In this document: piece after piece, positions 1 to 64,000 of the stretch
How positions within the stretch are numbered: the first letter of the stretch is position 1
How the letters are laid out: each line of letters begins with the position of its first letter
NCBI GenBank assembly: GCA_038997165.1
Contig: JAWBAK010000002.1
Span: 21,542-85,541 of the forward strand
DNA from: Candidatus Aenigmatarchaeota archaeon
Lineage (GTDB): Archaea > Aenigmatarchaeota > Aenigmatarchaeia > CG10238-14 > SpSt-28
DNA length: 64,000 nucleotides
Direction of reading: 5' to 3'
Program-made: the position numbers and the translations under genes
The notes under the pieces: model-generated
Database searches by the model: none
The model's input: the letters and a program-made list of their open reading frames with translations, nothing else
Told to the model about the DNA's origin: nothing

Positions 1-1458
1 ATAGAAACTTATAATTTAAGTGTTTATGAATTAAACTTTTCTATACAAATACCTAAAAATTACACCAAAGTTAATGATATATTAAGTATTTTTATTTTTG
101 TTAATAGAACAAATGGAATTTCTGAAGAAATAATAAATAACATAACTTCTATATTTCTTTTAACACAAAATGCTAAAATAAAAAATTATAGATATGATAA
201 ATCATTACAAAAAATAGAAATTAACATTTCTTTTTCTAATCCATTTTTTGGAGATATAACTTTAAAAATTGAAGACGAATTAGGAATAGAAAGTAATATA
301 ACTATTAGAAATCTTACAGCATATCATTATGAAATTGAAATTTCTTATCCAGAAACAGTATTCGTAGATATGGTATTTGCAGTAAAGGCTAGTTCTAAAT
401 TATTGCCCTCAAATATAAATATTCAAGCAAATTATACTATAGAGTATAGTGGAACGTGTTCTTTAGTTTCATCGAAAAATATTTTAAATACTAAAGAGGC
501 ATCTTTCATATTTAATGCAACTGATATTGGTGAGTGTAGTATTAATATTAATTCAAACGCTACTTATTTAGATCTATTTTTTGAAAGTTATGGTCAAGCA
601 AAAATTTCTATTTTATCTCCTCCTAAAAAAACAGAACCAATAGAACTTCCTCAAATTCAACAATTAGCATTACTTATAAGAAAAGCTTCGGATATAATTG
701 AAATAAAGGAAAATTCCTGGAACACAACTGTAATTTTTGTAAAAAGTATTGGTAGGAATATGAATGTTTCAGCAAAAATATTAAATTATCCAGAACATTT
801 AGTTCAAATAATTCCTCCTAAACAATTAATCGAAGCTGATAAAGAAGGAATATTTTTGTTTAACATTTCTTTAGATAAAAATGAGACAAGAGAAGAATTT
901 AACATAACTATTTTGTTTAATGGAAGTTTTATTACTAATAAAACTGATTTAAAGATTAAAGTTTTACGATTAAAGATAGAGGACAAAAAAATAGAATTAG
1001 AAAACGAAATTAGAGAATTGGAGAACGAAATTTCTGAATTAGAAAACAAAATAATAGAATTAAACCAAAGAGAATTATTAGACGAAATTTTAAATATAAA
1101 AAATTTGTTAGATTTAGCAAAAGAAGAGTTAAATAAAGGAAATATAGCAAAAGTAATGGAAATTATTAACGATATAAAAAATTCAATAAACTATATAAAA
1201 AATTCAATAAACTATGTTAAGAATAAGTTAAATGAACAGCAAACAAAAGTAATGGAAAAACCAAACAATTTTACATTTTTATTAATAATTTTATTAATTA
1301 TTGCTGGAATTTCTGCAATAATTTTTGTATTATTTATATATCCAAAACTTAAATTTAAAAAACCATATTATGATATTAAAAAACAAAAATTTGTTTGGAC
1401 AAAAGAAGATGAATCTGTTTGGGAAAAGCTGAAAGAAAAATGGAGGAAAAAACAATAA
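1..1458 (+). CDS. Membrane-anchored surface glycoprotein, 5'-truncated by the window edge
   Basis: Frame 1 is open from base 1, so the ORF-track start at 370 is internal. Many N-x-S/T sequons, a coiled coil, a C-terminal TM helix (FTFLLIILLIIAGISAIIFVLFIY) and a basic tail. Confidence 0.75.
   Translation: METYNLSVYELNFSIQIPKNYTKVNDILSIFIFVNRTNGISEEIINNITSIFLLTQNAKIKNYRYDKSLQKIEINISFSNPFFGDITLKIEDELGIESNITIRNLTAYHYEIEISYPETVFVDMVFAVKASSKLLPSNINIQANYTIEYSGTCSLVSSKNILNTKEASFIFNATDIGECSININSNATYLDLFFESYGQAKISILSPPKKTEPIELPQIQQLALLIRKASDIIEIKENSWNTTVIFVKSIGRNMNVSAKILNYPEHLVQIIPPKQLIEADKEGIFLFNISLDKNETREEFNITILFNGSFITNKTDLKIKVLRLKIEDKKIELENEIRELENEISELENKIIELNQRELLDEILNIKNLLDLAKEELNKGNIAKVMEIINDIKNSINYIKNSINYVKNKLNEQQTKVMEKPNNFTFLLIILLIIAGISAIIFVLFIYPKLKFKKPYYDIKKQKFVWTKEDESVWEKLKEKWRKKQ
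1174..1215 (+). repeat. Perfect 21-bp tandem duplication (IKNSINY x2, one coiled-coil heptad)
   Basis: ATAAAAAATTCAATAAACTAT at 1174-1194 and 1195-1215. Confidence 0.9.
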
Positions 1459-2333
1459 TTTATAAAAATGGAATTTCGATAAATCAAAAATATTTGCTTG
1501 ATCCTTTGGTTGCAGATTTAATTTCTTTTGTATCCCATGCTCATATAGATCATGCTCCATATTTAGTTGTAAAAAAACCTTTTGCAACAGAAGAAACAAT
1601 AGATTTAATTCAAGTTAGAGATAAAAATTTTATTGGAGAGAAAGTCAAATATAATAAAAAATATAATATTGATAATATAAGTTTTGAATTTTTTGATTCT
1701 AAACATATTTTGGGTTCTGCAATGATTTATTTAGAATTAGATGGAAATTCTATATTATATACAGGCGATTTAAGAACAATAGAATTTAATAAAGATGTAG
1801 ATATTCTTATAATAGAATCAACATTTGGAAGTAAAGAATATATTTTTCCAAATAGAGAAGAAGAAATAGAAAGACTAATAAAATTTATTAGAGAAAAAGT
1901 AGATATTCTAAATAAAAAAGTAGAAATAGGAGCTTATCCGCTAGGTAAAGCTCAAGAAATAATAAAAATTTTAAACGATTATGGATATATTCCTTCAGCT
2001 ACAAAAACAATTGAAAAATTTAATGAAATTTATAGAAAATATAAAATAAAATTAAAAACTTCTAAAAATTCACAAATTTTAATTAGATCAATGAATGAAG
2101 TTATAAACAATCCATTAGAAGGTTATTATCATGCTTTTTGTAGTGGATGGGCATTAGTAAGAAAATTTGAAAATATAGAAGGTTTTGTTATTTCTGATCA
2201 TTTAGATTTTAATGGATTAATAGAATTTGTAAAAAATATTAATCCAAAAAAAATTTATACTGTTCATGGATTTTCAGAAATATTTGCTAATGAATTAAGA
2301 AAGATGGGATTTAATGCACAACCCCTAATTTAA
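1440..2333 (+). CDS. MBL-fold metallo-hydrolase / beta-CASP-like nuclease
   Basis: SHAHIDH, HILGSA, YTGD, ESTFG, SDHLD and TVHG motifs. ATG at 1440 preferred over TTG at 1419. Confidence 0.85.
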   Translation: MEEKTIIYKNGISINQKYLLDPLVADLISFVSHAHIDHAPYLVVKKPFATEETIDLIQVRDKNFIGEKVKYNKKYNIDNISFEFFDSKHILGSAMIYLELDGNSILYTGDLRTIEFNKDVDILIIESTFGSKEYIFPNREEEIERLIKFIREKVDILNKKVEIGAYPLGKAQEIIKILNDYGYIPSATKTIEKFNEIYRKYKIKLKTSKNSQILIRSMNEVINNPLEGYYHAFCSGWALVRKFENIEGFVISDHLDFNGLIEFVKNINPKKIYTVHGFSEIFANELRKMGFNAQPLI

Positions 2334-2836
2334 GGTAAAAATTTTTTTCTCCATTTTTCTTTTAATTTTTCAAATTTTTTCTCTTCTTCATTTTCTTTTT
2401 CTATTTTATTTTCTTCTTTTTTTTCTTTAATTTCAACTTTTATTGCTAAGAGTTTTTGCCATATTTGATTTAGTTCAGCTTCACTTATTTCATTGGGTTT
2501 GTTTTGAATAATTGGAATATCTTCGTTGCTATAAATAGGATAAATTCTTATATTAAAATGTTTTAATGGAGATCTTATAATTGCTATTTGTACATCTATA
2601 GCATTCAGAACATCTTTAATACCTTTTGCTAATTCTAATGATTTTTTAAGACAATGATAAGAAGTTTCTAAATCAAAATCAAAGGTTTCATAATGAAATC
2701 TTGGAACCAATATTACCATACCTTTTGTTACTGGTCTAATATCTAAAAAAGCCACACATTTTTCATCTTCGTATATAATATAGCTAGGAATTTCCTTTTT
2801 TACTATTTTACAAAAAATACATTCTTGAACTTCCAT
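2330..2836 (-). CDS. HIT-family protein with a degenerate histidine triad
   Basis: CIFCKIV...YED...AFLDIRP N-terminus. The triad position reads HFNIR instead of HxHxH. Confidence 0.8.
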   Translation of the reverse strand: MEVQECIFCKIVKKEIPSYIIYEDEKCVAFLDIRPVTKGMVILVPRFHYETFDFDLETSYHCLKKSLELAKGIKDVLNAIDVQIAIIRSPLKHFNIRIYPIYSNEDIPIIQNKPNEISEAELNQIWQKLLAIKVEIKEKKEENKIEKENEEEKKFEKLKEKWRKKFLP

Positions 2837-3401
2837 ATAAATTATAAATTAAATTACTGTAAATTTTGTTAGCAACATACTTTCCAATTGTTCTTGCTTC
2901 TTTTTCTTCTTCCGAATTGAAATAATCAAAAAAATTTTTAAATTGATGGCTACTTCTTTTTATTTTTCCTTTTAAATCTTGAATATAGTGAGTTAGTTCA
3001 TGAGCTATTGTTTCTATTAATTTTTTTGGATATTTGAATAGCCATTTTGGTATATAAATTGCAGCATCATAAATTCTTCCATAAAAATCTTTTACGCTTC
3101 TGTACATTCCCAAAACAATTGCATTATTATATAAAGAAGGTAAATTATCTACTACATAAATTTTAACTCTGTTTAAATATTCTCTTGGAATATTGAATAT
3201 TTTGGTAATTTCTTTTTTAATTTGGGAGTATAATGTTTCATACGAAGTATTTATTTCAGAAAAAGAATTATTTAAATTTAAATAAGAATAATTTGAAGGT
3301 AAGGAGATAAAATAAAGATTTCTATTTAAATTTTTTACGAAATTATTATAAAGCTTATATAATTTTTCCATTAGTTCTTTGAAAAATTCTTTTTCTCTCA
3401 T
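2808..3401 (-). CDS. Putative zincin-like metallopeptidase
   Basis: TIAHELTHYIQ plus a downstream EEEKEAR third-ligand motif. Confidence 0.6.
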   Translation of the reverse strand: MREKEFFKELMEKLYKLYNNFVKNLNRNLYFISLPSNYSYLNLNNSFSEINTSYETLYSQIKKEITKIFNIPREYLNRVKIYVVDNLPSLYNNAIVLGMYRSVKDFYGRIYDAAIYIPKWLFKYPKKLIETIAHELTHYIQDLKGKIKRSSHQFKNFFDYFNSEEEKEARTIGKYVANKIYSNLIYNLYGSSRMYFL

Positions 3402-3439
3402 AAATTAAAAATATATATTAATTTTGAATTAATTAATTT

Positions 3440-3904
3440 ATGAAATCAAAAGCTCAAGCAGCTTTAGAGTTTTTAATGACATATGGTTGGGCAATATTGC
3501 TAGTAATAGTAGTAGTAGGAGCACTTTATGCAACAGGGATGCTTAAGCCATGTAGATGGGTAGGATTACAAGCAAAGGAATTTCCACTAAGTGAGGTAAG
3601 AGTAGTACCAATAAGATTAACAAAAAATGATTTAGTATTTGAAGTTTATTATCAACAAGCAGGTAATGCTGAATATGTAAGTGTTTCAATTTCAGGAACA
3701 GCAGATGGAAAATCTGTAACTATAGGTAATATAACAAATACTACCTATTCATTTAGTTCCACAAGCCCAGTAACAATTACAGTATCTCTTTCAGAATTAA
3801 GTGGTGGAGAATGTGCGGATTTTGATATAACAATAGAATATATAAAACCAGGAGCAACAGCAACGAGCAAAGTTAGTGGAAAAATAACAGGACCTGTAAG
3901 TTAA
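3440..3904 (+). CDS. Archaeal type IV pilin with class III signal peptide
   Basis: MKSKA/QAALEFLMTYGWAILLVIVVVGAL, a typical DPANN/euryarchaeal pilin N-terminus. Confidence 0.85.
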   Translation: MKSKAQAALEFLMTYGWAILLVIVVVGALYATGMLKPCRWVGLQAKEFPLSEVRVVPIRLTKNDLVFEVYYQQAGNAEYVSVSISGTADGKSVTIGNITNTTYSFSSTSPVTITVSLSELSGGECADFDITIEYIKPGATATSKVSGKITGPVS

Positions 3905-3925
3905 TTTCCCTAATTTTTTATTTTT

Positions 3926-4087
3926 TTAAATTATAAATCTTAATATTAAAATTAAAATACCAATAAGAACTGAAATAATTATAACTTGCTCAATTTTCAA
4001 TTTAATTTTAGATTCTGGTTCTTCTTCTAAATGAATTAAACCTCCATATCCAGCAGGCATCAAATATTTTTTGGCTTTCTTCACCAT
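3926..4087 (-). CDS. secG: Preprotein translocase subunit Sec61beta (53 aa, not in ORF track)
   Basis: Hand translation MVKKAKKYLMPAGYGGLIHLEEEPESKIKLKIEQVIIISVLIGILILILRFII: the MP..GGLI...E.SKIKL motif plus one TM helix. Confidence 0.85.
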   Translation of the reverse strand: MVKKAKKYLMPAGYGGLIHLEEEPESKIKLKIEQVIIISVLIGILILILRFII

Positions 4088-4112
4088 AATAAAATTAAGA
4101 GAATATCTTTAT

Positions 4113-5390
4113 ATGGAAATAGTAAAAAATTATTATTCTAATGAAAAGATATTAGAATTTTTAGTAGAGTTTGCAAAAGATAGAGAAGTTGTTGCCGTAT
4201 ATAAAGATGGAAAATATGGAAAGAGACCAGATATATTACAATATCCAGCAGATATTATTTCAAAAGTAGAAGAAGGTGCTATTGCCTTTCATTGTACAGC
4301 AGAAAAATGGAAAAACCCAATGCAATTAAGAGCAGGAATGATAAAAAAAGATTACGATGAATTAAGATTATCATGGGACTTAGTCATAGATATAGATATT
4401 AAAGATTTTGAAATAGCAAAATTAGCTACAAAGGTAATAGTGGAATTTTTAAAATCATATCAAATAAAAAATTTATTAGTTAAATTTACTGGCGGAGATA
4501 GTTTTCATATAATTATCCCTTCTCAAAGTTTTCCAGAAAATTTTAATAAATCTCCAATTTCGTTACAATATGAAGAATTGAGTAGAAAAATTATAGAATT
4601 TATTAAACAATCTACAGAAGAAGAACTAAGAAATCTTATTATTGAATTTTTTAATCCTAAGGAGCTATCTCAAAAACTTAATAAATCTTTGGATGAACTT
4701 TTTGAAAATAATGTTTTAAAACCATTTAAATTTATAAATATAGATGTTTTTGGAGTTAGACATTTATTTAGAATGCCATATTCTTTACATGAAAAAACTT
4801 TATTAGTTAGTCTACCAATAAATCCAAAAGAAATAATGAGTTTTAAAAAAAGTGATGCACATCCAGAAAAAGTTATATTTGATGAAAAATTAGTTAGATT
4901 TGAATATAAAAACGATGCAATTTATTTATTAATAGAAGCTATAGAAAGAGTAAAAATAGAAGTAGAAAAAGAAATAGAAGAATTAAAAGAAAAAGTTGAA
5001 GTTGGAAAAAAAAGAAAAATTCCTTTTGAATATTTTCCACCATGCATAAAAACAATTCTTAACGGTTTAGAAGATGGAAGAAATAGAAGCATCTTTGTAT
5101 TAATAACTTTTTTAAGAAATGTAGGTTATTCTTGGGAAGAAATAGAAAAAATATTGCACGAATGGAATGAAAAAAATAGACCTCCATTAAGAGAAGGAAT
5201 AATAAGAACTCAATTTAGATGGCATGTGAGACAAGAAAGAAATTTATTAAGTCCTAATTGTGATCATCCAGTTTTCTATAAAGATTATGGCGTCTGTAAG
5301 CCCGATGAATTTTGTAAGGAAATAAAAAATCCCTTATCTTATGCTTTAAAAAAATTCTTAAAAGATAAAAAAATTAAAAAAGAAGAATAA
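4113..5390 (+). CDS. priSL: Fused DNA primase PriS-PriL (DPANN type)
   Basis: AEP motifs DLVIDID, FTGGDSFH and RMPYSLH, then a C-terminal FPPCI...C...C...C PriL Fe-S-like domain. ATG 4113 chosen because TTG 4071 overlaps secG. Confidence 0.9.
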   Translation: MEIVKNYYSNEKILEFLVEFAKDREVVAVYKDGKYGKRPDILQYPADIISKVEEGAIAFHCTAEKWKNPMQLRAGMIKKDYDELRLSWDLVIDIDIKDFEIAKLATKVIVEFLKSYQIKNLLVKFTGGDSFHIIIPSQSFPENFNKSPISLQYEELSRKIIEFIKQSTEEELRNLIIEFFNPKELSQKLNKSLDELFENNVLKPFKFINIDVFGVRHLFRMPYSLHEKTLLVSLPINPKEIMSFKKSDAHPEKVIFDEKLVRFEYKNDAIYLLIEAIERVKIEVEKEIEELKEKVEVGKKRKIPFEYFPPCIKTILNGLEDGRNRSIFVLITFLRNVGYSWEEIEKILHEWNEKNRPPLREGIIRTQFRWHVRQERNLLSPNCDHPVFYKDYGVCKPDEFCKEIKNPLSYALKKFLKDKKIKKEE

Positions 5391-5391
5391 T

Positions 5392-5541
5392 ATGGAAATT
5401 ATAACTATATATATTCCCAAAAGTATAAATCTAGAAATTTCTATTATAATATTATCTTTAATTATAGCTACGCTATTATTTTTTAAGCTTTTATCTATAA
5501 GGAAAAAATTAAAAATAAGAAAAATTCCAGAACTTCCTTAA
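5392..5541 (+). CDS. Small single-TM protein (49 aa, not in ORF track)
   Basis: MEIITIYIPKSINLEISIIILSLIIATLLFFKLLSIRKKLKIRKIPELP fills the gap between primase and rps19e exactly. Confidence 0.55.
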   Translation: MEIITIYIPKSINLEISIIILSLIIATLLFFKLLSIRKKLKIRKIPELP

Positions 5542-5542
5542 A

Positions 5543-5968
5543 TTATGAAGATTCTTTATAAACTTCATATGCTATTTTATTTAGAAAACTAATTCCTTTA
5601 GGAGTTAATTTTCTTCCTTTTTTTTCTACTTTTTCGACAAGACCAGCTTTTTCTAATTGTTGCAAAATAGTTCTAATAATTTTTCCACTGGCTTTTTTAA
5701 ATTTTTCTCTTTGTCTTTTATGTTGTTTTCTTCTTCCATAGTAAGTTCTTAATCTACTTACTCCAACAGGACCATCTATATATAATCTTCTTAATATACT
5801 AGCAGCTCTAATGTACCAAAAATCTTCTTGCTCTGGAGGCCTTTCGTTAGCACAGGAATTCTTAGCAAATAATGCCCATCTTGGAGGTTTAATTATTTCT
5901 ATCTTTTTTAACTCTTCTTTAACTCTTTCTATTAATTTTTGTGGATCAACGTCGTATACAGTTACCAT
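5543..5968 (-). CDS. rps19e: 30S ribosomal protein S19e
   Basis: MVTVYDV...ERPPEQEDFWYIRAASILR...GPVGVSRLRTYYG. Confidence 0.97.
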   Translation of the reverse strand: MVTVYDVDPQKLIERVKEELKKIEIIKPPRWALFAKNSCANERPPEQEDFWYIRAASILRRLYIDGPVGVSRLRTYYGRRKQHKRQREKFKKASGKIIRTILQQLEKAGLVEKVEKKGRKLTPKGISFLNKIAYEVYKESS

Positions 5969-5999
5969 AAAGAATATTTAAAAAGTTATATAAAAATTT

Positions 6000-6203
6000 A
6001 TGTCGATAGAAGAGATTAAGCAAAAAATAATAGAAATTTTAAAAGTAAAAAATATAATAAGTAAAAAAGAGCTTTTAAACATAATAGAAAATAAAGAAGA
6101 TGTAGAAAAAGCAATTTATGAATTACTATCGAATAATATAATTTTTGAAATTAATATTTTAGGTGGAAATTATTATGGCCTTAAAAATATTAAAAATAAA
6201 TAA
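6000..6203 (+). CDS. Small winged-helix-like protein
   Basis: 67 aa; three helices, then LLSNNIIFE and a beta wing. Confidence 0.5.
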   Translation: MSIEEIKQKIIEILKVKNIISKKELLNIIENKEDVEKAIYELLSNNIIFEINILGGNYYGLKNIKNK

Positions 6204-6363
6204 GGAAAAATTATTATTTATTCTTTTTGTTATTCTTATTTTTTTAATGTTTTTGCTAGATGCTTCAACTACAAAAGTTAACTTATGTAAAATTAATGGA
6301 AATGCTACGAATCAAACTTGTATTGTTCCTCCTATTCAAGTATTTCCATACTTGAAAGAGTGA
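6175..6363 (+). CDS. Small membrane or secreted protein with a Cys pair
   Basis: MALKILKINKEKLLFILFVILIFLMFLL...C...C. ATG at 6175 preferred over GTG at 6163. Confidence 0.5.
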   Translation: MALKILKINKEKLLFILFVILIFLMFLLDASTTKVNLCKINGNATNQTCIVPPIQVFPYLKE

Positions 6364-6486
6364 GTTCTAAGATTTAATTAACTACTTTTAGATAGTTAAT
6401 AAGCCTAATATAATATATTTATTTAGATAAAAGGAAGATAAGAATATTAAAAAATCTATATATCCACTTGGCGCATTTTTATAAAT

Positions 6487-6792
6487 ATGGAGGAAAAAAG
6501 AGAAGAGAAAAAAAGGTCAGACGAATTAGAAAATGTGTTGAAAATACTAATTGTTTTAAAAAAACTAAACGGTTGGATATGGATTAGAGAAATAGCAAGA
6601 AGAGTAAATTTACACCATAAGACAGTTTCTCGCATTTTAGATAAATATTTTAGACCATTCATAGAGGAGCAAAGAATTTTACCTTTTAGAGCTAGACTAG
6701 TGAGATTAAAAGATAATATTGATGAAGAAAAATTTATAGCTTTTTGGAAAATAAAAAAGTTGCAGGAAATATATGAAAAAAGATTTAAATAA
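6487..6792 (+). CDS. Winged-HTH DNA-binding protein
   Basis: WIWIREIARRVNLHHKTVSRILDKY HTH motif. Confidence 0.75.
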   Translation: MEEKREEKKRSDELENVLKILIVLKKLNGWIWIREIARRVNLHHKTVSRILDKYFRPFIEEQRILPFRARLVRLKDNIDEEKFIAFWKIKKLQEIYEKRFK

Positions 6793-6794
6793 TT

Positions 6795-7358
6795 ATGAGT
6801 TTAATTGAGAAGTTTAAAAAGTTTTTTCTTAGAAAGAAAAGTTCCCTAGAAGCTCTTCAACAAAGCGACGAAACTCTAGAAAAAAAGACAAATATAGAAG
6901 AAAATATTTTAGAAAGAAATAATGAATTAGGTTTGATAGATGAAAAATTCTTATATGGATATATTTTAAAAACTCTAAAATCTATTGAAGAAAGTTTAAA
7001 GAGAATAGAGTACAACATGGTAACAAAAGATTGGGCAGCTTTAAATTTATCAGAAAAGAAGGACATTGAAAATTTGTTAAACAAATTAGACGAAAAAATA
7101 GAGAACATAAAATTTATTTTACCATCTGCTTCAAGCGCTTTAAGCAGATCGAGCAGATCAAGTGAAATTATTAAGAAAGCCGTTGAAATAATAAGGGAAA
7201 GAAAAGAAATAAGTTATGAGGATTTAGCTAGGGAATTAGGAATTTCAAATAGTTATTTGAGAGCAATAGCTAGTTTGATAGAGATGAATAATCCAAATAT
7301 AAAAAGAAATATAAGAGATAAGAAAGGATATTTTATATACTTTGAAAAAATAGATTAG
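6795..7358 (+). CDS. Coiled-coil protein with a C-terminal winged-HTH
   Basis: ISYEDLARELGISNSYLRAIASL HTH plus wing, preceded by a coiled coil and an S/R linker. Confidence 0.7.
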   Translation: MSLIEKFKKFFLRKKSSLEALQQSDETLEKKTNIEENILERNNELGLIDEKFLYGYILKTLKSIEESLKRIEYNMVTKDWAALNLSEKKDIENLLNKLDEKIENIKFILPSASSALSRSSRSSEIIKKAVEIIRERKEISYEDLARELGISNSYLRAIASLIEMNNPNIKRNIRDKKGYFIYFEKID

Positions 7359-7625
7359 TAAAATACTTTTAGAATTGCTTAAGCGCTTAAGCAGTTCAAG
7401 CATGTTGACTAGTTACTTTTAAAAATTTAAAAATTAATATATGGTTCGTAAGCCTACGATATTATCTAAATTAATCATGAAATTCTTTAATTTATAATTA
7501 AATGTTTTAATTCTTCAAATAGAAATGCTTTAACTGCTTGAAGCGCTTGAAGCGCTTATAAGCATAAGCAGCAAAAGAAATTTTGAAATATTTCTTCTGC
7601 TTAAGCGCTTAAGCAGATCAAGCAG
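7126..7625. repeat. Palindromic (C)TGCTT-AAGCGCTT-AAGCAG repeat family, 4 clusters
   Basis: Clusters at 7126-7162 (in gene), 7375-7404, 7525-7572 (inverted) and 7596-7625. Perfect palindromes at 7376-7393 and 7596-7617. Confidence 0.9.
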
Positions 7626-7710
7626 TTAATATATTGACAAAATTAAATATAATATCACTAAAAAATAAAATATTTTATTTCTAAATGATAATTATATAAC
7701 TTTTAGAAAT

Positions 7711-8359
7711 TCTCACATTTTATATTATACTTTCATTTATATTTTATAGTTAGTTTTATATCGAGAACTATCTCACATTTATTTTAATATTTGTAAAAGC
7801 TCTTTTTAAACAATTTAGAAGAATTATCTCTCACGTTTATAATGAGAAACTAAACAAATTTAAAATTTAGATTTTTAAGTTCTAAATAGTATTAAACAAA
7901 TTTTATTATTCTATAGTGGCAAACTATCTTTAGTCTTCTCTCACATTTTACAGAAAAATAACTAGTAACTATTTTTAAATAACTATTATTAAACAAATTA
8001 CTTATTCATAGATAGTACTAGAAAAGTCAATTTTTTATCATTATTTATGAATTTAAAACATAAAGTAAAAAATTATATACTCAATTATATATAATTTTTT
8101 GTATAAATTATTAAAAGGTACTAAATAATTTACTTAAAAAATAGTGAAAATATTATAAAAAACAGCATTCCATTATTATTATTCTTCTATAGATTTATTT
8201 AAATTATTTTTAATTTTTTTATATGTATAAACTTTTTATATTTTAAACTTAACTTTAAATCTCTTTAAATATAGCTTTATCGTAAAAATATACCTTTAAA
8301 AATTTATAGCTGGCTCTGTAGACCAGTTATAAATTTTTAGAATTTAAAAAAATGTGAGA
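7711..8359. repeat. TCTCACATTT motif family: 4 direct and 1 inverted copy
   Basis: Copies start at 7711, 7771, 7829 (one mismatch) and 7939; reverse complement AAATGTGAGA at 8350-8359. Confidence 0.85.
8297..8339. repeat. Inverted repeat / hairpin with 17-bp arms and 9-nt loop
   Basis: TAAAAATTTATAGCTGG-ctctgtaga-CCAGTTATAAATTTTTA, one G-T mismatch. Confidence 0.85.
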
Positions 8360-8794
8360 GTTTTTAATTTATTTATTTACTTAATAGTAATTGTTAATAG
8401 ATTTAAAGAATAAATAAAAAATATTCTGAAAATTAGTGAACAAACTTTTTTCTAATATTTGTTAAAATGTTTATTATCCAGATGGCGCATCTATAAGATT
8501 CGAGAATTTTATTTTTTATGTCTTTTGTTTTTTCGAAAATAATAAATATCTTAAAAGATAAAAGATTATAACTATACAAAACAAAAATATATGCTTATTT
8601 CTAAGAAGGAACTTAATAAAAAATTGAAATTAAAAATTTCAAAGTACAAAAATCAGAAATTATATTGCAAACTATCCTTTTTATAAGAATTGCGATATAA
8701 AAGTAAAAAATATTACTAATACTTAAATGTCATATTGGTAAGAGTGAAAAATTAAAAAAAGAAATATATGAAAGATATTTGGTACTTCTTTCTA

Positions 8795-9610
8795 CTAGTA
8801 TCTATAGTTTTGATAAATCTGTTTAACTCTATTTTCTAGTTCATGCACCAAATCTTTTACTGTTCTAGAAGAGAGTAATACTTTTTCTATCTTTTTAAAT
8901 TCTTTATTTATATCATATGATTTTTCTATACACTCTAAAATATCTTTTACAATATCAATAGAGGGTATGTTTTTTGCATTTAAGTTTTCTGATATTTTTA
9001 TTGTACCTAACCAAGCATATATTTCACTTAAATTTCTGAAATTCTCTGCTTTCTCTTGAATGCTTCTAAAGTGTAAAATAAAGCTTATAAAATTCAAAAT
9101 AATAGTAATGATTGTAAAAATTGAATATGTTTCTTTACCATTTATTATTTCTTTAAATGTTTGTACAAGGTTGTTTAAACTATTTTCATAATTTTTCAAA
9201 GCGTTTTTAATTTCGTTTGATGCTAATGAATTCAAAATATACTTTGCGTGCATTAGTTCGTGAGGTAATGTTTCAACATCTTTACCATCGATCTTTACAT
9301 AATCCTTTATTATAAGAATAATTGATCCTTCTTTATATAATAGTGGGATTGTTATACCACCCAATTGTATAGAGTTATAAATTAATTCTGATATTATTAG
9401 ATTTGCTCTATAAACTTCTGTATTTTTAGTAACGTTCTCATCTAGATCAATACCTTTACTAGCAAGTTTATTTACGGCATTTTTTACTTCCTCTTTTGAA
9501 ACTCTCTCAACCAAACCTATTTTTTCTGCTTTTTCAAATAGATCTTCTATTAAATCTTTATTTTCTTTTCTTATATGGTTTGCATGTATTGTAGGTATAT
9601 TATCATTCAT
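8795..9610 (-). CDS. HExxH metallopeptidase-like protein with an internal hydrophobic helix
   Basis: TLPHELMHAKY...TM-like segment...SEIYAW. Confidence 0.55.
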   Translation of the reverse strand: MNDNIPTIHANHIRKENKDLIEDLFEKAEKIGLVERVSKEEVKNAVNKLASKGIDLDENVTKNTEVYRANLIISELIYNSIQLGGITIPLLYKEGSIILIIKDYVKIDGKDVETLPHELMHAKYILNSLASNEIKNALKNYENSLNNLVQTFKEIINGKETYSIFTIITIILNFISFILHFRSIQEKAENFRNLSEIYAWLGTIKISENLNAKNIPSIDIVKDILECIEKSYDINKEFKKIEKVLLSSRTVKDLVHELENRVKQIYQNYRY

Positions 9611-9725
9611 AAGTAATTATATTAGATTTGAAAATATATATTTTTTATTGATAACTATGAATGTTAAACATCTAAAATAAATTAAAAATCCCTCTTTATA
9701 ATTTTTTTAAAATTATATAATATTT

Positions 9726-9851
9726 ATGGAACACGCTTCAATTAAAACTGCTATTTTTATTGGTATTGCAATTTTAATAATTTTATTTTTCATAATAATA
9801 GGTATTTACTATTTTAAAATTTTATCAACGCAAGTAGCTATTACCCCATAA
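9726..9851 (+). CDS. Micro-pilin-like peptide 1 (41 aa, not in ORF track)
   Basis: MEHASIKTAIFIGIAILIILFFIIIGIYYFKILSTQVAITP. Confidence 0.65.
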   Translation: MEHASIKTAIFIGIAILIILFFIIIGIYYFKILSTQVAITP

Positions 9852-9853
9852 AA

Positions 9854-10030
9854 ATGCCTATAGAAATATCAACAGAATTGCTTTATATATTAATTTTTTT
9901 CTTGATAATTGTAGCAGTAATATTAACTTTTATTTTTTCTGGTTTCGATATCAATAGAATGCAAGAAAGTATTTCAAGTTTTTGGGATAGTGTAGATAGA
10001 TTTGCTAAGAAAATATTTGGAGAAAAATAA
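9854..10030 (+). CDS. Micro-pilin-like peptide 2 (58 aa, not in ORF track)
   Basis: MPIEISTELLYILIFFLIIVAVILTFIFSGFDINRMQESISSFWDSVDRFAKKIFGEK. Confidence 0.7.
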   Translation: MPIEISTELLYILIFFLIIVAVILTFIFSGFDINRMQESISSFWDSVDRFAKKIFGEK

Positions 10031-10032
10031 TT

Positions 10033-10218
10033 ATGGAAGTAAATTTTTTGATCCTAATAATTCTAGGTATTATAATTTTTTCAATTATTTTAATTGTAAT
10101 ATTTTCTATGATTTGGCCTTCGAAGTTTTCTACATTTTTAAAAGAAGCATGTTTATTAACAGTTGGAAAATTTTTTGCACAACCATATATATGTGAAGCT
10201 TTTAGAGTAGCAGAATGA
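10033..10218 (+). CDS. Micro-pilin-like peptide 3 (61 aa, Cys pair)
   Basis: N-terminal hydrophobic helix, then EACLLTVG...ICE. Confidence 0.7.
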   Translation: MEVNFLILIILGIIIFSIILIVIFSMIWPSKFSTFLKEACLLTVGKFFAQPYICEAFRVAE

Positions 10219-10406
10219 TTCCGATAAGAACTCTTATAATAATTTTTTTAATAATTATTGCAATTATATTTTTAATTTCGATTATCTTTGCATTTTTTAA
10301 GGGTGGAGGAGTAGCTCAAGTTTTTTATGAATTTTGCAAAATAACTATTGGCAATATTCCATTTATTGGAGAGGGTGTTTGCGAAACTTTAATAAAAGAG
10401 ATATAA
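10215..10406 (+). CDS. Micro-pilin-like peptide 4 (63 aa, Cys pair)
   Basis: N-terminal hydrophobic helix, then EFCKITIG...VCE; ATGA overlap with peptide 3. Confidence 0.7.
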   Translation: MIPIRTLIIIFLIIIAIIFLISIIFAFFKGGGVAQVFYEFCKITIGNIPFIGEGVCETLIKEI

Positions 10407-10417
10407 AAAAATAATTT

Positions 10418-10579
10418 ATGGAGCAAACGATTTGGATAATAATTCTTATAGTTATTGCAATTCTTTCGTTTATTGTAATATTGAGCATAATATCTTTAGC
10501 AAGAGAAGGTGGAATGAGAAGTTTAGGAGATTTGTTTAATTTATCTAAATTTTTGGAAATTGTTGGAATAAAGAAATGA
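10418..10579 (+). CDS. Micro-pilin-like peptide 5 (53 aa, not in ORF track)
   Basis: MEQTIWIIILIVIAILSFIVILSIISLAREGGMRSLGDLFNLSKFLEIVGIKK. Confidence 0.7.
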   Translation: MEQTIWIIILIVIAILSFIVILSIISLAREGGMRSLGDLFNLSKFLEIVGIKK

Positions 10580-10728
10580 TAGAGGATGAATTATGGATAG
10601 TTTTAGGAATTATTTTATTAATAATAGTTGGAATTTTAATTTATCTAGCTATAACTAATCCAAAATTTCAAGAATTGATAAAGAATATGATATGGAATCT
10701 CAAAATTCCAAAACCTTGGAAAAAATAA
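10576..10728 (+). CDS. Micro-pilin-like peptide 6 (50 aa, not in ORF track)
   Basis: MIEDELWIVLGIILLIIVGILIYLAITNPKFQELIKNMIWNLKIPKPWKK; ATGA overlap. Confidence 0.7.
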   Translation: MIEDELWIVLGIILLIIVGILIYLAITNPKFQELIKNMIWNLKIPKPWKK

Positions 10729-10729
10729 T

Positions 10730-10855
10730 ATGCAAATACCAATTAAAATAGTAATTATTATAATAATTTTAATAATTTTAATTACTTTTGCAATCTTTTT
10801 TGCAACTTTTTTAAAATCTTCTATTGCTAATATTTTATCTCAAATATTTGGTTAA
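10730..10855 (+). CDS. Micro-pilin-like peptide 7 (41 aa, not in ORF track)
   Basis: MQIPIKIVIIIIILIILITFAIFFATFLKSSIANILSQIFG; its stop overlaps the convergent platform gene's stop. Confidence 0.65.
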   Translation: MQIPIKIVIIIIILIILITFAIFFATFLKSSIANILSQIFG

Positions 10856-12846
10856 ACTTGAACTATTGTTTCTATCATTGGAGTTAATATTAGTGAACTA
10901 AAGAGAACTGTTAATATATATAATATTAGTGATATTATCAATGTTTTCGAAAGAAAAGAAAGAAAATTATATCTTTCTAATCCACTTTCTAAACCGACAA
11001 TTAATAAACTTGAAATTATTATCATTTCAACCAAATAAATACCTAATGAAAAAGTTATAGATCCAAAAGAAATTGAACTTACTGTAGATGCAGAAATAAA
11101 TGGAATACCAGTTAAAGGTAAAGCTTCTGTTGATTCCTGAGTTGGAAGTTCTCCAATACTAAAGAATACTTTAATAATTAGAGATAATAGAATAATTACT
11201 AATGAAATTCCAGTTCCAATTATAATTGGCATTAAGAATGTTATTATAAATTTTAGATTATTTACGTTATCACTTATTAATTCTTCAATCTTTGCTTGAA
11301 GTTTAAAAAGGTTAGATAAATATTCAGAAATTATTATCATAGTATCTCCAGCAAATCTATATCCTTTTTTATAACTTTCGATTATAATTTCAAAAGAATT
11401 TTTTATAATACTTGATGGATATATTTTTATTATTTTTTCTATTGATTCTTTTAAATTTCCACTATAGGATAATATTGATAACAATTTTTCAAATAATTTT
11501 CCAATTTCAAATTTTTTATATCTTTCAATTCCTTTATTAATTGCAATCTCTAAAGGATTTCCAGCTCTTAAATAATAACCTGTTTGATACAATACTGTTG
11601 GAAATTCGCTTTCTATTTTTTCAATAATTTTTCTTTTTAATAAAATATTTCTTAATGCAAAAATTAAAATTAGTGAGATTGGAACAAACAATAAAAATAA
11701 TGATGAAATTGCAAGAAAAACTAATGTAAAATTATCTCTTAATAATTCCTCACACTCTTCTTTACTTAATGTCAAATCTTTTGGTTTTGTTTTAAATTTT
11801 GTATTTGCCCATTCTACACATTTTTCAAAATTATAATTTAGTGAAATAAAATTTGGAAGAGTTAAAGAGGAAAGAATTAATGATATTAAAATTCCAACAA
11901 AAATTAAATTAATTTTAAAGTTAGAAAATTTTATTTCTAAAGGATTTTCTATAAGAAGAAAGGAAATTGTTAATGGTCTAGAAGTTATTAAAGTTATTAT
12001 TACTAGAAATAAAATTATTGGTAAAATTACATTGAAAACTATTACTAAAGTTGTGAAAGAAAAAATTTGAGGGAAAAAAATAGAAAATAGTGGTAAAATA
12101 GTTAAAGAAAGTAAAGGCAAAATTACACCTAATCCTAAAATAATTGTTGATGGTAATTTTAAACTTCTCGCATATTTTTCCATTCTTTGAAAATTTTCTT
12201 CATGCATTACTCTTATCGCTTCTTTTATTAAATTTTCTGAAGAATATGGATTTTCACTATATGCTATCAATAATTTTAATGCTTCGCAAAATTCTTTCGC
12301 TTCTTTATACCATCTTTCGATTATTTCATTTAAACCTTCTTTAATTGTAGTTTCTCCAACTAAAAATTTAGCTAAAATTCTTTTAAAATCTTTTCCAATT
12401 TCACCACTTAAATTACTCGCAACTAAAACAACAGCTCTTTCTAAATTTGGAACTTGTTTTAAAGAAATACTCATATATATAATTGCATGCATCATTTCGC
12501 TAGAGGCAAAATTTCTAATTAGTTTAGCTTTAAGAAATGGATAATAATATATTAAAAATGAAATTAAGGATAATAATATAAAAAAAATAAAAGATATTGA
12601 GAATCCTAATGAAAAAGCTAATATTGCAATTCCTATTATTCCAAAAAGAAAAATTAGAATTGCTGCAGAAAAATTTGAAGCTGGAGGTATTCTTAATCTA
12701 CAAAATTTATTAACTTCATTATATAACTCTTCTTCTTCTTTTGGAATTTTAATTTTTATTATTTGAAAACTAAAATTACAAAGTAATTCGTAAAAAGAAA
12801 GTTTTTTGGATTTTTTATATTCTTCAATAATTTGGTTTACATCCAT
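10852..12846 (-). CDS. Type IV pilus/T2SS membrane platform protein (TadC/GspF/ArlJ-like, two T2SSF domains)
   Basis: Polytopic, with two cytoplasmic repeats (SLKQVPNLERAV...; IESEFPTVLYQTGYYLRAGNPLE) and ERMEKYARSLKLP. Confidence 0.75.
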   Translation of the reverse strand: MDVNQIIEEYKKSKKLSFYELLCNFSFQIIKIKIPKEEEELYNEVNKFCRLRIPPASNFSAAILIFLFGIIGIAILAFSLGFSISFIFFILLSLISFLIYYYPFLKAKLIRNFASSEMMHAIIYMSISLKQVPNLERAVVLVASNLSGEIGKDFKRILAKFLVGETTIKEGLNEIIERWYKEAKEFCEALKLLIAYSENPYSSENLIKEAIRVMHEENFQRMEKYARSLKLPSTIILGLGVILPLLSLTILPLFSIFFPQIFSFTTLVIVFNVILPIILFLVIITLITSRPLTISFLLIENPLEIKFSNFKINLIFVGILISLILSSLTLPNFISLNYNFEKCVEWANTKFKTKPKDLTLSKEECEELLRDNFTLVFLAISSLFLLFVPISLILIFALRNILLKRKIIEKIESEFPTVLYQTGYYLRAGNPLEIAINKGIERYKKFEIGKLFEKLLSILSYSGNLKESIEKIIKIYPSSIIKNSFEIIIESYKKGYRFAGDTMIIISEYLSNLFKLQAKIEELISDNVNNLKFIITFLMPIIIGTGISLVIILLSLIIKVFFSIGELPTQESTEALPLTGIPFISASTVSSISFGSITFSLGIYLVEMIIISSLLIVGLESGLERYNFLSFLSKTLIISLILYILTVLFSSLILTPMIETIVQV

Positions 12847-12881
12847 AATAAATAAATAAGTTTACCATATATGTATATATT

Positions 12882-15587
12882 ATGAAATTATTAGAAGAAG
12901 TTGCAATAAGATTTTTAATAGGTATATTTATTGCATCTCTTATAGGTTTTTTATTTTGGTGGTTAGTTATTCATAATGAAACAGATAGAATTGTTGAAAG
13001 AAATTTTCAAAAATTTTATTCTGCATTAGATGAAGCATGTTCTAGAAGATCTACAATAAATAATCCTACAAAAGTTTATGTAGAAATTCCTCAAAAAAGA
13101 TTTCAAAATCCATTCGAAGCAGGAATAAATTGGTTAAAAGAAAAATTAGGAATTCCAGTTCCATTTACTGCTTTTCAAGATCCATATTATAATTTTCATT
13201 GGGAATTTTTTCCGCCAGAACCACCATATACATTTGGACAAGGTATTCCAGAATCTTTAGCTGCATTTTTTATTCCATGGAGCGAAGATTTACCTTGGAG
13301 TTCTAATTTAATATTAACTATGGCTTTTAATGCATATGCTTTGGGATTAGATATGTTTGAAGCAGTAAAGCAACTTGAAAAAGCAAAATCTAAAGCTTAT
13401 TTATCTATAAAACACAAAATGTCTAATTTTGGGAAAAAAATTCTTAATAATTTCGATGAAATAAAAATAATTGTTAAAGCGGTAAATGAAATGGAAGAAT
13501 ATATTAAAAAAGTTGGAAACTATGTTATTAGAGTAAAAGGTACTGCAATAAAAATTGCAGATGTTAGTGGAAAAATTATTCATGAAATTAAATTTATATC
13601 TAAAGTAACCACAATGTATGCATTATTTTGTCTAGCAATAGAAGATAAAACTTTAGGAGAATGTTTTACTGAAGGAGTAATTTTTGGAGTAGGTGCAGAT
13701 GTAGGTAAATTAATAATGAAAAATGTTGTTTTTCCTCGTATAAAGAAAAAATTAGAAATTTATTATTCAATTACTGTTGGAAAAATTAAAAAAGGTTTTT
13801 CAGAATTTTTAGAGTATGTTTCTGACGAAGTAAAATCGATAAAATATAAATTTCTTGGAATGGAAAATATTGTTGCTGAAAATATAGATGAAATAAATAA
13901 ATTAACCGATGACATTAAAAATCTTGTAGATGATGCCAAAAAATTATTAAATGAGGGAAAAAATTCTGAAGCTCTTAGCAAAATAAATGAAGCAAAAGGA
14001 AAATTAAAGGCAATTTCTTCATTAATTGAAGATACTTCTAAAAAAGCACCACCAGACTACTTTTCGGCTTTATTCTTTACACAAATTGAAATTGAAAAAC
14101 TACAAGATGAAATAAATGATATAATAAAGAGATGTCCTGAAGATTTAATAAAAGATATTTCAAAAGGTTTTGTTGAACTAGATTCTCTAGTTAAATCTAC
14201 AGAAGAGTTACACGATGATATTCATACAAAATCTACAAAAAAAGTTTTAGAGAGAAAAGGATTTAATTTTGAGTATGATGAAAAATTAAAAAGAAATGTA
14301 TATGTATTAACAGAAGAAAGTAATAAAGATTTATTTAATGAATTTAAAGAAGCAATAGAAGCTAGAAAAGCGATGGGAGAAACAATTTATAGTTATGGAG
14401 ATTTTAAATTTCAATATGATGAAAAAGGAAACTTAATAAAAGTTATTTACGATCCATTTGATCCAGATAGCATTACAAATACTATAAAAGAAGGTATTTT
14501 GGGTTATCCAAAAAAATTTTTGGCATATTTAGAAGAAAAGGCATTTATTCATAATAAATTAGTAGATGGAGATGCTGTTGCTAAAGTATTAGAAGATATG
14601 AAAGATGATCTTCAAAGAGATGAAAACTTAAGAAAAAGATTATTAGAAGCATTTAAAAAAATAGGACATGAAATTGATGAAGATGAATTAATTTATAGAA
14701 TTGACGATACTATAAGAAAGTATAAAGCTGGAGAAAATTTAGTATTAGTTGTAGAAAAAAATAGTGAATTAGGAAAACTCTTTGATAAATTACCAAGCGA
14801 CATTTCTTCACAAGATCTTTCACATTATATTAGAAAAGCAATTTATGATGCTATAAAACAAGGTGATGATACTGAATTAAAAAATTTATATGGGTTGATA
14901 AATGGAAAAACTTTAAGAATTAAAGAAGATATGGAAATATTTTTTAGAAGAGGTGTTATAGGATATGCTGCCTTAAGAGCTATTGATTTATACACACCTT
15001 TAGGAGCAAGTTGGTGGGATAAATATATTTCTTACTATGGTTATGAAGGTCAAAAAATTCCTGTAGGATGTCAAACTCAATGTGATGAAGGAAAAATTTG
15101 TTTGCAGTTAGGAGCATGCATTAGACAATTTGATTTACCCGAAAGCTGTCAAAAAATTGGTATAAAAGATGTAAAAATAAAAAGAAATAGTATTGTTGCA
15201 AATGATCCAAGATTTTATTTAGTTAGTCCATGCTATGCTGAATTAGAAATTTTTATTGATAATTCTGATGCAATACTATTTATTCTTCCAAAAATAGATA
15301 AAAATAGGTTAAATGAACCAAATTATTGTTATGCAACAGAGAATTTTGTTAATTGGTACATAGGTACTTATATTGCTCAATATACAACTAGATGTGTGGG
15401 AGCAATAGGTTGCGCTATACTAACTGGTGGTCTTGGAGCTATAGATGCTGTTTTGGCATGTTTATTTGGAGCTGCAGGAGGTGTTTGTGGAGTTGTTGTA
15501 GATTTAATAGATTTAGCGTTTTCATTTTTAAAAGAATCTACTTTTATTTGGCCAACAGTTTATCAAACTTATCCTTGGTTAGCATGA
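12882..15587 (+). CDS. Large pilin-anchored protein (901 aa): coiled coil, Cys-rich domain, Gly-rich hydrophobic C-terminus
   Basis: N-terminal TM helix, long helical middle, clustered Cys, C-terminal CVGAIGCAILTGGLGAIDAVLACLFGAAGGVCG. Confidence 0.6.
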   Translation: MKLLEEVAIRFLIGIFIASLIGFLFWWLVIHNETDRIVERNFQKFYSALDEACSRRSTINNPTKVYVEIPQKRFQNPFEAGINWLKEKLGIPVPFTAFQDPYYNFHWEFFPPEPPYTFGQGIPESLAAFFIPWSEDLPWSSNLILTMAFNAYALGLDMFEAVKQLEKAKSKAYLSIKHKMSNFGKKILNNFDEIKIIVKAVNEMEEYIKKVGNYVIRVKGTAIKIADVSGKIIHEIKFISKVTTMYALFCLAIEDKTLGECFTEGVIFGVGADVGKLIMKNVVFPRIKKKLEIYYSITVGKIKKGFSEFLEYVSDEVKSIKYKFLGMENIVAENIDEINKLTDDIKNLVDDAKKLLNEGKNSEALSKINEAKGKLKAISSLIEDTSKKAPPDYFSALFFTQIEIEKLQDEINDIIKRCPEDLIKDISKGFVELDSLVKSTEELHDDIHTKSTKKVLERKGFNFEYDEKLKRNVYVLTEESNKDLFNEFKEAIEARKAMGETIYSYGDFKFQYDEKGNLIKVIYDPFDPDSITNTIKEGILGYPKKFLAYLEEKAFIHNKLVDGDAVAKVLEDMKDDLQRDENLRKRLLEAFKKIGHEIDEDELIYRIDDTIRKYKAGENLVLVVEKNSELGKLFDKLPSDISSQDLSHYIRKAIYDAIKQGDDTELKNLYGLINGKTLRIKEDMEIFFRRGVIGYAALRAIDLYTPLGASWWDKYISYYGYEGQKIPVGCQTQCDEGKICLQLGACIRQFDLPESCQKIGIKDVKIKRNSIVANDPRFYLVSPCYAELEIFIDNSDAILFILPKIDKNRLNEPNYCYATENFVNWYIGTYIAQYTTRCVGAIGCAILTGGLGAIDAVLACLFGAAGGVCGVVVDLIDLAFSFLKESTFIWPTVYQTYPWLA

Positions 15588-16003
15588 TCAAAATAAAAAA
15601 ATTAAAATTATCTGCATTTATAACTTATTTAGTTTTATTTTTTTCAATGATTTTTGTTATAATTTTTTTATATTTAGGAATTAACATTCTTTTGATAAAT
15701 ATTTATAAAAACAATTTTTTTATTTCAAAAAGTACTTCTGAATTTCTTTCTGCAATTATGAATTCTTTATTTTCTTCTACAAATAATATTACTATAGAAA
15801 TTACATTTCCAAAAGAAGAAATGGAAATATATTTTTTTGATGAGAATATAACTGTAAAGAAAGGAAAAGAATTTTTTTCTTCAAAAATTTTTAAACCAAG
15901 TTATATTAATTTTAATGTTTCAAATAATGTTATAAAAACAACATCGTTTTATAATACAAAAATTCTAATAATAAAAGTAAACGATGAAATAAAAATAATA
16001 TGA
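15584..16003 (+). CDS. Pilin-like membrane-anchored protein (139 aa)
   Basis: Start at the ATGA overlap (15584); basic leader plus hydrophobic helix. The ORF-track extension to 15392 is spurious. Confidence 0.6.
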   Translation: MIKIKKLKLSAFITYLVLFFSMIFVIIFLYLGINILLINIYKNNFFISKSTSEFLSAIMNSLFSSTNNITIEITFPKEEMEIYFFDENITVKKGKEFFSSKIFKPSYINFNVSNNVIKTTSFYNTKILIIKVNDEIKII

Positions 16004-16395
16004 AATTGCAAATTTCATTTATTCCAGAATCAATGTTAGATGTTTTAACTTTAATAATTGTAATTTCTATGACATTTGGAATGTATATTTTATATACAGA
16101 ATATAAATTAATTTTAAAAAGAGATGAAAATTTAGATTTTCAAAATTATAATTTTGCTCAAGTTTTTATTGGAGATAAATGTATACTTTATAATAATATT
16201 AGCAAAGGAATTTTAGATTATAATAAAATAAAAAATAAACAAAGTTGTTTAAATTTAGAAAAAAATATAAGCATTATTTTAAATTCGGAAAAAATTGTTT
16301 ATAATAACGATTGCGATTTTTCTAATACAAAAGTTATAATTCCGATAATAGTTTTTAAAGAAAGTTTTCAAGAAGCAAAATTAATAATATGTTAA
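16000..16395 (+). CDS. Pilin-like protein
   Basis: MKLQISF...hydrophobic helix, 4 Cys; ATGA-coupled. Confidence 0.6.
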   Translation: MKLQISFIPESMLDVLTLIIVISMTFGMYILYTEYKLILKRDENLDFQNYNFAQVFIGDKCILYNNISKGILDYNKIKNKQSCLNLEKNISIILNSEKIVYNNDCDFSNTKVIIPIIVFKESFQEAKLIIC

Positions 16396-16784
16396 TTCCA
16401 AAAATAATTACAACATTTTTAACATTAATTTTTTCAATTATAGCTTTTTCTTTTGTTTATTTTTTATTGCAAAATTTACCAAAAGCAAAAGTAGAAATAC
16501 AATATAAATTAAGAGAGGAAAATCCTTTTTCTTCTCATCTATGTCAAGTATTTTTAAGTTCAGATGAAATAAAAGAACTAATTATAAAAACAATTAAAAA
16601 AGAAAATATTGAAAATTCTAAAGCATTAATTTTAGATAGGCTTTCTAATTTAATTGAAGATAGAGGATTTGAAATAGTAATTTCAAACGAAAGTATAAAA
16701 AAAGGAGCTTTATCGTATGAAGATATATATTCATGCTACTTTTTTTATAATAAAAAATTGTATGAAATAATAATAAAAATATGA
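16389..16784 (+). CDS. Pilin-like protein
   Basis: N-terminal hydrophobic helix, Cys pair, overlapping operon structure. Confidence 0.55.
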   Translation: MLIPKIITTFLTLIFSIIAFSFVYFLLQNLPKAKVEIQYKLREENPFSSHLCQVFLSSDEIKELIIKTIKKENIENSKALILDRLSNLIEDRGFEIVISNESIKKGALSYEDIYSCYFFYNKKLYEIIIKI

Positions 16785-17149
16785 AAACATTAATTGGAAA
16801 TTTAATATTATTTTTATTACCTTTAGTACTTTTTATAATTGCTTTTTATTTAACGGCAGGTATTTTAAGTAGAGAAATAAGTGTTATAGATATTTCTTCT
16901 AAAATTTTTAATGTAATAAATGAAGCTGAAATTTATAAACAACAAATAAGAAATATTACGTTAGAAAAACTAAAAGAAAATAATAATTTAAAAGAATTTT
17001 CATTTAGTGGATATTATACTTTTTTCAAAATTTCAATAATTGAAAGAGATAATTCTCAAATAAAAATAGAAGTTTTTGGATATCCAAAAGAGGAAATAAT
17101 TGGTATAAGACTGATTATTCATTATATCGATGAAATAAAATTATGGTAA
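16781..17149 (+). CDS. Pilin-like protein
   Basis: N-terminal hydrophobic helix followed by an amphipathic helix and beta strands. Confidence 0.55.
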   Translation: MKTLIGNLILFLLPLVLFIIAFYLTAGILSREISVIDISSKIFNVINEAEIYKQQIRNITLEKLKENNNLKEFSFSGYYTFFKISIIERDNSQIKIEVFGYPKEEIIGIRLIIHYIDEIKLW

Positions 17150-18351
17150 ACGAACTCTTAATATTTTTATTGATTATTTTTATAGTTATATCTGTAATTA
17201 CTTATTTTATTATCTCTACAATAACTAAAGTAGAAATTAAAGAATATGTTCCAAGAATTATTTTTTCGAGAGATGCTTTTTTAGATATTAATTTTCTTTT
17301 TTCCGATTTTGATGGAAAATCTTCTGAATACAATTATGCATTTTACATTCAAAATAATTTTTTAAACACATTAAATTTAAATATTTTTTCAGAATTTTTA
17401 ATTTTAGATGAAAATGTAAAAATTTCTTTATATAAAGAAGAGTTTTCTGATTTATTAGCTTCTAATGTTAAAAAGAGATATGATATTTCATTTAAAAATA
17501 TTTTTGATAATTCAAAGATTAGCGGATTAAATTTTTGTGAAGAGGAGAGAAAAGCTATTTTAGGCTGTAAATATGAATGTTGTAAAGGAGATAATATAAA
17601 TGATGGAATTTGTTGGAAAGATTGCAAAATTTATAAATTAGATCTTTCTGAGAAAAAAAGAAATCTTTATTGTCAAATTTTTCCAATTATTTATACTTCA
17701 ATAAACTATTCGGCTATTATAAATGGAACTGTTGAAATTAGTAAAAATACTTATGAAGATAGAATTAAATGGAATGTAAGAAAATCGCCAATTAATATTT
17801 TTGTAAGACCATCTCCAATACCATATAATAATCTTTTACCTTTAATGCTTACTTTTGAAATAGAGGGGGAAAATGTGTTTCTAAGAAAGTTAAGGCTAGA
17901 AATTATAAATTATTCTATTGAAATTGAAACTTTTTTTGAGAAAAAGATAGAAAGTTTAGAAGCATCACAAATTTGCGAAATAGAAGTAAATAGATTTATT
18001 AATGGAAAAGTATATCTTGGAAAAGAAAAGAATTGTACTTTTGAACCTTTAAACATTACAGTTAAAAGAATTTTAAAAGATAGAGTTGAAGAAAAAATAG
18101 CAACCAAAAATGAAGATATAAACAAATTAATAAATTCTGTTTGTAAAGAATATATTTCTGATGGAAAAATAGACTATGAAAACTGTGCAAAAGAATTAAA
18201 TAAAAGAGAATATAATATTTGTAGTTTATATAGTGATTTAGAAATTTGTAAAATTGGAGAAGAAAAGTTAAATAAAATAATTATTCTTATTTCAGCTGAA
18301 ATTGAAAAGAGAGAAGAATATAGAAAAAAATTAATACCAACTTTTTGTTAA
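17143..18351 (+). CDS. Membrane-anchored Cys-rich exported protein
   Basis: N-terminal TM helix and many clustered Cys; last gene of the operon. Confidence 0.55.
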   Translation: MVNELLIFLLIIFIVISVITYFIISTITKVEIKEYVPRIIFSRDAFLDINFLFSDFDGKSSEYNYAFYIQNNFLNTLNLNIFSEFLILDENVKISLYKEEFSDLLASNVKKRYDISFKNIFDNSKISGLNFCEEERKAILGCKYECCKGDNINDGICWKDCKIYKLDLSEKKRNLYCQIFPIIYTSINYSAIINGTVEISKNTYEDRIKWNVRKSPINIFVRPSPIPYNNLLPLMLTFEIEGENVFLRKLRLEIINYSIEIETFFEKKIESLEASQICEIEVNRFINGKVYLGKEKNCTFEPLNITVKRILKDRVEEKIATKNEDINKLINSVCKEYISDGKIDYENCAKELNKREYNICSLYSDLEICKIGEEKLNKIIILISAEIEKREEYRKKLIPTFC

Positions 18352-18711
18352 TTACTTTATTTTACAGCCACAAAGCTTTACTAAACAATCTTTAAAAGAT
18401 CTTAAACCCAAATAATTACATATATTTTTGTAACTTGCAAAATCATCTCCATCTTTTACACCAATATCTTTATTCTTGATTTTTGATGATAAATCATCTT
18501 CTGAAATTCCAAGATCATATGGACTACTTACTTCAATTGCTAAACATTTTGTTTTATCAACTATTTCCGAACAAAATATACTTTTTATATTTTCTCTTTT
18601 CATCCAATCTAAAGGGCTACTTCCTATTCCTAGCCAAGATAAAACAAAAAGTGCTGTTACTATTAAAATTACAATTATTATTATTATTTCTAGTGTTGTT
18701 AAAACTTTCAT
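18352..18711 (-). CDS. Pilin-like protein with a C-terminal Cys cluster
   Basis: MKVLTTLEIIIIIVILIVTALFVL...C...C...C...CLVKLCGC. Confidence 0.65.
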   Translation of the reverse strand: MKVLTTLEIIIIIVILIVTALFVLSWLGIGSSPLDWMKRENIKSIFCSEIVDKTKCLAIEVSSPYDLGISEDDLSSKIKNKDIGVKDGDDFASYKNICNYLGLRSFKDCLVKLCGCKIK

Positions 18712-18744
18712 AATAATATATTAAGTAGTTTTTAAATATTTTTT

Positions 18745-18817
18745 TGGGCCCGGCGGGATTTGAACCCGCGACCTACCGGTTAAGAGCCGGCCGCTCTACC
18801 TACTGAGCTACGGGCCC
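18745..18817 (-). tRNA. tRNA-Lys(CTT)
   Basis: GGGCCCGTAGCTCAG...GCCGG-CTCTTAA-CCGGT...GGTTCAAATCCCGCCGGGCCCA; no intron, no encoded CCA. Confidence 0.96.
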
Positions 18818-18917
18818 ATAAATTATCTTAGTTTTCTTTTTTCATAGAAAATAATTTTTATTATACAATTATGTTAAATATTAAAATCTATAATATAAAA
18901 AATTTTAAATTTTATCT

Positions 18918-19826
18918 ATGAAAGATTTAGAAAGCAAATTGTATCAAAATTCTCAATATAAAAAATTAGAAGAAAAATTAAGAAAAGAATTAGATGAAAG
19001 ATATCCTATGTTAAAAGAAAGTGAAATTAAAGAAATTCAAACTGTTTTTTCTTTTATACCCCATGCAACAGAAAAATATATTGTATTATCAAAAATTAAT
19101 ATTGCAGATATTATAAATTTTAGCTATGCTACATATCTTATAAATTACATTAATAGCTATCCAAATACATTATCATCTTTTTCTGCTCTTATTAACTTAG
19201 CTTTTATTCTATCTTTGTATACATTTTTAATTTTTTATAGAAAAAATTTAAAAATACATGAAATGATTCACTCATATAGATTAAGATATTTTCATTTTTA
19301 TCAAAAAATTAAAGGTAAAGAAAAAGATAGCTCTTTCATTTCTAACATTCGAGAGAAATTAAAAGAAAATGTAATTAATTCTGATAACAAAATTCTTTCT
19401 TTCTTTTCCAGAGAATTTTTGTTAATATTATCTATTCCATCTTTTATAAAATATTTTATAAAAAGTTTTGATAAAAAGAAATTTTATTTTTGGGAAGAAA
19501 AAATTACTGAGTATGAAAAGGAAAGAATAACTGGTAAAAAATCTTTTCTTCTTTCCAATCGAGAAAGAAAATTTTTAGAATTTTTAGAATCTTTAAGAAC
19601 AGATAGTTATATACCAATTGAAGAAAAACAAATAGATAAAATAAAAAATTCAAATTTAGATGAAAATTTAAAGAATTTAATTTTAAATGAAATAGAAGAA
19701 ATAAAAAGCAATAAAGAATTTAAATTTTTTATTGAAAATATTCCTGTTTTTATTCCAAAATACGAATTAATAGATAAACTTTATGAAGAATGGAAAAAAT
19801 CTTCTAATCTTTATCAAAAAAACTAA
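18918..19826 (+). CDS. HExxH metallopeptidase-like protein with hydrophobic helices
   Basis: TM-like segment, IHEMIHSY, later WEEKITE. Confidence 0.5.
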   Translation: MKDLESKLYQNSQYKKLEEKLRKELDERYPMLKESEIKEIQTVFSFIPHATEKYIVLSKINIADIINFSYATYLINYINSYPNTLSSFSALINLAFILSLYTFLIFYRKNLKIHEMIHSYRLRYFHFYQKIKGKEKDSSFISNIREKLKENVINSDNKILSFFSREFLLILSIPSFIKYFIKSFDKKKFYFWEEKITEYEKERITGKKSFLLSNRERKFLEFLESLRTDSYIPIEEKQIDKIKNSNLDENLKNLILNEIEEIKSNKEFKFFIENIPVFIPKYELIDKLYEEWKKSSNLYQKN

Positions 19827-20252
19827 TAAAAATTTTTCTTATAATATCTATAATTAATCCAAAAAATAATAAGTAAAAGAGAAGTTCAAAGTTAATTGTT
19901 ATTTTTATTATATCAAAATTTAAAAAATTTTTATATTCAAATTCTATTTTTCCAAAATTTAAAACAAAAACTATAAAAATTAAAATAAAAATAGAATAAA
20001 TTATAGAAAAAACTTTTGCCATTTTATTTTCTAATAAAATTGAAAGAAAAGAAGAAAACGAAATTGTTAATCCTAAAAAAAAAAAAGAAGATAAATATTT
20101 GTATTATAGGTTTCGATAATAAAGCTACAAAAATTAAGATTAAAAAATTTGCAATTGATAATTTCATAGTTTCCTAAAATTATTATTAAAAAAGGTAGTG
20201 TAAAAAACAAAAAGTTTAGTAAAAATATAAAAAAAGCTTTTACTAATTTCAT
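19804..20252 (-). pseudogene. Membrane protein gene frameshifted at a T12 tract (149 aa if T13)
   Basis: ATG 20252 overlaps the upstream stop and reads to a TAG just after the poly-T (A12 at 20075-20086 on +). Adding one T joins it in frame to ORF 19804-20022. Confidence 0.65.
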
Positions 20253-20764
20253 ATTTTTAAAAATTGAGAAAATTTTGTTTGAATAATAAATGATATTTTT
20301 AAAACATCTTCAATATTTATAACTATAAAACCTTTAAGTTTTGAATTATTAATTTCTTCAATTATTTTATTTTTTATTTCGTTAGGATCTTTATAAGTAT
20401 CTATTAATTTAGTTGCATAGTTCTTAATTTCATCTTCTAATAATGTTTTATTTAAAAAATTTATAAAAACACTTTTTTCTTTATTAGCTTCTATATCTGT
20501 TTCTAATTTAATAAAACTAATAGTTTTATTAAAAATAAATATATTGAAATCAAAAGTTAAGTTTTTAATTTTTAGAGGGCTTGGATTAAAAATTGTAATT
20601 TCTCGGATTTCTATTTCAGATTTTTGTGTTTTTTCAAAAATTTTAGAGTTAGAAATAAAAAAGTTAATTAAAGTAAAAATCGAAAGAAAAAATAATATCA
20701 AAGAAATTAAAAACAACAAAATTGAAAATATAAATAATAATTTATTAATTAACTTTATTTTCAT
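20249..20764 (-). CDS. Membrane-anchored LEA_2-like protein
   Basis: N-terminal TM helix, then ITIFNPSPLKIKNLTFDFNI, an LEA_2-like motif. Confidence 0.45.
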   Translation of the reverse strand: MKIKLINKLLFIFSILLFLISLILFFLSIFTLINFFISNSKIFEKTQKSEIEIREITIFNPSPLKIKNLTFDFNIFIFNKTISFIKLETDIEANKEKSVFINFLNKTLLEDEIKNYATKLIDTYKDPNEIKNKIIEEINNSKLKGFIVINIEDVLKISFIIQTKFSQFLKI

Positions 20765-20809
20765 AATAAATTTTGCATAAACTTAAATAAATACATCTAA
20801 ATACTTATT

Positions 20810-21136
20810 ATGGAATTCGGAATAAAAATAAAGAAAAGAGACGGAAAAGTTGAAGATTTTATTATAGAAAAAATTGTTGTTAGTATTTTAAGAAGTGGTG
20901 CAGATATAAAAACTGCTAGAAAAATTGCTTATATTGTTTTAGGAAAAATACTAGAAAAAAATAAGAAAGAAATTTCAACAAAAGAGCTAACAAAAATTGT
21001 ACTAAACTTACTTAAAAAAGAAAATTCTATAGCATACAAGAATTGGATTATATTTAATAAATATTTAAAGAAAAAAAGAAAAGATTTGGAAAAAGAATTA
21101 TCAAAAAATTTATTAGAATACTTAAAAAAGAAATAA
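20810..21136 (+). CDS. Stand-alone ATP-cone domain protein
   Basis: IKKRDGKVEDFIIEKIVVSI...ISTKEL...V...L. Confidence 0.85.
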   Translation: MEFGIKIKKRDGKVEDFIIEKIVVSILRSGADIKTARKIAYIVLGKILEKNKKEISTKELTKIVLNLLKKENSIAYKNWIIFNKYLKKKRKDLEKELSKNLLEYLKKK

Positions 21137-21150
21137 AAGAGGGGAAGGAA

Positions 21151-22302
21151 TTATTTAAGTACTTCAATTCCAAGCAAACTACTTGTTTCTCTTGTTAAAG
21201 CTCTTTCAGTTGAAATTCTTCCTAAAATATATGGAGACTTTACTCCAGTAACTATTGTAATAACTTGAATTCTTCCTTCGTATTCTGGCATAATTCTTGC
21301 TCCTACAAAAACTGTTGCACTAGGATCTAATTGAGAGTATACATGATGCATTATTTGATGCACTTCTTCTAATTTCAAATCTTCTCCACCAGTTACATGC
21401 ACTAATGCACCAGCAGCTCCTGTATAATCAACATCTATTAATGGATTTTGCAATGCTTTCATAACAGCATCTCTTGCTCTATCGCTCGAAGAGCTTTCAG
21501 CTATTCCTAGTGCTGCAACACCACCACCTGTACTCATTACACTTCTTACATCTGCATAATCTAAGTTAATTAAACTAGGTAACGTTATTGTTTCGGTAAT
21601 TCCTTTTATCATATTAGCAACTAATTCATCTGCAACTGCAAAAGCTTGTTGCAATGTTAAATTTCCAGCATATTTTAGTAATCTATCGTTTTCAATAACA
21701 ATAACAGTATCAGCATGTTCTCTTAATCTAGCTAATCCTTCTTCAGCTTTGAATCTTCTAGATCCTTCTGCACTAAATGGCATTTCAACAACTCCAATAA
21801 CTAATGCTCCCATAGATTTTGCTATCTCTGCAACTACTGGAGCAGCTCCAGTACCAGTACCTTTTCCTAATCCAGCTAATACAAAAACCATGTCTGCTCC
21901 TTCTATAGCTTCTTTAATTTCGTTTCTACTTTCTTCAGCAGCTTTTCTTCCAACTTCAGGAATTCCACCACAACCTAAACCCCTTGTTAATTCTCTTCCT
22001 ATTAAAATTCTTTTATCTGCTTTTGTTACAGCTAAATGTTTTGCATCAGTATTTAATGCTACAGTGGTAGCTCCATAAACTCCTAATTCATGCAATCTTG
22101 TAATTGTATTGCAACCAGCACCCCCAACACCTACTGCAACAATTTTTGCTTTTTTAACATCTACACCAAATTGTTCTTTTGCTAATTGAAAATAATCTAC
22201 ATCTTTTCTAATTACTCCACTAGAAACTTTTGCAGCTAATCTTAAGTTTGGATTTTCTTCTTCAAGTGCTCTTCTTAGTGCAGATTTTATTATTGTCTCC
22301 AT
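21151..22302 (-). CDS. ftsZ: Cell division protein FtsZ
   Basis: VGVGGAGCN, NTDAKHL, GLGKGTGTGAAP, INLDYADVR. Confidence 0.97.
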   Translation of the reverse strand: METIIKSALRRALEEENPNLRLAAKVSSGVIRKDVDYFQLAKEQFGVDVKKAKIVAVGVGGAGCNTITRLHELGVYGATTVALNTDAKHLAVTKADKRILIGRELTRGLGCGGIPEVGRKAAEESRNEIKEAIEGADMVFVLAGLGKGTGTGAAPVVAEIAKSMGALVIGVVEMPFSAEGSRRFKAEEGLARLREHADTVIVIENDRLLKYAGNLTLQQAFAVADELVANMIKGITETITLPSLINLDYADVRSVMSTGGGVAALGIAESSSSDRARDAVMKALQNPLIDVDYTGAAGALVHVTGGEDLKLEEVHQIMHHVYSQLDPSATVFVGARIMPEYEGRIQVITIVTGVKSPYILGRISTERALTRETSSLLGIEVLK

Positions 22303-22474
22303 TGTTTTATCGAAATCTATATATTTATGTTCTACGATTATCTATTTAGAAGCTTCAGAGCCTAAAAGGTGCCATTATCTCCTAAAGAATTTCGACCCCC
22401 CTATAAAATTTCTCTTTGTTTATAGGATTTATTATTTTCTATAAAAAATTGTATAAATGCAATTTAAATTTTCG

Positions 22475-23095
22475 CTATTTTAATTCGATAAAAGAAACGT
22501 AACAAATAAACTTTTTTTCAATTCTTTTACCTATTTTTTTAATTTTATAAAGTTTTTGATTAAAATTTTCGATTATAGGAACTAGCAAGATACCATTATC
22601 TTTTAGTTGATTAACCCAAAATGGTGAAATTTCTTTTGTAGCGGCGCTTACAGCAATTTTATCAAATGGGCTATATTCTTCTAAGCCGTATTTTCCATCT
22701 CTTAGAAAAATCTTACATTTATCTATATAATTGGTTTTTTCCAAATTTCTTTTTCCAAATTCAAAAACATCTTTATCTATTTCTATTCCATAAACTTCTC
22801 TTTTTGTAATTTCATAGGCATAAGCTAATAAAATTCCTGAACCAAATCCTATTTCTAAAAATTTATCGTCTTTTTTTAATTCTAATTCTTCCAAATATAT
22901 TGCATGCATGTGTGGAGCAGAAATCGTGGCATCTTTAACAATAGGCAATGGCATATCTAAATATGCTTTATCTTTTAAATCTTCTCTAACAAAATCTCTT
23001 CTATCAACTTTGAGAAACGCTTCTTTAACTTCTTTTCTTTTAATAATTTTTTCTTTTTCTAATTTTTCAACCAACGCTTCTAAACTATAATGCAT
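22475..23095 (-). CDS. pcm: Protein-L-isoaspartate O-methyltransferase
   Basis: VDRRDFV, AYLDMPLP, TISAPHM, LEIGFGSG. Confidence 0.92.
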   Translation of the reverse strand: MHYSLEALVEKLEKEKIIKRKEVKEAFLKVDRRDFVREDLKDKAYLDMPLPIVKDATISAPHMHAIYLEELELKKDDKFLEIGFGSGILLAYAYEITKREVYGIEIDKDVFEFGKRNLEKTNYIDKCKIFLRDGKYGLEEYSPFDKIAVSAATKEISPFWVNQLKDNGILLVPIIENFNQKLYKIKKIGKRIEKKFICYVSFIELK

Positions 23096-23098
23096 AAA

Positions 23099-24829
23099 TT
23101 AAACAAGTTTCCATTCTTTTAATAATTCTTTTTCTTCTTCGCTTAAATAATCAAAATATTTTTTAAGTATTTCTAAATCTTTTTGAGAAATATCAGAAAC
23201 TAAAATATCATCTTCTTCGAAAGTTCTTCCTATAATAGCGTTTTCTATACTAATTGCAACTTTTTCATTTTTAGTAGCAAATTCAATACTTCTATTTTCT
23301 TTTTGTATATCGTTAACAATTCCTACTTCTTTTCCATCTTCTCTTTTTAATTTAACACCTTTAAATAATCTACCTTTTAATATTTCAACACCAAAAATCG
23401 CAGGATTACTTCTTCTAAATATAAAACCTTTTAACACTTTAATAATTACAGGTCTATTAATTTTCGATAATTCATATTTTGCTTCATTTCTCTTTTTTTC
23501 TTCTAAATAATTTTTTATTTCTTCAACAATTCTATAAATTACATTTCCTTCAATAATTTTTACATTTTTTTGATTTAATGTTTCTCTTTCTTCTTCGCTT
23601 ATTTGAACATTAAATAAAACTAAAATTTTATATTTTTCGTCTCTAATTAAATCTAAATCAATAATATCTTCTTTCTTTAATTTCCCAACACCAGTTTTTT
23701 TAATTGGTATTTTCTCTTTTTCTAACATATTAATTATAGCTTCTAAACTTCCAAGAGTATCTGCTTTTACTATTATTCCATCTAATTCTTTTTTAAAAAT
23801 TATGTTTTCGAAACTCATTTTTAATTCATTTTTTAATTTTTCAATTTCTTTTTCATCCTTTATAACTCTAAATTCACTACCAGCAATTACATTTTCTAAA
23901 TTATCAGCAAAAATTCTTATACCGGCAGAGGCTACTATTTCGTTAACATACTCAAATTCTTTTTCATATCTAATGTCTTTTAATTCTTTAGGAACCATTA
24001 TGAATTTTATTTTTGTTATTATTGGTTCATGTGAAGCAATTACTATTGAATCTCCTTTTTTTAATTTTCCATCATAAAGAATGCAATCAGCAACAATGCC
24101 TAAACCTTTTTGTTCTCTTAATTCTAAGATTATTCCTTTTGTTTCTTGAGAAATGTATAGTCTGTCTTTAAGAAATATTTGAGATAATCCACTAATAATT
24201 AGTAATAGTTCAGCTAACCCTTCTTTTGTTTTAGCAGAAACAGGCACTATTGGTATTTGTGATTTGAAATCGGTAATTCTATCGAATCTTTCACTAATAA
24301 AATTAAACTCATATAGTTTTGCAACTATTTCGTATAATTTTTTATCTAATTCGAAAATCGTTTGTTGAGATTGAAATAGTACACTTTCTAAAAAAGATAA
24401 AGAATTAGAATTTTTCCAATTTGGCAATTTATCAATTTTATTTAAAGCAATTAAAAAAGGAATTTTATAATTCTTTAAAATTTCTAAGCATTCTATGGTT
24501 TGTTCTTCGATACCTTCAATTATATCAATAACTAAAATTGCAATATCAGAAATACTTCCACCTCTTTTTCTTAAGTGAGAAAATGCTGCGTGACCTGGAG
24601 TGTCAATTAATAATATTCCATTGAATTTTATTTCAAATTTAAATTTTTTTAATAAATCTCCACAAATTTTTTCTATTACATTTTTTGGAATGAAAGTTGA
24701 AGAAATGTGTTGAGTAATTTGTCCTGGTTCTTTTAAAGCAACTAAAGAATTTCTTATAGCGTCAGCTAAAGAAGTTTTGCCATGATCAACATGACCCATT
24801 AATGTTACTATTGGTGCTCTTAGCTCCAT
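23099..24829 (-). CDS. infB: Translation initiation factor aIF5B (IF-2)
   Basis: LRAPIV..MGHVDHGKT, ITQHI, DTPGHAAF, NKID. Confidence 0.97.
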   Translation of the reverse strand: MELRAPIVTLMGHVDHGKTSLADAIRNSLVALKEPGQITQHISSTFIPKNVIEKICGDLLKKFKFEIKFNGILLIDTPGHAAFSHLRKRGGSISDIAILVIDIIEGIEEQTIECLEILKNYKIPFLIALNKIDKLPNWKNSNSLSFLESVLFQSQQTIFELDKKLYEIVAKLYEFNFISERFDRITDFKSQIPIVPVSAKTKEGLAELLLIISGLSQIFLKDRLYISQETKGIILELREQKGLGIVADCILYDGKLKKGDSIVIASHEPIITKIKFIMVPKELKDIRYEKEFEYVNEIVASAGIRIFADNLENVIAGSEFRVIKDEKEIEKLKNELKMSFENIIFKKELDGIIVKADTLGSLEAIINMLEKEKIPIKKTGVGKLKKEDIIDLDLIRDEKYKILVLFNVQISEEERETLNQKNVKIIEGNVIYRIVEEIKNYLEEKKRNEAKYELSKINRPVIIKVLKGFIFRRSNPAIFGVEILKGRLFKGVKLKREDGKEVGIVNDIQKENRSIEFATKNEKVAISIENAIIGRTFEEDDILVSDISQKDLEILKKYFDYLSEEEKELLKEWKLV

Positions 24830-24860
24830 AAACTTCCATAAGCAAAAGATTTATTTTAGA

Positions 24861-25901
24861 TTATAAAATAAGTTTTGCAACAAATTTACTTCCTTTTATT
24901 CCATCTACTCTTTTTATTTCTATTATATTTTTGTTTACTAAATCTTTTAGTAAATAGTTAAACATTCTTCTTTTAATATTAAATTTTTTGTTTATTATTT
25001 CAAAAAGCTCTGTAGTTGTCATTTCTTTTTCTTTTAATAAATTAATTATTTCTTTTTGTCTTTCATCATAAATTAACTTAATTTTTTCATCCAAAGTATC
25101 AATTTTTTTCTTTTCAAAATTTTTGATTACTTCTTTAATTATTTCAACACTTAATTTATTTTCATTTTTATCTAATAAAATTTCTAGTGCTTTTTTTAAA
25201 ACTTTCAAAATTATTCTTACATCACTATTGTAATTATAAGCTAGGTTTGCAATTAGAGTTATTGCAGCTTTATCATAATTATTTTGAAAAATTAATTTTA
25301 CTCTCTCTTCAGCAATTGTTTTAAGCTGTTCAAAAGTATATTGTTTAAATTCTAATTCATCAAAATTTAATGAACTTAAAACTCTTTGATCTAAATTTAA
25401 AATAAAATCTTTATTATTTGAAATTAAAATCAAATAAGGATAATAATTATATAAAAAGGTCATTCTTGAAAAAATATAAAGAATTTCATTTATATCTTTA
25501 ACTTTATCTATTTCATCTATACATATTACAATCTTTAAATTTGAATTTTTTAAATAATTGACAATTCTTTCTAATATTTCTTCTTTTGAAACACCCCTTA
25601 TTTCTAAAATTTTTAATTCTTCTGCGATTTTAGATAATAATAGCGATGAAGTATTATAAACGAAAGCATTAAGATAAACATATTTAACTCCTAATATTTG
25701 AAAATTTTTAAAAACATATTTAACGCTAGCTGTTTTTCCAAGACCACTACTTCCAAAAATTAAAAGATAAGTTGGTTTAAAATTTTTGGAATATTTTTCA
25801 ATCTTATCTTTAATAAAGAGAATTTGAGATTCTCTAAATGGTAATTTTTCTGGGATATAATTTTCATCTAAAAAATCAAAGATATTTTCTACAGCGCTCA
25901 T
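24861..25901 (-). CDS. cdc6: Orc1/Cdc6 replication initiator
   Basis: YIPEKLPFRE, GSSGLGKT, IDEID, RVLSSL, C-terminal wHTH. Confidence 0.9.
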   Translation of the reverse strand: MSAVENIFDFLDENYIPEKLPFRESQILFIKDKIEKYSKNFKPTYLLIFGSSGLGKTASVKYVFKNFQILGVKYVYLNAFVYNTSSLLLSKIAEELKILEIRGVSKEEILERIVNYLKNSNLKIVICIDEIDKVKDINEILYIFSRMTFLYNYYPYLILISNNKDFILNLDQRVLSSLNFDELEFKQYTFEQLKTIAEERVKLIFQNNYDKAAITLIANLAYNYNSDVRIILKVLKKALEILLDKNENKLSVEIIKEVIKNFEKKKIDTLDEKIKLIYDERQKEIINLLKEKEMTTTELFEIINKKFNIKRRMFNYLLKDLVNKNIIEIKRVDGIKGSKFVAKLIL

Positions 25902-25932
25902 AATTAAATATTTAAAGTCAGTGTAATGTTTT

Positions 25933-27033
25933 ATGGATATAAATGAGAGGTTAAAATTGATTAAATTACCACCAACTGAAGAAATAATTACAGAAAAAGA
26001 ATTGATTGAATTATTACAAACAAAAAATAATATAGTTGCATACGATGGATTTGAACCAAGCGGATTACTTCATTTAGGTAGCGGAATATTAAGATCGATA
26101 AAAACTAATGATTTTATAGAAGCCAAAATTAGATTTATAATTTATATTGCGGATTGGTTTGCATATTTAAATAATAAATTTGGTGGAAACCTAGAATTAA
26201 TTAAAAAAGCAGGAGAATATTTTATCGAAGGTTGGAAGGCTTGTGGAATGAAAGTAGATAAAGTAGAGTTTGTTTGGTGTAGCGATTTAATTAAAGATCC
26301 AGAATATTGGGAAATGTTTTTGAAGATATCTAAATTAGTAACTATTAATAGAGTAAGAAGAGCTGTAACTGTTGCTGGCAGACAAAGCATTGAGATTAAA
26401 AATCCAAGCTTATTAATTTATCCCTTAATGCAAGCAACAGATATTTTTATGCTAAATAATAAAGAAGGTATTGATATTTGTCAACTTGGTATGGATCAAA
26501 GAAAAGTTAATATGCTAGCTAGAGAAATAGCCGAAATTTTAGGAAGAAAAAAACCAATAGCTGTTCATCATCATTTATTATTAGGTTTACAAGCCGGAGA
26601 AAGAATGGGTAAATTTGACGAAGATGAAAAAGTAAATAGAGAAATAAGTTTTAAAATGAGTAAAAGTAAACCAGAAACAGCAATATTTATTCATGATAGT
26701 GAAGAAGATGTTAAAAGAAAAATTTTAAATGCTTTTTGTCCACCTAAGCAAATAGAAATGAATCCAATTTTAGAAATTTGTAAATATATTATTTTTAGAA
26801 AATTTGATAGAATGATTATTAAAAGAGAGGAAAAATATGGTGGAAATATCGAAATCTTAAGTTATGAAGAATTAGAAAAATTATATATTGATGGAAAAAT
26901 TCATCCATTAGATCTAAAAAATGCTGTAATAGAATATTTAAATATAATTTTAGAACCAATTAGAAATTACTTTGAAAAAGAAAAAGCAAGAAAATTATAT
27001 GAAATAGTAAAAACAGCACAGATTACCAGATAA
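25933..27033 (+). CDS. tyrS: Tyrosyl-tRNA synthetase
   Basis: YDGFEPSG.LHLG, YPLMQATD, GMDQRK, KMSKS. Confidence 0.97.
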   Translation: MDINERLKLIKLPPTEEIITEKELIELLQTKNNIVAYDGFEPSGLLHLGSGILRSIKTNDFIEAKIRFIIYIADWFAYLNNKFGGNLELIKKAGEYFIEGWKACGMKVDKVEFVWCSDLIKDPEYWEMFLKISKLVTINRVRRAVTVAGRQSIEIKNPSLLIYPLMQATDIFMLNNKEGIDICQLGMDQRKVNMLAREIAEILGRKKPIAVHHHLLLGLQAGERMGKFDEDEKVNREISFKMSKSKPETAIFIHDSEEDVKRKILNAFCPPKQIEMNPILEICKYIIFRKFDRMIIKREEKYGGNIEILSYEELEKLYIDGKIHPLDLKNAVIEYLNIILEPIRNYFEKEKARKLYEIVKTAQITR

Positions 27034-27093
27034 TATTTATCATTATTTGTTACTACTGAAAAGTATTTATATTTTTTCTTTCTTAAATATAGT

Positions 27094-27450
27094 ATGTTCA
27101 AAGGACCTTGTGGAAAAGTAAAAGACTGGAAAGAGTTGTTAGATGAAAATACAAAGCAAACTTTAAAGGAATTGATTCAGAAAACTCAACTCTATATGCC
27201 AGCAATATGTGCAGCAGATGATGTAAAAATAGCCCAACTTTGGATAGCTTTAGTAATGTTAAAAAAAGAATTGGATGAAAAATCAAAGCTTTTAGAAATT
27301 GCAGTACAACCTTGGAAAGCAATAATAGAAATAGGAGAAACAGAAAAGAGAAAAACTATTGAAAGAATAGTTAGCGATATAATTCAACCAAAAGATAAAG
27401 AACAAAAAGAAATTGTTGATAAGTTGGTAGATTCATTAATGAAATTCTAA
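27094..27450 (+). CDS. Hypothetical helical protein
   Basis: 118-aa ORF with genome-typical codon usage. Confidence 0.6.
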   Translation: MFKGPCGKVKDWKELLDENTKQTLKELIQKTQLYMPAICAADDVKIAQLWIALVMLKKELDEKSKLLEIAVQPWKAIIEIGETEKRKTIERIVSDIIQPKDKEQKEIVDKLVDSLMKF

Positions 27451-27474
27451 TCTTTTTTTATTTTTTTATTTGTA

Positions 27475-28665
27475 TTAAATTTTTATTAAATGTAATTTTT
27501 GAATGTTATTATCTTTTATTAATACTGGTACTTCATTTAATGTTAAGTCAGAAAATGATTCGCGCATTCCAAATAATATTTTTTCTAAGTCACTTACTTG
27601 AGAAGAAGAAATTGTAACATAAGTAAGATTTGCGGGCTCAGAAATTTTAATATTTTTTAAATTACAATTTAGTAGATTTGCTCCAGAAAGATTAGCACCG
27701 GAAAGATTTGCTCCAGAAAGATCAGCACCTTCTAGGTTAGCTCTTAAAAGATTTGCTCCAGAAAGATCTGCATTTCTTAAATTGGCTTTATAAATATCTG
27801 CTTCGGTTAAATTTGCTTTTGGGAAATTTGCTCCACGTAATACTGCATATTTTAAATTGGTTTGTGATAAATCTGAGCCAGAAAAATCTGCTTCTGATGC
27901 TATACTAGTACTAAGAATTGCTTTATGTAAATTCGATTCTAAAAATTTTGCTTCTAAAAGAATTGAATTATAAAGACTTGCCCCTTGTAAATTAGTATTT
28001 GTAAAAGATGCATTTTTTAAATTAGAATAATCAAGATATGCTTCTCTTAGTTCACAATCAATAAACTTTGCTTTTTCAAAATTCCCTTCAGAAATATCTG
28101 CTCTTTGGAAACCACATTTAGAAAAAGTAGCATTTTCAGCATCTATATGTGAAAAATTTCCTTCGTTAAATAATGTATTTATAGCAGTTACGTTTCTTAA
28201 TGTTGAATATTGAGAATTCGAATTTTTAAAAATACATTCTAAAAATGTTGAATTAGTAAAATTTGTATAAGGACAATATGAACCAAAAAAAGATACATTT
28301 GAAAATTTACATTCTTTAAAATTTGAACCAGAAAGATCTGTAAAGGAAAAATCTACTTTATCAAATTTTGAATAATTAAAATTTCCTCGAGAAATAACAG
28401 CTCTTGTAAAATCTACATTTTCTGCTTGTAAATTTGGTAAAGAAAGATTTGGCATTATAACTCCAATAAATAAAGAATCTCTAATAATAGTTGGTTCACA
28501 GGAAAACCTATTTTTCTTTTGTTCTTCAATAAATTTTTTATATTTTTCATATCTACTTAAATCATCTTCTTTCACTCTTATATTTCTTAATTCTTTTGAA
28601 TGGTATAATCTTTCTATAAAATTCTCTCCATTAATTTTTTGATATTTATTTTTTGTACTTTCCAT
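27475..28665 (-). CDS. Pentapeptide repeat protein
   Basis: Long run of A(D/N)LxG repeats (ADLSGANLSGANLSG). Confidence 0.92.
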   Translation of the reverse strand: MESTKNKYQKINGENFIERLYHSKELRNIRVKEDDLSRYEKYKKFIEEQKKNRFSCEPTIIRDSLFIGVIMPNLSLPNLQAENVDFTRAVISRGNFNYSKFDKVDFSFTDLSGSNFKECKFSNVSFFGSYCPYTNFTNSTFLECIFKNSNSQYSTLRNVTAINTLFNEGNFSHIDAENATFSKCGFQRADISEGNFEKAKFIDCELREAYLDYSNLKNASFTNTNLQGASLYNSILLEAKFLESNLHKAILSTSIASEADFSGSDLSQTNLKYAVLRGANFPKANLTEADIYKANLRNADLSGANLLRANLEGADLSGANLSGANLSGANLLNCNLKNIKISEPANLTYVTISSSQVSDLEKILFGMRESFSDLTLNEVPVLIKDNNIQKLHLIKI

Positions 28666-28742
28666 ACTACTTATAGGAAGTTAATTTATTTATTTTTTTC
28701 TTTTTTTAAATTACTATAAATATTTTCCTAAAACTAATATTT

Positions 28743-29069
28743 ATGGTTGAATTAAGTGAAGAAAAACAAAGAGAATTTTTAATTTTGCAGCAACAATATC
28801 AAAATGTAATTGTTGAAATAGAAACTTTAAAAATAAGAAATAAGGAAATTGAAGAAGTTTTAGAAGAACTTCAAAAATCCGAAAGACAAGAAGCATATAA
28901 ATTAATTGGAAATGTTTTAGTTAAAAAAAGTAAAGAGGAAATAATAAATGAGCTTAAAGAAGAAAAAGAAATTATTGATTTAAGATTTAAAAATTTAGAA
29001 AAACAAAAGCAAAAATTAGAGGAAAAATTAAATGAGTTTAGAAAATTATTGGAGAAAAAAGAGAAATAA
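28743..29069 (+). CDS. pfdB: Prefoldin beta subunit
   Basis: Coiled coil - AYKLIGNVLV - coiled coil. Confidence 0.9.
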   Translation: MVELSEEKQREFLILQQQYQNVIVEIETLKIRNKEIEEVLEELQKSERQEAYKLIGNVLVKKSKEEIINELKEEKEIIDLRFKNLEKQKQKLEEKLNEFRKLLEKKEK

Positions 29070-29092
29070 TAATATTTTTTCTTTATAATATT

Positions 29093-29428
29093 ATGGTAAT
29101 AAAGAAAATTGTTGAAAAACTGAAAGGAAAGAAAAGAGAAATAGAAGAGGAAGAAGTTGAAATAGTAACACCAGAAGAAGAAAAGAAAAATAAAGTATAT
29201 GTAATGAAATTAAAAGATTTTAACGATACATATCAAGTTCAAAATTTATTAAGAGAAGGATATGTTGTTATTTTGAGTATAAAAGAGTTGAAAACGAAAG
29301 ATGTAAGTGAATTAAAAAGAAGTGTAGATAGAATAAGAAAAACTGTTGAAGCTATTGGTGGAGATATTGTTGGAGTAGAAGAAGATATTATTATAGCAAC
29401 ACCCAGTGGAATTAAAGTAGAAAGATAA
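29093..29428 (+). CDS. sepF: Cell division protein SepF
   Basis: LREGYVVIL...LKRSVDRIRKTVEAIGGDIVG...IIATP. Confidence 0.88.
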   Translation: MVIKKIVEKLKGKKREIEEEEVEIVTPEEEKKNKVYVMKLKDFNDTYQVQNLLREGYVVILSIKELKTKDVSELKRSVDRIRKTVEAIGGDIVGVEEDIIIATPSGIKVER

Positions 29429-29480
29429 ATTTTTAATTTTTTAGATAAAGCTTAAGTCGTTACCTAGTTGCACAGTTATC

Positions 29481-29488
29481 TTTAAATA
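29481..29488 (+). promoter_or_regulatory. TATA box of the thermosome gene (leaderless transcript inferred)
   Basis: TTTAAATA 22-29 nt upstream of the ATG; no Shine-Dalgarno. Confidence 0.5.
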
Positions 29489-29509
29489 TACTTTTTTAAA
29501 TTATTATAT

Positions 29510-31183
29510 ATGGCCGAACAACCAAAAGCCTTACTTGCTCAACTAGGAGGACAACCAGTACTAATATTACCAGAAGGAACAATAAGAACTACAGGAAGGG
29601 ATGCTCTAAGAAATAATATAGCAGCAGCAAAGGCTTTAGGAGAAACAATAAAATCAACTTTAGGACCTAAAGGAATGGATAAAATGCTAGTAGATAGCTT
29701 AGGAGATATAACAATAACAAACGATGGAGTAACAATACTAGAAGAAATGGAAATAGAACATCCAGCAGCTAAAATGTTAGTTGAAGTTGCAAAAACTTTA
29801 AATCAAGAAGTTGGTGATGGAACAACAAGTAGTGTAGTTTTTGCAAGTGAATTATTAAGAAAAGCGGAAGAATTATTAGATCAAGATATTCATCCAACTG
29901 TAATAATTAGAGGATATAGAATTGCACTAGATATTGCTAGAAAAACATTAGAAAAAATTGCAAAAAAAGTTACATTAAAGGATAGAGAAATATTAAAGAA
30001 AATTGCGCTAACTTCAATGAGTGGAAAGTCTGCATTAGCTCAAAGTCCAAAAATAATGGAAAAAATAGCAGATTTGGTTGTTGAAGCTGTATTAACTGTT
30101 GCTAAAGAAGAAAATGGAAAAATAATTATCGATAGAGAAGATATAAAAAGAGAAAAGAAAGCAGGTGGAAGTATTGAAGATACAGAATTAATTAAAGGAA
30201 TCGTAATAGATAAAGAGGTTGTTCATCCACAAATGCCAAAAGTTGTTAAAGATGCAAAAATCGCATTATTAGATACTGCATTAGAAGTTAAGGAAACAGA
30301 AACAGATGCAGAAATTAGAATTACTAAACCAGAAGAACTAAAAGCATTTCTAGCTGAAGAAGAAAAAATGCTTAAAGAAATGGTTGAAAAAATTGCAAAA
30401 GTAGGAGCTAATGTTGTATTTTGTCAAAAAGGAATAGATGATTTAGCTCAACATTTCTTAGCTAAAAAAGGAATATTAGCTGTAAGAAGAGTTAAAAGAA
30501 GTGATATGGAAAAGTTAGCTAAAGCAACTGGAGCAAGAATTGTAACCAATTTAGATGATTTAACTGAAAAAGATTTAGGATATGCAGAAATTGTTGAAGA
30601 AAAAAGAGTTGGTGGAGAAAATATGGTATTTGTAAGAGGTTGTAAAAATCCAAAATCTGTAACTATATTAGCTAGAGGAGGTACAGAGCATGTAGTTGAA
30701 GAAATCGATAGAAGCATTGAAGATGCTATCGGTGCAGTAACTTCTGCATTAGCAGATGGATATTTTGTTGCTGGTGGAGGAGCACCTGAAATGGAAATTG
30801 CAATTAACGTTAGAAAAGAAGCTCAAAAATACAGTGGAAGAGAACAGTTAGCAATATTAGCTTTTGCAGATGCAATAGAAGTTATTCCAAAAGCTATTGC
30901 AGAAAATGCGGGAATGGATACTATCGATATTATATTAAAATTAAGAGCTGAACACGAAAAAGGAAATGTAACATATGGAGTAGATGTTGATAAGGGAGAT
31001 GTAGGAGATATGCTAGAAAAAGGAGTAATTGAACCATTAAGAGTTAAAACACAAATGATAGCTAGTGCAACAGAAGCTGCAGAAATGATATTAAGAATAG
31101 ATGATATAATTGCAGCAGGAAAATCAAAGAAAGAAGAAGGTAAAAAAGAAGAAGAGGGAGAAGAATCAGTTGGTGAAGACTAA
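29510..31183 (+). CDS. thsA: Thermosome (group II chaperonin) subunit
   Basis: [27 protein letters not shown]. Confidence 0.98.
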
Positions 31184-31186
31184 TTC

Positions 31187-31561
31187 TTAACTTTCTTTTA
31201 TTTTTATTTTTTCTTCAAGTTTTTCCAATCGCTTTTTATCATTTAAATTTAAATTTATTATCATTACTTTAGAAGGATGAATAGGCACTAATACTTCTTC
31301 TCCTCTAGCTCTTTTTCTTGTTATACCTTCAACATATACTCTTAACTTTTTATAATCAATTTTAACTATTTTTCCTTTTTTACCTTTATATTTTCCCCTC
31401 ATTATTATTACTTCATCACCAACTCTTAATGGAAAACTTCTTCTTTTATACTTTTCTCTTAATTCTTTTGATAAATGTGCTGATAGCAATTTTCTTCTAA
31501 TATGCCATTTAGCTTCTTTTAATTTTTTTCTTTGTTTTCTAGGCTTTTTACTTTTTGTCAT
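31187..31561 (-). CDS. rpl24: 50S ribosomal protein L24
   Basis: SKKPRKQRK...LSKELREKY..RS.P.R.GDEV..MRG. Confidence 0.97.
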   Translation of the reverse strand: MTKSKKPRKQRKKLKEAKWHIRRKLLSAHLSKELREKYKRRSFPLRVGDEVIIMRGKYKGKKGKIVKIDYKKLRVYVEGITRKRARGEEVLVPIHPSKVMIINLNLNDKKRLEKLEEKIKIKES

Positions 31562-31605
31562 TATTATGATAAATTAATATTAAAAATTTAAACTTTTTAG
31601 TTTAA

Positions 31606-31968
31606 TTATTTAACTGTTACAGATTTTGCTAAATTTCTAGGATAATCTGGATTATTTCCTTTTTTTATAGCTAAAAGATAAGCTAAAATTTGCATTGGAA
31701 TTATTTGATAGATAACTATATCTTCTCTTCCATCTGGTATTTTTATCCAAATATCAAAAACAGGATCATTAAATGGAGAAACTCTAAGCTTGCTGGAAAA
31801 AAGATTGGAAACTGAAATAACAATAAAATCTTTACCTTTAATTTTTGATTTAGATGAATATTTTTGTGTCGCTATTAAAGAAAAAGATTTGAATGGAGAT
31901 GGATATATAGATAAAATTGATATCTTAGAAATAAATAAATTATAAGTAAAATTTTTTGATTTTTGCAA
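31606..31968 (-). CDS. GlmS C-terminal SIS fragment (truncated or remnant; start uncertain)
   Basis: [27 protein letters not shown] matches the GlmS C-tail; at most 120 aa. Confidence 0.75.
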
Positions 31969-32380
31969 TTAAACCATAAGTTGAATTTTCTATTTCATTA
32001 TAGTTAAATTTAGCTTTTGCAATTCCAATTAAATTATTGTTTTCATCAATTACTATTATATCATCTCCACTCCTAAAATCTTTACTATATTCTAAAATAT
32101 TTTTTCTTATTATGTTTTTTGTTTTTTTAATATCATTTATAAATTCATTCTTAACTTTTATATAAAACTTTTTAGTTTCAACTAAAATTTTAGTGAATTC
32201 TATATTAATCGAAAAGAGAAAAAATTTTGGATTTAGATACAAAAATAAATTGTTGTTTAAATAAATTTCAATTTTTCTTGATCTAAATCTTTTTATTTTT
32301 AAATCTAAATTTTCAATTCTTTTTCTTATTTCTCTTCCAAATTGAAATTCAACTATATCTAATAATTCTTCTAAATTCAT
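31940..32380 (-). CDS. PUA-domain protein (resembles the C2+PUA part of archaeosine TGT)
   Basis: IVEFQFG...[22 protein letters not shown]...GLIAKIK. Confidence 0.75.
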
Positions 32381-32411
32381 AATTTACAATAAATTTTAAA
32401 AATACTATTAT

Positions 32412-32494
32412 GCCGGGGTCGCCTAGTGGATATGGCGCGGGCCTGGAGAGCCCGTGGGCGAAAGCCCGCGTGGGTTCGAATCCCACCCCCGGCG
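32412..32494 (+). tRNA. tRNA-Ser(GGA)
   Basis: GCCGGGGTCGCCTAG...CGGGC-CTGGAGA-GCCCG, long variable arm, GGTTCGAATCC. Confidence 0.96.
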
Positions 32495-32535
32495 AAATTT
32501 TTTAAATAATTTTTCTTTTTGCTATTATTTTCTTT

Positions 32536-33933
32536 ATGAACAATTTCAATCTAATTTCAGCATATATCGCAACAATTATAATTCTTGTTATAACTATTGG
32601 AATCGGAGCTGTTCTTTATTTATATTTTAGTGGATATATTTCACAATTAACTTCTGAAACAGAAGAAGCAACAACGATAAAATCTATTATTGAATGTTCA
32701 AAAGCAAGAATTGATAGCTATGCGTATATAACTACTACTACTTCAAAAGATTTTAAATATGGAGATTTTAACTATAGAATTCCAATAACAATAACAGAAA
32801 GAAGCGGAAATACTTTAATTGACTACCAAGTCTTAGTAGTAATAAATACACAAAATTTAATTTCTCAAGGCAAAATGAGAAATGATTGTGGAGATATTAG
32901 ATTTACCGATAGTGATGGAAAAACTTTATTGAATTATTGGATTGAACCGAATACATGTAATACCGAAAATACGAGAATTTGGGTTAAAGTTCCATACATT
33001 CCTGCTAGTTCAACAAAAACAATTTATTTATACTATGGAAACCCAGAAGCAACATCTTTAAGCAATGGAACAGCTACATTTATTGCTTTTGATTGGAAAT
33101 TTGATGGACCAATCTCAGCAGGAACATATCATACTTGCGCATTATTATCTAATGGCTCTATCATGTGCTGGGGAAGTAATTGGGCTGGTCAACTAGGTCT
33201 CGGCTACACATCATATTCAGAACAAACCCCCAAACAAGTTATTGGTATAGACAATGCAATAGCAATATCAACAGGAGCTTTTCACACCTGCGCATTACTC
33301 TCTAATGGTTCTATCATGTGCTGGGGAGATAACACTGCCGGTCAATTAGGTCTCGGATATACAAGTGATCCTATACCCTACCCACAGCAAGTTATTGGTA
33401 TAGATAATGCCATTGTAATTTCATCAGGAGCTTATCACACCTGCGCCTTACTATCTAATGGTTCTATCATGTGCTGGGGATATAACGGACATGGCCAACT
33501 AGGTCTTGGCTACACAATAGACTATGCACCAATCCCACAACAAACACTAAACTACAACTTAGGTGGTATGTATTTCAAAACCAACGATATTTACACACCA
33601 CATACTCCAAACGATATTTATTTTGTTAGGGTTTATGTAGAAATAGAACCAACAGTTTCTTTAGGAAGTGAAGAAACTTCACCAATAATAAAACTAACTA
33701 TGATAAATTTAGGTATTGAGTTAGGTAAAAGATATTTAATAAAATTAATCTATGAAGATGGAAAAGTAATTGTTAGAAATATAACTCTCGATAAAAATCT
33801 TAGCTCTGGAGAATCAAAAGAAATTTATTTAACAGATTTATCAAAAGGAAGAATTAGGAAAATAGAAATTTATAGTATAGATGTTTGTCCAAATATGTTA
33901 GTTGGAATTAGAAGTGTAAATATTGAGGTTTAA
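32536..33933 (+). CDS. Pilin-type N-terminus + DUF2341 + three RCC1-like repeats (putative adhesin pilin)
   Basis: ISAYIATIIILVITIG; YRIPITI...DCGDIRFTD...IWVKVP...YYGNP; 3x G.HTCALLSNGSIMCWG.N..GQLG. Confidence 0.85.
   Translation: MNNFNLISAYIATIIILVITIGIGAVLYLYFSGYISQLTSETEEATTIKSIIECSKARIDSYAYITTTTSKDFKYGDFNYRIPITITERSGNTLIDYQVLVVINTQNLISQGKMRNDCGDIRFTDSDGKTLLNYWIEPNTCNTENTRIWVKVPYIPASSTKTIYLYYGNPEATSLSNGTATFIAFDWKFDGPISAGTYHTCALLSNGSIMCWGSNWAGQLGLGYTSYSEQTPKQVIGIDNAIAISTGAFHTCALLSNGSIMCWGDNTAGQLGLGYTSDPIPYPQQVIGIDNAIVISSGAYHTCALLSNGSIMCWGYNGHGQLGLGYTIDYAPIPQQTLNYNLGGMYFKTNDIYTPHTPNDIYFVRVYVEIEPTVSLGSEETSPIIKLTMINLGIELGKRYLIKLIYEDGKVIVRNITLDKNLSSGESKEIYLTDLSKGRIRKIEIYSIDVCPNMLVGIRSVNIEV
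33121..33560 (+). repeat. 153-bp tandem repeats encoding RCC1-like blades
   Basis: Units start at 33121, 33274 and 33427 with high nucleotide identity. Confidence 0.9.
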
Positions 33934-34328
33934 ACAACTATACTTGCAATTTTTCCTATTGCACTAAATCTTTCAACAACTTCTTTAGCTACTGGTCCTC
34001 TAATTTCTGTTCCTTTCGGTTCTCCTTCTTCATTAACAATTATAGCTGCATTATCTTCAAATTTGACTCTTAATCCATTAGCTCTTCTTATTTCTTTTCT
34101 TTGCCTAATAATTACAGCCCAAAATAATTGTTTTTTAACTTCTGGAGTTCCATCTACAACACTAACTTTAACCATATCTGCTAATCCTGCTTTAGGATAT
34201 CTTTTTCTTCTTCCTTTATAACCTCTTACAGCAATAATTTTTAAAATTCTTGCACCACTATTATCTGCACAAACTAAATAACTTCCAACGTTTAAAGCTT
34301 TTGTTATTTTAGAAGTTATACCTTTCAT
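33930..34328 (-). CDS. rpl14: 50S ribosomal protein L14
   Basis: CADNSGA...FEDNAAIIV...PKGTEIRGPVAKE. Confidence 0.98.
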   Translation of the reverse strand: MKGITSKITKALNVGSYLVCADNSGARILKIIAVRGYKGRRKRYPKAGLADMVKVSVVDGTPEVKKQLFWAVIIRQRKEIRRANGLRVKFEDNAAIIVNEEGEPKGTEIRGPVAKEVVERFSAIGKIASIVV

Positions 34329-34660
34329 ATTTTAGCTATTACTACAAAATGTTTTGTTTTTGAAATTGGTCTAGTTTCACCTATTAAAACTTTATCACCA
34401 TCCTTAACTTCTATACAATCTGGCAAATGAGCTTTAATTTTGCTTCTTTTTCTCATATATCTTTCATATTTTGGAACATAAACTACATAATCTCTTTGAA
34501 CAGTAACTGTTTTGCTCATTTTTGTAGAAACTACAATTCCCTCTAATAACTTTCCTCTAATTTTAGTGTGACCATGCCATGGACATCTAGTATCGCTACA
34601 AAATTTTTCTGGTGGCTTTATTCCTTCTATTCCAATATTGTTAATTTTAACTTTTGCCAT
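34325..34660 (-). CDS. rps17: 30S ribosomal protein S17
   Basis: C.D.RCPWHG...RG...KYERY...IGETRPISKTK. Confidence 0.98.
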   Translation of the reverse strand: MAKVKINNIGIEGIKPPEKFCSDTRCPWHGHTKIRGKLLEGIVVSTKMSKTVTVQRDYVVYVPKYERYMRKRSKIKAHLPDCIEVKDGDKVLIGETRPISKTKHFVVIAKI

Positions 34661-34666
34661 ACTAAA

Positions 34667-35263
34667 TTAATCAATACCTAAAATTTTATATATTTTTTCT
34701 TTATTTAATTTTTTTACATTTAAAAATTTTATTTTTGCATTTTTAGCTGCTAATTTATCATATTTACTATCCCCAATAAACACTAAATTTTTTGTTTTAA
34801 ATTTATTCATTATTTTTATTAAACCTTCTTTATTTGGCTTTGAATTTTTTACATCTTCTTTACAAACTAAATAATCAAAATATTTTTCTAATTTAAATTT
34901 TTTAAGAATTATTCTAGTAATTTTTTTAGATGAAGAAGTAAATAATGCAATTTTAATATTTTTTTGTTTTAATTCTTTTAAAATATTAATAACTTTCCTT
35001 TTTTTCCTAATTTTTCCAATATTTTTTATAAAATATTTATCCTTCAGAAGTCTAATTTTTTTAATTTCATTAGAAGAAATATTAGGAATTAAAATTTTAA
35101 TAATTTCTTCTAATTGAATTCCAACTAATTTTTTAAATTCTTTATATAATTTTTCAATATTTTTATATCCTAAAGACTTAACTGCAAATTTAAAAGCTTT
35201 TGCATGTAATTCAACACTATCAACTAATGTTCCATCTAAATCAAAAACTACTACAAATTTCAT
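34667..35263 (-). CDS. HAD-superfamily phosphatase
   Basis: FDLDGTLVDS, KP, IGDSKYD. Confidence 0.92.
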   Translation of the reverse strand: MKFVVVFDLDGTLVDSVELHAKAFKFAVKSLGYKNIEKLYKEFKKLVGIQLEEIIKILIPNISSNEIKKIRLLKDKYFIKNIGKIRKKRKVINILKELKQKNIKIALFTSSSKKITRIILKKFKLEKYFDYLVCKEDVKNSKPNKEGLIKIMNKFKTKNLVFIGDSKYDKLAAKNAKIKFLNVKKLNKEKIYKILGID

Positions 35264-35268
35264 AAAAA

Positions 35269-35436
35269 TTAAGTTTTTATTTTTTTTCTTCGCCAGTTTG
35301 TTTCTATGTAAGTTCTAATTCTTCTAGTTTTTATTCTTTTTAATCCAAATTTTTTAATACTAGCCCAAATAGGGGCATCTTTAATTTTTGCTATTCTGGC
35401 TAATTTTATTTTTTTTGTTATGTGTTTTATTGCCAT
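35269..35436 (-). CDS. rpl39e: 50S ribosomal protein L39e (55 aa, not in ORF track)
   Basis: MAIKHITKKIKLARIAKIKDAPIWASIKKFG...NWRRKKIKT. Confidence 0.85.
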   Translation of the reverse strand: MAIKHITKKIKLARIAKIKDAPIWASIKKFGLKRIKTRRIRTYIETNWRRKKIKT

Positions 35437-35465
35437 AACATTTAGAAATTAAATATTAAAATATT

Positions 35466-36056
35466 TTAATAAAACGATATAGGTAGAATATTCAAATCTT
35501 TATAACCACAAGTTTTTTTAATATAATATATTGTTTTAATATCTAAATCTTTAACTAGTAATTCTCTAATATTTTCGTAATTATCTTTTCTTATAGCTTC
35601 TCTAATCATAGAAGAAGAAATAGATCTCTCTTTATCGTATATAACTTTAACGTTAATACCAAAAAAATTAAAAGTAAAAAAGTATAAAGAATAAATTAAT
35701 TTTCTACTAAGATCTCTTGTAAATATAATAACACTATTTTTAGAATTTTCAGAAGTTTTACAAGAACTTAAAATTAAATATTGAATATTTTTTAAGAAAT
35801 TTATATCGAGAATATTTTGTGGTATAATATGGCATTTATTTCTAAGAAAAGGATAATCATTAATAATAGATCTGATATAATTAATTCTTAATTTAATAGG
35901 TATTGGATTTTTTTGAGATAAAATTTCTTTTCCATTTTTTTCATAGTATATAGGTACAATTATTATTTTATCGCAATTTTCAAAATAATTTATAAGAGTT
36001 TTAAAATGTCCTTTATGAAATGGTTGAAATCTACCAATATAAATTCCTATAATCAT
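35466..36056 (-). CDS. Cytidylyltransferase-like / NMN adenylyltransferase family protein
   Basis: GRFQPFHKGH, NP....R, ISSSMIRE. Confidence 0.75.
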   Translation of the reverse strand: MIIGIYIGRFQPFHKGHFKTLINYFENCDKIIIVPIYYEKNGKEILSQKNPIPIKLRINYIRSIINDYPFLRNKCHIIPQNILDINFLKNIQYLILSSCKTSENSKNSVIIFTRDLSRKLIYSLYFFTFNFFGINVKVIYDKERSISSSMIREAIRKDNYENIRELLVKDLDIKTIYYIKKTCGYKDLNILPISFY

Positions 36057-36092
36057 AATAATTAAAGAATTTATTCTTTTAAAGTAGTTAAT

Positions 36093-37001
36093 TTATTTTA
36101 ATAAGGATAATTTAAATAAAATTGGTAGTGCTATTGTTGCATCACAAAAAATATTAATATGTTTTGCGTTTTCTTTAATTTTATTCCAGCTTATTGCCTC
36201 TCTAGTTTTAGCTCCACTTAAGCTACCATCTTCTTCAATTGCAGTAGAAATATATATTGCATAGTCTAACCCATTTTTAAATTGGGCATGCCAAATTGCA
36301 TGATGCTTAGAAATTCCACCACCAATTATTAATGCACCCAATTTTTTACTTTTCCAAATAATATCGCTTATTAAGCTTTCATCTAAAGAAATATTAATGA
36401 TAAAATCTTTATATTTTTGATTAAACAACCATATTTGATATCCAACGGCACCATCGAAAATTCCAGGAACTACTATTGGAATTTTATTTTTATTTGCCCA
36501 ATATAATATAGAGCTTTCATTTAATTCCTCCCCAATTATCCAGCACAATTCATAAGTTGATATTTCTTTTTTCTTTTCATAGATTTTTTTCAATAAATTT
36601 TGCATAAAATTTTCAATAGTTTTTCCATAATTTTCAAAAGGAATTAATATATTACCTAATCTATGAAATCCTTTATTTTTTAATTCTTTATCATCTATTT
36701 CAAAATATCCTTGATAATAATTTCCAAAAGATTTTGCAATGTCATGATCTAACGTTCCACAAGTTGTAATTATTAAATCAAAATACTTCTCTTTTATTAA
36801 ATCTTTGAATAATCCTCTTAATCCTGTAGAAACCAAATTTCCGGTAAAAGTTAATATTTTAGTAACATTTTTATCAAATATAAATTCTTTCAAAATTTCT
36901 GATGCTATATATAAATTTCTTGCTTGAAAGCCGCCAATATTTTCAAATACTAAATTTAGATTTTTTAAATCTTCTAATGAAATATCTTTAACATTTTTCA
37001 T
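36093..37001 (-). CDS. dys: Deoxyhypusine synthase
   Basis: FTGNLVSTGLRG, IIGGGISKHH, DGSLSGA..REAISW.K, DATIALP. Confidence 0.95.
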   Translation of the reverse strand: MKNVKDISLEDLKNLNLVFENIGGFQARNLYIASEILKEFIFDKNVTKILTFTGNLVSTGLRGLFKDLIKEKYFDLIITTCGTLDHDIAKSFGNYYQGYFEIDDKELKNKGFHRLGNILIPFENYGKTIENFMQNLLKKIYEKKKEISTYELCWIIGEELNESSILYWANKNKIPIVVPGIFDGAVGYQIWLFNQKYKDFIINISLDESLISDIIWKSKKLGALIIGGGISKHHAIWHAQFKNGLDYAIYISTAIEEDGSLSGAKTREAISWNKIKENAKHINIFCDATIALPILFKLSLLK

Positions 37002-37028
37002 AAATAAGAATATTTTTTATTTATTCTT

Positions 37029-39338
37029 ATGGACAAAAATGAATTAAGAAATTATTTTTCAAAAAATTGGCACGAATATTACTATTTAGATTTTTTTAAG
37101 GAATATGGTTTTAAAAGAAAGCAATGTATAAAATGTAAAAGATTTTTTTGGACTTTAGATGAAAATAGGAATACATGCAATGATTCTAGTTGCGATGGCT
37201 ATTCGTTTATTGGCAAAAAGATAGAAGATATTGATTATATTGAGGCATGGAAAAGAATTGAAAAATTTTTCATAAAAAATGGACATGAAAGTATAAGAAG
37301 ATATCCTGTAGTTGCTAGATGGTTTCCAGATTTATATTTTGTAGTAGCAAGTGTTGTAAATTTTTATAGAAAAGTTAATGGAAACATAGATTTTGAATTA
37401 CCTGCAGATAAAGTAATTGTTCCTCAATTTTGTTTAAGATTTAACGATCTAGAAAATGTCGGAATTACTGGTAGACATTATGTAAGTTTTGTAATGATTG
37501 GTCAACATACTATTCCAGAACAAAATGGATATTGGAAAGATGAAACAATTAGATTAGATTTCGAATTATTAACAAAAGAATTTAAAATAGATCCTATAGA
37601 AATAACATTTATAGAAGATGTTTGGATAGGTTCGCAAGCTTTTGGATATAGTTTAGAATATTTTGTTAGTGGATTAGAATTGGGAAATGCAGTATTTACA
37701 GAATTTGAATTTTATGGAAATTCATTTAGAAAACTTTCTAAAAGATTTGTAGATATGGGTGCTGGATTAGAAAGATTTCCTTGGCTATTAAGTGGAAAAC
37801 CTAATAGTTATTTAATAACTTTTGAACCAGTAATAAATTTTATTATAAAATCTGAAGGAATAAAATTTGATGATGATTTTCTTTTTAAATTCTATTATAA
37901 TGCCGGTTATTTTGATTTAACAGAAATAGATATAGAAGATTTTTATAAGAATATAAGTAACAAAATAGGATTAAATATAGAAGAAATAAAGAATAAAATA
38001 AATTTATATTCTTCAATATTTAGGATTGCAGATTTTAGTAGAGCACTATTATTAGCAATAAATGATGGGGCATTACCAAGTAATGTTGGTGGCGGATATA
38101 ATTTAAGAATAATTCTTAGAAAAATTCTAAAATATTATGAGCAAAATAAATTCAATTTTGATTTAATAAAAATTTTTGAAATTTTAGCAAATCAATTAGA
38201 ATATTTTGATAATACACTAAAAGAAAGCATTGATGTTATTCAAAAGGTTATTGAAGTTGAAAAGAAAAAGTATCAAAATACAAAACAACAAGCTATAAAA
38301 GTTGTAAAAAAAATTCTAAGTGAAAAAGGCAAATTAGAAAAAGATGATATAAGATTATTATACGAAAGTTTTGGAGTAAGGCCAGAATTTTTAGAAGAGG
38401 AATTAGGAATAAGAATTGATAAAAAGATTATTGAAGATATAAGAAAAAAAGAAGAAATTAGAATTGAAGAAAGAAAAATAAACGTTCCTAATATTGAAGT
38501 CAAGGAAATGTATTATGATGATATTTATGAATTCGAAGCAAAAATTGAAAAAATAATTGATAATTATATAATATTAGATAGAACAGCATTTTTTCCTACG
38601 CAAGGGGGCCAAAAATACGATACAGGATTTATAGAAAATTCTAAAGTTATAGAAGTAATTAAAGTTGGGAAAACAATATTACATAAAGTTGATAGCTTAG
38701 AAAATTTAAAAGAAGGACAAATAGTTAAATGTAAGATAGATGTAGAAAGAAGAAAGCAATTGACTATTCATCACGATTCTGCTCATATAATTTTGGCTGC
38801 TGCTAGAAAAGTTTTAGGAAAACATGTATGGCAAGCTGGTGCAGAAAAAGATGTAGATAAAGCTAGAATAGATATTACTCATTTTGAAAATTTAAATGAA
38901 AAACAAATCGAAGAAATAGAAAATTATGCGAATGAAATTGTTAATAAAAATTTAAAAATAGAGAAAGAGATTTTAGATAGAAGTGAAGCAGAAAAAAAGT
39001 ATGGATTTAAGATATATCAAGGAGGATACGTACCAGAAAAAAAGATTAGAATTGTTAAAATAGGAGATATTGATATAGAAGCGTGTAGTGGAACACATGG
39101 AAACAATACTAAAGAAATTGGATTAATAAAAATAATTTCTACTAAAAAAATCTCAGATGATATTATTAGAATAGAGTTTGTAGCTGGTGATGCTGCTATA
39201 AAATTTTTAAAAGAAAAAGAGAAAATCTTAGATGAAATATGTAACTTTTTAAATTGTTCATATGAAGAAGCAATCGAAAAAGTAAAGAATCTATTTAATT
39301 TATGGAAAGAAAGGAGAAAAAAATTAAATAATTTTTAG
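37029..39338 (+). CDS. alaS: Alanyl-tRNA synthetase lacking the C-Ala domain
   Basis: RYPVVARW, VGITGRH, DMGAGLER, HDSAH, EACSGTH; ends right after the post-editing helix. Confidence 0.95.
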   Translation: MDKNELRNYFSKNWHEYYYLDFFKEYGFKRKQCIKCKRFFWTLDENRNTCNDSSCDGYSFIGKKIEDIDYIEAWKRIEKFFIKNGHESIRRYPVVARWFPDLYFVVASVVNFYRKVNGNIDFELPADKVIVPQFCLRFNDLENVGITGRHYVSFVMIGQHTIPEQNGYWKDETIRLDFELLTKEFKIDPIEITFIEDVWIGSQAFGYSLEYFVSGLELGNAVFTEFEFYGNSFRKLSKRFVDMGAGLERFPWLLSGKPNSYLITFEPVINFIIKSEGIKFDDDFLFKFYYNAGYFDLTEIDIEDFYKNISNKIGLNIEEIKNKINLYSSIFRIADFSRALLLAINDGALPSNVGGGYNLRIILRKILKYYEQNKFNFDLIKIFEILANQLEYFDNTLKESIDVIQKVIEVEKKKYQNTKQQAIKVVKKILSEKGKLEKDDIRLLYESFGVRPEFLEEELGIRIDKKIIEDIRKKEEIRIEERKINVPNIEVKEMYYDDIYEFEAKIEKIIDNYIILDRTAFFPTQGGQKYDTGFIENSKVIEVIKVGKTILHKVDSLENLKEGQIVKCKIDVERRKQLTIHHDSAHIILAAARKVLGKHVWQAGAEKDVDKARIDITHFENLNEKQIEEIENYANEIVNKNLKIEKEILDRSEAEKKYGFKIYQGGYVPEKKIRIVKIGDIDIEACSGTHGNNTKEIGLIKIISTKKISDDIIRIEFVAGDAAIKFLKEKEKILDEICNFLNCSYEEAIEKVKNLFNLWKERRKKLNNF

Positions 39339-39431
39339 AATTTTTTTAACTTCAACAATTACTTTTTAATCATGCTTAAAATAAATTATTCTAATTTACA
39401 AAAATTTTTATTTTTCTTCCATATTATTTAA

Positions 39432-39563
39432 ATGGAAAACGAAATAGAAATTTTAATAAAAAAGTATAAAATACTTAAAGAAATTTCTAAATTTTTAAAA
39501 GTTGAAGACGAAAAAATTTTAAATACTTTAAAAAGATTTAGGAAAGAAATTGAAAATAGTTAG
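39432..39563 (+). CDS. 43-aa helical peptide resembling the AlaRS C-terminal helical hairpin (not in ORF track)
   Basis: MENEIEILIKKYKILKEISKFLKVEDEKILNTLKRFRKEIENS versus AlaRS KEKEKILDEICNFLNCSYEEAIEKVKNL. Confidence 0.55.
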   Translation: MENEIEILIKKYKILKEISKFLKVEDEKILNTLKRFRKEIENS

Positions 39564-39851
39564 TTTAATTAAATTTTTTATAGACTATAATGCTTTAAGA
39601 ATGTTATCTTGAAATATATAAATTTCGCTTGTTAATTCTGTAATTTTATAGAAGTGAGATTTAGTTTTTTCTAGCTTTTTAGATCTTTTTTTGTCTAAGA
39701 GTTTTTTAATTTTTTAAAATGTTTATGAATTAAATTTTTCAATATTTAAGAAAAATAAGCTTTTCGCTTCATTAACTTTTAGATTTTTCATTACTATTTG
39801 TATGTCTTGACTAATTCTATTAAATTTTTCAATAATTAAATCTAATAAACA

Positions 39852-39935
39852 TGCGGGGGGTGGGATTTGAACCCACGAAGGCACTAAGCCAACAGGTTCT
39901 GAGCCTGTCGCCTTTGACCGCTCGGCCACCCCCGC
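39852..39935 (-). tRNA. tRNA-Leu(CAG)
   Basis: GCGGGGGTGGCCGAGCGG...ACAGG-CTCAGAA-CCTGT, variable arm, GGTTCAAATCC. Confidence 0.96.
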
Positions 39936-40354
39936 CTATAAAAAATTAAAAATTTTAACTTAGAATTTTTGAAAACATATTCGCTATTTTTCAATAAATT
40001 TATATTCCAATTTTCATAGCATAATCAATTCTGAGAACTATTCTATTTCTAAAAGAAAAAGTAGTAATATCTGGATTTTTTCCTATATATTCTGTTATTT
40101 CTTTTCTGCTAAATCTCAAATTTTTAAACTACTCAAGAATATGTGGAAATCTATCAACGATTTTTTAATACCTTCATATGAACTGCAAGGAGAAAAATGT
40201 TGATACTTTTTTGACCTTCTAAAGAGTTTTTCTAATATTTTTTCCTTTACTTTTTTAAGAGGTATATTATTATTTTTGGTGGAATAATACTATTTGTAAA
40301 TCTTTTATAAACAAATTTATTCTTTACTTATAAATAGTAAATAAATTTATATAT

Positions 40355-42889
40355 TTATCCTAATAGGCATGTATTCCAACCACATTCTAAGCAATTTAAA
40401 CAATTTTCTCTAAAAACAATTAGATTACTCCCACAATTTGGGCATCTAAAAATTTTGTTTTCGATTTTTTTCGAAAAATCTTTTTCTTCTAATGATTTTA
40501 CTTCTACACTAAACGATTTTAGCATTTCTAATGTTTTTTCATTGTAAAAAATTTTTTTAATTGAATGTTTAAATTTATATACGGGTAATTTTGAACCTTC
40601 TCTAAATATTGTTATCCCTTTTAATCCTAGTTTATAAGCAAAATAAAATGCGTTTAAAATGTCTTTCCAAGAAGTTTCAAAAGGCATATTTATAGTTTTA
40701 CTTATTCCATTATCAACCCAAAAACTAAATTCGTATTGAGCTCTTAAATGATCTTGCCAAGGAATTTCGTAAGCAGTAACAAAATATTCTTTCATATCAT
40801 TTGGAATTTCCTCAATATTTTGAATGCTTCCACTTTCTGAAATTTTTTTAATTATTTCTTCTTTATATAATCCTCTTTCTTTTAATTGAATTTCTAATTC
40901 ATAATCAACATAATAAAACTTTCCTATACTAATTTCCTTTTCAAAAACTAAAGCAAATTGTGGTTCAATACTAGCTGAAGTATCTGCAATCATAGAAACA
41001 GTGCCAGTAGGTGCAATACTAATTAATGCAACATTTCTAATTCCATTTTTTACTTTTTCTTTTATTTCATTCCAGTTATAATATGTTTTTTCTAATTCAT
41101 ATACACCTCTAAATCCTAAAAATCCTTTAGAATGTAAGCTTTTTTCAAATTCTGGATAACTTCCTCTTTTTTCTGCTAACTCAATAGAAGTTAAAGTAGC
41201 GTAATAAGCTAAAGTTTCTGCAATTTTTCTCATAAATTCAAAACTTTCTTCGCTATTGTATCTAATTTTTAATGCAAACAAAGTTTCAGCTAATCCCATT
41301 ATTCCCAAACCAATTCTTCTTAGTTTTTTTGTTTTCTCTTCAATTTCCTTTAAAGGAAAAATGTTTACATCGATAACATTATCTAAAAATCTAGTCGCAA
41401 TTTTAATTGTTTGAACAAATTCATTCCAATCAAAATAAGTTTTATCATTTTCTCTTCTAATAAACGCATATAAATTTATTGAACCTAAATTGCAACTTTC
41501 ATAAGGATATTGTGGAACTTCTCCACAAGGATTTGTTGCTCTAATTAATCCATAGGATTTTTTCATCACATTATACTTATTAATGTTTTCTAAAAAAAGT
41601 ACTCCAGGCTCCGCAGAATTCCATGCATTTTTTGCAATTTCAATAAATAAATCTCTTGCATTAATTTTTTTCCAAATTTTTCCATCTCTAGGATTAATTA
41701 ATTCAAACTCTTCATTATTTTCAAAAGCTTTAATAAATTTTTCATTAATTAAAACAGAAATATTAAAGTTTTCTAAAAAACCTTCTTTATTTTTTGAAGA
41801 AATAAATTTTTCTATATCTGGATGCCATATTTCTAAAATTCCCATATTTGCTCCTCTTCTTTTTCCACCACTTTTAATTACATTTGTTAAAGTATCTATT
41901 AATTGCATAAAAGAAATTGGTCCGCTTGCATTTCCATAAGTACTTTTAATAATATCACCTTCTGGCCTAATTTTTGAATAATTTACTCCTACTCCTCCAC
42001 CACTTTTAAAAATTAATGCAATATTTTTTGCTAAATTCATTATACTTTCTATACTATCTTCAACGTCTAAAACAAAACAAGCACTTAACATTCCTAATTT
42101 AGTACCTGCATTGAATAATGTAGGAGAATTTGGGAAAAATTTTTTATATGCCATTAGATTAAAATATTCTAAAAAATTTTCGTAATATTTATCAAATTCT
42201 CCATTTTCTAACATTTTTAAAAATTCGCTCCAACTAACTTTCATCTTTTGTTTAGAGTTTAATTCGTCATACAAAGCTTTCATTCTTTCTAAATGATATT
42301 TATTCCAAAAAACTTTTTTTGCTAAAGAAATTTTTCCTTCAAAATTTTCTGCATTAAATTCTTCATATTCATGAACTTTTTGTTTACCATTTTTATCAAA
42401 AATCTTTTCATCGTATAATATATCAGGTATTACTATTAATGCAGCAACTCTTTCAAATAATTGTTTTGGTGTTTCAATTATTTTGCCATTTTCATCTCTT
42501 AATAAATATCTTGATGCAAGAACTCTTAAAGCATTAATGGAGAATCTTTTATCGATTTCATCTAAAAATTCTTTATTTAGTATCTTTTTCTTTTCTTCTC
42601 TTATTTTTTCTCTTTCTTTTCTATATAAAATAAAAGCTTTAGCAGTTTCATATAGATTATTTTCTATTAAAACTTGCTCAATAATGTCTTGAATTTCTTC
42701 TACGTGCGGATATTTATCTTTAAATTTTTGAGATATTTTGCTTAATACTTGGTTAAGTAAATTTTTTAATAAATTTTCTTCAAATTTATTACTTGCAATC
42801 AAAGCTTTTTTGATTGCATTTTCAATTTTTTCTATTTTAAAATCTTGCAAATAATTTTCTCTTTTTATAACTTTTGAGGGTAAGTTCAT
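40355..42889 (-). CDS. nrdJ: Class II (adenosylcobalamin-dependent) ribonucleotide reductase with ATP cone
   Basis: ATP cone, [41 protein letters not shown]-terminal Zn ribbon. Confidence 0.95.
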
Positions 42890-42913
42890 AAAAATAATTT
42901 TGATATTATTTTT

Positions 42914-43189
42914 ATGAATTCTATAATTGCTGTAAAAATGAAATTATATGGAAAAGTTCAAAAAGTAGGATTTAGATTCTTTTTATCTAAGCATGCAGAA
43001 AGATTAGGAATAAAAGGTTATGCAAAAAATTTAGAGGATGGTTCTTTAGAATGTCATTTTGAAGGTAATGAAGAAAAAGTTAGAGAAATAATAGAACTTG
43101 CAAAAAAAGGACCACCACTTGCAAAAGTTAAGAAATATGAAATTTATAAAACTGATATAAAAAATTTTGAATCGTTTGAAATCTATTAA
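42914..43189 (+). CDS. acyP: Acylphosphatase
   Basis: GKVQKVGFR...GYAKNLEDGS...GPPLAKV. Confidence 0.95.
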   Translation: MNSIIAVKMKLYGKVQKVGFRFFLSKHAERLGIKGYAKNLEDGSLECHFEGNEEKVREIIELAKKGPPLAKVKKYEIYKTDIKNFESFEIY

Positions 43190-43197
43190 AAATTTAA

Positions 43198-44673
43198 ATG
43201 TTTACAATAAAAGAAAGAGATTTAGCGGGAAGAATCGGAACTTTAAAATTAAAAAATGGAGAAAAAATAGAAACACCATATTTGTTTCCTGTAGTAAATT
43301 TTTTTCATTCAGAAGTTTCTTTAGACGATATAAAAAAAGCTGGATTCGATGCAATATTAGTTAATGCATACATCCTATTGAAGCACAATTTTGATAAAGA
43401 AATTCACGAATATACAAAATTTAAAAAAGTAATGAGCGATAGTGGAGCTTATCAGCTATTACAATATGGAGATATAGATGTTAGTAACGAAGAAATAATA
43501 GAATATCAAAAAAAGATAAATACAGATATTAGCGTTATATTAGATTATCCAACAGGTAAATTAAATTATGAAAATGCAAAATTTACTGTTGAAGAAACAA
43601 TAAAAAGAGCTAAAGAGGCAAAAAATTTAATAGATGATAAAAGATTGTGGGTTTATCCAATTCAAGGAGGGAGTTTTGAAGATCTTTTAGAAAAAAGTAT
43701 TATTGAGGGAATAAAATTGGATTATGATATTTATGCAATTGGAAGTCCAACAGTATTAATGACTGAATATAAATATGAAGAATTGTTTAAAATAATTTTA
43801 AAAGTAAAATCATTATTACCATTTAATAAGCCTGCTCATTTATTTGGTGCTGGTCATGCGCATTTAATTCCGTTTGCAGTAGCTATGGGAATTGATTTAT
43901 TTGATAGTGCTAGTTATATTCTATTTGCAAGAGATTTAAGATATATGAGTTTTAATAGAACTTATGATTTTAATGAATTAAAATTTTTGCCATGCAATTG
44001 TGAAGTTTGTAGAAAATATTCTATAGAAGAATTAAGAGAAATTAATAAAAATGAATTAATAAGATTGTTAGCAATTCATAATTTATACGTTATTAAAAAA
44101 GAATTGGAAAATACAAAGCAAGCAATAATAGAGGGAAGATTATGGGAATATTTAAGAGAAAAATCTTTTTCTCATCCATCGCTATATAAGGCATTTAGAA
44201 TTTTTGAAAATTATAAAAAATATTTTACGGAACATTCGAATTTTTTTAAAATTTTTCAAAAAGCAATTTTTCTTTACGATTCATTTGATTTAAATAACCC
44301 AAAAGTTATTATTGTTAGAGAAAAGTTAAAAGAAATGAACAAAGATACTAAAGAAAAAATTCTATTATTTCCGTATTTGGTTTGGAAGAAAAATGAAAAT
44401 ATTTTTCTGAAATTTAAAGAAAAATATAAGAATTTTGAAATATATTTCTATTGTCCATATTTTGGAATATTTAAATATAGCTTAAGATTTACTTATCCAT
44501 TCTTTCAAAGCGAAATGAGCGAAATTTATGACGAAAAACTTTTTCAAGATTTAAGCAATGAAATAAATTCTTTCTTAGAAAATAGAAAAATAAAGCAAGC
44601 TATTATAGTAATTCCGAAAGGTTATGTATTAAAAATAAAGTCGAGAGATAATTTATTAAAGATTTTCGTCTAA
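43198..44673 (+). CDS. tgtA: Archaeosine tRNA-guanine(15) transglycosylase lacking the PUA domain
   Basis: DLAGRIG, ETP..FPV, SDSGAYQ, HLFGAGH, DLFDSASY, CNCEVC, HNL. Confidence 0.92.
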   Translation: MFTIKERDLAGRIGTLKLKNGEKIETPYLFPVVNFFHSEVSLDDIKKAGFDAILVNAYILLKHNFDKEIHEYTKFKKVMSDSGAYQLLQYGDIDVSNEEIIEYQKKINTDISVILDYPTGKLNYENAKFTVEETIKRAKEAKNLIDDKRLWVYPIQGGSFEDLLEKSIIEGIKLDYDIYAIGSPTVLMTEYKYEELFKIILKVKSLLPFNKPAHLFGAGHAHLIPFAVAMGIDLFDSASYILFARDLRYMSFNRTYDFNELKFLPCNCEVCRKYSIEELREINKNELIRLLAIHNLYVIKKELENTKQAIIEGRLWEYLREKSFSHPSLYKAFRIFENYKKYFTEHSNFFKIFQKAIFLYDSFDLNNPKVIIVREKLKEMNKDTKEKILLFPYLVWKKNENIFLKFKEKYKNFEIYFYCPYFGIFKYSLRFTYPFFQSEMSEIYDEKLFQDLSNEINSFLENRKIKQAIIVIPKGYVLKIKSRDNLLKIFV

Positions 44674-44679
44674 ATTTAT

Positions 44680-45921
44680 ATGGTATCGATGCTAGAAAAT
44701 GTAATAAAAATATATAAAAGAGGAATAGAATTAAATAATTATCCAAAAGAATTTGAAGACCTTATACTAAAACCTCAAAGAATTCTAAAAGTTTCTTTGC
44801 CTATAAAAACGTCAAAAGGATTAAAAGTTTTTGAAGCATACAGAGTTCAACATAATAATTTTTTAGGACCATATAAAGGAGGAATTAGATATTATGAAAA
44901 TGTTACATTAGAAGATGATATTGCTTTAGCAATGATAATGACACTAAAAAATAGTTTAAATAATTTACCATATGGAGGAGCAAAGGGTGCAATAAAAGTT
45001 AATCCAAAAGAATTAAGTATCGAAGAGTTAGAAAAGCTAAGTAGAGAATATATAAGAGCAATTAGTATAATAATAGGAAAAGAAATAGATATTCCAGCTC
45101 CAGATTTAGGAACAAGTTCTCAAATAATGGCTTGGATGATAGATGAACTATCTAAAATAGAAGGTTTCAATTCATTCGCTACAATAACTTCTAAACCATT
45201 AGAATTATTTGGAAATCCAATAAGAGAATATGCTACAGGTTATGGAGTAGCCTTTATTTCTAAATTAATTGGAGAAAAAATCTTAGATGGTATAGAAAAT
45301 AAAAGAATTTCGATTCAAGGATTTGGAAATGTTGGTAAATGGAGTGCATATTGGTTAGAAAAGTTCGGTGCTAAAATTGTTGCCATTTCAGATTCTTCAG
45401 GAACAATATATAATGAAAATGGTTTAAATATAGAAGAGGTTGAAAAAATAAAAATGAAAACAAATAAAGTAATAGAATATAAAGATTGTAAAAAAATAGA
45501 GGATCCAAATTATTCTTTGTATGTTGATTGTGATATATTAATTCCTGCAGCTATAGAAAATGTAATTACTCTTAACAATTTTAACAAAATTAAGGCTAAA
45601 ATAATAGTGGAAGCTGCTAATAATCCGACTCAATATGAAGCAGAAAAAGAATTATTAAACAAAGAAGTTTATATTGTTCCAGATATCTTAGCAAATTCTG
45701 GTGGAGTTATTGCTTCTTATTTAGAATGGATTCAAAATTTGAATTGGTATTTTTGGGATGAAGAAAAAAATAAAAAAGAATTAGAAAAAATTATGAAAAA
45801 TTCTTTTGAAAAAGTTTTTAACAAATTTGAAAAAGAGAGTTTAAGAAGTTTAAGAGATGCTGCTATCTCTCTATCGTTAGAAAGGCTGTATAAAGTAGCA
45901 AAAATAAGGGGCTATATTTAG
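44680..45921 (+). CDS. gdhA: Glutamate dehydrogenase
   Basis: GPYKGGIRY, LPYGGAKG, DIPAPD, QGFGNVG, PDILANSGGV. Confidence 0.96.
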   Translation: MVSMLENVIKIYKRGIELNNYPKEFEDLILKPQRILKVSLPIKTSKGLKVFEAYRVQHNNFLGPYKGGIRYYENVTLEDDIALAMIMTLKNSLNNLPYGGAKGAIKVNPKELSIEELEKLSREYIRAISIIIGKEIDIPAPDLGTSSQIMAWMIDELSKIEGFNSFATITSKPLELFGNPIREYATGYGVAFISKLIGEKILDGIENKRISIQGFGNVGKWSAYWLEKFGAKIVAISDSSGTIYNENGLNIEEVEKIKMKTNKVIEYKDCKKIEDPNYSLYVDCDILIPAAIENVITLNNFNKIKAKIIVEAANNPTQYEAEKELLNKEVYIVPDILANSGGVIASYLEWIQNLNWYFWDEEKNKKELEKIMKNSFEKVFNKFEKESLRSLRDAAISLSLERLYKVAKIRGYI

Positions 45922-45935
45922 ATTTATCTTATTCA

Positions 45936-47768
45936 TTAAATAAATGCCTCAATTTTCTCCTTTTTAACTATAGCTTTTAGAATTTCTTTTCCAAATTCAC
46001 TTTCTTTATTTAATTTTATTGTGTTATCTTTTCCAATATTTGCTGAAAACAAAAAGTTTCCACTAATGTAAAATTTCACTGCTTTACCAACTAAGTTTTC
46101 GAAAAATTTAAATACTATAGAATTTCCAGTTTCAGAAATTAGGAAATCAACTTTTTTTCCTAAAGATGGTGTTTTTGGTTCTACATCTATGGAAATTCCC
46201 AAAATCTCTTCTAATTTTTTTATTGTTTTTCCTTCTTTTCCAATAATTTTTGGAAGAACTTCGTTATCAACTTTTATTAATACTTTATTTTCGTTTAATA
46301 TTTCTATTTCAGCATTCTTATCAAACCTATCAATAAATTCTTTAATTCTTTGCTTAGCTAATTCATATATAGCATTTTTTCTTTTTTCTTCTTCTATTGG
46401 AACAACAACGTTTTCTTCTCCAAAGGTATAAATTTCATATTCTAACTTACCACTTTCAAAATCTCTAACTTCAACTACAGGCCTAGCTAAGTCTTCTTCA
46501 GTCATACCTGTAGGAACTTTAACTTTAATTTCTAAGGTTAAAATTTTTTTAATTTCTCCATCTTTTATAAAGATTATTGTATCAACTATATGTGGTAACA
46601 TTCCTAATTCATATCTACTTAAAAATCTTTGAATAGCATCTATTGCATCGCTTGCATGTACAACTCCTATCATTCCTATACCAGCTAATCTTAAATCAGC
46701 AAATATTTCAAAATCTTTTGTTTTTCTTATTTCATCAAAAGCAACATAATCTGGTCTAACTAATAATAAAATATCTGCAGTTTTTTCAAATGAATTTTCT
46801 AGAGGACCATATTGAGTAACTTCCTTAGGAACTTGTAAATCTCTAGGACTTTCTAAAGTTTTTACTATTTTTCCTTTTTTTAGGTAAAATTCTATTAAAG
46901 AGCTACAAAAAGTAGATTTGCCAGATCCAGGAGGTCCACAAATTATTATTCCTTCTGCTTTTTTTTCTAATCTTTCTATTAATTTTTTACTAGGTTTATA
47001 ATCTTCCAAACTTAATTTAACTATTGGTTTTACTATTGTAATTTCATATGAACTAGAAAATGGTGGCTTAGCAATAGCAATTCTATAATTTCTCATTTGA
47101 ATTACAATAGCATTTTCTCTTACTATTTCAAAGTAGGAATTTTCATCTCTTCTTGCAAATTCTATAATTTCTTTTATCATTTCTTCAATTTCTTCTCTAC
47201 TCATTACTTCTTCTCTTAATTTAACTAAACTCCAATTTCCCGGTTTTCCTTTTTTTGCATATGGACTAACATTTTCTTTTAAATGAATACTTAATGTTTC
47301 TTCGTCGAAAAAACTTTCAAATTTTAATTTTTCTTTAAGAGAAATTTCTGGAGCAATATAAATTACTTTTGTACCTTCTGCTTCAGCTACTAGTGCTTGA
47401 ATATAATCAGAAGTTAATAAATATGCATTTTCTCTTTTTGCAACATCTCTAATTAATGCATCAATTCTACCACCTCTAGCTAATTTAATATCTTCTAGAC
47501 TAGGTCTTTCTCCTACAAATTTAATTAATATATTTTTTGCTTCAGCCTTTTCTCTAATTTCCTTTATTTCGTTTAATCCAATAATTCCTTCTTTTCTTCC
47601 TTTCGATGCTTGATTTTGTAATTCATCCAAAGAAGGAATTGGAATAATTATTTCTTTTAAATTTTTAAATTTATCAAAATTTTGACTTACAAATTTATCA
47701 ATAATTATAGAAGTATCTAAGCAAATCTTTTCAACAATTTCAATTTTTTTAATAATTTCGTCTTCCAT
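45936..47768 (-). CDS. PIN-domain ATPase with KH domain (PINA family)
   Basis: PIN (LDTS), GPPGSGKST, ESPRDL, DEIR, GVVHA, KH (IIGKEGKTI). Confidence 0.93.
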   Translation of the reverse strand: MEDEIIKKIEIVEKICLDTSIIIDKFVSQNFDKFKNLKEIIIPIPSLDELQNQASKGRKEGIIGLNEIKEIREKAEAKNILIKFVGERPSLEDIKLARGGRIDALIRDVAKRENAYLLTSDYIQALVAEAEGTKVIYIAPEISLKEKLKFESFFDEETLSIHLKENVSPYAKKGKPGNWSLVKLREEVMSREEIEEMIKEIIEFARRDENSYFEIVRENAIVIQMRNYRIAIAKPPFSSSYEITIVKPIVKLSLEDYKPSKKLIERLEKKAEGIIICGPPGSGKSTFCSSLIEFYLKKGKIVKTLESPRDLQVPKEVTQYGPLENSFEKTADILLLVRPDYVAFDEIRKTKDFEIFADLRLAGIGMIGVVHASDAIDAIQRFLSRYELGMLPHIVDTIIFIKDGEIKKILTLEIKVKVPTGMTEEDLARPVVEVRDFESGKLEYEIYTFGEENVVVPIEEEKRKNAIYELAKQRIKEFIDRFDKNAEIEILNENKVLIKVDNEVLPKIIGKEGKTIKKLEEILGISIDVEPKTPSLGKKVDFLISETGNSIVFKFFENLVGKAVKFYISGNFLFSANIGKDNTIKLNKESEFGKEILKAIVKKEKIEAFI

Positions 47769-47799
47769 AAGAAATTGATAATAAGAATTTAAATAATCC

Positions 47800-49164
47800 C
47801 TATTTTAAAGAAAGTAGAAATTCTGTTAATAATCTTACTCCAAAACCGGTAGCATCTTTATTTATCCAATTTTCTTTTTTTGGAGATATTGCTGGACCAG
47901 CTATATCTAAATGAATCCATTTTTTATCTTTAACAAATTCTTTAATAAATAATGCACCTACAATACTTCCAGCTTCTCTTGATGTTGGAGATTTAATATT
48001 TGCTAAATCTGCTCTTTCACTTTTAATTAATTCCTTATAAAATGATGGTAATGGCATTTTCCAAACATATTCTCTTTTTTTCTTTCCAATTTCAAATAAT
48101 TTTTTAGAAAGTTGATTATCGTTTGAATACATTGCAGCAATTTTATAACCTAGAGCAACTATTTGTGCACCAGTTAATGTTGCAACATCAATTATTAATT
48201 CTGGATCAAATTTTTTAATTCCATATTGAATAGCATCTGCTAAAACAATTCTTCCTTCTGCATCAGTATGCACTATTTCAACATATTTATCTCCAATTTT
48301 TATTATATCGCTTTGTTTTATTGCATTTTCACTAATTATATTTTCTACTAAAGGAATTAAACCAATAACATTTAATGATAAATTTAGCTTAGAAATAGCG
48401 TAGAATATTCCAACTATTGCAGCTGCACCACTTTTATCTGCAAACATTTCATACATATATTCAGCCGGCTTAACATTTATTCCACCAGCATCAAAACACA
48501 AACCTTTACCTACTAACATTATTGGTTTTTTATTTTTATCTTCCGCTTGAAAATATTTTAAAATTAATAATCTTGGTTTATTTTTTGAAGAATTACCAAT
48601 TGCTAGTATTCCTTCTAAATTTTCTCTTTCTAAATCTTTTTCATTTAAAACATCTATATAAACATTTGGAACTTCTTCAAATATTTCATATACTCTTTCT
48701 ACAAATGCTTGTGGATAAAGTTTATTAGGCGGTTCATTACCTAAATCTCTTGCAATATAAACTGCTTGGGAAATTATTTTAGATTTAGCTAAACTCGTTT
48801 TATCTATTCCAAAAATTTTTATATGAATCTTTTTTTCCTTTTTCTTGCTTTTATATTTGTCAAATTCATAGGCACTTAAATATAAACTTTCAATAAAATT
48901 TTCTTTTTTTAAATTTTCATTTAAATTTTCTATATTTATACAAACTTTCTCAAGATTTAAATTATCAATTAATTCATAAATTTTGCTAGCTAATATCATT
49001 TCATTCTTTAAAAAACTAACATATATAATTTGTTTTCCTTTTTCTTCTTCTACAATTTTGAATTTAAATTCCTTTAAAAAATCTTTGCCAAATCTTTCAT
49101 CCTTTATAATTTCAATTAAAGGAAATTCCTTTTCTAATGCAATCTCTATTCTTAAATTAACCAT
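47800..49164 (-). CDS. pepA: Leucyl aminopeptidase (M17)
   Basis: VGKGLCFDAGG, DKSGAA, HTDAEGR, ATLTGA, HLDIAG. Confidence 0.93.
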   Translation of the reverse strand: MVNLRIEIALEKEFPLIEIIKDERFGKDFLKEFKFKIVEEEKGKQIIYVSFLKNEMILASKIYELIDNLNLEKVCINIENLNENLKKENFIESLYLSAYEFDKYKSKKKEKKIHIKIFGIDKTSLAKSKIISQAVYIARDLGNEPPNKLYPQAFVERVYEIFEEVPNVYIDVLNEKDLERENLEGILAIGNSSKNKPRLLILKYFQAEDKNKKPIMLVGKGLCFDAGGINVKPAEYMYEMFADKSGAAAIVGIFYAISKLNLSLNVIGLIPLVENIISENAIKQSDIIKIGDKYVEIVHTDAEGRIVLADAIQYGIKKFDPELIIDVATLTGAQIVALGYKIAAMYSNDNQLSKKLFEIGKKKREYVWKMPLPSFYKELIKSERADLANIKSPTSREAGSIVGALFIKEFVKDKKWIHLDIAGPAISPKKENWINKDATGFGVRLLTEFLLSLK

Positions 49165-49187
49165 AAATAAGTAGTAACAAAAAATAT

Positions 49188-49481
49188 TTATATTTTTTCT
49201 ATTTTTATATCTTTTGCTGTAAGAAGTAAATAATTGTCATCTATTAAAATTAAATTTAATTTATAAAGATTTCCAAATCTTTTAAATTCTTTGATTACAT
49301 TTTGATAATCAGAAATATTTTTTATTCCCTTCAAATTTGCTAGAACAACTTTTCTTTCTAAAACTTTTTTTATCACTCTTTCAACATCTCTTACATCTAT
49401 TATTTTTTCTATTTTTATTTTACTTTCAATTTTTTCTTCCTTTTCTGGAAGTTCAATGACTTCTTCTTTTTTTTCTGACAT
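49188..49481 (-). CDS. Divergent second SepF-like protein
   Basis: Same pattern as 29093-29428 (DV..V...V....VVLANL...YLLLT..DIKIEK). Confidence 0.6.
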   Translation of the reverse strand: MSEKKEEVIELPEKEEKIESKIKIEKIIDVRDVERVIKKVLERKVVLANLKGIKNISDYQNVIKEFKRFGNLYKLNLILIDDNYLLLTAKDIKIEKI

Positions 49482-49483
49482 AA

Positions 49484-50137
49484 TTAAATAGATAGAAATG
49501 TAGATTTAATATTATTTGCATAACCTTCTAGTTTTATTTCATTTTCTTTGAAAACAAAATTTACTTTAATTATCTTATCTAAAATTAAACAATCATTATA
49601 AATTTTTTGTTCAATTTTTTTATTTCCAAAAATGAGAGAAAAAGAAGAGTTTGTAACACAAATATTAATTGAATCAGAAGTTATCAATATATTTAAATTT
49701 TTTAAATTTTCACATTTAATTTTTGTATTCAAATTTTCTTTGCTAGAAAATTTTAAATCGTCTAAATTTAAATAGTTTATTTTAGCAGAAACATAAATAT
49801 CGTTTGAATAATATCTTAGTATACAATTTTCTTCACATTTTAAAAAAATCTCAGAAACATTTTCAGAATTTTTCGAAAGCAAAATTTTATCTATTTCAAT
49901 CTCTCTTAAAATTCCATTAATTTTTAAATCAAATTTTCCATCTTTTATTTCAAATTGCGAATCTTTATTTAATTCTATATTAAAATAAATTATTCTTTCT
50001 TCTTTTTGTTGAAAATATGAAAAAAATCCAGATAACAAATTTTTGGAGTATTGTTGAAGAGGAGTTTTTGTAAATAAAAAATAAAGTAAAAAAGTTATAC
50101 CTAATACTATTAAAAACTCTTTAATCAAACCTTTCAT
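49484..50137 (-). CDS. Membrane-anchored hypothetical protein
   Basis: N-terminal TM helix, beta-rich remainder. Confidence 0.55.
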   Translation of the reverse strand: MKGLIKEFLIVLGITFLLYFLFTKTPLQQYSKNLLSGFFSYFQQKEERIIYFNIELNKDSQFEIKDGKFDLKINGILREIEIDKILLSKNSENVSEIFLKCEENCILRYYSNDIYVSAKINYLNLDDLKFSSKENLNTKIKCENLKNLNILITSDSINICVTNSSFSLIFGNKKIEQKIYNDCLILDKIIKVNFVFKENEIKLEGYANNIKSTFLSI

Positions 50138-50172
50138 AAAGTATTTATAAACTTAAATTTATAAAAATATGT

Positions 50173-51336
50173 ATGATTAGTAACTTTTTCGATATTTACT
50201 GGATTTTTTTTATTATATTCTTTTTTCTTTTTCCAATTATTTATCCTAGAGTTGTTTTAGCACAAGCACTATATTTTATAAATTTGATGATAGAAAAAGT
50301 TTCTGATTCTATAGAAAGATCTAAAAGAAAATTTATTAGAATTATTAATCCAAAAATATCTTCAAATAAAATATTTGAAAAATTAGATTTTATAACTATT
50401 GAACCTACTAGTTTAGATCCATTTGGAATAGTAAATAAATTAGAATTTATTGTAAATCAAAGCGATGAAAAAATAGAAAATTATATAAAAAGGTTTTCAA
50501 ACGAAAAAGATGAGGAAAAATTAAAAAATTATAAATTACTTTTCGAAATATTAATAGTAAAGAATTTTATTAAGAAAGTTTTAGAACATTATAGAGAAAT
50601 TATAAAAAAATATAAAAACTTACAGATTGCTCTTCTTGTTCAATTTCAATTGCCAGTTATTGATAGAATTTTTAAATCATATGAAAAGGGATTTGAAACT
50701 GTTTTAAACAATTTACCAATAGGAGATGGAATAGGTCCTTTGATTATTGCTCATTTAATAAATAAAGAAGATAAAATTAAAGAAATTGAGGAATGTATAA
50801 TTGTAAAGAAAAAATTATTTGGAAAAGATGTTATTTTAATAAGAGCTAAAGGTCCGGGCGCTAGATTAGGAAAGCTTCATAAAGCTTTAGAAAATGTTTT
50901 AAAAAAAGAAAAAGATATTGATAAAATAATAACTATTGATGCAGCTTCAAAATTGGAAGGGGAAGAAACTGGAAGCATTGCTGAAGGTATTGGAGTAGCA
51001 ATAGGTGGAGTTGGAGTAGAAAAGTTTAATATTGAAAGTATAGCGACTAAGAAAAAAATTAGAATGGAAACAATTACAATAAAAATGAGTTCTGAAGAAG
51101 CAATAAAAATTATGAATCCAAAAATATATGAAAGTGTAGATAAAGTAATTGAAAGATTAAAAGAATTGCTAGAAGATTCAACAAAAGCAGTAATTATAGG
51201 TGTTGGAAATTCTGTTGGAGTTCCTAACACAAAAGAAGAATTAGAGAATTTGAAAGAAAAAATTAAAGATTTTTGGGAAAAATATGGAAAAGAAATAGAA
51301 AAGAGGAGTTGGTTAGATAAATTGTTTGGAATTTAA
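50173..51336 (+). CDS. DUF1512 family protein
   Basis: P.SLDP.GIV, PIGDGIGPL, KGPG, IDAA.KLEGE.TG.IAEG.GVAIGG.G.EK, GVGN..GV. Confidence 0.85.
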   Translation: MISNFFDIYWIFFIIFFFLFPIIYPRVVLAQALYFINLMIEKVSDSIERSKRKFIRIINPKISSNKIFEKLDFITIEPTSLDPFGIVNKLEFIVNQSDEKIENYIKRFSNEKDEEKLKNYKLLFEILIVKNFIKKVLEHYREIIKKYKNLQIALLVQFQLPVIDRIFKSYEKGFETVLNNLPIGDGIGPLIIAHLINKEDKIKEIEECIIVKKKLFGKDVILIRAKGPGARLGKLHKALENVLKKEKDIDKIITIDAASKLEGEETGSIAEGIGVAIGGVGVEKFNIESIATKKKIRMETITIKMSSEEAIKIMNPKIYESVDKVIERLKELLEDSTKAVIIGVGNSVGVPNTKEELENLKEKIKDFWEKYGKEIEKRSWLDKLFGI

Positions 51337-51509
51337 ACATCGCTAGCTCTTAAAGTTGCTCTTCCATTTGCTTTTGCTCTTTCAACAGCTCTTTTTATTA
51401 GAGCTTCAACTTCTTTATCTAAAGCTTCAAAAAACTCATCACTTATTCTCATATCTTTTGCAACTTCTCTTACTGCACTTCTTACAACAAGAGCTCTTTT
51501 TTCTGCCAT
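51333..51509 (-). CDS. Short histone-fold protein, face-to-face (FtF) type (58 aa, not in ORF track)
   Basis: MAEKRALVVRSAVREVAKDMRISDEFFEALDKEVEALIKRAVERAKANGRATLRASDV: RA..NGR.T....D clamp, truncated alpha3. Confidence 0.9.
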   Translation of the reverse strand: MAEKRALVVRSAVREVAKDMRISDEFFEALDKEVEALIKRAVERAKANGRATLRASDV

Positions 51510-51615
51510 GAAAAAATTATAAAGCTAAAAAATATATATTACAATTAAACTAAATTATTTAGGAAAACGTAAAGTAAAATAAAGTAAAATTATAAATATT
51601 TTTGAAGTTATATTT

Positions 51616-52131
51616 ATGGCATTAAGACCCGGAAGATGTTTTAGAAAAATAGAAAGACCATATACTAGAATTTCCTATAAAGTTAAAAGTAAAAATTATA
51701 TTGCCGGAGCACCTCCAGCAAAAATTAGGCAATATGAAATGGGAAATAAAGAGCTAAATGACTTTATAGAATTAAAATTGATCGCTAAAGAGGATGTTCA
51801 AGTTAGAGATAATGCCTTAGAAGCAGCTAGAGTTATGTGTAACAAGTTTTTAGAAAGAAAAGTAGGAAGCATGAATTATTTTTTAAAAATTATAAAATAT
51901 CCTCATCATGTATTAAGAGAACATCCAATAGCCATGGGCGCAGGTGCTGATAGATATAGTCAAGGAATGAGATTAGCATTTGGAAGGCCTATAGGTAGAG
52001 CAGTTCAATTGTTTAAAGGAGAGACAATAATTTTATTAAGAATTAAAAAAGAATTTTTAAATTTAGGTAAAGAAGCATTAGAAATTGCTGCATCTAAACT
52101 TCCTAAAAGTTATAGAATAGAAATTTCATGA
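51616..52131 (+). CDS. rpl10e: 50S ribosomal protein L10e (uL16)
   Basis: RPGRCFR, ALEAAR, GAGADR...GMRLAFGRP.G. Confidence 0.97.
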   Translation: MALRPGRCFRKIERPYTRISYKVKSKNYIAGAPPAKIRQYEMGNKELNDFIELKLIAKEDVQVRDNALEAARVMCNKFLERKVGSMNYFLKIIKYPHHVLREHPIAMGAGADRYSQGMRLAFGRPIGRAVQLFKGETIILLRIKKEFLNLGKEALEIAASKLPKSYRIEIS

Positions 52132-52613
52132 AAATCGCAATATTTAGCGATACTCACGACAATACTGAGAATATTTTAAAATTAATTTCAAAATTAAATA
52201 AAATTAAAGTAGATTATGCATTTCATTGTGGAGATATTTGTTCACCTTTTTCAATAAAGTTATTTGAAAAACTTAATGTAAAAGAATTTTTTATTGTATT
52301 TGGAAATAATGATGGTGATAAAATAAATTTGATTAAAAATATGCCAAAAAATACTAAGTTTTTTCAAAATCATGGAGAGATAAATCTTTCTAATAAAAAA
52401 ATTTTATTTACTCATTATGATTTTATTGCAAAAGCCTTTGGATTCTTAAATAAATATGATTATATATTTTTTGGACATACACATAAAAAAGAAATTTTAA
52501 AAATTAAAAAAACTATATTAATCAATCCTGGAGAAATTTTAGGATATTTTTCAAAACCAAGCTTTTGTATATTAGATTTAAAAAACGATAAGTATAAATT
52601 TTACGATCTTTAA
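52128..52613 (+). CDS. YfcE/MJ0936-type metallophosphoesterase
   Basis: SDTHDN, HCGD, GNND, GHTH, INPG. Confidence 0.92.
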   Translation: MKIAIFSDTHDNTENILKLISKLNKIKVDYAFHCGDICSPFSIKLFEKLNVKEFFIVFGNNDGDKINLIKNMPKNTKFFQNHGEINLSNKKILFTHYDFIAKAFGFLNKYDYIFFGHTHKKEILKIKKTILINPGEILGYFSKPSFCILDLKNDKYKFYDL

Positions 52614-53233
52614 ATATTAGATTTAAATTTGAATGTTGTATCGAAATATTTACTTCCGAATTTTTTATCATAAAAATAATTTAAAAGAAAAATACATTGA
52701 GATGTAAAGTATAAAGTTTTTCCAAGGGAAATAATTTCATTAGAAAATTTTTTACAAATTTCTAATTGCTTTTTATCAATTCCAACAAAATCTCCTAAAA
52801 CAAATAAAGAATTTTCATCTATTTCAACATCTTCAATATTTTTACCATCTAAATCTAAAAGAAAAATCTTAAAATTTCTTTTTTTATATTCATCTAAAAT
52901 TTCCTCTAATCCTTTTCTTTCAACATAAACACCTTTTAAAGCTTCTATAGATTTCTCTTTTTTCTTATAAAATTTCCAAAGTGAAATTTTAATTAAACTA
53001 CCTATATCTTTTTTGCTCCAAGGTGTTTTTAAATCAGAAACAATTTTTATTCTTATTGGCGGTTTTGGTGGACCTAATAGGAGAAGATTGAATTCTACAT
53101 CACTTCTTAATCCATTTGATATAAAAAATGCATGAATTATAGAATGAATTGCTATATCTAATCTACCTGCTTTATAAAAGTCTTTTATCTTATATGTAGT
53201 ATAGCCATGTGAAAGTAGTAAGAAAGCTCGCAT
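52610..53233 (-). CDS. trmY: tRNA (pseudouridine54-N1)-methyltransferase
   Basis: AGRLDI...AFFISNGLR.DV...L.GPP.PP; SPOUT FVLGD. Confidence 0.85.
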   Translation of the reverse strand: MRAFLLLSHGYTTYKIKDFYKAGRLDIAIHSIIHAFFISNGLRSDVEFNLLLLGPPKPPIRIKIVSDLKTPWSKKDIGSLIKISLWKFYKKKEKSIEALKGVYVERKGLEEILDEYKKRNFKIFLLDLDGKNIEDVEIDENSLFVLGDFVGIDKKQLEICKKFSNEIISLGKTLYFTSQCIFLLNYFYDKKFGSKYFDTTFKFKSNI

Positions 53234-53281
53234 ATTTTAGTTTTTTATTTAAAAATAAATTTTTTAAATTCTTAACATTAT

Positions 53282-53440
53282 ATGGCATTACTTAGGGAAA
53301 TTCCAACTTTTGACAAATGTCCAAAATGTGGAAAAAATGCAAAAATAAAGTATGAACTTATATCTCAAAATGAAAAAACAAGTGTAGTAGTTAAGATTTA
53401 TGAATGTTCTTTTTGTGGTTATAAAGGTCCAAGGATTTAA
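53282..53440 (+). CDS. Small CPxCG Zn-ribbon protein (52 aa, not in ORF track)
   Basis: MALLREIPTFDKCPKCGKNAKIKYELISQNEKTSVVVKIYECSFCGYKGPRI; overlaps the MFS 3' end by 50 nt. Confidence 0.75.
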   Translation: MALLREIPTFDKCPKCGKNAKIKYELISQNEKTSVVVKIYECSFCGYKGPRI

Positions 53441-54659
53441 ATTGAATAACAAATTCTTTAAAAAGGGTTGAGAAAAAATCTAAAGAAAGAAAAACTGTTT
53501 TATATATACTATCTATAGAAATTTGCTTACCTTCAAGAAGTTTAGAAAAAATAAAAGATGAAAAAAATCTAAACACAAAAGAAATATAAAAAACATATTC
53601 TAATTTTATTTGTGCAACAGTACCACCAAAAATATTACCTAATAATAAACCCAAACCAATAAAAATGTTTAAAAAACTTATTTTGTTAGCAACATTAAAA
53701 TTTCTTGAAATATAAGTTAAATGTAATATAGAAAAGAGTTGCCACGAAATTCCTGCAATAAAGCTATATAAAATTATTATCAAAAAGTTTTTAGTAACGA
53801 CCCAAATAAAAGGAATTAAAGAAATTAGAAATGTAGAAATTTGAAATAAAGTAGTTATATTAAAATGTTTTTTTAATTTTTTAATAGAATTTGAAAAAAT
53901 TAGGAATGAAATCATTTCAATACATATAATAATAGCCCATTCTACTTCAGAAAGTCCTAGAATATTTTTTAAAAAGACTGAAAAAAACGGACCTGCTATA
54001 CCTATAGAAAAATAAAATAAAAGTAATGATAAAGAGTAATTTCTCAATTTTTCATTTTTTATATTTGATTTTATTTTATTTTTAATAAAGTTAAAATAAT
54101 TTTTTGGAAATTTTACTTCATCTTTTTCTTTAATTTCTATTTTTTGAAGTATATAAACTGAAAAAATAGAAAATACGAGAGGAATATAAAAAATAAAAGA
54201 TGGATAATTTAATTCTCTTATTAATAAGCTAGATGTTATTGTTGCGATTAGAGTTATAAAAGTATAAATTATAGCTAGATTTGAAACTTTTTCAAAAGTT
54301 TTTTTCTTAAAAATGTTAGATATTAGCCATGTATAACATACAGATATCATTGAGCTAGAAATAGCTCTTAATAAAATCGAAATAAGAAAAAGAAATTCTG
54401 TCTTTGAATAATAAATAAAAACAAATGATAAACCCCAAATTAATAAAGAAATAGAAAAGACATTTTTTATTATTTTTGGACTTATTAATAATAAAGAAAT
54501 AAAAAAAGCTAAAATATAAGAAAAATTTAAAATTGCATTAAAAGATCCGATAAAAAAATAAGAAAATCCTAAATTTAATGCATACAAAGTTATGAATGGT
54601 ACAATAAATTGAGATGCTATATCTAATAGCGCTTCTAATAAATAAATTCTTTTTTCCAT
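53391..54659 (-). CDS. MFS transporter
   Basis: About 12 hydrophobic helices; GIAGPFFSVFL in the second half. Confidence 0.85.
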   Translation of the reverse strand: MEKRIYLLEALLDIASQFIVPFITLYALNLGFSYFFIGSFNAILNFSYILAFFISLLLISPKIIKNVFSISLLIWGLSFVFIYYSKTEFLFLISILLRAISSSMISVCYTWLISNIFKKKTFEKVSNLAIIYTFITLIATITSSLLIRELNYPSFIFYIPLVFSIFSVYILQKIEIKEKDEVKFPKNYFNFIKNKIKSNIKNEKLRNYSLSLLLFYFSIGIAGPFFSVFLKNILGLSEVEWAIIICIEMISFLIFSNSIKKLKKHFNITTLFQISTFLISLIPFIWVVTKNFLIIILYSFIAGISWQLFSILHLTYISRNFNVANKISFLNIFIGLGLLLGNIFGGTVAQIKLEYVFYISFVFRFFSSFIFSKLLEGKQISIDSIYKTVFLSLDFFSTLFKEFVIQFKSLDLYNHKKNIHKS

Positions 54660-54678
54660 ATTAACATATTCTATTTTT

Positions 54679-56034
54679 ATGGATTATAATAAAGTTTTTA
54701 GAGCATATGATATAAGGGGAATTTATCCAAATGAAATTAATGAGAATTTTGCTTATGAATTAGGAAAAGCATTAGCAACATTTTTCTTTGGAAAAAAAAG
54801 AAGAGTTGTTATTGGTAATGATGTAAGATTAAGTAGTGAAAGTTTAAAAAATTCTCTTATAAACGGATTGATAGAAAATGGATATGAAATATTTGATTTA
54901 GGAATAGTCCCAACTCCAATAGTTGCATTTGCTACTAAATTATTAAAAGCAAAATTTGGAGTAACGGTTTCTGCATCTCACAACCCAAAGGAATGGAATG
55001 GTTTTATTATTAATGATTCGAATTGTCTAACTGTAGGTTTAAATTTTGGATTAGAAAAAATTAAAGAAATAATGCAAAATAAAAATTTTATAAATTCAAA
55101 AAGAAAAGGAAAAGTAGAAAAATTTAATATAGAAGAAGAGTATATAAACTTTTTAAAAAATAAATTCAATTTTGAAAGTAATTTAAAGATAATAATAGAT
55201 GCTGGTAATGGATCAGTTAGCGAATTATTACCAAAAATATTAAAAATTTATAATAAGGGAAATAACACTGAATTGTTTTGTAGATTTGATGGAAACTTTC
55301 CCAATAGAGATCCTGAACCAAAAAAAGAAAATTTATCAAAATTAATAGAAAAAGTTTTAATTGAGAAAGCTGATGTTGGATTTGCTTATGATGGCGATGC
55401 TGATAGAGTTGTTATAATAGATGATAAAGGAAATATTTTGTTATCTCATCAAATTCTTTCTTTGTTATTACAATCGTATAGAAATAAAATTAAAAATAAA
55501 AAGGTTGTTATAGATGTTTTAAGTTCTATAGCTGCTATAGAAGAAATAAAAAAATATAGAGCAAAACCTTTAGTTACAAAAGTTGGTAGAAGTTATATTC
55601 AAAACGAAATGTTTAAAAATAAGGCTTTTTTGGGTGCGGAAATTTCTTATCATTTTTACTTTAAAGAAGTTTTTTATTTAGATGATAGTATTTTTTTAAC
55701 TTTAAAAATAATAGAATTTTTATCGAAAACTAATAAGAAAATTTCAGAGCTAATAAAAGATATTCCAACTTATTTCTACGAATCTAAAAGAGTTGAAATT
55801 AAAGAGGAAATGAAATTTAAGTTTATCGAAATGTTAAAAGAAGAATTTAAAGAATATAGTATTGAAGAAATAGATGGAATAAAAGTTTGGTTAGATAACG
55901 AAAGTTGGATAGCAATTAGAGCATCAAATACAGAACCAAAAATTTCTATTGCTTTTGAATCAAAAAAAGAAAAAAGATTTGAAGAATTAAAACAAATATC
56001 AGAAAAAATAATAGAAAAAATTAAAAAATTATGA
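54679..56034 (+). CDS. Phosphomannomutase/phosphoglucomutase
   Basis: FRAYDIRG, SASHNP, DGDADR, RASNTEP. Confidence 0.95.
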   Translation: MDYNKVFRAYDIRGIYPNEINENFAYELGKALATFFFGKKRRVVIGNDVRLSSESLKNSLINGLIENGYEIFDLGIVPTPIVAFATKLLKAKFGVTVSASHNPKEWNGFIINDSNCLTVGLNFGLEKIKEIMQNKNFINSKRKGKVEKFNIEEEYINFLKNKFNFESNLKIIIDAGNGSVSELLPKILKIYNKGNNTELFCRFDGNFPNRDPEPKKENLSKLIEKVLIEKADVGFAYDGDADRVVIIDDKGNILLSHQILSLLLQSYRNKIKNKKVVIDVLSSIAAIEEIKKYRAKPLVTKVGRSYIQNEMFKNKAFLGAEISYHFYFKEVFYLDDSIFLTLKIIEFLSKTNKKISELIKDIPTYFYESKRVEIKEEMKFKFIEMLKEEFKEYSIEEIDGIKVWLDNESWIAIRASNTEPKISIAFESKKEKRFEELKQISEKIIEKIKKL

Positions 56035-56261
56035 TAAATTTAGTAATTCATAGCACTTTTTTAAATATTTTTGTATTTTAGAAACTCTAGTATTACTCAT
56101 ACTAAAATTAAATAAAAAGAAGATTTTATTATCAATTAAATTAGAAATTATCACATTTATGTTTGCAATAATCCTTCTATAGTTTTTTATTAAAATAAGT
56201 GAAATATATTCAGATTTAAGATTCTTTATTTTGAAATAAGAATTTTCTTTGATTATATAAC

Positions 56262-56335
56262 TGGGCGGGGGGAGATTTGAACTCCCGACCTCCCGGTTAT
56301 CAGCCGGGCGCTCCACCAGGCTAAGCTACCCGCCC
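56262..56335 (-). tRNA. tRNA-Ile(GAT)
   Basis: GGGCGGGTAGCTTAGCC...CCCGG-CTGATAA-CCGGG...GTTCAAATC. Confidence 0.96.
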
Positions 56336-56348
56336 ATATATAAATAAT

Positions 56349-56843
56349 TTAAATATTCTCTATAATTTTTAAAATTTTTTGAAATGTTTCATTCCATTTC
56401 TCCTTTTCTAACCAATAAACTATGCCAAACCTAGAGAATTCATTTATATATGCTCTATGCAAGGTCGCTATTATATTTATTTCTATTTCCATAATTTTTT
56501 CAATAAATTTCTTAAATTTTTCACTAAACATTTCCATTTTTCCTATTTCATCGATTAAAATTAATTTTGAATTTAAATTAACAGAATCTATAATTTTGTT
56601 TAAATTTTCTAAAAATAAATAATAACCAGCATATTCTAAATTACTTTTTATTTCTTTTGAAGCAAAAATAAATTTTTGATTTAAATCTATCGAATAAATT
56701 TCAAATCCAATTCTTTTATTATTTTTTAAAATTTCTTCTGTATAAAATCCACTAATAGATATTTTATTTTTGTATAATTCATAAATTTTTTTAATTAAAG
56801 TAGTTTTTCCACTTCTTGGCAAACCACTAATAAAAATTTTCAT
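56349..56843 (-). CDS. NTPase_1 (THEP1-like) nucleoside triphosphatase
   Basis: GLPRSGKTT, GFYTEE, IDEIGKME. Confidence 0.92.
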   Translation of the reverse strand: MKIFISGLPRSGKTTLIKKIYELYKNKISISGFYTEEILKNNKRIGFEIYSIDLNQKFIFASKEIKSNLEYAGYYLFLENLNKIIDSVNLNSKLILIDEIGKMEMFSEKFKKFIEKIMEIEINIIATLHRAYINEFSRFGIVYWLEKEKWNETFQKILKIIENI

Positions 56844-57304
56844 TATATCATTCTTTTAAGTAAATTATTGATTTCCTTTCCTATATATCCTAAAATTCCT
56901 TCTGGATATTCTAATTTTTTACTTTTCTTAAAACCTCCTTTTGGAGGATGTAATCTAAAAACTCTTTTGAAATTTGAAAAATCCTTTAGCTTCTTCTTAC
57001 CTTCATATAATAAATCAGCTAATTCCTCAAATGAACTAATTCCATATTTTTTTAAATCTTCTACTTCAACTTTTTTATCTCCAATTTTTCTTAATCTCTT
57101 TTTTAATAATAATACTAACACATCTTTATCAATCTCTCCATAGCAAATATAATTTTTTACCTTTTTTAACATTCCTAAAGTTGATTTGTTAGATTCTAAT
57201 AAAACGCAATTGTAAATATATCTTAAATTAAGAAGCATTAAAGTATCTTTAATTTCTCTAGGTGCTTTAATTCCACTTCTTAATCTTATAGCTGCTATTA
57301 ACAT
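56843..57304 (-). CDS. rpl30: 50S ribosomal protein L30
   Basis: IRLR...TL.LL.L, GML.KV, FRLHPPKGGFK. Confidence 0.96.
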   Translation of the reverse strand: MLIAAIRLRSGIKAPREIKDTLMLLNLRYIYNCVLLESNKSTLGMLKKVKNYICYGEIDKDVLVLLLKKRLRKIGDKKVEVEDLKKYGISSFEELADLLYEGKKKLKDFSNFKRVFRLHPPKGGFKKSKKLEYPEGILGYIGKEINNLLKRMI

Positions 57305-57328
57305 AGTAAATATTTTAATTAATAAAAT

Positions 57329-59149
57329 TTAAATTCTTTCAACTTTTTCGATTCCTAATATATCAAAAACGTTTTCTAAAATATTTTTTGTTATTAATAG
57401 AAGAACTTTTCTTAATTCTTTTTTGTTATTATCTTTTTCATCTATTATTCTGCATTTCTCATAAAAAATATTAAATTTTTTTGATAACTCGTAAATGTAG
57501 TTTGCAAGTTGATTTATTTCTAATGTTTTAGCTACAGAATTTATAACACTATCGAACTTTAATATTTCTTTTGCCAAATTTTTTTCTTCTTCATTCAATT
57601 CGCAATCAAAATCATTGATTTTTAATTCGCCAATTTTCTCTAAATTTTTTACTATAGAATTTATTCTTGCATAGGTATACATTAAATATAAAGCAGTATT
57701 TCCATCTAATCTTAATGCTTCGTCAAAATCAAAAATTAAATCTTTATTTCTATCTAATTTTATCATTTCATATCTTAAACAACTCTTTACTATTTTTTTA
57801 ACTAATTCATCATCTTTTATATTTCTTTTTTCTAAAGTTTCTTTAACTTTTTCTTCAAATTTTTTTATTAAATCATCAACATTAATTACTAAACCTTTTC
57901 TTCCACTCATTTTTAAAAAATCTTTTTCAACTTCTATTCCTAAGCTTTTGGCTACTTTTTTCGAAATAAAAACTAGTCCATATGAATAATAAATGTACTT
58001 TTTATTTGTTAATTCTTTTATTAAATTTTCTATTACGTATTGATTTTCAGATTGTTCTCTTCCAATTACATTTATTGACATATCAAAATTTTCAAAATCT
58101 TTAATTTCTCTGCCAAATTTATCTGTTTGATATAGTTCTTTTCCGTTTGGTTGTTTTAATAAAAAAGAAAATAAAAAACTTTTTGATAATAAACTATGCT
58201 TCCAAAAAGCATATGCAATATCTTTAGCTAAATAAGTTAATGTTCCATCACTTTTGATTAAAACTAAATTAGTATTTTTTGATTTTATTACGTATGTTCC
58301 CACTTTTCTTTTAGTAATAGAAGAAGAATATTCATCTAATTTTTCAACTTCTTCTCCATTTTCAACAAACTCTATTTTATTTAATTTTTTCAATTTTTCA
58401 AAAGTTTCTTCCCATAAGCCAAAACTTAGTATATCACTTTCTTTGTTTATAAAATCAAAATAAATATCGAAATACCATAAAGTTTGTAGCTGAGCTTCTA
58501 TTACTTTTTTAACAATTTGTTTATTTAATTCTGAAGTAAATGAATTTTCTATTTCTAATTCCTTAACAATAATATTTTTTAATTTTTTCAGATTTTCATC
58601 TTCTTCTAAAAGTTTATTTACTTGTGTATATAATTTACTACAATACAAATCAAATTTTTCGTTTGTGTTAATATCTTTATGAAGATATTTGAATGCTATT
58701 AATAGTTCAGCCATTTGAGCACCTGTATCATCTATATAATTTGCTACAAAAACTTTATTTCCTAATTTTTTCAAAAATCTATACAAACAATCACCTATGC
58801 AAGAATTTCTTAAATGTCCTATATGTAATGCTTTATTTGGATTTGCACTAGTATGTTCTATTAATATTTTATTTGCAATTATTTTTTCTTTAATTATTTT
58901 ATCATTTAGAAATTTTATTAGCAAATTTGGCCAGTTTAAATAAATATTAAAAAAATCGTTAACTTTATCAAAGGATTTTATAAAATTAGAATTTTTTATA
59001 AGTTTTAAAATTTCGTTTTCAAAAATTTGTTTTTCTACTTTATATTTTTTTGAAAGTTTATTTATATTAAAACATATATCTCCATATTTTTCTTTTATTT
59101 CAACATCTTCATAGCTTATTTTTAAATCTTCTAATATATATCTTAGCAT
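57329..59149 (-). CDS. argS: Arginyl-tRNA synthetase
   Basis: EHTSANPNKALHIGHLRN, MSGRKG, Y.MYTYAR, DALR domain. ATG 59149 preferred because it avoids the overlap. Confidence 0.96.
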   Translation of the reverse strand: MLRYILEDLKISYEDVEIKEKYGDICFNINKLSKKYKVEKQIFENEILKLIKNSNFIKSFDKVNDFFNIYLNWPNLLIKFLNDKIIKEKIIANKILIEHTSANPNKALHIGHLRNSCIGDCLYRFLKKLGNKVFVANYIDDTGAQMAELLIAFKYLHKDINTNEKFDLYCSKLYTQVNKLLEEDENLKKLKNIIVKELEIENSFTSELNKQIVKKVIEAQLQTLWYFDIYFDFINKESDILSFGLWEETFEKLKKLNKIEFVENGEEVEKLDEYSSSITKRKVGTYVIKSKNTNLVLIKSDGTLTYLAKDIAYAFWKHSLLSKSFLFSFLLKQPNGKELYQTDKFGREIKDFENFDMSINVIGREQSENQYVIENLIKELTNKKYIYYSYGLVFISKKVAKSLGIEVEKDFLKMSGRKGLVINVDDLIKKFEEKVKETLEKRNIKDDELVKKIVKSCLRYEMIKLDRNKDLIFDFDEALRLDGNTALYLMYTYARINSIVKNLEKIGELKINDFDCELNEEEKNLAKEILKFDSVINSVAKTLEINQLANYIYELSKKFNIFYEKCRIIDEKDNNKKELRKVLLLITKNILENVFDILGIEKVERI

Positions 59150-59159
59150 AAATTTAATA

Positions 59160-59966
59160 ATGGATATTTTTGATATATTGAAATTAATAGTTGCAAAAAC
59201 GTTTTTTACTAAAGCAAGCATTGATGATATTAGAACTACAGAAATAAAAGATATAGAAGTTTACTTTTTTATTTCTTTGCTAATAATTCTAAATTTAATT
59301 CAAATTCTTTATTATAAAAATTTTAACATTTTTTATAATCTTTTAATTAATTTAGCAATATTTGGTTTTTTTGGTTTCTTTCTATATTTTAGTGGTCAAT
59401 GGGGTTTGGGAGACTCTTTTTTATTATTATCTTTAGGATTGTTAAATATCTTTAAAAATATATTTGAAATTTTTAATTGGTTATTAATAACTTTTTCAGT
59501 TGGAATATTTTTTATATTTTTCTATTCAGTTCTTTTTATATTTTTATCAAAAAAATATGAAAAATTAAACTTTTTCTCAAAAATTTCTCTTTTCATTTCT
59601 TTGTTTTTTTCATTTCTTTCTTTATATTTTATGTTTAGTAAAATGTTATTTAATTTTTTGATATCCTTTTTAATTTTTCTTTATATTTCAATTCCTTTTT
59701 TAAAAAATGTAAGAAATTTAATGATTAAAAGAATTCCAATAAATAAATTAAAAGAGGGAGATGTTCTATTAGATTTTAAAGTTTGGAGAGGAATAACTAA
59801 AAAAGAAATTGAAGAGTTAAAAAGAAAAAAAATAAAATATGTTTATATTAAGGAAGGTGTAAGATATGCTCCAACGTTTTTATTTACTCTAATTTTAATA
59901 ATTTTAGAAAAAATTTTTGGAATTATTATTTTTGAGTTCTTTCCAAAAGATTTCTTTCTAATTTAA
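59160..59966 (+). CDS. A24-family prepilin/prearchaellin peptidase
   Basis: ASIDD.RT.EI (first Asp), WGLGD (GxGD), C-terminal LKEGDVL...EGVRYAP.F. Confidence 0.8.
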   Translation: MDIFDILKLIVAKTFFTKASIDDIRTTEIKDIEVYFFISLLIILNLIQILYYKNFNIFYNLLINLAIFGFFGFFLYFSGQWGLGDSFLLLSLGLLNIFKNIFEIFNWLLITFSVGIFFIFFYSVLFIFLSKKYEKLNFFSKISLFISLFFSFLSLYFMFSKMLFNFLISFLIFLYISIPFLKNVRNLMIKRIPINKLKEGDVLLDFKVWRGITKKEIEELKRKKIKYVYIKEGVRYAPTFLFTLILIILEKIFGIIIFEFFPKDFFLI

Positions 59967-60165
59967 TAGTTTCGTTAATTAATTTTAGAATTGAAGTACA
60001 ACTCGCTAATATGTGAGAAAAATTATCGTCTTCTATTTCAAATATTATTTTACCATTAATTAAATTTATTTTTTCTTTTTCCTTTTTTATATCTGGAGCT
60101 AGAGATTTAAATATTTTTTTAGCTAATTCTTCATTCTTTAAATCTATTTCCATTTTTAAATTCAT
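59926..60165 (-). CDS. pcc1: KEOPS complex subunit Pcc1
   Basis: AKKIFKSLAPD...I.FEIE.D....A...SIL..I; ATG at 60165. Confidence 0.7.
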   Translation of the reverse strand: MNLKMEIDLKNEELAKKIFKSLAPDIKKEKEKINLINGKIIFEIEDDNFSHILASCTSILKLINETIKLERNLLERTQK

Positions 60166-60192
60166 AATAATTTTCAATAGATTTAAAAAATT

Positions 60193-61056
60193 ATGCCAGC
60201 AAATTTACCTGTCGAATGGTATGTAACAGAAAGAAAATATTTAGAAGCTAAAACTTTGGAAGAAAAAATTTTTTGGTTAGAAAAATTAATTTCTATAACA
60301 CCTAAGCATAAAGGAACTGAAAATTTATTAGCAGATTTAAGAAAAAGATTATCAAAATTAAAATCTTTATTAGAAAAGAAAAGTAAGAAAGTAGGAGGAT
60401 ATACTTATTTTAAAAAAGTCGGGAGTGTTTTAATAAGTTTTTTGGGCATTGCAAACTCTGGAAAAAGTTATTGGATAAATAAGTTATGTAATACTAATTT
60501 AGAAAGTAGTGAAAAAGAATATGAAACAAAAGAACCAAAAAGTGGAATATATATTTTTGAAGGAATAGAATTTCAGTTAGTAGAAATTCCATCATTTTTT
60601 CTTCCAAAACATATGTGGATTGCAAAAATTTCGGATGCAAATGTATTTTTGATAAATAATTTATTAGATATAGAATTTCAAATTAAAACATATGAAAATA
60701 TTATAAAGGATTTTAAACTTCAAAACGTTTATTTTGTTTTAAATAATGTAAAGAATTCAGAAGACTCAAATTTTTTTAAGTATTCTATGTTAAATTATGA
60801 AAAATTATTTATAGATATTTGGAATTCTTTAAATAAAATTAGAATATTTACAAAACCACCAGGAAAAGAGATAAGTCAAAAAGCATTAATTTTAGATAAG
60901 AATTCTACAGTTTTAGACGCTATAAACGAGATTGATGAAAGATTGAAAGAAAATTTTAAATTCTGTATCATTATTAGAAATGGAAAAGAAATAAGAGCTG
61001 GATTAAATTTCGTATTAGAAGATAAAGACATAATTGAGATAAGAACAAAGATTTAA
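60193..61056 (+). CDS. DRG/OBG-like GTPase with TGS domain (degenerate G3/G4)
   Basis: MPANLP, TPKHKGTE.L, GIANSGKS, IRIFTKPPG, TGS. Confidence 0.85.
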   Translation: MPANLPVEWYVTERKYLEAKTLEEKIFWLEKLISITPKHKGTENLLADLRKRLSKLKSLLEKKSKKVGGYTYFKKVGSVLISFLGIANSGKSYWINKLCNTNLESSEKEYETKEPKSGIYIFEGIEFQLVEIPSFFLPKHMWIAKISDANVFLINNLLDIEFQIKTYENIIKDFKLQNVYFVLNNVKNSEDSNFFKYSMLNYEKLFIDIWNSLNKIRIFTKPPGKEISQKALILDKNSTVLDAINEIDERLKENFKFCIIIRNGKEIRAGLNFVLEDKDIIEIRTKI

Positions 61057-61094
61057 TTTTATTATTTATTTATTATTTTTTAATATCGTTTTTT

Positions 61095-61568
61095 ATGATT
61101 CCACTTAGAAAATTATTAAAAAATAAATTATTTTTAATTATTTTCTTTATTTCTATTTCTTTTTTAACTTTATACTTTATTTTTATTTTAAATCAACCAA
61201 AATATAAAATTATTTATTATAACGTTGATACAAATATTACTGAAAGTTTATTTGAAATAAAACCAATAAAAATAGAAACTTTTTATATAAATAATTCTTA
61301 TACAATTAATTTTTATAAATATTATTTTTCAAATAAAGAAGATACTGAAAAATATTTTAATAAAATTATAGAATGGTCAAAAAATTTTAATATTACTAAA
61401 ATTGAAAATATAAAAATTATGAATTATAATGCAACAATTATTTATTCAAATAATTTTGAAAATATAGGAGTTATAGTAAAAAATGAAAATAAGTTATTGT
61501 TTATTAATATAAAAAATTTTGAAAAAGATATAGAAGTAATAAAATGGTTTCTAAAGAATTATTTTTAG
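61095..61568 (+). CDS. Membrane-anchored hypothetical protein
   Basis: N-terminal TM helix, N-glycosylation sequons. Confidence 0.55.
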   Translation: MIPLRKLLKNKLFLIIFFISISFLTLYFIFILNQPKYKIIYYNVDTNITESLFEIKPIKIETFYINNSYTINFYKYYFSNKEDTEKYFNKIIEWSKNFNITKIENIKIMNYNATIIYSNNFENIGVIVKNENKLLFINIKNFEKDIEVIKWFLKNYF

Positions 61569-62686
61569 TTTTAATTATTTTTTTCTTATTTTTATTTTTT
61601 AATTTAATAATAGAAAAAAGTAGTGCTTGTCTTTTAGTACAAGGAACATTTTTTAATGACTCAAGTTGTAGACAACCCATTGGAAATCTAAAAGATTTTA
61701 CTGGAGGAGTATCTACAGGTTGCGTAATGGCATATTTTGCTGGGCAATTTTATGAAATAATAGGAATGTATGAAAACATAACATGTAGCAGCAGACCTGA
61801 AGCAAAATGGTACGATTCTCCTTCCTATAATGGACAAATATGTAAAAGAAGAGATGGTTGGGATTGTTTAGCTAATGTAAAAGAAGGAGTTTATGATGCT
61901 TCTCAAGATATATGTGTAATATGTGATGGAAAAATTCAAATAGAAATGTTTGGATGTGGATTTGATAATCAAGGAGATTATCGATGTGAATCTGCTTGTG
62001 GTGCTGATAAGAATTGTGATGAAGTAGCTCCTGCAACAATTTCTTATAAAGATTCTTCGATATTTTGTAATTCTACCTGTGAAGCAATTTATTGTAATGA
62101 AGAAAATCAATGTGTAGTAAAAATAGATATTAGAAGAAATTTAAGAGTTTTTTGTGTTTATTCTTATACTGAAAATAAATGGTTGTGGATAGAAGAAAAT
62201 TTAATTAATTTGGAAGATGGTAATCCAGTAGAAGAATGTTTTGATGGAATTGATAACGATTGCAATGGAAAAAGAGATTGTGAAGAACCAGGATGTGCAG
62301 GTGCGAGAAATCCAAGTAATCCATGGGATATTTGTTGTCAAACTGATGATGATTGTCCAGTTTGTTCTGTAAAAGATGGTTGTCCATATATCGATGGAGT
62401 AAAAGGAAAATGCGAAAGTAATAAATGTGTTTGGGGAAAATGTTATTACAATGAGGATTGTGCAGAAGGTTATTGTTGTACAGATGATCCTAGTGGACCA
62501 AAAACATGGGAAGGTAAATGTGTTCCAAAAGGAACAATAATTAATAAAGATGGTAAATCTTTTATTTGTGATCCTCCAGATGAAATAGTTCAAAATAATA
62601 AATCAAATAATATTATTTTTAACTTATTTAATTATATTTCTAATTTATTAAATCAATTCTTTTTCCATAAACAAAAACGATCATAA
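61544..62686 (+). CDS. Secreted Cys-rich protein
   Basis: Signal peptide, dense Cys, ECFDGIDNDCNG..DC motif. Confidence 0.7.
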   Translation: MVSKELFLVLIIFFLFLFFNLIIEKSSACLLVQGTFFNDSSCRQPIGNLKDFTGGVSTGCVMAYFAGQFYEIIGMYENITCSSRPEAKWYDSPSYNGQICKRRDGWDCLANVKEGVYDASQDICVICDGKIQIEMFGCGFDNQGDYRCESACGADKNCDEVAPATISYKDSSIFCNSTCEAIYCNEENQCVVKIDIRRNLRVFCVYSYTENKWLWIEENLINLEDGNPVEECFDGIDNDCNGKRDCEEPGCAGARNPSNPWDICCQTDDDCPVCSVKDGCPYIDGVKGKCESNKCVWGKCYYNEDCAEGYCCTDDPSGPKTWEGKCVPKGTIINKDGKSFICDPPDEIVQNNKSNNIIFNLFNYISNLLNQFFFHKQKRS

Positions 62687-63999
62687 TAATCTCTTCTTCT
62701 TATTATATCATAACTATAAATTTCTTTTATTCCATCTTTTTCAGCTCCATCAACAGCAGAAAATAAGCTAAAAAAATATCCTGGTCCAAATACTATTTTA
62801 TCTTTAAATTGATTTATTAATTCTTCTGCTATATTAGTTGGTAACGGAACTGCCCATTCTTTCCAACTTGTTCCAAAAATATATGGATCATAATATATGT
62901 AAGCTAGAGGTATTCCTAAACTTTTAAATGTTAAAGGATATCCATATTTATATGTATCTCCCTCATCTAAAAAAAATCCTGGAATATTTAATGTATACTT
63001 ACTACCTCTTGTTGCACCTTTTATAAATCTAATTAAATCCCAATTCCATTTTTCTTTCCAAATTTCTATTAAATGTTTATCAAATTCTGTATATTGTAAT
63101 GCTGTATTAAATAAACCATTATTAGCTCTATCACAAATCCATTGCCAATAACCATATCTAGCAATTTCATATTCTCTTGTTAAATTTCCCTCGATTACTT
63201 TTAAAATTTTCTCAAGTGATGGTAAATAACTTGTTATTTTTTCTTCAATTAATATTTTATATACTTTACTTTCATCAACTTTTGCTTGCTTATATAACTT
63301 TATTATTGCATCTCTTAATATTGATAATTGTTCTACAAATTTAATCATTCCTTCAATTCCACATATTGGCTGCCTTTTATCTATATCCCAAGTTGCGGGT
63401 GGAATATATGCCAATACATATAATACTATTCCTCTATCTTTATCATTTGGAAATTGTTTTTTAAATTCTGTAGAATTAAAATAATAATATAAAGGTTCAA
63501 TTCCATTTTCTCTTAAAACTTTTGGTAATTCATCCATATAATCATAAAATTTTAAAATTACTTCCCAAACTTTTTCATCTGTTGGTTTAAAAATTTTATA
63601 TAAACCAACATTTCCTTGTTTACCAACTAAATTATATTGTGTAGGACCATAATGAATATCATCAAAAAATTCCCAATCAAGTTGTGTAAACATTGCCTCT
63701 ATCCATTCAAATTTTTCTCGTTCTCTAATAACATGAGGTTTTCTTTTTAAAAATTCAACTTTCATCCAAGTTTTTCTTGGAATATTATTTGAAGAAATAA
63801 TAAAAGTTCTATTAGTTGCGTCTATTATAATTATTGGTTTAGAATTTCCAATCTCTGGATCAATTAATGTTGCATTTCCTAATAACCATATTGATTGTTT
63901 ATCGTGCATGGGCAATTCCAATACATAAATAGCTGCAGAATAATTTCCAACTACATTAATTAAATCTTTACTTATATGAACTTCTATGGTAGTATTTGA
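62653..63999 (-). CDS. Hypothetical protein, 5'-truncated by the window edge
   Basis: The frame stays open from 63999 through the ORF-track start at 63921. Confidence 0.65.
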   Translation of the reverse strand, partial: SNTTIEVHISKDLINVVGNYSAAIYVLELPMHDKQSIWLLGNATLIDPEIGNSKPIIIIDATNRTFIISSNNIPRKTWMKVEFLKRKPHVIREREKFEWIEAMFTQLDWEFFDDIHYGPTQYNLVGKQGNVGLYKIFKPTDEKVWEVILKFYDYMDELPKVLRENGIEPLYYYFNSTEFKKQFPNDKDRGIVLYVLAYIPPATWDIDKRQPICGIEGMIKFVEQLSILRDAIIKLYKQAKVDESKVYKILIEEKITSYLPSLEKILKVIEGNLTREYEIARYGYWQWICDRANNGLFNTALQYTEFDKHLIEIWKEKWNWDLIRFIKGATRGSKYTLNIPGFFLDEGDTYKYGYPLTFKSLGIPLAYIYYDPYIFGTSWKEWAVPLPTNIAEELINQFKDKIVFGPGYFFSLFSAVDGAEKDGIKEIYSYDIIRRRDYYDRFCLWKKN

Positions 64000-64000
64000 A

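Follow-up and report, generated by a model that had tools for sequence, protein, structure and literature searches.

A two-gene module beside a repeat-structured gap

The window that we analysed is a stretch of 64,000 nucleotides from a Candidatus Aenigmatarchaeota archaeon, whose genome (G000) comprises 652 kb in four unordered contigs. The locus of interest contains two genes on the + strand, ORF1 (6487 to 6792, 101 amino acids) and ORF2 (6795 to 7358, 187 amino acids), followed by a non-coding gap of 1.4 kb (7359 to 8794). In the genomes of this order, ORFs of at least 50 amino acids occupy about 94-95% of the sequence, and the gap is the sole ORF-free stretch above 500 bp on its contig. 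It is the second largest such stretch in the genome; the largest (C1:298-300 kb) is a CRISPR-like array with one 9-mer present 12 times, and our gap is the largest non-CRISPR non-coding region. Its overall GC content is 19%. It is flanked by the 3' ends of convergent genes and is therefore not a promoter region for its neighbours.

Three families of short motifs are concentrated at the module. The first is the CTCAC box, TCTCACRTTT. Four boxes in one orientation lie on the + strand between 7711 and 7948 (they begin at 7711, 7771, 7829, and 7939, with spacings of 60, 58, and 110 bp), and a single inverted box, TCTCACATTT, lies on the - strand past the AT-rich core (8350 to 8359). The window contains five copies where 0.26 were expected (0 of 100 shuffles reached five), and 5 of the 6 copies in the 652-kb genome are at the module. 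The four forward boxes are kept in the related genomes G001, G002, and G004, and one reversed box is found at the equivalent relative place in G002, G004, and G005.

The second family is AAGCGCTT, with copies at 7133, 7381, 7541, 7550, and 7603 (five versus 0.47 expected, a count not reached in 100 shuffles). Genome-wide, 5 of 11 copies are at the module. Together with AAGCAG units, this motif repeats with a period of about 9 bp within the linker codons of ORF2 (7126 to 7165); a palindrome, TGCTTAAGCGCTTAAGCA, with AAGCAG-type units lies at 7376 to 7403; and units of both types, in both orientations, make up an inverted repeat of about 100 bp (7525 to 7630; -42.5 kcal/mol, z = -5.35).

The third motif, ATCCANNTGGCGCAT, which we call the C site, is present at 6462-6476 and 8476-8490. 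These are its only two copies in the genome (0.01 expected), and they enclose exactly both genes and the gap. The proximal copy, ATCCACTTGGCGCAT on the + strand, is placed like an operator, with a TATA-like CTATATAT (6456-6463) on one side and the ORF1 ATG (6487) on the other, and in 9 of 21 loci a TGGCGC core is found no more than about 60 bp ahead of ORF1. The distal copy, ATCCAGATGGCGCAT, also on the + strand, is preceded by a TATA-like TTTATTAT. Its position is kept in G001, G002, and G004, and it is inverted in the latter two.

The AT-rich core extends from 7950 to 8290, with a GC content of 15-17% in 400-bp windows and a minimum of 11.3% (in the 150-bp window at 8071). The core contains an AT-only palindrome with 13-bp arms and an 8-bp spacer; with its flanking block (8066 to 8113), it forms a run of invariant columns in four genomes and is the best-conserved part of the gap within the genus. 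(An Xer/dif site would have 11-bp inverted arms, a 6-bp spacer, and an ATAA/TTAT-type core, in a genome with a Xer recombinase.) Beyond the core, a hairpin or inverted repeat (8295 to 8341, + strand) is followed by a run of T. The hairpin is invariant in four genomes, retains a G.T wobble, and is predicted to fold at -20.7 kcal/mol (z = -5.8) on the + strand and at -15.0 kcal/mol on the - strand.

An earlier note on this DNA had described much of this layout. The large non-coding tract, the boxes around an extremely AT-rich core, and the hairpin were all borne out. The cluster of palindromes that it placed at 7126-7625 is also present; it starts inside ORF2, and 7525-7630 forms the inverted repeat of about 100 nt. 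The direct repeat that it saw bracketing the unit does have both copies, which are 15 nt long and differ at two central bases instead of forming an exact 16-mer.

Overall, this genome has no other non-coding element that is both unique and repeat-structured. Furthermore, because the three motifs are nearly confined to it (5 of 6, 5 of 11, and 2 of 2 genome copies), they do not define a regulon. Judging from these sequence counts, the lack of a regulon is as expected of a cis/trans unit that serves maintenance, and unlike ordinary regulators.

ORF1 and ORF2 encode putative DNA-binding proteins

ORF1 is predicted to be a small winged-helix protein, with a helix, a winged helix-turn-helix, and a long C-terminal helix (model pLDDT of 87). 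A fold search matched it to ArsR/MarR/PadR-like folds (E about 1e-3), and 24 of 41 related genomes contain homologues. ORF2 has a cationic amphipathic N-terminal helix, a linker, a helical domain with the conserved signature GY..R.E..KDW, and a C-terminal winged helix. The linker is disordered, of low complexity, and variable among homologues, and the model contains just one winged helix (residues 120-185). The earlier note had described both as winged-helix genes, which holds for ORF1 and for the C terminus of ORF2.

In all 16 homologues of ORF2 that we compared, the hydrophobic moment over the first 45 residues peaks at the N-terminal 11-mer (0.59-1.03). For 12 of the 16, this moment is above the 95th percentile of shuffles, and the net charge of the 11-mer is +1 to +5. 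This architecture fits a role as an anchor. From its likeness to the helices of SepF, MinD, and Noc and from the hydrophobic-moment calculation, the N-terminal helix is possibly membrane-targeting.

Searches of Pfam and NCBIfam matched ORF2 to no curated family, and to no Rep family. It has neither an AAA+ domain nor the second winged helix of a Rep_3/RepA-type initiator. For both proteins, fold searches gave generic winged-helix matches only, and family and fold searches detected no relation to ParR, TubR, AspA, or SegB. A search of 1.84 billion representative sequences gave 127 matches for ORF2, and a search of the ESM Atlas matched only unnamed clusters (best score 0.87). No relative was found in plasmid, phage, and IMG/VR collections with one query protein. 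ORF2 is found in 49 of the 201 genomes of the phylum, 48 of them within one order, and it is near-universal in four families of that order. It is single-copy in every genome but one; in G019, a second copy of the module lies on a 2.95-kb contig. If the module is a kinetochore or a replicator of the kinds considered below, ORF2 and the gap would constitute a new protein family with a new class of cis-element.

The module is conserved across the order

ORF1 and ORF2 are adjacent in all 16 of the related loci holding ORF2 that we fetched, and in 15 of them ORF2 borders on an ORF-free, AT-rich gap of 0.4-1.3 kb. These 15 gaps contain the same motif families, so homologues of the two genes do sit beside repeat-rich gaps; the earlier note had named their absence as a ground for refutation, and this outcome speaks for its reading. 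(One contig, G102:C2, stops at ORF2 and allows one flank to be read.) CTCAC boxes are present at all 16 loci, with 89 in the forward and 7 in the reverse orientation, and their number varies from 3 to 12 per relative. Of five long contigs, four have at least five same-strand CTCAC per 600 bp at the module and nowhere else. The module occupies different gene neighbourhoods in different genera, and ORF2 is inverted between lineages, with a constant order of elements: boxes, palindromes, ORF2, ORF1. A gene of 271 amino acids beyond the gap was considered as a third conserved gene and was rejected, as it is not homologous to the genes at the same position in G003 or G008.

The details of the array differ between lineages. 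In members of the genus that includes G000 (g1), 4-7 forward boxes and a single inverted box accompany the AT core. Family f2 has a compact inverted copy and no evident extreme-AT core, and its proximal boxes overlap the promoter region of ORF2. In the same family, the 5' coding part of ORF2 contains AAGCGCTT units at spacings of 10, 10, 10, 12, 10, 20, 21, and 21 bp. These spacings follow the helical repeat and are not multiples of three, which points to a constraint at the level of the DNA. In family f5, G022 has a diverged ORF2-like gene and no large gap; instead, three boxes and a C site are found in the 83-bp promoter region of ORF1. Therefore, the large array is not universal in the order, and the sites can serve as a plain operator.

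These comparisons of sequence make it well supported that the locus is a self-contained cis/trans module of the chromosome. It probably organises or maintains the chromosome.

Is the module a replication origin?

In one alternative, which we consider unlikely, the locus is the chromosomal origin and the CTCAC boxes are divergent initiator sites around an AT-rich unwinding element. Their reader would be either the single Orc1/Cdc6, acting in trans, or ORF2, which would then be an initiator specific to this lineage; ORF1 and the palindromes would have regulatory or accessory roles, like UBP and ucm at Sulfolobus oriC1. The layout in genus g1 does match the archaeal origin plan of boxes around an AT-rich core that is described in PMC12141716: there are four boxes, a 340-bp core at 11-15% GC, and one inverted box, which amounts to an unwinding element with flanking inverted boxes. 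The strongly conserved element within the core recalls ucm. (As to an actual ucm sequence, the Sulfolobus ucm oligonucleotide given in PMC12141716 shares TTATACAAA with the module at 8098 on the - strand. This 9-mer has 35 copies in the genome, is mutated in the closest relative, G001, and is not found in gaps outside g1, so we rejected it as evidence.) Also in favour of an origin are the size of the gap, as the largest non-CRISPR non-coding region of the genome, a primase gene 1.1 kb from the module in G000 and G005, and a PolB gene 3 kb away in G008.

Archaeal origins usually, though not obligatorily, adjoin orc1/cdc6. The single cdc6 of G000 (24861-25901) lies about 16-17 kb from the module, much as the earlier note had estimated, and in 5 of 5 relatives checked it is 22-197 kb away or on another contig. 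The intergenic DNA upstream of cdc6 in G000 is just 31 bp, and therefore no origin lies on that side of cdc6, a point in favour of the module; a repeat near cdc6 (ATTTGCTCC, four copies) was rejected because it lies inside a pentapeptide-repeat gene. As for the origin recognition boxes themselves, PMC1904270 calls the TTCC...GAA core of the Pyrococcus ORB perfectly conserved, and the CTCAC boxes lack it. We found no clusters of TTCCA-N2-3-GGAA or TTCC-N5-GAAA at the module, which agrees with the earlier note's failure to see a canonical ORB, or in any intergenic region of G000 or G039:C2, which means that the module has no competing canonical cluster in these sequences either. Also speaking against an origin, ORF2 has a single winged helix and neither an AAA+ domain nor a second winged-helix domain, and G022 lacks the large gap.

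G039 has a 786-kb contig with a clean inverted-V skew. One switch point falls at 298-319 kb (bootstrap 5-95%) and the other near 738 kb; the module is at 360 kb, with a negative skew slope on both flanks. In this genus (g15), the module is 35-55 kb from the skew maximum; the offsets in G033 and G031 are 34-48 kb, and these two are not independent of G039 because they belong to the same genus. In contrast, the corrected skew of G035, which belongs to another genus, shows a weak change of sign at the module, from -8.3 per kb on the left (CI -16.1 to -1.2) to +9.4 on the right (CI 2.3 to 17.5). G005 has no signal at the module. In G000, neither the raw nor the strand-corrected skew has an inflection at the locus, with one sign of AT3 skew over 549 kb of C1 and a flat, 85-kb C2; this skew is uninterpretable because the four contigs are unordered. 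The inflection that the earlier note anticipated at an origin is thus absent from the three genomes of one genus, appears as a weak sign change in G035, and gives no signal in G000 or G005.

Because the skew switches elsewhere in the relatives with clean skew, the origin-like layout of boxes, AT core, and inverted box is not sufficient to call an origin. The data do not show that the module is a replication origin, and the earlier note's suggestion of one is not well supported: cdc6 is non-adjacent in five relatives, there is no mini-ORB cluster, and the module is off the skew maximum in g15.

Regulatory, terminus, and mobile-element explanations

We also considered a purely transcriptional unit, in which ORF1 and ORF2 are autoregulated factors and the gap contains operators, perhaps as a titration sink, and promoters for short non-coding RNAs that end at the hairpin. 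This seems quite unlikely to us. The C site between the TATA box and the ATG of ORF1, the proximal boxes that overlap the ORF2 promoter region in f2, and the small promoter array of G022 are what such a unit would have. The conserved AT palindrome could act as a bidirectional TATA element, and the retained G.T wobble of the hairpin can pair in RNA from the + strand only; a T run follows the hairpin. However, the motifs have no other targets in the genome, and the gap in G000 faces the 3' ends of two genes. A GC content of 19% is unlike the structured RNAs of a hot-spring organism, and the sequence from the putative promoter to the hairpin shows no conservation, with a 70-bp deletion in G001. 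In an Rfam scan of the window, only tRNAs outside the gap reached the gathering threshold, and the gap gave just spurious sub-threshold microRNA hairpins. (A GTGATGA in the distal f2 element was considered as part of a C/D-box sRNA and was rejected, as no D box lies downstream.) Autoregulation alone would hardly explain why an order with such gene-dense genomes has retained 0.5-1.4 kb of non-coding DNA.

Still less probable, in our view, is an element of the terminus zone, either a polar fork barrier that has a terminator protein of its own, as with RTP/Ter in Bacillus, or an AT-rich domain boundary like the dif region of Thermococcus kodakarensis. By bacterial convention the skew maximum is the terminus, which may not hold for this lineage. 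In g15 the module is offset from that maximum by 35-55 kb, on one side, and falls in a stretch of reduced slope, whereas in G035 the relation of the skew to the module is the opposite (origin-type). In G039, G033, G031, and G035, a gene for an XerA-like recombinase is found at a distance of about 1.2 to 20 kb, but a search for tyrosine recombinases (PF00589) had no match in G000 or G005, and the Thermococcales-type dif core (ATATAA-N6-TTATAT) was not found in the module. The boxes run one way and end in one inverted copy, and the small winged-helix protein ORF1 has a site in the promoter of its own gene, as a terminator protein might. Yet no long contig has a second, opposed array of boxes to complete the two groups of the RTP/Ter plan, and the boxes have no genome-wide polarity, so we reject a KOPS-like role. 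T. kodakarensis does have a comparable AT-rich convergent intergenic region with dif and an SMC boundary, as reported in PMC11840125.

Finally, it is highly improbable that the locus is the remnant of an integrated plasmid or virus-like mini-replicon with the 15-nt direct repeats as att sites: the ATCCANNTGGCGCAT pair does enclose exactly two genes and the gap, neighbourhoods differ between genera, and G019 has a second copy on a 2.95-kb contig, but the module is present almost invariably as a single copy and is near-universal in four families, one query found no relative in plasmid, phage, or viral collections, G000 has no integrase, and the repeat copies differ at two central bases, with the distal one inverted in G002 and G004 and the proximal one kept in many genomes as a site of the ORF1 promoter, which fits protein-binding sites and not att scars.

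A proposed centromere-like platform

Our preferred reading, which we put forward tentatively, is that the locus is a self-contained, nearly always single-copy module for chromosome maintenance, and that it forms a centromere-like nucleoprotein platform and is not the main replication origin. A centromere was the second of the two roles that the earlier note had suggested. In this proposal, ORF2 would dimerise via its helical domain, and its C-terminal winged helix would bind the phased AAGCGCTT/AAGCAG units, and possibly also the one-way CTCAC array, so as to coat the gap. The many bound copies of ORF2 would present their cationic amphipathic N-terminal helices on flexible linkers, and these helices could tether a single chromosomal site to the membrane or to a ParA/MinD-type ATPase partner. 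This attachment would position or segregate the chromosome. ORF1, as a small, dimeric winged-helix protein, would bind the TGGCGCAT sites in its own promoter, where one is placed after the TATA box and ahead of the gene start, and in or at the edge of the gap, and would in this way set the level of the system.

As in a partition cassette, iterated short repeats adjoin the gene for a putative binding protein, and this arrangement is unique in the replicon. Furthermore, the position of the module relative to skew landmarks varies between genera, which fits a site whose function is independent of its place in the replichore. However, we scanned the neighbouring genes at 11 loci, and at none of them does an NTPase gene, as would be found in a ParA-, actin-, or tubulin-type operon, lie beside the module; this counts against a centromere because every characterised plasmid partition cassette differs in this respect. 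Five ParA/MinD-type ATPase genes are found elsewhere on C1, and their products could act in trans. Other observations also count against a centromere: the genus-specific 340-bp core at 11-15% GC, with its inverted boxes, looks more like an unwinding element; G035 has a weak origin-type skew switch at the module; G022 has just the small promoter array; and the fold matches are generic.

It is possible, though doubtful, that this is an archaeal chromosomal kinetochore that works without an adjacent dedicated NTPase gene, with ORF2 coating the array and tying the site to the membrane, or else a replicator that is independent of the ORB-type origin. If it is such a kinetochore, it would be the first of its kind on an archaeal chromosome, and either would make it possible to study chromosome inheritance in DPANN archaea directly. 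These organisms have minimal genomes and are probably host-dependent. We found no literature on replication origins in DPANN or Aenigmatarchaeota by title or abstract, and neither DPANN nor Nanoarchaeota is mentioned in the Ori-Finder-Arch preprint. An order-wide module with its own two putative DNA-binding proteins is an obvious first target for work on chromosome inheritance, and such work could uncover either a new system for the centromere or for anchoring, or an origin of an unconventional kind.

Comparison with known systems

In the descriptions given in PMC12141716 and PMC1904270, archaeal oriC has an ORB-DUE-ORB layout beside orc1/cdc6, and Sulfolobus has oriC1 with ucm and UBP and oriC3 with WhiP. 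The module shares with these the inverted, repeated boxes around an AT-rich core and a conserved element inside the core, and UBP and WhiP are precedents for a small accessory protein and for a non-Orc1 initiator. Unlike them, the module is not beside cdc6, lacks the mini-ORB core, and is off the skew switch in the genus with clean skew, and ORF2 has neither AAA+ nor double winged-helix architecture.

Boundary 1 of T. kodakarensis is described in PMC11840125 as an AT-rich convergent intergenic region of about 1.9 kb; it contains dif, TrmBL2 binds to it, and Smc-ScpAB stalls there. Here, too, a large and unusually AT-rich tract lies between convergent genes, with a winged-helix protein as the candidate binder and a proposed architectural role in cis that is neither coding nor promoter. 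In contrast to boundary 1, the module has no dif-like core and has discrete repeat arrays instead of a general richness in A-tracts. Also, its putative binders are encoded beside the site and lack other sites, whereas TrmBL2 is a genome-wide nucleoid protein.

In Bacillus subtilis, RTP is a small dimeric winged-helix protein that is encoded beside polar Ter sites, one of which overlaps its own promoter. ORF1 is likewise a small winged-helix gene beside one-way boxes, with a site that overlaps its own promoter. However, the module has 4-12 clustered one-way boxes instead of bipartite sites in two opposed groups, and the sequences are not related.

Noc of Bacillus combines an N-terminal amphipathic helix with a DNA-binding domain that occupies many sites, and RacA combines a winged helix with a coiled coil and binds ram sites. 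Although ORF2 has no relation to either in sequence, or in fold past a generic winged helix, and would have one predicted cluster of sites per chromosome instead of tens of dispersed ones, it has a similar plan, in which a flexible linker connects a cationic amphipathic helix at the terminus to a helical or coiled region and a single winged helix. The clustering of its presumed sites would allow multivalent display.

Centromere modules with iterated repeats beside the gene for the binding protein include ParR-parC, TubR-tubC, AspA of pNOB8, SegB of Sulfolobus, and parS inside spo0J of Bacillus. Unlike these, the module has no NTPase gene in the unit, has three motif families and two proteins, and in one genus encloses the 340-bp extreme-AT core. 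What it has in common with them is arrays of short direct and inverted repeats beside, and partly inside, the gene for a small DNA-binding protein; a site that overlaps the promoter; a number of repeats that varies among relatives; and sites that are nearly confined to the module.

A conserved two-gene module beside a repeat-rich gap

The genome that contains the window (G000, with the window at C2:21542-85541) is assembled as 652 kb in four contigs, with 24% GC and a completeness of 94.5%, and its two large contigs are 94-95% covered by ORFs of at least 50 amino acids. ORF1 (6487-6792, + strand, 101 aa) and ORF2 (6795-7358, + strand, 187 aa) run in the same direction and are followed by a 1.4-kb ORF-free stretch (7359-8794). 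This gap lies between convergent gene ends, because the gene on its far side (8795-9610) is on the minus strand and turns its 3' end towards it. We refer to the two genes and the gap as the module. Among the ORF-free stretches of the genome, the gap ranks second in size. (The largest, G000:C1:298025-300054, holds 12 copies of one 9-mer, GATTCTAAC, with several smaller gaps around it, and is probably a CRISPR array.) A fusion of the primase subunits PriS and PriL, with both domains in one ORF (4071-5390, + strand), lies 1.1 kb upstream of the module, and the same arrangement is found in a related genome, G005. Directly upstream of the module is a 67-aa ORF (6000-6203, + strand), which matched no family and looks from its sequence like a third small winged-helix protein.

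The earlier note had described several motif families, an AT-rich core, and a hairpin at this locus, and all of them are present. Five of the six genome copies of TCTCACRTTT (the CTCAC box) are at the module (5 in the window versus 0.26 expected; none of 100 shuffles reached 5), as are both copies of the bracketing repeat ATCCANNTGGCGCAT (the C site) and 5 of the 11 copies of the palindromic unit AAGCGCTT. All three families are genuine, and nearly unique within this genome. The direct repeat does bracket the unit, but it is 15 nt long rather than 16 and differs at two central bases; and the palindromes, although real, begin inside ORF2. The GC content of the AT core falls to 11%. The hairpin (8295-8341) and an inverted repeat of about 100 nt (7525-7630) fold far more stably than shuffled sequences (z = -5.8 and -5.4).

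Both proteins score below every Pfam and NCBIfam cut-off and lack a sequence match among solved structures, and the two families are unnamed. The model of ORF1, which is confident (pLDDT 87), has a helix, a winged helix, and a long C-terminal helix, and it matches ArsR/MarR/PadR-type regulators, with a generic likeness only. A profile of ORF2 found 127 proteins among 1.84 billion representatives and was positive in 49 of 201 sampled genomes of the phylum, 48 of which belong to one order. Genomes with ORF2 have it once, with the sole exception of G019, where the entire module occurs in two diverged copies (L052 on G019:C7 and L053 on G019:C18), one of them on a 2.95-kb contig.

Conservation across relatives

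Using each protein as a single query against 41 related genomes, we found ORF2 in 27 and ORF1 in 24. We fetched 20 loci, 16 of them with ORF2. In all 16, ORF1 lies within about 0.7 kb of ORF2, and in 15 a low-GC gap adjoins ORF2 (a stretch of 300 bp or more free of ORFs, clearly lower in GC than the locus average, and abutting ORF2; the exception by this criterion is G011, and five of the loci, from G001, G002, G019b, G025, and G102, start or end within the gap). CTCAC boxes occur in all 16 gaps, with a consensus of roughly aaCTCTCAC(A/T)TT, so homologues of the HTH genes do sit beside repeat-rich gaps elsewhere, as the earlier note had proposed to check. Summed over the gaps, 89 boxes point one way and 7 the other. 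Among five long contigs, four have at least 5 same-strand CTCAC per 600 bp nowhere but at the module; the fifth (G035:C1) has 4 at the module and 5 at another site. Units of the AAGCGCTT type are also found in G003, G005, G025, G033, and G102, while G037 has AATCGATT in their place. The gap of G035 contains three copies of TGGCGCAT and that of G025 two, and 9 of 21 loci have a TGGCGC core in the sequence directly upstream of ORF1.

Within the genus of G000, the order is ORF1, ORF2, and then the gap; in family f2, ORF2 is inverted and the gap is upstream of it. Both share the order boxes, palindromes, ORF2, ORF1, C site, so ORF2 alone is flipped. In f2, the palindromic units fall within the 5' part of the ORF2 coding sequence and specify its ALQS-like repeats. 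They are spaced by 10-10.5 bp or multiples of that distance rather than by multiples of three, which argues that they are constrained as DNA and not as peptide. In an alignment of four gaps from within the genus, the invariant blocks are the boxes, an AT-only palindrome (8066-8113), the hairpin, and the distal C site, with drift and indels between them.

The ORF2 profile mostly gives no match in family f5. In G022, a member of this family, a diverged gene resembling ORF2 lies 1.3 kb away from ORF1, and there is no large gap at this locus; a compact set of three boxes and a C site lies in the ORF1 promoter. Separately, L162 (G040:C10:5500-10500) contains seven same-strand (T/C)CTCACTTT boxes over 4 kb, of which five extend to AAC(T/C)CTCACTTT. 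All but one lie at gene ends or in short intergenic spacers, irrespective of gene orientation, and they are 125 kb from the ORF1 of G040.

Possible roles of the module

Because its sites are nearly absent from the rest of the genome, it is nearly always single-copy, its genes and gap are conserved jointly, and the gap in G000 faces two gene ends, we argue that the module is a cis/trans maintenance unit rather than a pair of ordinary regulators. ORF2 begins with a conserved N-terminal helix, continues through a low-complexity linker that varies in length and a helical domain in which G55, Y56, R70, E72, and W80 are invariant, and ends in a C-terminal winged helix that is confidently modelled. 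In all 16 homologues, the hydrophobic moment over the first 45 residues peaks at the N-terminal 11-mer, which is cationic; in 12 of the 16, this moment is above the 95th percentile of shuffles. Noc and RacA have an anchor/adaptor architecture, and ORF2 is similar, with one winged helix, a dimerisation-type helical domain, a flexible linker, and a cationic amphipathic terminal helix. In contrast, it is unlike replication initiators. Since ORF2 resembles an anchor, the sites are nearly unique, and the unit is nearly always single-copy, we tentatively prefer a centromere-like platform, possibly membrane-tethered, although we infer every functional step. The neighbours of the module vary from genus to genus and include no partition NTPase at any of 11 loci. 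Elsewhere, G000 encodes five ParA/MinD-type P-loop ATPases (253-276 aa; G000:C1 at 92.6, 103.0, 195.6, 353.6, and 406.4 kb), which is many for a 652-kb genome.

That the module is instead a replication origin seems possible but rather improbable. As the earlier note had it, cdc6 is well apart: the single Orc1/Cdc6 gene of G000 is about 16 kb away, with 31 bp of upstream intergenic DNA, and in five relatives cdc6 is 22-197 kb from the module or on another contig. A motif scan with the mini-ORB core given in PMC1904270 found no cluster in G000 or G039:C2, which agrees with the lack of a canonical ORB reported earlier. (A motif cluster 1.6 kb from cdc6 turned out to be mimicked by the DNA repeats of a pentapeptide-repeat gene, 27475-28665, - strand.)

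The note had also proposed a search for a skew inflection, and the answer differs among genera. We used GC and AT skews at third codon positions, corrected for gene strand. The 786-kb contig G039:C2 shows a clean inverted V, with its maximum at 298-319 kb (bootstrap 5-95%) and its minimum near 738 kb. At the position of the module (360 kb), the slope is negative in both 60-kb flanks; as a control, the flanks gave +15.7 versus -11.2 per kb at the maximum and -14.4 versus +8.0 at the minimum. G033 and G031 have the same offset of the module from the skew maximum (34-48 kb), and we count these three genomes as one observation because they belong to one genus. In G035, from another genus, the 30-kb flanks have slopes of -8.3 per kb (CI -16.1 to -1.2) and +9.4 (CI 2.3 to 17.5), a weak sign change that loses significance when the flanks are 60 kb long. 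No signal is seen at the module in G005 or G000. Thus, skew counts against a main origin in one genus, weakly supports one in a second, and says nothing for the genus of G000.

At the skew maximum of G039, a 362-bp gap (G039:C2:301186-301547) holds the lowest-GC 300-bp window of the contig and is a candidate for the true switch point. In G000, the strand-corrected AT3 skew has a single sign over all 549 kb of C1 and is flat over the 85-kb C2, and a flat zone of about 145 kb in G005:C2 contains both the module and cdc6; asymmetric replication or a zone prone to inversion may underlie these patterns, or the method may have produced them as an artefact. The raw composition curves are distorted by a 9184-aa open frame at about 84.6-85.0 kb of G000:C1.

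A purely transcriptional unit is doubtful. We consider an element of the terminus zone unlikely: four f2 genomes carry a XerA-like recombinase gene at a distance of about 1.2 to 20 kb from the module (G039:C2:340237-340716, G033:C5:184120-184575, G031:C1:40500-40976, and L050:4831-5661), but tyrosine recombinase (PF00589) has no match in the whole of G000 or in G005, and there is no dif-like core within the module. A captured mini-replicon is very improbable; ORF2 as a single query had no match in plasmid, phage, or IMG/VR collections. (Two ORFs of 409 and 323 aa on the 10.7-kb contig C3 of G000, within G000:C3:1-4249, have weak matches to Orc1/Cdc6-type AAA+ proteins; C3 may represent a mobile element that carries its own initiator.) Other explanations, taken together, are unlikely as well.

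Comparison with known systems

Our literature search found no paper on replication origins in DPANN or Aenigmatarchaeota by title or abstract. The dif region of T. kodakarensis, described in PMC11840125, offers a useful parallel to the module: it is a large, AT-rich intergenic region that separates convergent genes and has an architectural role. In Sulfolobus, UBP and ucm provide a precedent for small accessory proteins that work within an origin (PMC12141716); the module resembles ucm weakly in sequence. Repeat arrays with their own binding proteins are already known from plasmids, bacterial chromosomes, and archaeal origins, while the protein families here are unnamed, so we view the module as a variant of this class, with a substantial chance that it is something more unusual.

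Follow-up and report, generated by a model that had tools for sequence, protein, structure and literature searches.

A conserved array of seven leaderless micro-pilin-like genes beside tadC in an Aenigmatarchaeota archaeon

Seven consecutive small genes next to a gene for a TadC-like platform protein in an Aenigmatarchaeota archaeon encode proteins that are not class III pilins by the leader test, but that by descent, context and anatomy are most likely type IV pilin subunits. We consider it probable that they derive from class III micro-pilins, have been conserved without a leader and assemble, without cleavage by a peptidase, into a thin, all-helical segment of a type IV filament. The genes are located on the plus strand at positions 9726-10855 of the window, the whole stretch of 64,000 nucleotides that was analysed, and their products have 41 to 63 residues (Table 1). 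The genome (652 kb, 24% GC; G000 in the following, with related genomes numbered likewise) is that of an Aenigmatarchaeota member, in line with the DPANN host that had been inferred from the letters of the DNA alone.

Table 1 Positions of the putative pilin-related features of the window
Feature	Positions	Strand	Remarks
Candidate TATA-like element TTTATAA	9695..9701	+	25-31 nt ahead of the ATG of ORF1
ORF1, 41-aa putative micro-pilin	9726..9851	+	position 1 of the ancestral operon; Met = mature +1
ORF2, 58-aa putative micro-pilin, amphipathic tail	9854..10030	+	MKG/MRG-led orthologues; Met = -2
ORF3, 61-aa putative micro-pilin, invariant Cys pair	10033..10218	+	predicted all-helical
ORF4, 63-aa putative micro-pilin, Cys pair	10215..10406	+	old paralogue of ORF3
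ORF5, 53-aa putative micro-pilin, one N-x-S sequon	10418..10579	+	nearly all orthologues seen are leaderless
ORF6, 50-aa putative micro-pilin, acidic N terminus	10576..10728	+	all orthologues seen are leaderless
ORF7, 41-aa putative micro-pilin	10730..10855	+	Met = mature +1 of MKG/MKA-led orthologues
664-aa TadC/T2SSF-like platform protein	10852..12846	-	PF00482, E 5e-5, 23.7 bits, below the cut-off of 25.2
Six larger N-anchored pilin-like genes (901, 138, 131, 131, 122 and 402 aa)	12882..18351	+	distal part of the ancestral operon; leaders eroded
119-aa Cys-rich pilin-like gene	18352..18711	-	likely position 8 of the ancestral array
A24 prepilin peptidase (PibD/EppA-like)	59160..59966	+	both catalytic Asp motifs intact

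A sequence-only reading of the window had described seven back-to-back reading frames, and we find them in the same places, with gaps of 2, 2, -4, 11, -4 and 1 nt from ORF1 to ORF7; it was also right that most are missing from the ORF track, since just two of the seven clear the cut-off of 60 aa. Each has a single N-terminal hydrophobic segment, which begins at residue 6-9 and reaches a maximal KD19 of 3.3-3.7. Genome-wide, a KD19 of at least 3.0 is found in 14 ORFs of 30-100 aa, and seven of these are the contiguous array. The reading had placed an amphipathic helix behind the hydrophobic one. The hydrophobic segment is present in all seven, but the tail is significantly amphipathic compared to shuffles in two only, ORF2 (p 0.012) and ORF7 (p 0.032; n = 7), and the tail of ORF1, just 14 residues long, forms no amphipathic helix. 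In a Pfam scan of the seven ORFs and 12 orthologues nothing scored above cut-off, and neither Class_IIIsignal nor the Epd pilin family gave a match; the best match among the seven was a weak one of ORF7 to Flp1_like (PF16982, E 0.013, 15.4 bits versus a cut-off of 33.5). ORF3, the only one modelled, is predicted to be all helix (pLDDT 82). As expected of a short helix, a PDB sequence search, Foldseek and VIA-align (best Z 4.7) were uninformative for ORF3; the best score in the ESM Atlas, 0.82, was in the range of chance. The TTTATAA ahead of ORF1 is a candidate TATA-like element, judged by the spacing usual for such elements. A similar element, TTAATAA, precedes ORF1 in G001 and G003 and is not clear in G004.

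The seven genes had been called unrelated at the DNA level. This stands insofar as DNA self-matches are short and of low complexity, which also rules out a recent duplication in this genome, but an old paralogy links ORF3 to ORF4 (ORF3 profile against ORF4, E 3.6e-7). A profile-profile comparison of ORF1 and ORF3 gave no usable alignment. Positions 2-4 of the array begin nearly identically in G102, G111 and G136, and these positions originated by tandem duplication.

Purifying selection had been set beforehand as a test of the array, and the ORFs are indeed constrained. Three relatives from the same genus that have the same seven-gene block served as partners, and the pooled dN/dS of the seven joined ORFs was 0.16 against G001 (Fisher p 7e-14), 0.20 against G004 and 0.37 against G003; the mismatches are concentrated at third codon positions. 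Taken singly, ORF1 has a dN/dS of 0.06 against G001. ORF2 differs from its G001 counterpart by 0 synonymous and 4 non-synonymous changes, the sole comparison without a synonymous change, and has a dN/dS of 0.16 against G004 and 0.53 against G003. In distant comparisons dN is below dS for every ORF, and tadC itself has a dN/dS of 0.03 against G001. The seven ORFs are real genes. That they are spurious products of AT-rich, stop-poor DNA is ruled out by these ratios and by their recurrence behind tadC relative to control windows (see below). Gene callers had been expected to miss most of them, but six of the seven exact sequences are already in a public protein collection. The ORFs are thus unannotated rather than uncalled; cluster members of ORF2, ORF3 and ORF6 are annotated as hypothetical proteins. 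Contigs from four hot-spring DNA runs span the array region, and some of them have single-base deletions at 9850 and 10405, both at stop codons.

Relatives of the platform gene were found in all 41 genomes searched, and the ATPase that precedes tadC in these relatives retrieved 80 loci; most of the phylum-named records are Aenigmatarchaeota. The relatives carry on one strand, in this order, a gene for a VirB11/CpaF-like ATPase, tadC, a row of micro-genes and larger pilin-like genes, and the position-1 gene, the orthologue of ORF1, overlaps or abuts the stop codon of tadC. Syntenic arrays of small ORFs in relatives, which the sequence-only reading had proposed to look for, are frequent. We counted hydrophobic ORFs with lengths of 33-105 aa in the 1.7 kb that follow tadC, wherever there was room of at least 1.2 kb, and found two or more in 57 of 72 loci, or in 49 of 64 after removal of 8 near-duplicates, in a survey that comprised the 80 loci retrieved with the ATPase, 27 loci of the searched genomes and this window and is therefore made up of best hits and their kin rather than a random sample. 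Ten of the 64 non-redundant loci have no micro-ORFs behind tadC. Control windows upstream of the ATPase (n = 52) never contained two; 46 had none and 6 had one. With one profile per position, made from the four arrays of the genus, the colinear order is recovered in G016, G013, G035, G036 and G111. Positions 1, 3, 5 and 6 map clearly in most of these, and positions 2, 4 and 7 with small margins; short arrays from other families cannot be matched to the seven profiles. The ancestral order of the operon is ATPase, tadC, P1 to P7/8 and the large pilin-like genes.

As had been noted from the DNA alone, the array converges on the TadC-like gene, and ORF7 and tadC have the TTAA of their stop codons in common. 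The block is inverted relative to tadC in this genome and in G001, G003 and G004, but G005 and G006, which belong to this genus too, lack the inversion; the convergence is therefore a recent local inversion and not the ancestral layout. The orthologue of the operon ATPase is on another contig of this genome (G000:C1:465376-467604, 785 bits), and array, tadC and ATPase are no longer co-transcribed here. As to the larger pilin-like genes on the other side of tadC, the orthologue of the 901-aa gene comes after the array in G013, G035, G036 and G111. The gene at 18352-18711 is likely the eighth array gene, stranded by the inversion. A different rearrangement is seen in G005, where the array is split and about 8 kb separate positions 5-8 from the rest (L206 = G005:C2:83597-86686). 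tRNA genes flank the locus in two relatives, just upstream of ORF1 in G003 (L118:10553-10648) and past gene 8 in G001 (L117:2032-2106), and are possible points of rearrangement.

Further pilin-like genes occur elsewhere in the genome. Alongside a second TadC paralogue (G000:C1:327394-340601) there are some ten N-anchored pilin-like genes on both strands, again with eroded leaders. A 465-aa pilin-like protein with an eroded leader (32536-33933) is inserted among ribosomal protein genes; by eye, we take it to have a DUF2341-like region and RCC1-like repeats. A 610-aa protein with PIN domain, ATPase and KH parts (45936-47768) matches PF00437 (at G000:C2:68161-68532) and is presumably similar to the branch-migration ATPase PINA rather than to a pilus motor. 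A pair of genes for a 157-aa protein and a Cys-rich secreted protein of 380/419 aa is present twice on the contig (61095-62686 and G000:C2:1306-3014), with near-identical N termini and different bodies.

The lack of a class III leader that had been claimed for the seven proteins holds for this genome: a K/R-G/A motif precedes the hydrophobic segment in none of the seven ORFs, and there is none upstream of any of the ATGs in frame, which rules out hidden upstream leaders or wrong starts. The MEHA of ORF1 was rejected as a cleavage site because its A lacks conservation and the start Met falls on +1. Hydrophilic leaders with K/R-G/A are present in orthologues of ORF1, ORF2, ORF3, ORF4 and ORF7. 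By a regular expression, which visibly misplaces some leaders or calls them falsely, a K/R-G/A/S leader is found on 91 of the 191 micro-ORFs, mostly as MKG or MKKG. Of the 49 arrays, 34 combine led and leaderless genes, 7 have a leader on every gene and 8 have none. MKG is a plausible leader, since PibD is reported to cleave leaders down to 3 residues (PMC10117864). The idea of a separate, undescribed family is not borne out; class III micro-pilins occur as a set throughout the phylum, and the seven stand at its leaderless extreme.

How a leader may have been lost is best seen in the family of ORF3, which comprises 49 clusters. The 48 homologues fetched start with K/R-G (18), K-A (3) or K/R-S (13) or have no site (14), and can be arranged in a series of erosion from MKG over MKA, MKS and MKI/MIA/MPL to ME. 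In ungapped comparison with led orthologues, the start Met corresponds to the mature +1 in ORF1 (4/4) and ORF7 (5/6), to -2 in ORF2 (4/6), to +4 in ORF3 (4/4) and to +3 in ORF4 (2/2); by eye, the Met of ORF2 is at +1 in G003. The impression that the N termini look already mature was thus well founded: relative to the mature end, the five ORFs that have led orthologues start between -2 and +4. All seven also share the trait of type IV pilins that some 21 hydrophobic residues begin at the mature N terminus. Judged from these alignments, the seven genes descend from class III micro-pilins.

In a TadC tree (IQ-TREE) the long arrays form one clade (support 100/100; placement of G006 86/86). The basal arrays of G136, G102, G111 and G036 have leaders at every position except 5 and 6, and those of G081, G035, G013 and G016 have none at positions 1, 5 and 6. 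G006 has one leader left, on its last gene, and the blocks of G003, G004, G000 and G001 have none on any of the seven genes. Positions 5 and 6 became leaderless early, and ORF5 is leaderless even where other genes of the array keep their leaders. The displaced position 5 of G005 begins with a leader-like MKCG, though the basal arrays have no leader there. Apparently, leaders were lost stepwise along the TadC gene tree, though not strictly in one direction, an order that is to be read as that of a gene tree on which transfer or paralogy has left its mark, since the tree mixes the families f1, f2 and f5. The long-array clade unites members of these three families and excludes their own relatives, which suggests that the whole pilus locus underwent transfer or sorting.

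Loss of the peptidase is ruled out as the cause of leader loss. The A24 prepilin peptidase is intact in this genome and was found in 40 of the 41 genomes searched; the exception, G017, is 82% complete. Some pilin-like genes of this genome, for example that at 3440-3904, still have good leaders. Others are changed at the residue before the cleavage site: in 8 of 12 K-x-Q starts, position -1 is L, I or F, and among orthologues at a second locus most genes of this genus have K-L/I/V, as opposed to mostly K-A/G/S elsewhere. Starts with K-L-Q, K-I-Q or K-F-Q are seen at G000:C1:52787-53982 and 430367-435724 and at 16000-16395 of the window; other genera have K-G/A/S-Q. This genus-wide change at -1 means either blocked cleavage or a relaxed peptidase, and the seven ORFs are without a site either way. 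In the gene at 18352-18711, position -1 is V here and A, A, G and G in G001, G003, G004 and G005; the change from A to V arose after the split from G001. The peptidase itself reads TTEI-K/R-D next to its first catalytic Asp in G000 to G005. Of the 13 other aligned genomes, 12 have Pro at this site and one, G008, has Ser; one short sequence has Asp. A link between this change and a changed specificity is possible.

The descent of the seven proteins leaves room for different functions. The leader normally fixes the N terminus of a pilin inside (PMC4471445), and it is conceivable, although in our opinion unlikely, that the seven are pilin-derived membrane residents that form a collar, a pore or an assembly scaffold around TadC, perhaps flipped to N-out/C-in after loss of the leader. 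The flanks of leaderless members, neutral to acidic at the N-terminal side (net charge -0.37) and mildly basic at the C-terminal side (+0.32), weakly favour such an N-out orientation, and a flipped insertion has an analogy in the leaderless coat protein of phage Pf3. ORF5 and ORF6 end with KK, and their positions were leaderless early. The erosion of Gly/Ala at -1, frequent among pilin-like genes of this genus, also looks as if uncleaved anchoring were tolerated. However, leaderless members resemble led ones in the charge of the C-flank (p 0.72 for K/R, 0.31 for net charge), and thus show no adaptation to a flip. The tails have retained even numbers of Cys (0, 2 or 4 in 111 of the 117 ORFs without a leader and in 106 of the 112 with one), which would fit external disulfides and favour C-out; thermophiles form cytoplasmic disulfides, too. 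A start Met exactly at +1, as in ORF1 and ORF7, would be needless for a membrane resident, and orthologues with intact leaders hold the same positions. An oligosaccharyltransferase is present. N-glycosylation sequons show no overall enrichment (18 seen, 21 expected); a weak excess is confined to the clade that has no leaders at all (25 ORFs; 9 versus 4.6 expected, p 0.035).

The seven could also be interchangeable major pilins, duplicated in tandem for host range or virus evasion, each of which is able to form a homopolymeric, Flp-like pilus. The near-identical starts of positions 2-4, the match of ORF3 to ORF4 and the size of the arrays, which varies from 2 to 8 genes across the surveyed loci, would agree with this, and in Haloferax any of six pilins is described as sufficient for pili (PMC4858521). 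We nevertheless regard it as improbable: each position keeps its own signature and its place in the order across three families, dN is below dS for every ORF in distant comparisons, unlike in a shuffled variable cassette, and the tight coupling of the genes suggests joint expression. That the leaders were lost by decay, AT-biased drift eroding a pilus system that falls out of use, is very improbable, because the low GC content, the operon broken by the inversion, the relocated ATPase and the late change at -1 in the gene at 18352-18711 would fit, but the strong purifying selection on all seven genes and on tadC largely refutes it, and the order is kept in four members of the genus, mixed arrays are the norm in the phylum and 40 of 41 genomes retain an intact peptidase.

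If the seven proteins are leaderless filament subunits, as we prefer to think, each of them would insert via its N-terminal helix with the tail outside and the Cys pairs as disulfides. The ATPase encoded on the other contig and TadC would extract the subunits in a fixed order, and these would pack like headless Tad/Flp pilins. Since each position is kept separately, the subunits are likely non-redundant minor subunits with one place each, possibly with one major subunit among them. The thin segment may prime the pilus or carry the larger, adhesin-like and Cys-rich subunits encoded at 12882-18351. In view of the known lifestyle of DPANN archaea, the likely use would be adhesion to the host.

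The closest known counterparts are the Tad/Flp (type IVc) pilins of the tad pilus of Caulobacter crescentus, described as headless proteins of 40-60 residues in which an N-terminal hydrophobic helix runs into a polar helix, served by a CpaF/VirB11-like ATPase and a TadC-like platform and forming a pilus with archaeal-type packing (PMC10710030). The same source reports TcpA with Met1 at the mature N terminus, so Met is tolerated at +1 (PMC10710030). Flp pilins, as described there, differ from the array proteins by a cleaved leader and the flp motif (Thr2, Glu5, Tyr6), which by inspection is absent from the seven ORFs; moreover, the array consists of seven distinct paralogues, with no match to the Flp family of Pfam over the cut-off. 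Among archaea, ATPase and TadC genes with divergent, unannotated pilin-like genes are described for the cluster-2 CCP-CpaF-TadC loci of DPANN (Hamm et al. 2024, PMC11291902) and for the dark-matter pilin islands of DPANN, whose pilins were inferred from signal peptides (Makarova et al. 2019, PMC6393860), and Aenigmarchaeota are named among the carriers of such loci (PMC11291902/PMC6393860). The CpaF-like ATPase beside TadC is a trait that we find in relatives, but the two are apart in this genome. Unlike the array, these loci are not said, in the portions of the two texts that we consulted, to contain subunits of 40-60 aa or to have lost leaders. Epd pili of Methanococcus maripaludis (T4F system 1) resemble the array in their small major pilins of about 70 aa, several minor pilins that are each needed and a dedicated A24 peptidase (PMC4390842, PMC4858521). 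Epd pilins, however, are described as EppA substrates that are cleaved before N-glycosylation (PMC4390842), system 1 is reported to have two platform genes (PMC13705601) in place of the single 664-aa platform found here, and the seven ORFs have no Pfam match to pilins of the DUF361/arCOG06620 type that characterise that system. Nanoarchaea without prepilin peptidase or cognate pilins have been noted (PMC4858521, PMC4471445), and a preprint mentions two archaellin-like proteins of Nanobdella in which no signal peptide was detected (bioRxiv 10.1101/2023.10.27.564410). Our literature search, outside which most subscription papers lay, returned nothing on naturally leaderless pilins or on such arrays. 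DPANN pilus loci with divergent pilins are already known; what seems new here is the natural loss of the leader.

Cleavage of the leader by a prepilin peptidase is listed as one of the four defining parts of type IV filaments (PMC13705601). It is tempting to speculate, and we do so tentatively, that these filaments can dispense with prepilin processing and that the Aenigmatarchaeota are in the middle of this transition, with the core of the host-contact pilus of this genus built from ready-mature subunits. Gene by gene, leaders would shrink to MKG, the Gly at -1 would be lost and the start Met would end up on the mature +1. The graded series of led and leaderless orthologues makes the role of the leader in topology, membrane retention and timing of glycosylation directly testable. 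Subunits that lie directly behind tadC in 49 of 64 loci also differ from the DPANN pilins of a 2026 census, which are reported as scattered away from ATPase and platform (PMC13705601). The micro-pilins are too short, too divergent or too leaderless for profile and signal-peptide screens, and the seven proteins are concrete candidates for the host-contact apparatus of DPANN archaea. If assembly is indeed free of processing, this would be the route by which nanoarchaea that reportedly have no prepilin peptidase can still own pilus motors, and signal-peptide screens would overlook a large share of the DPANN pilins.
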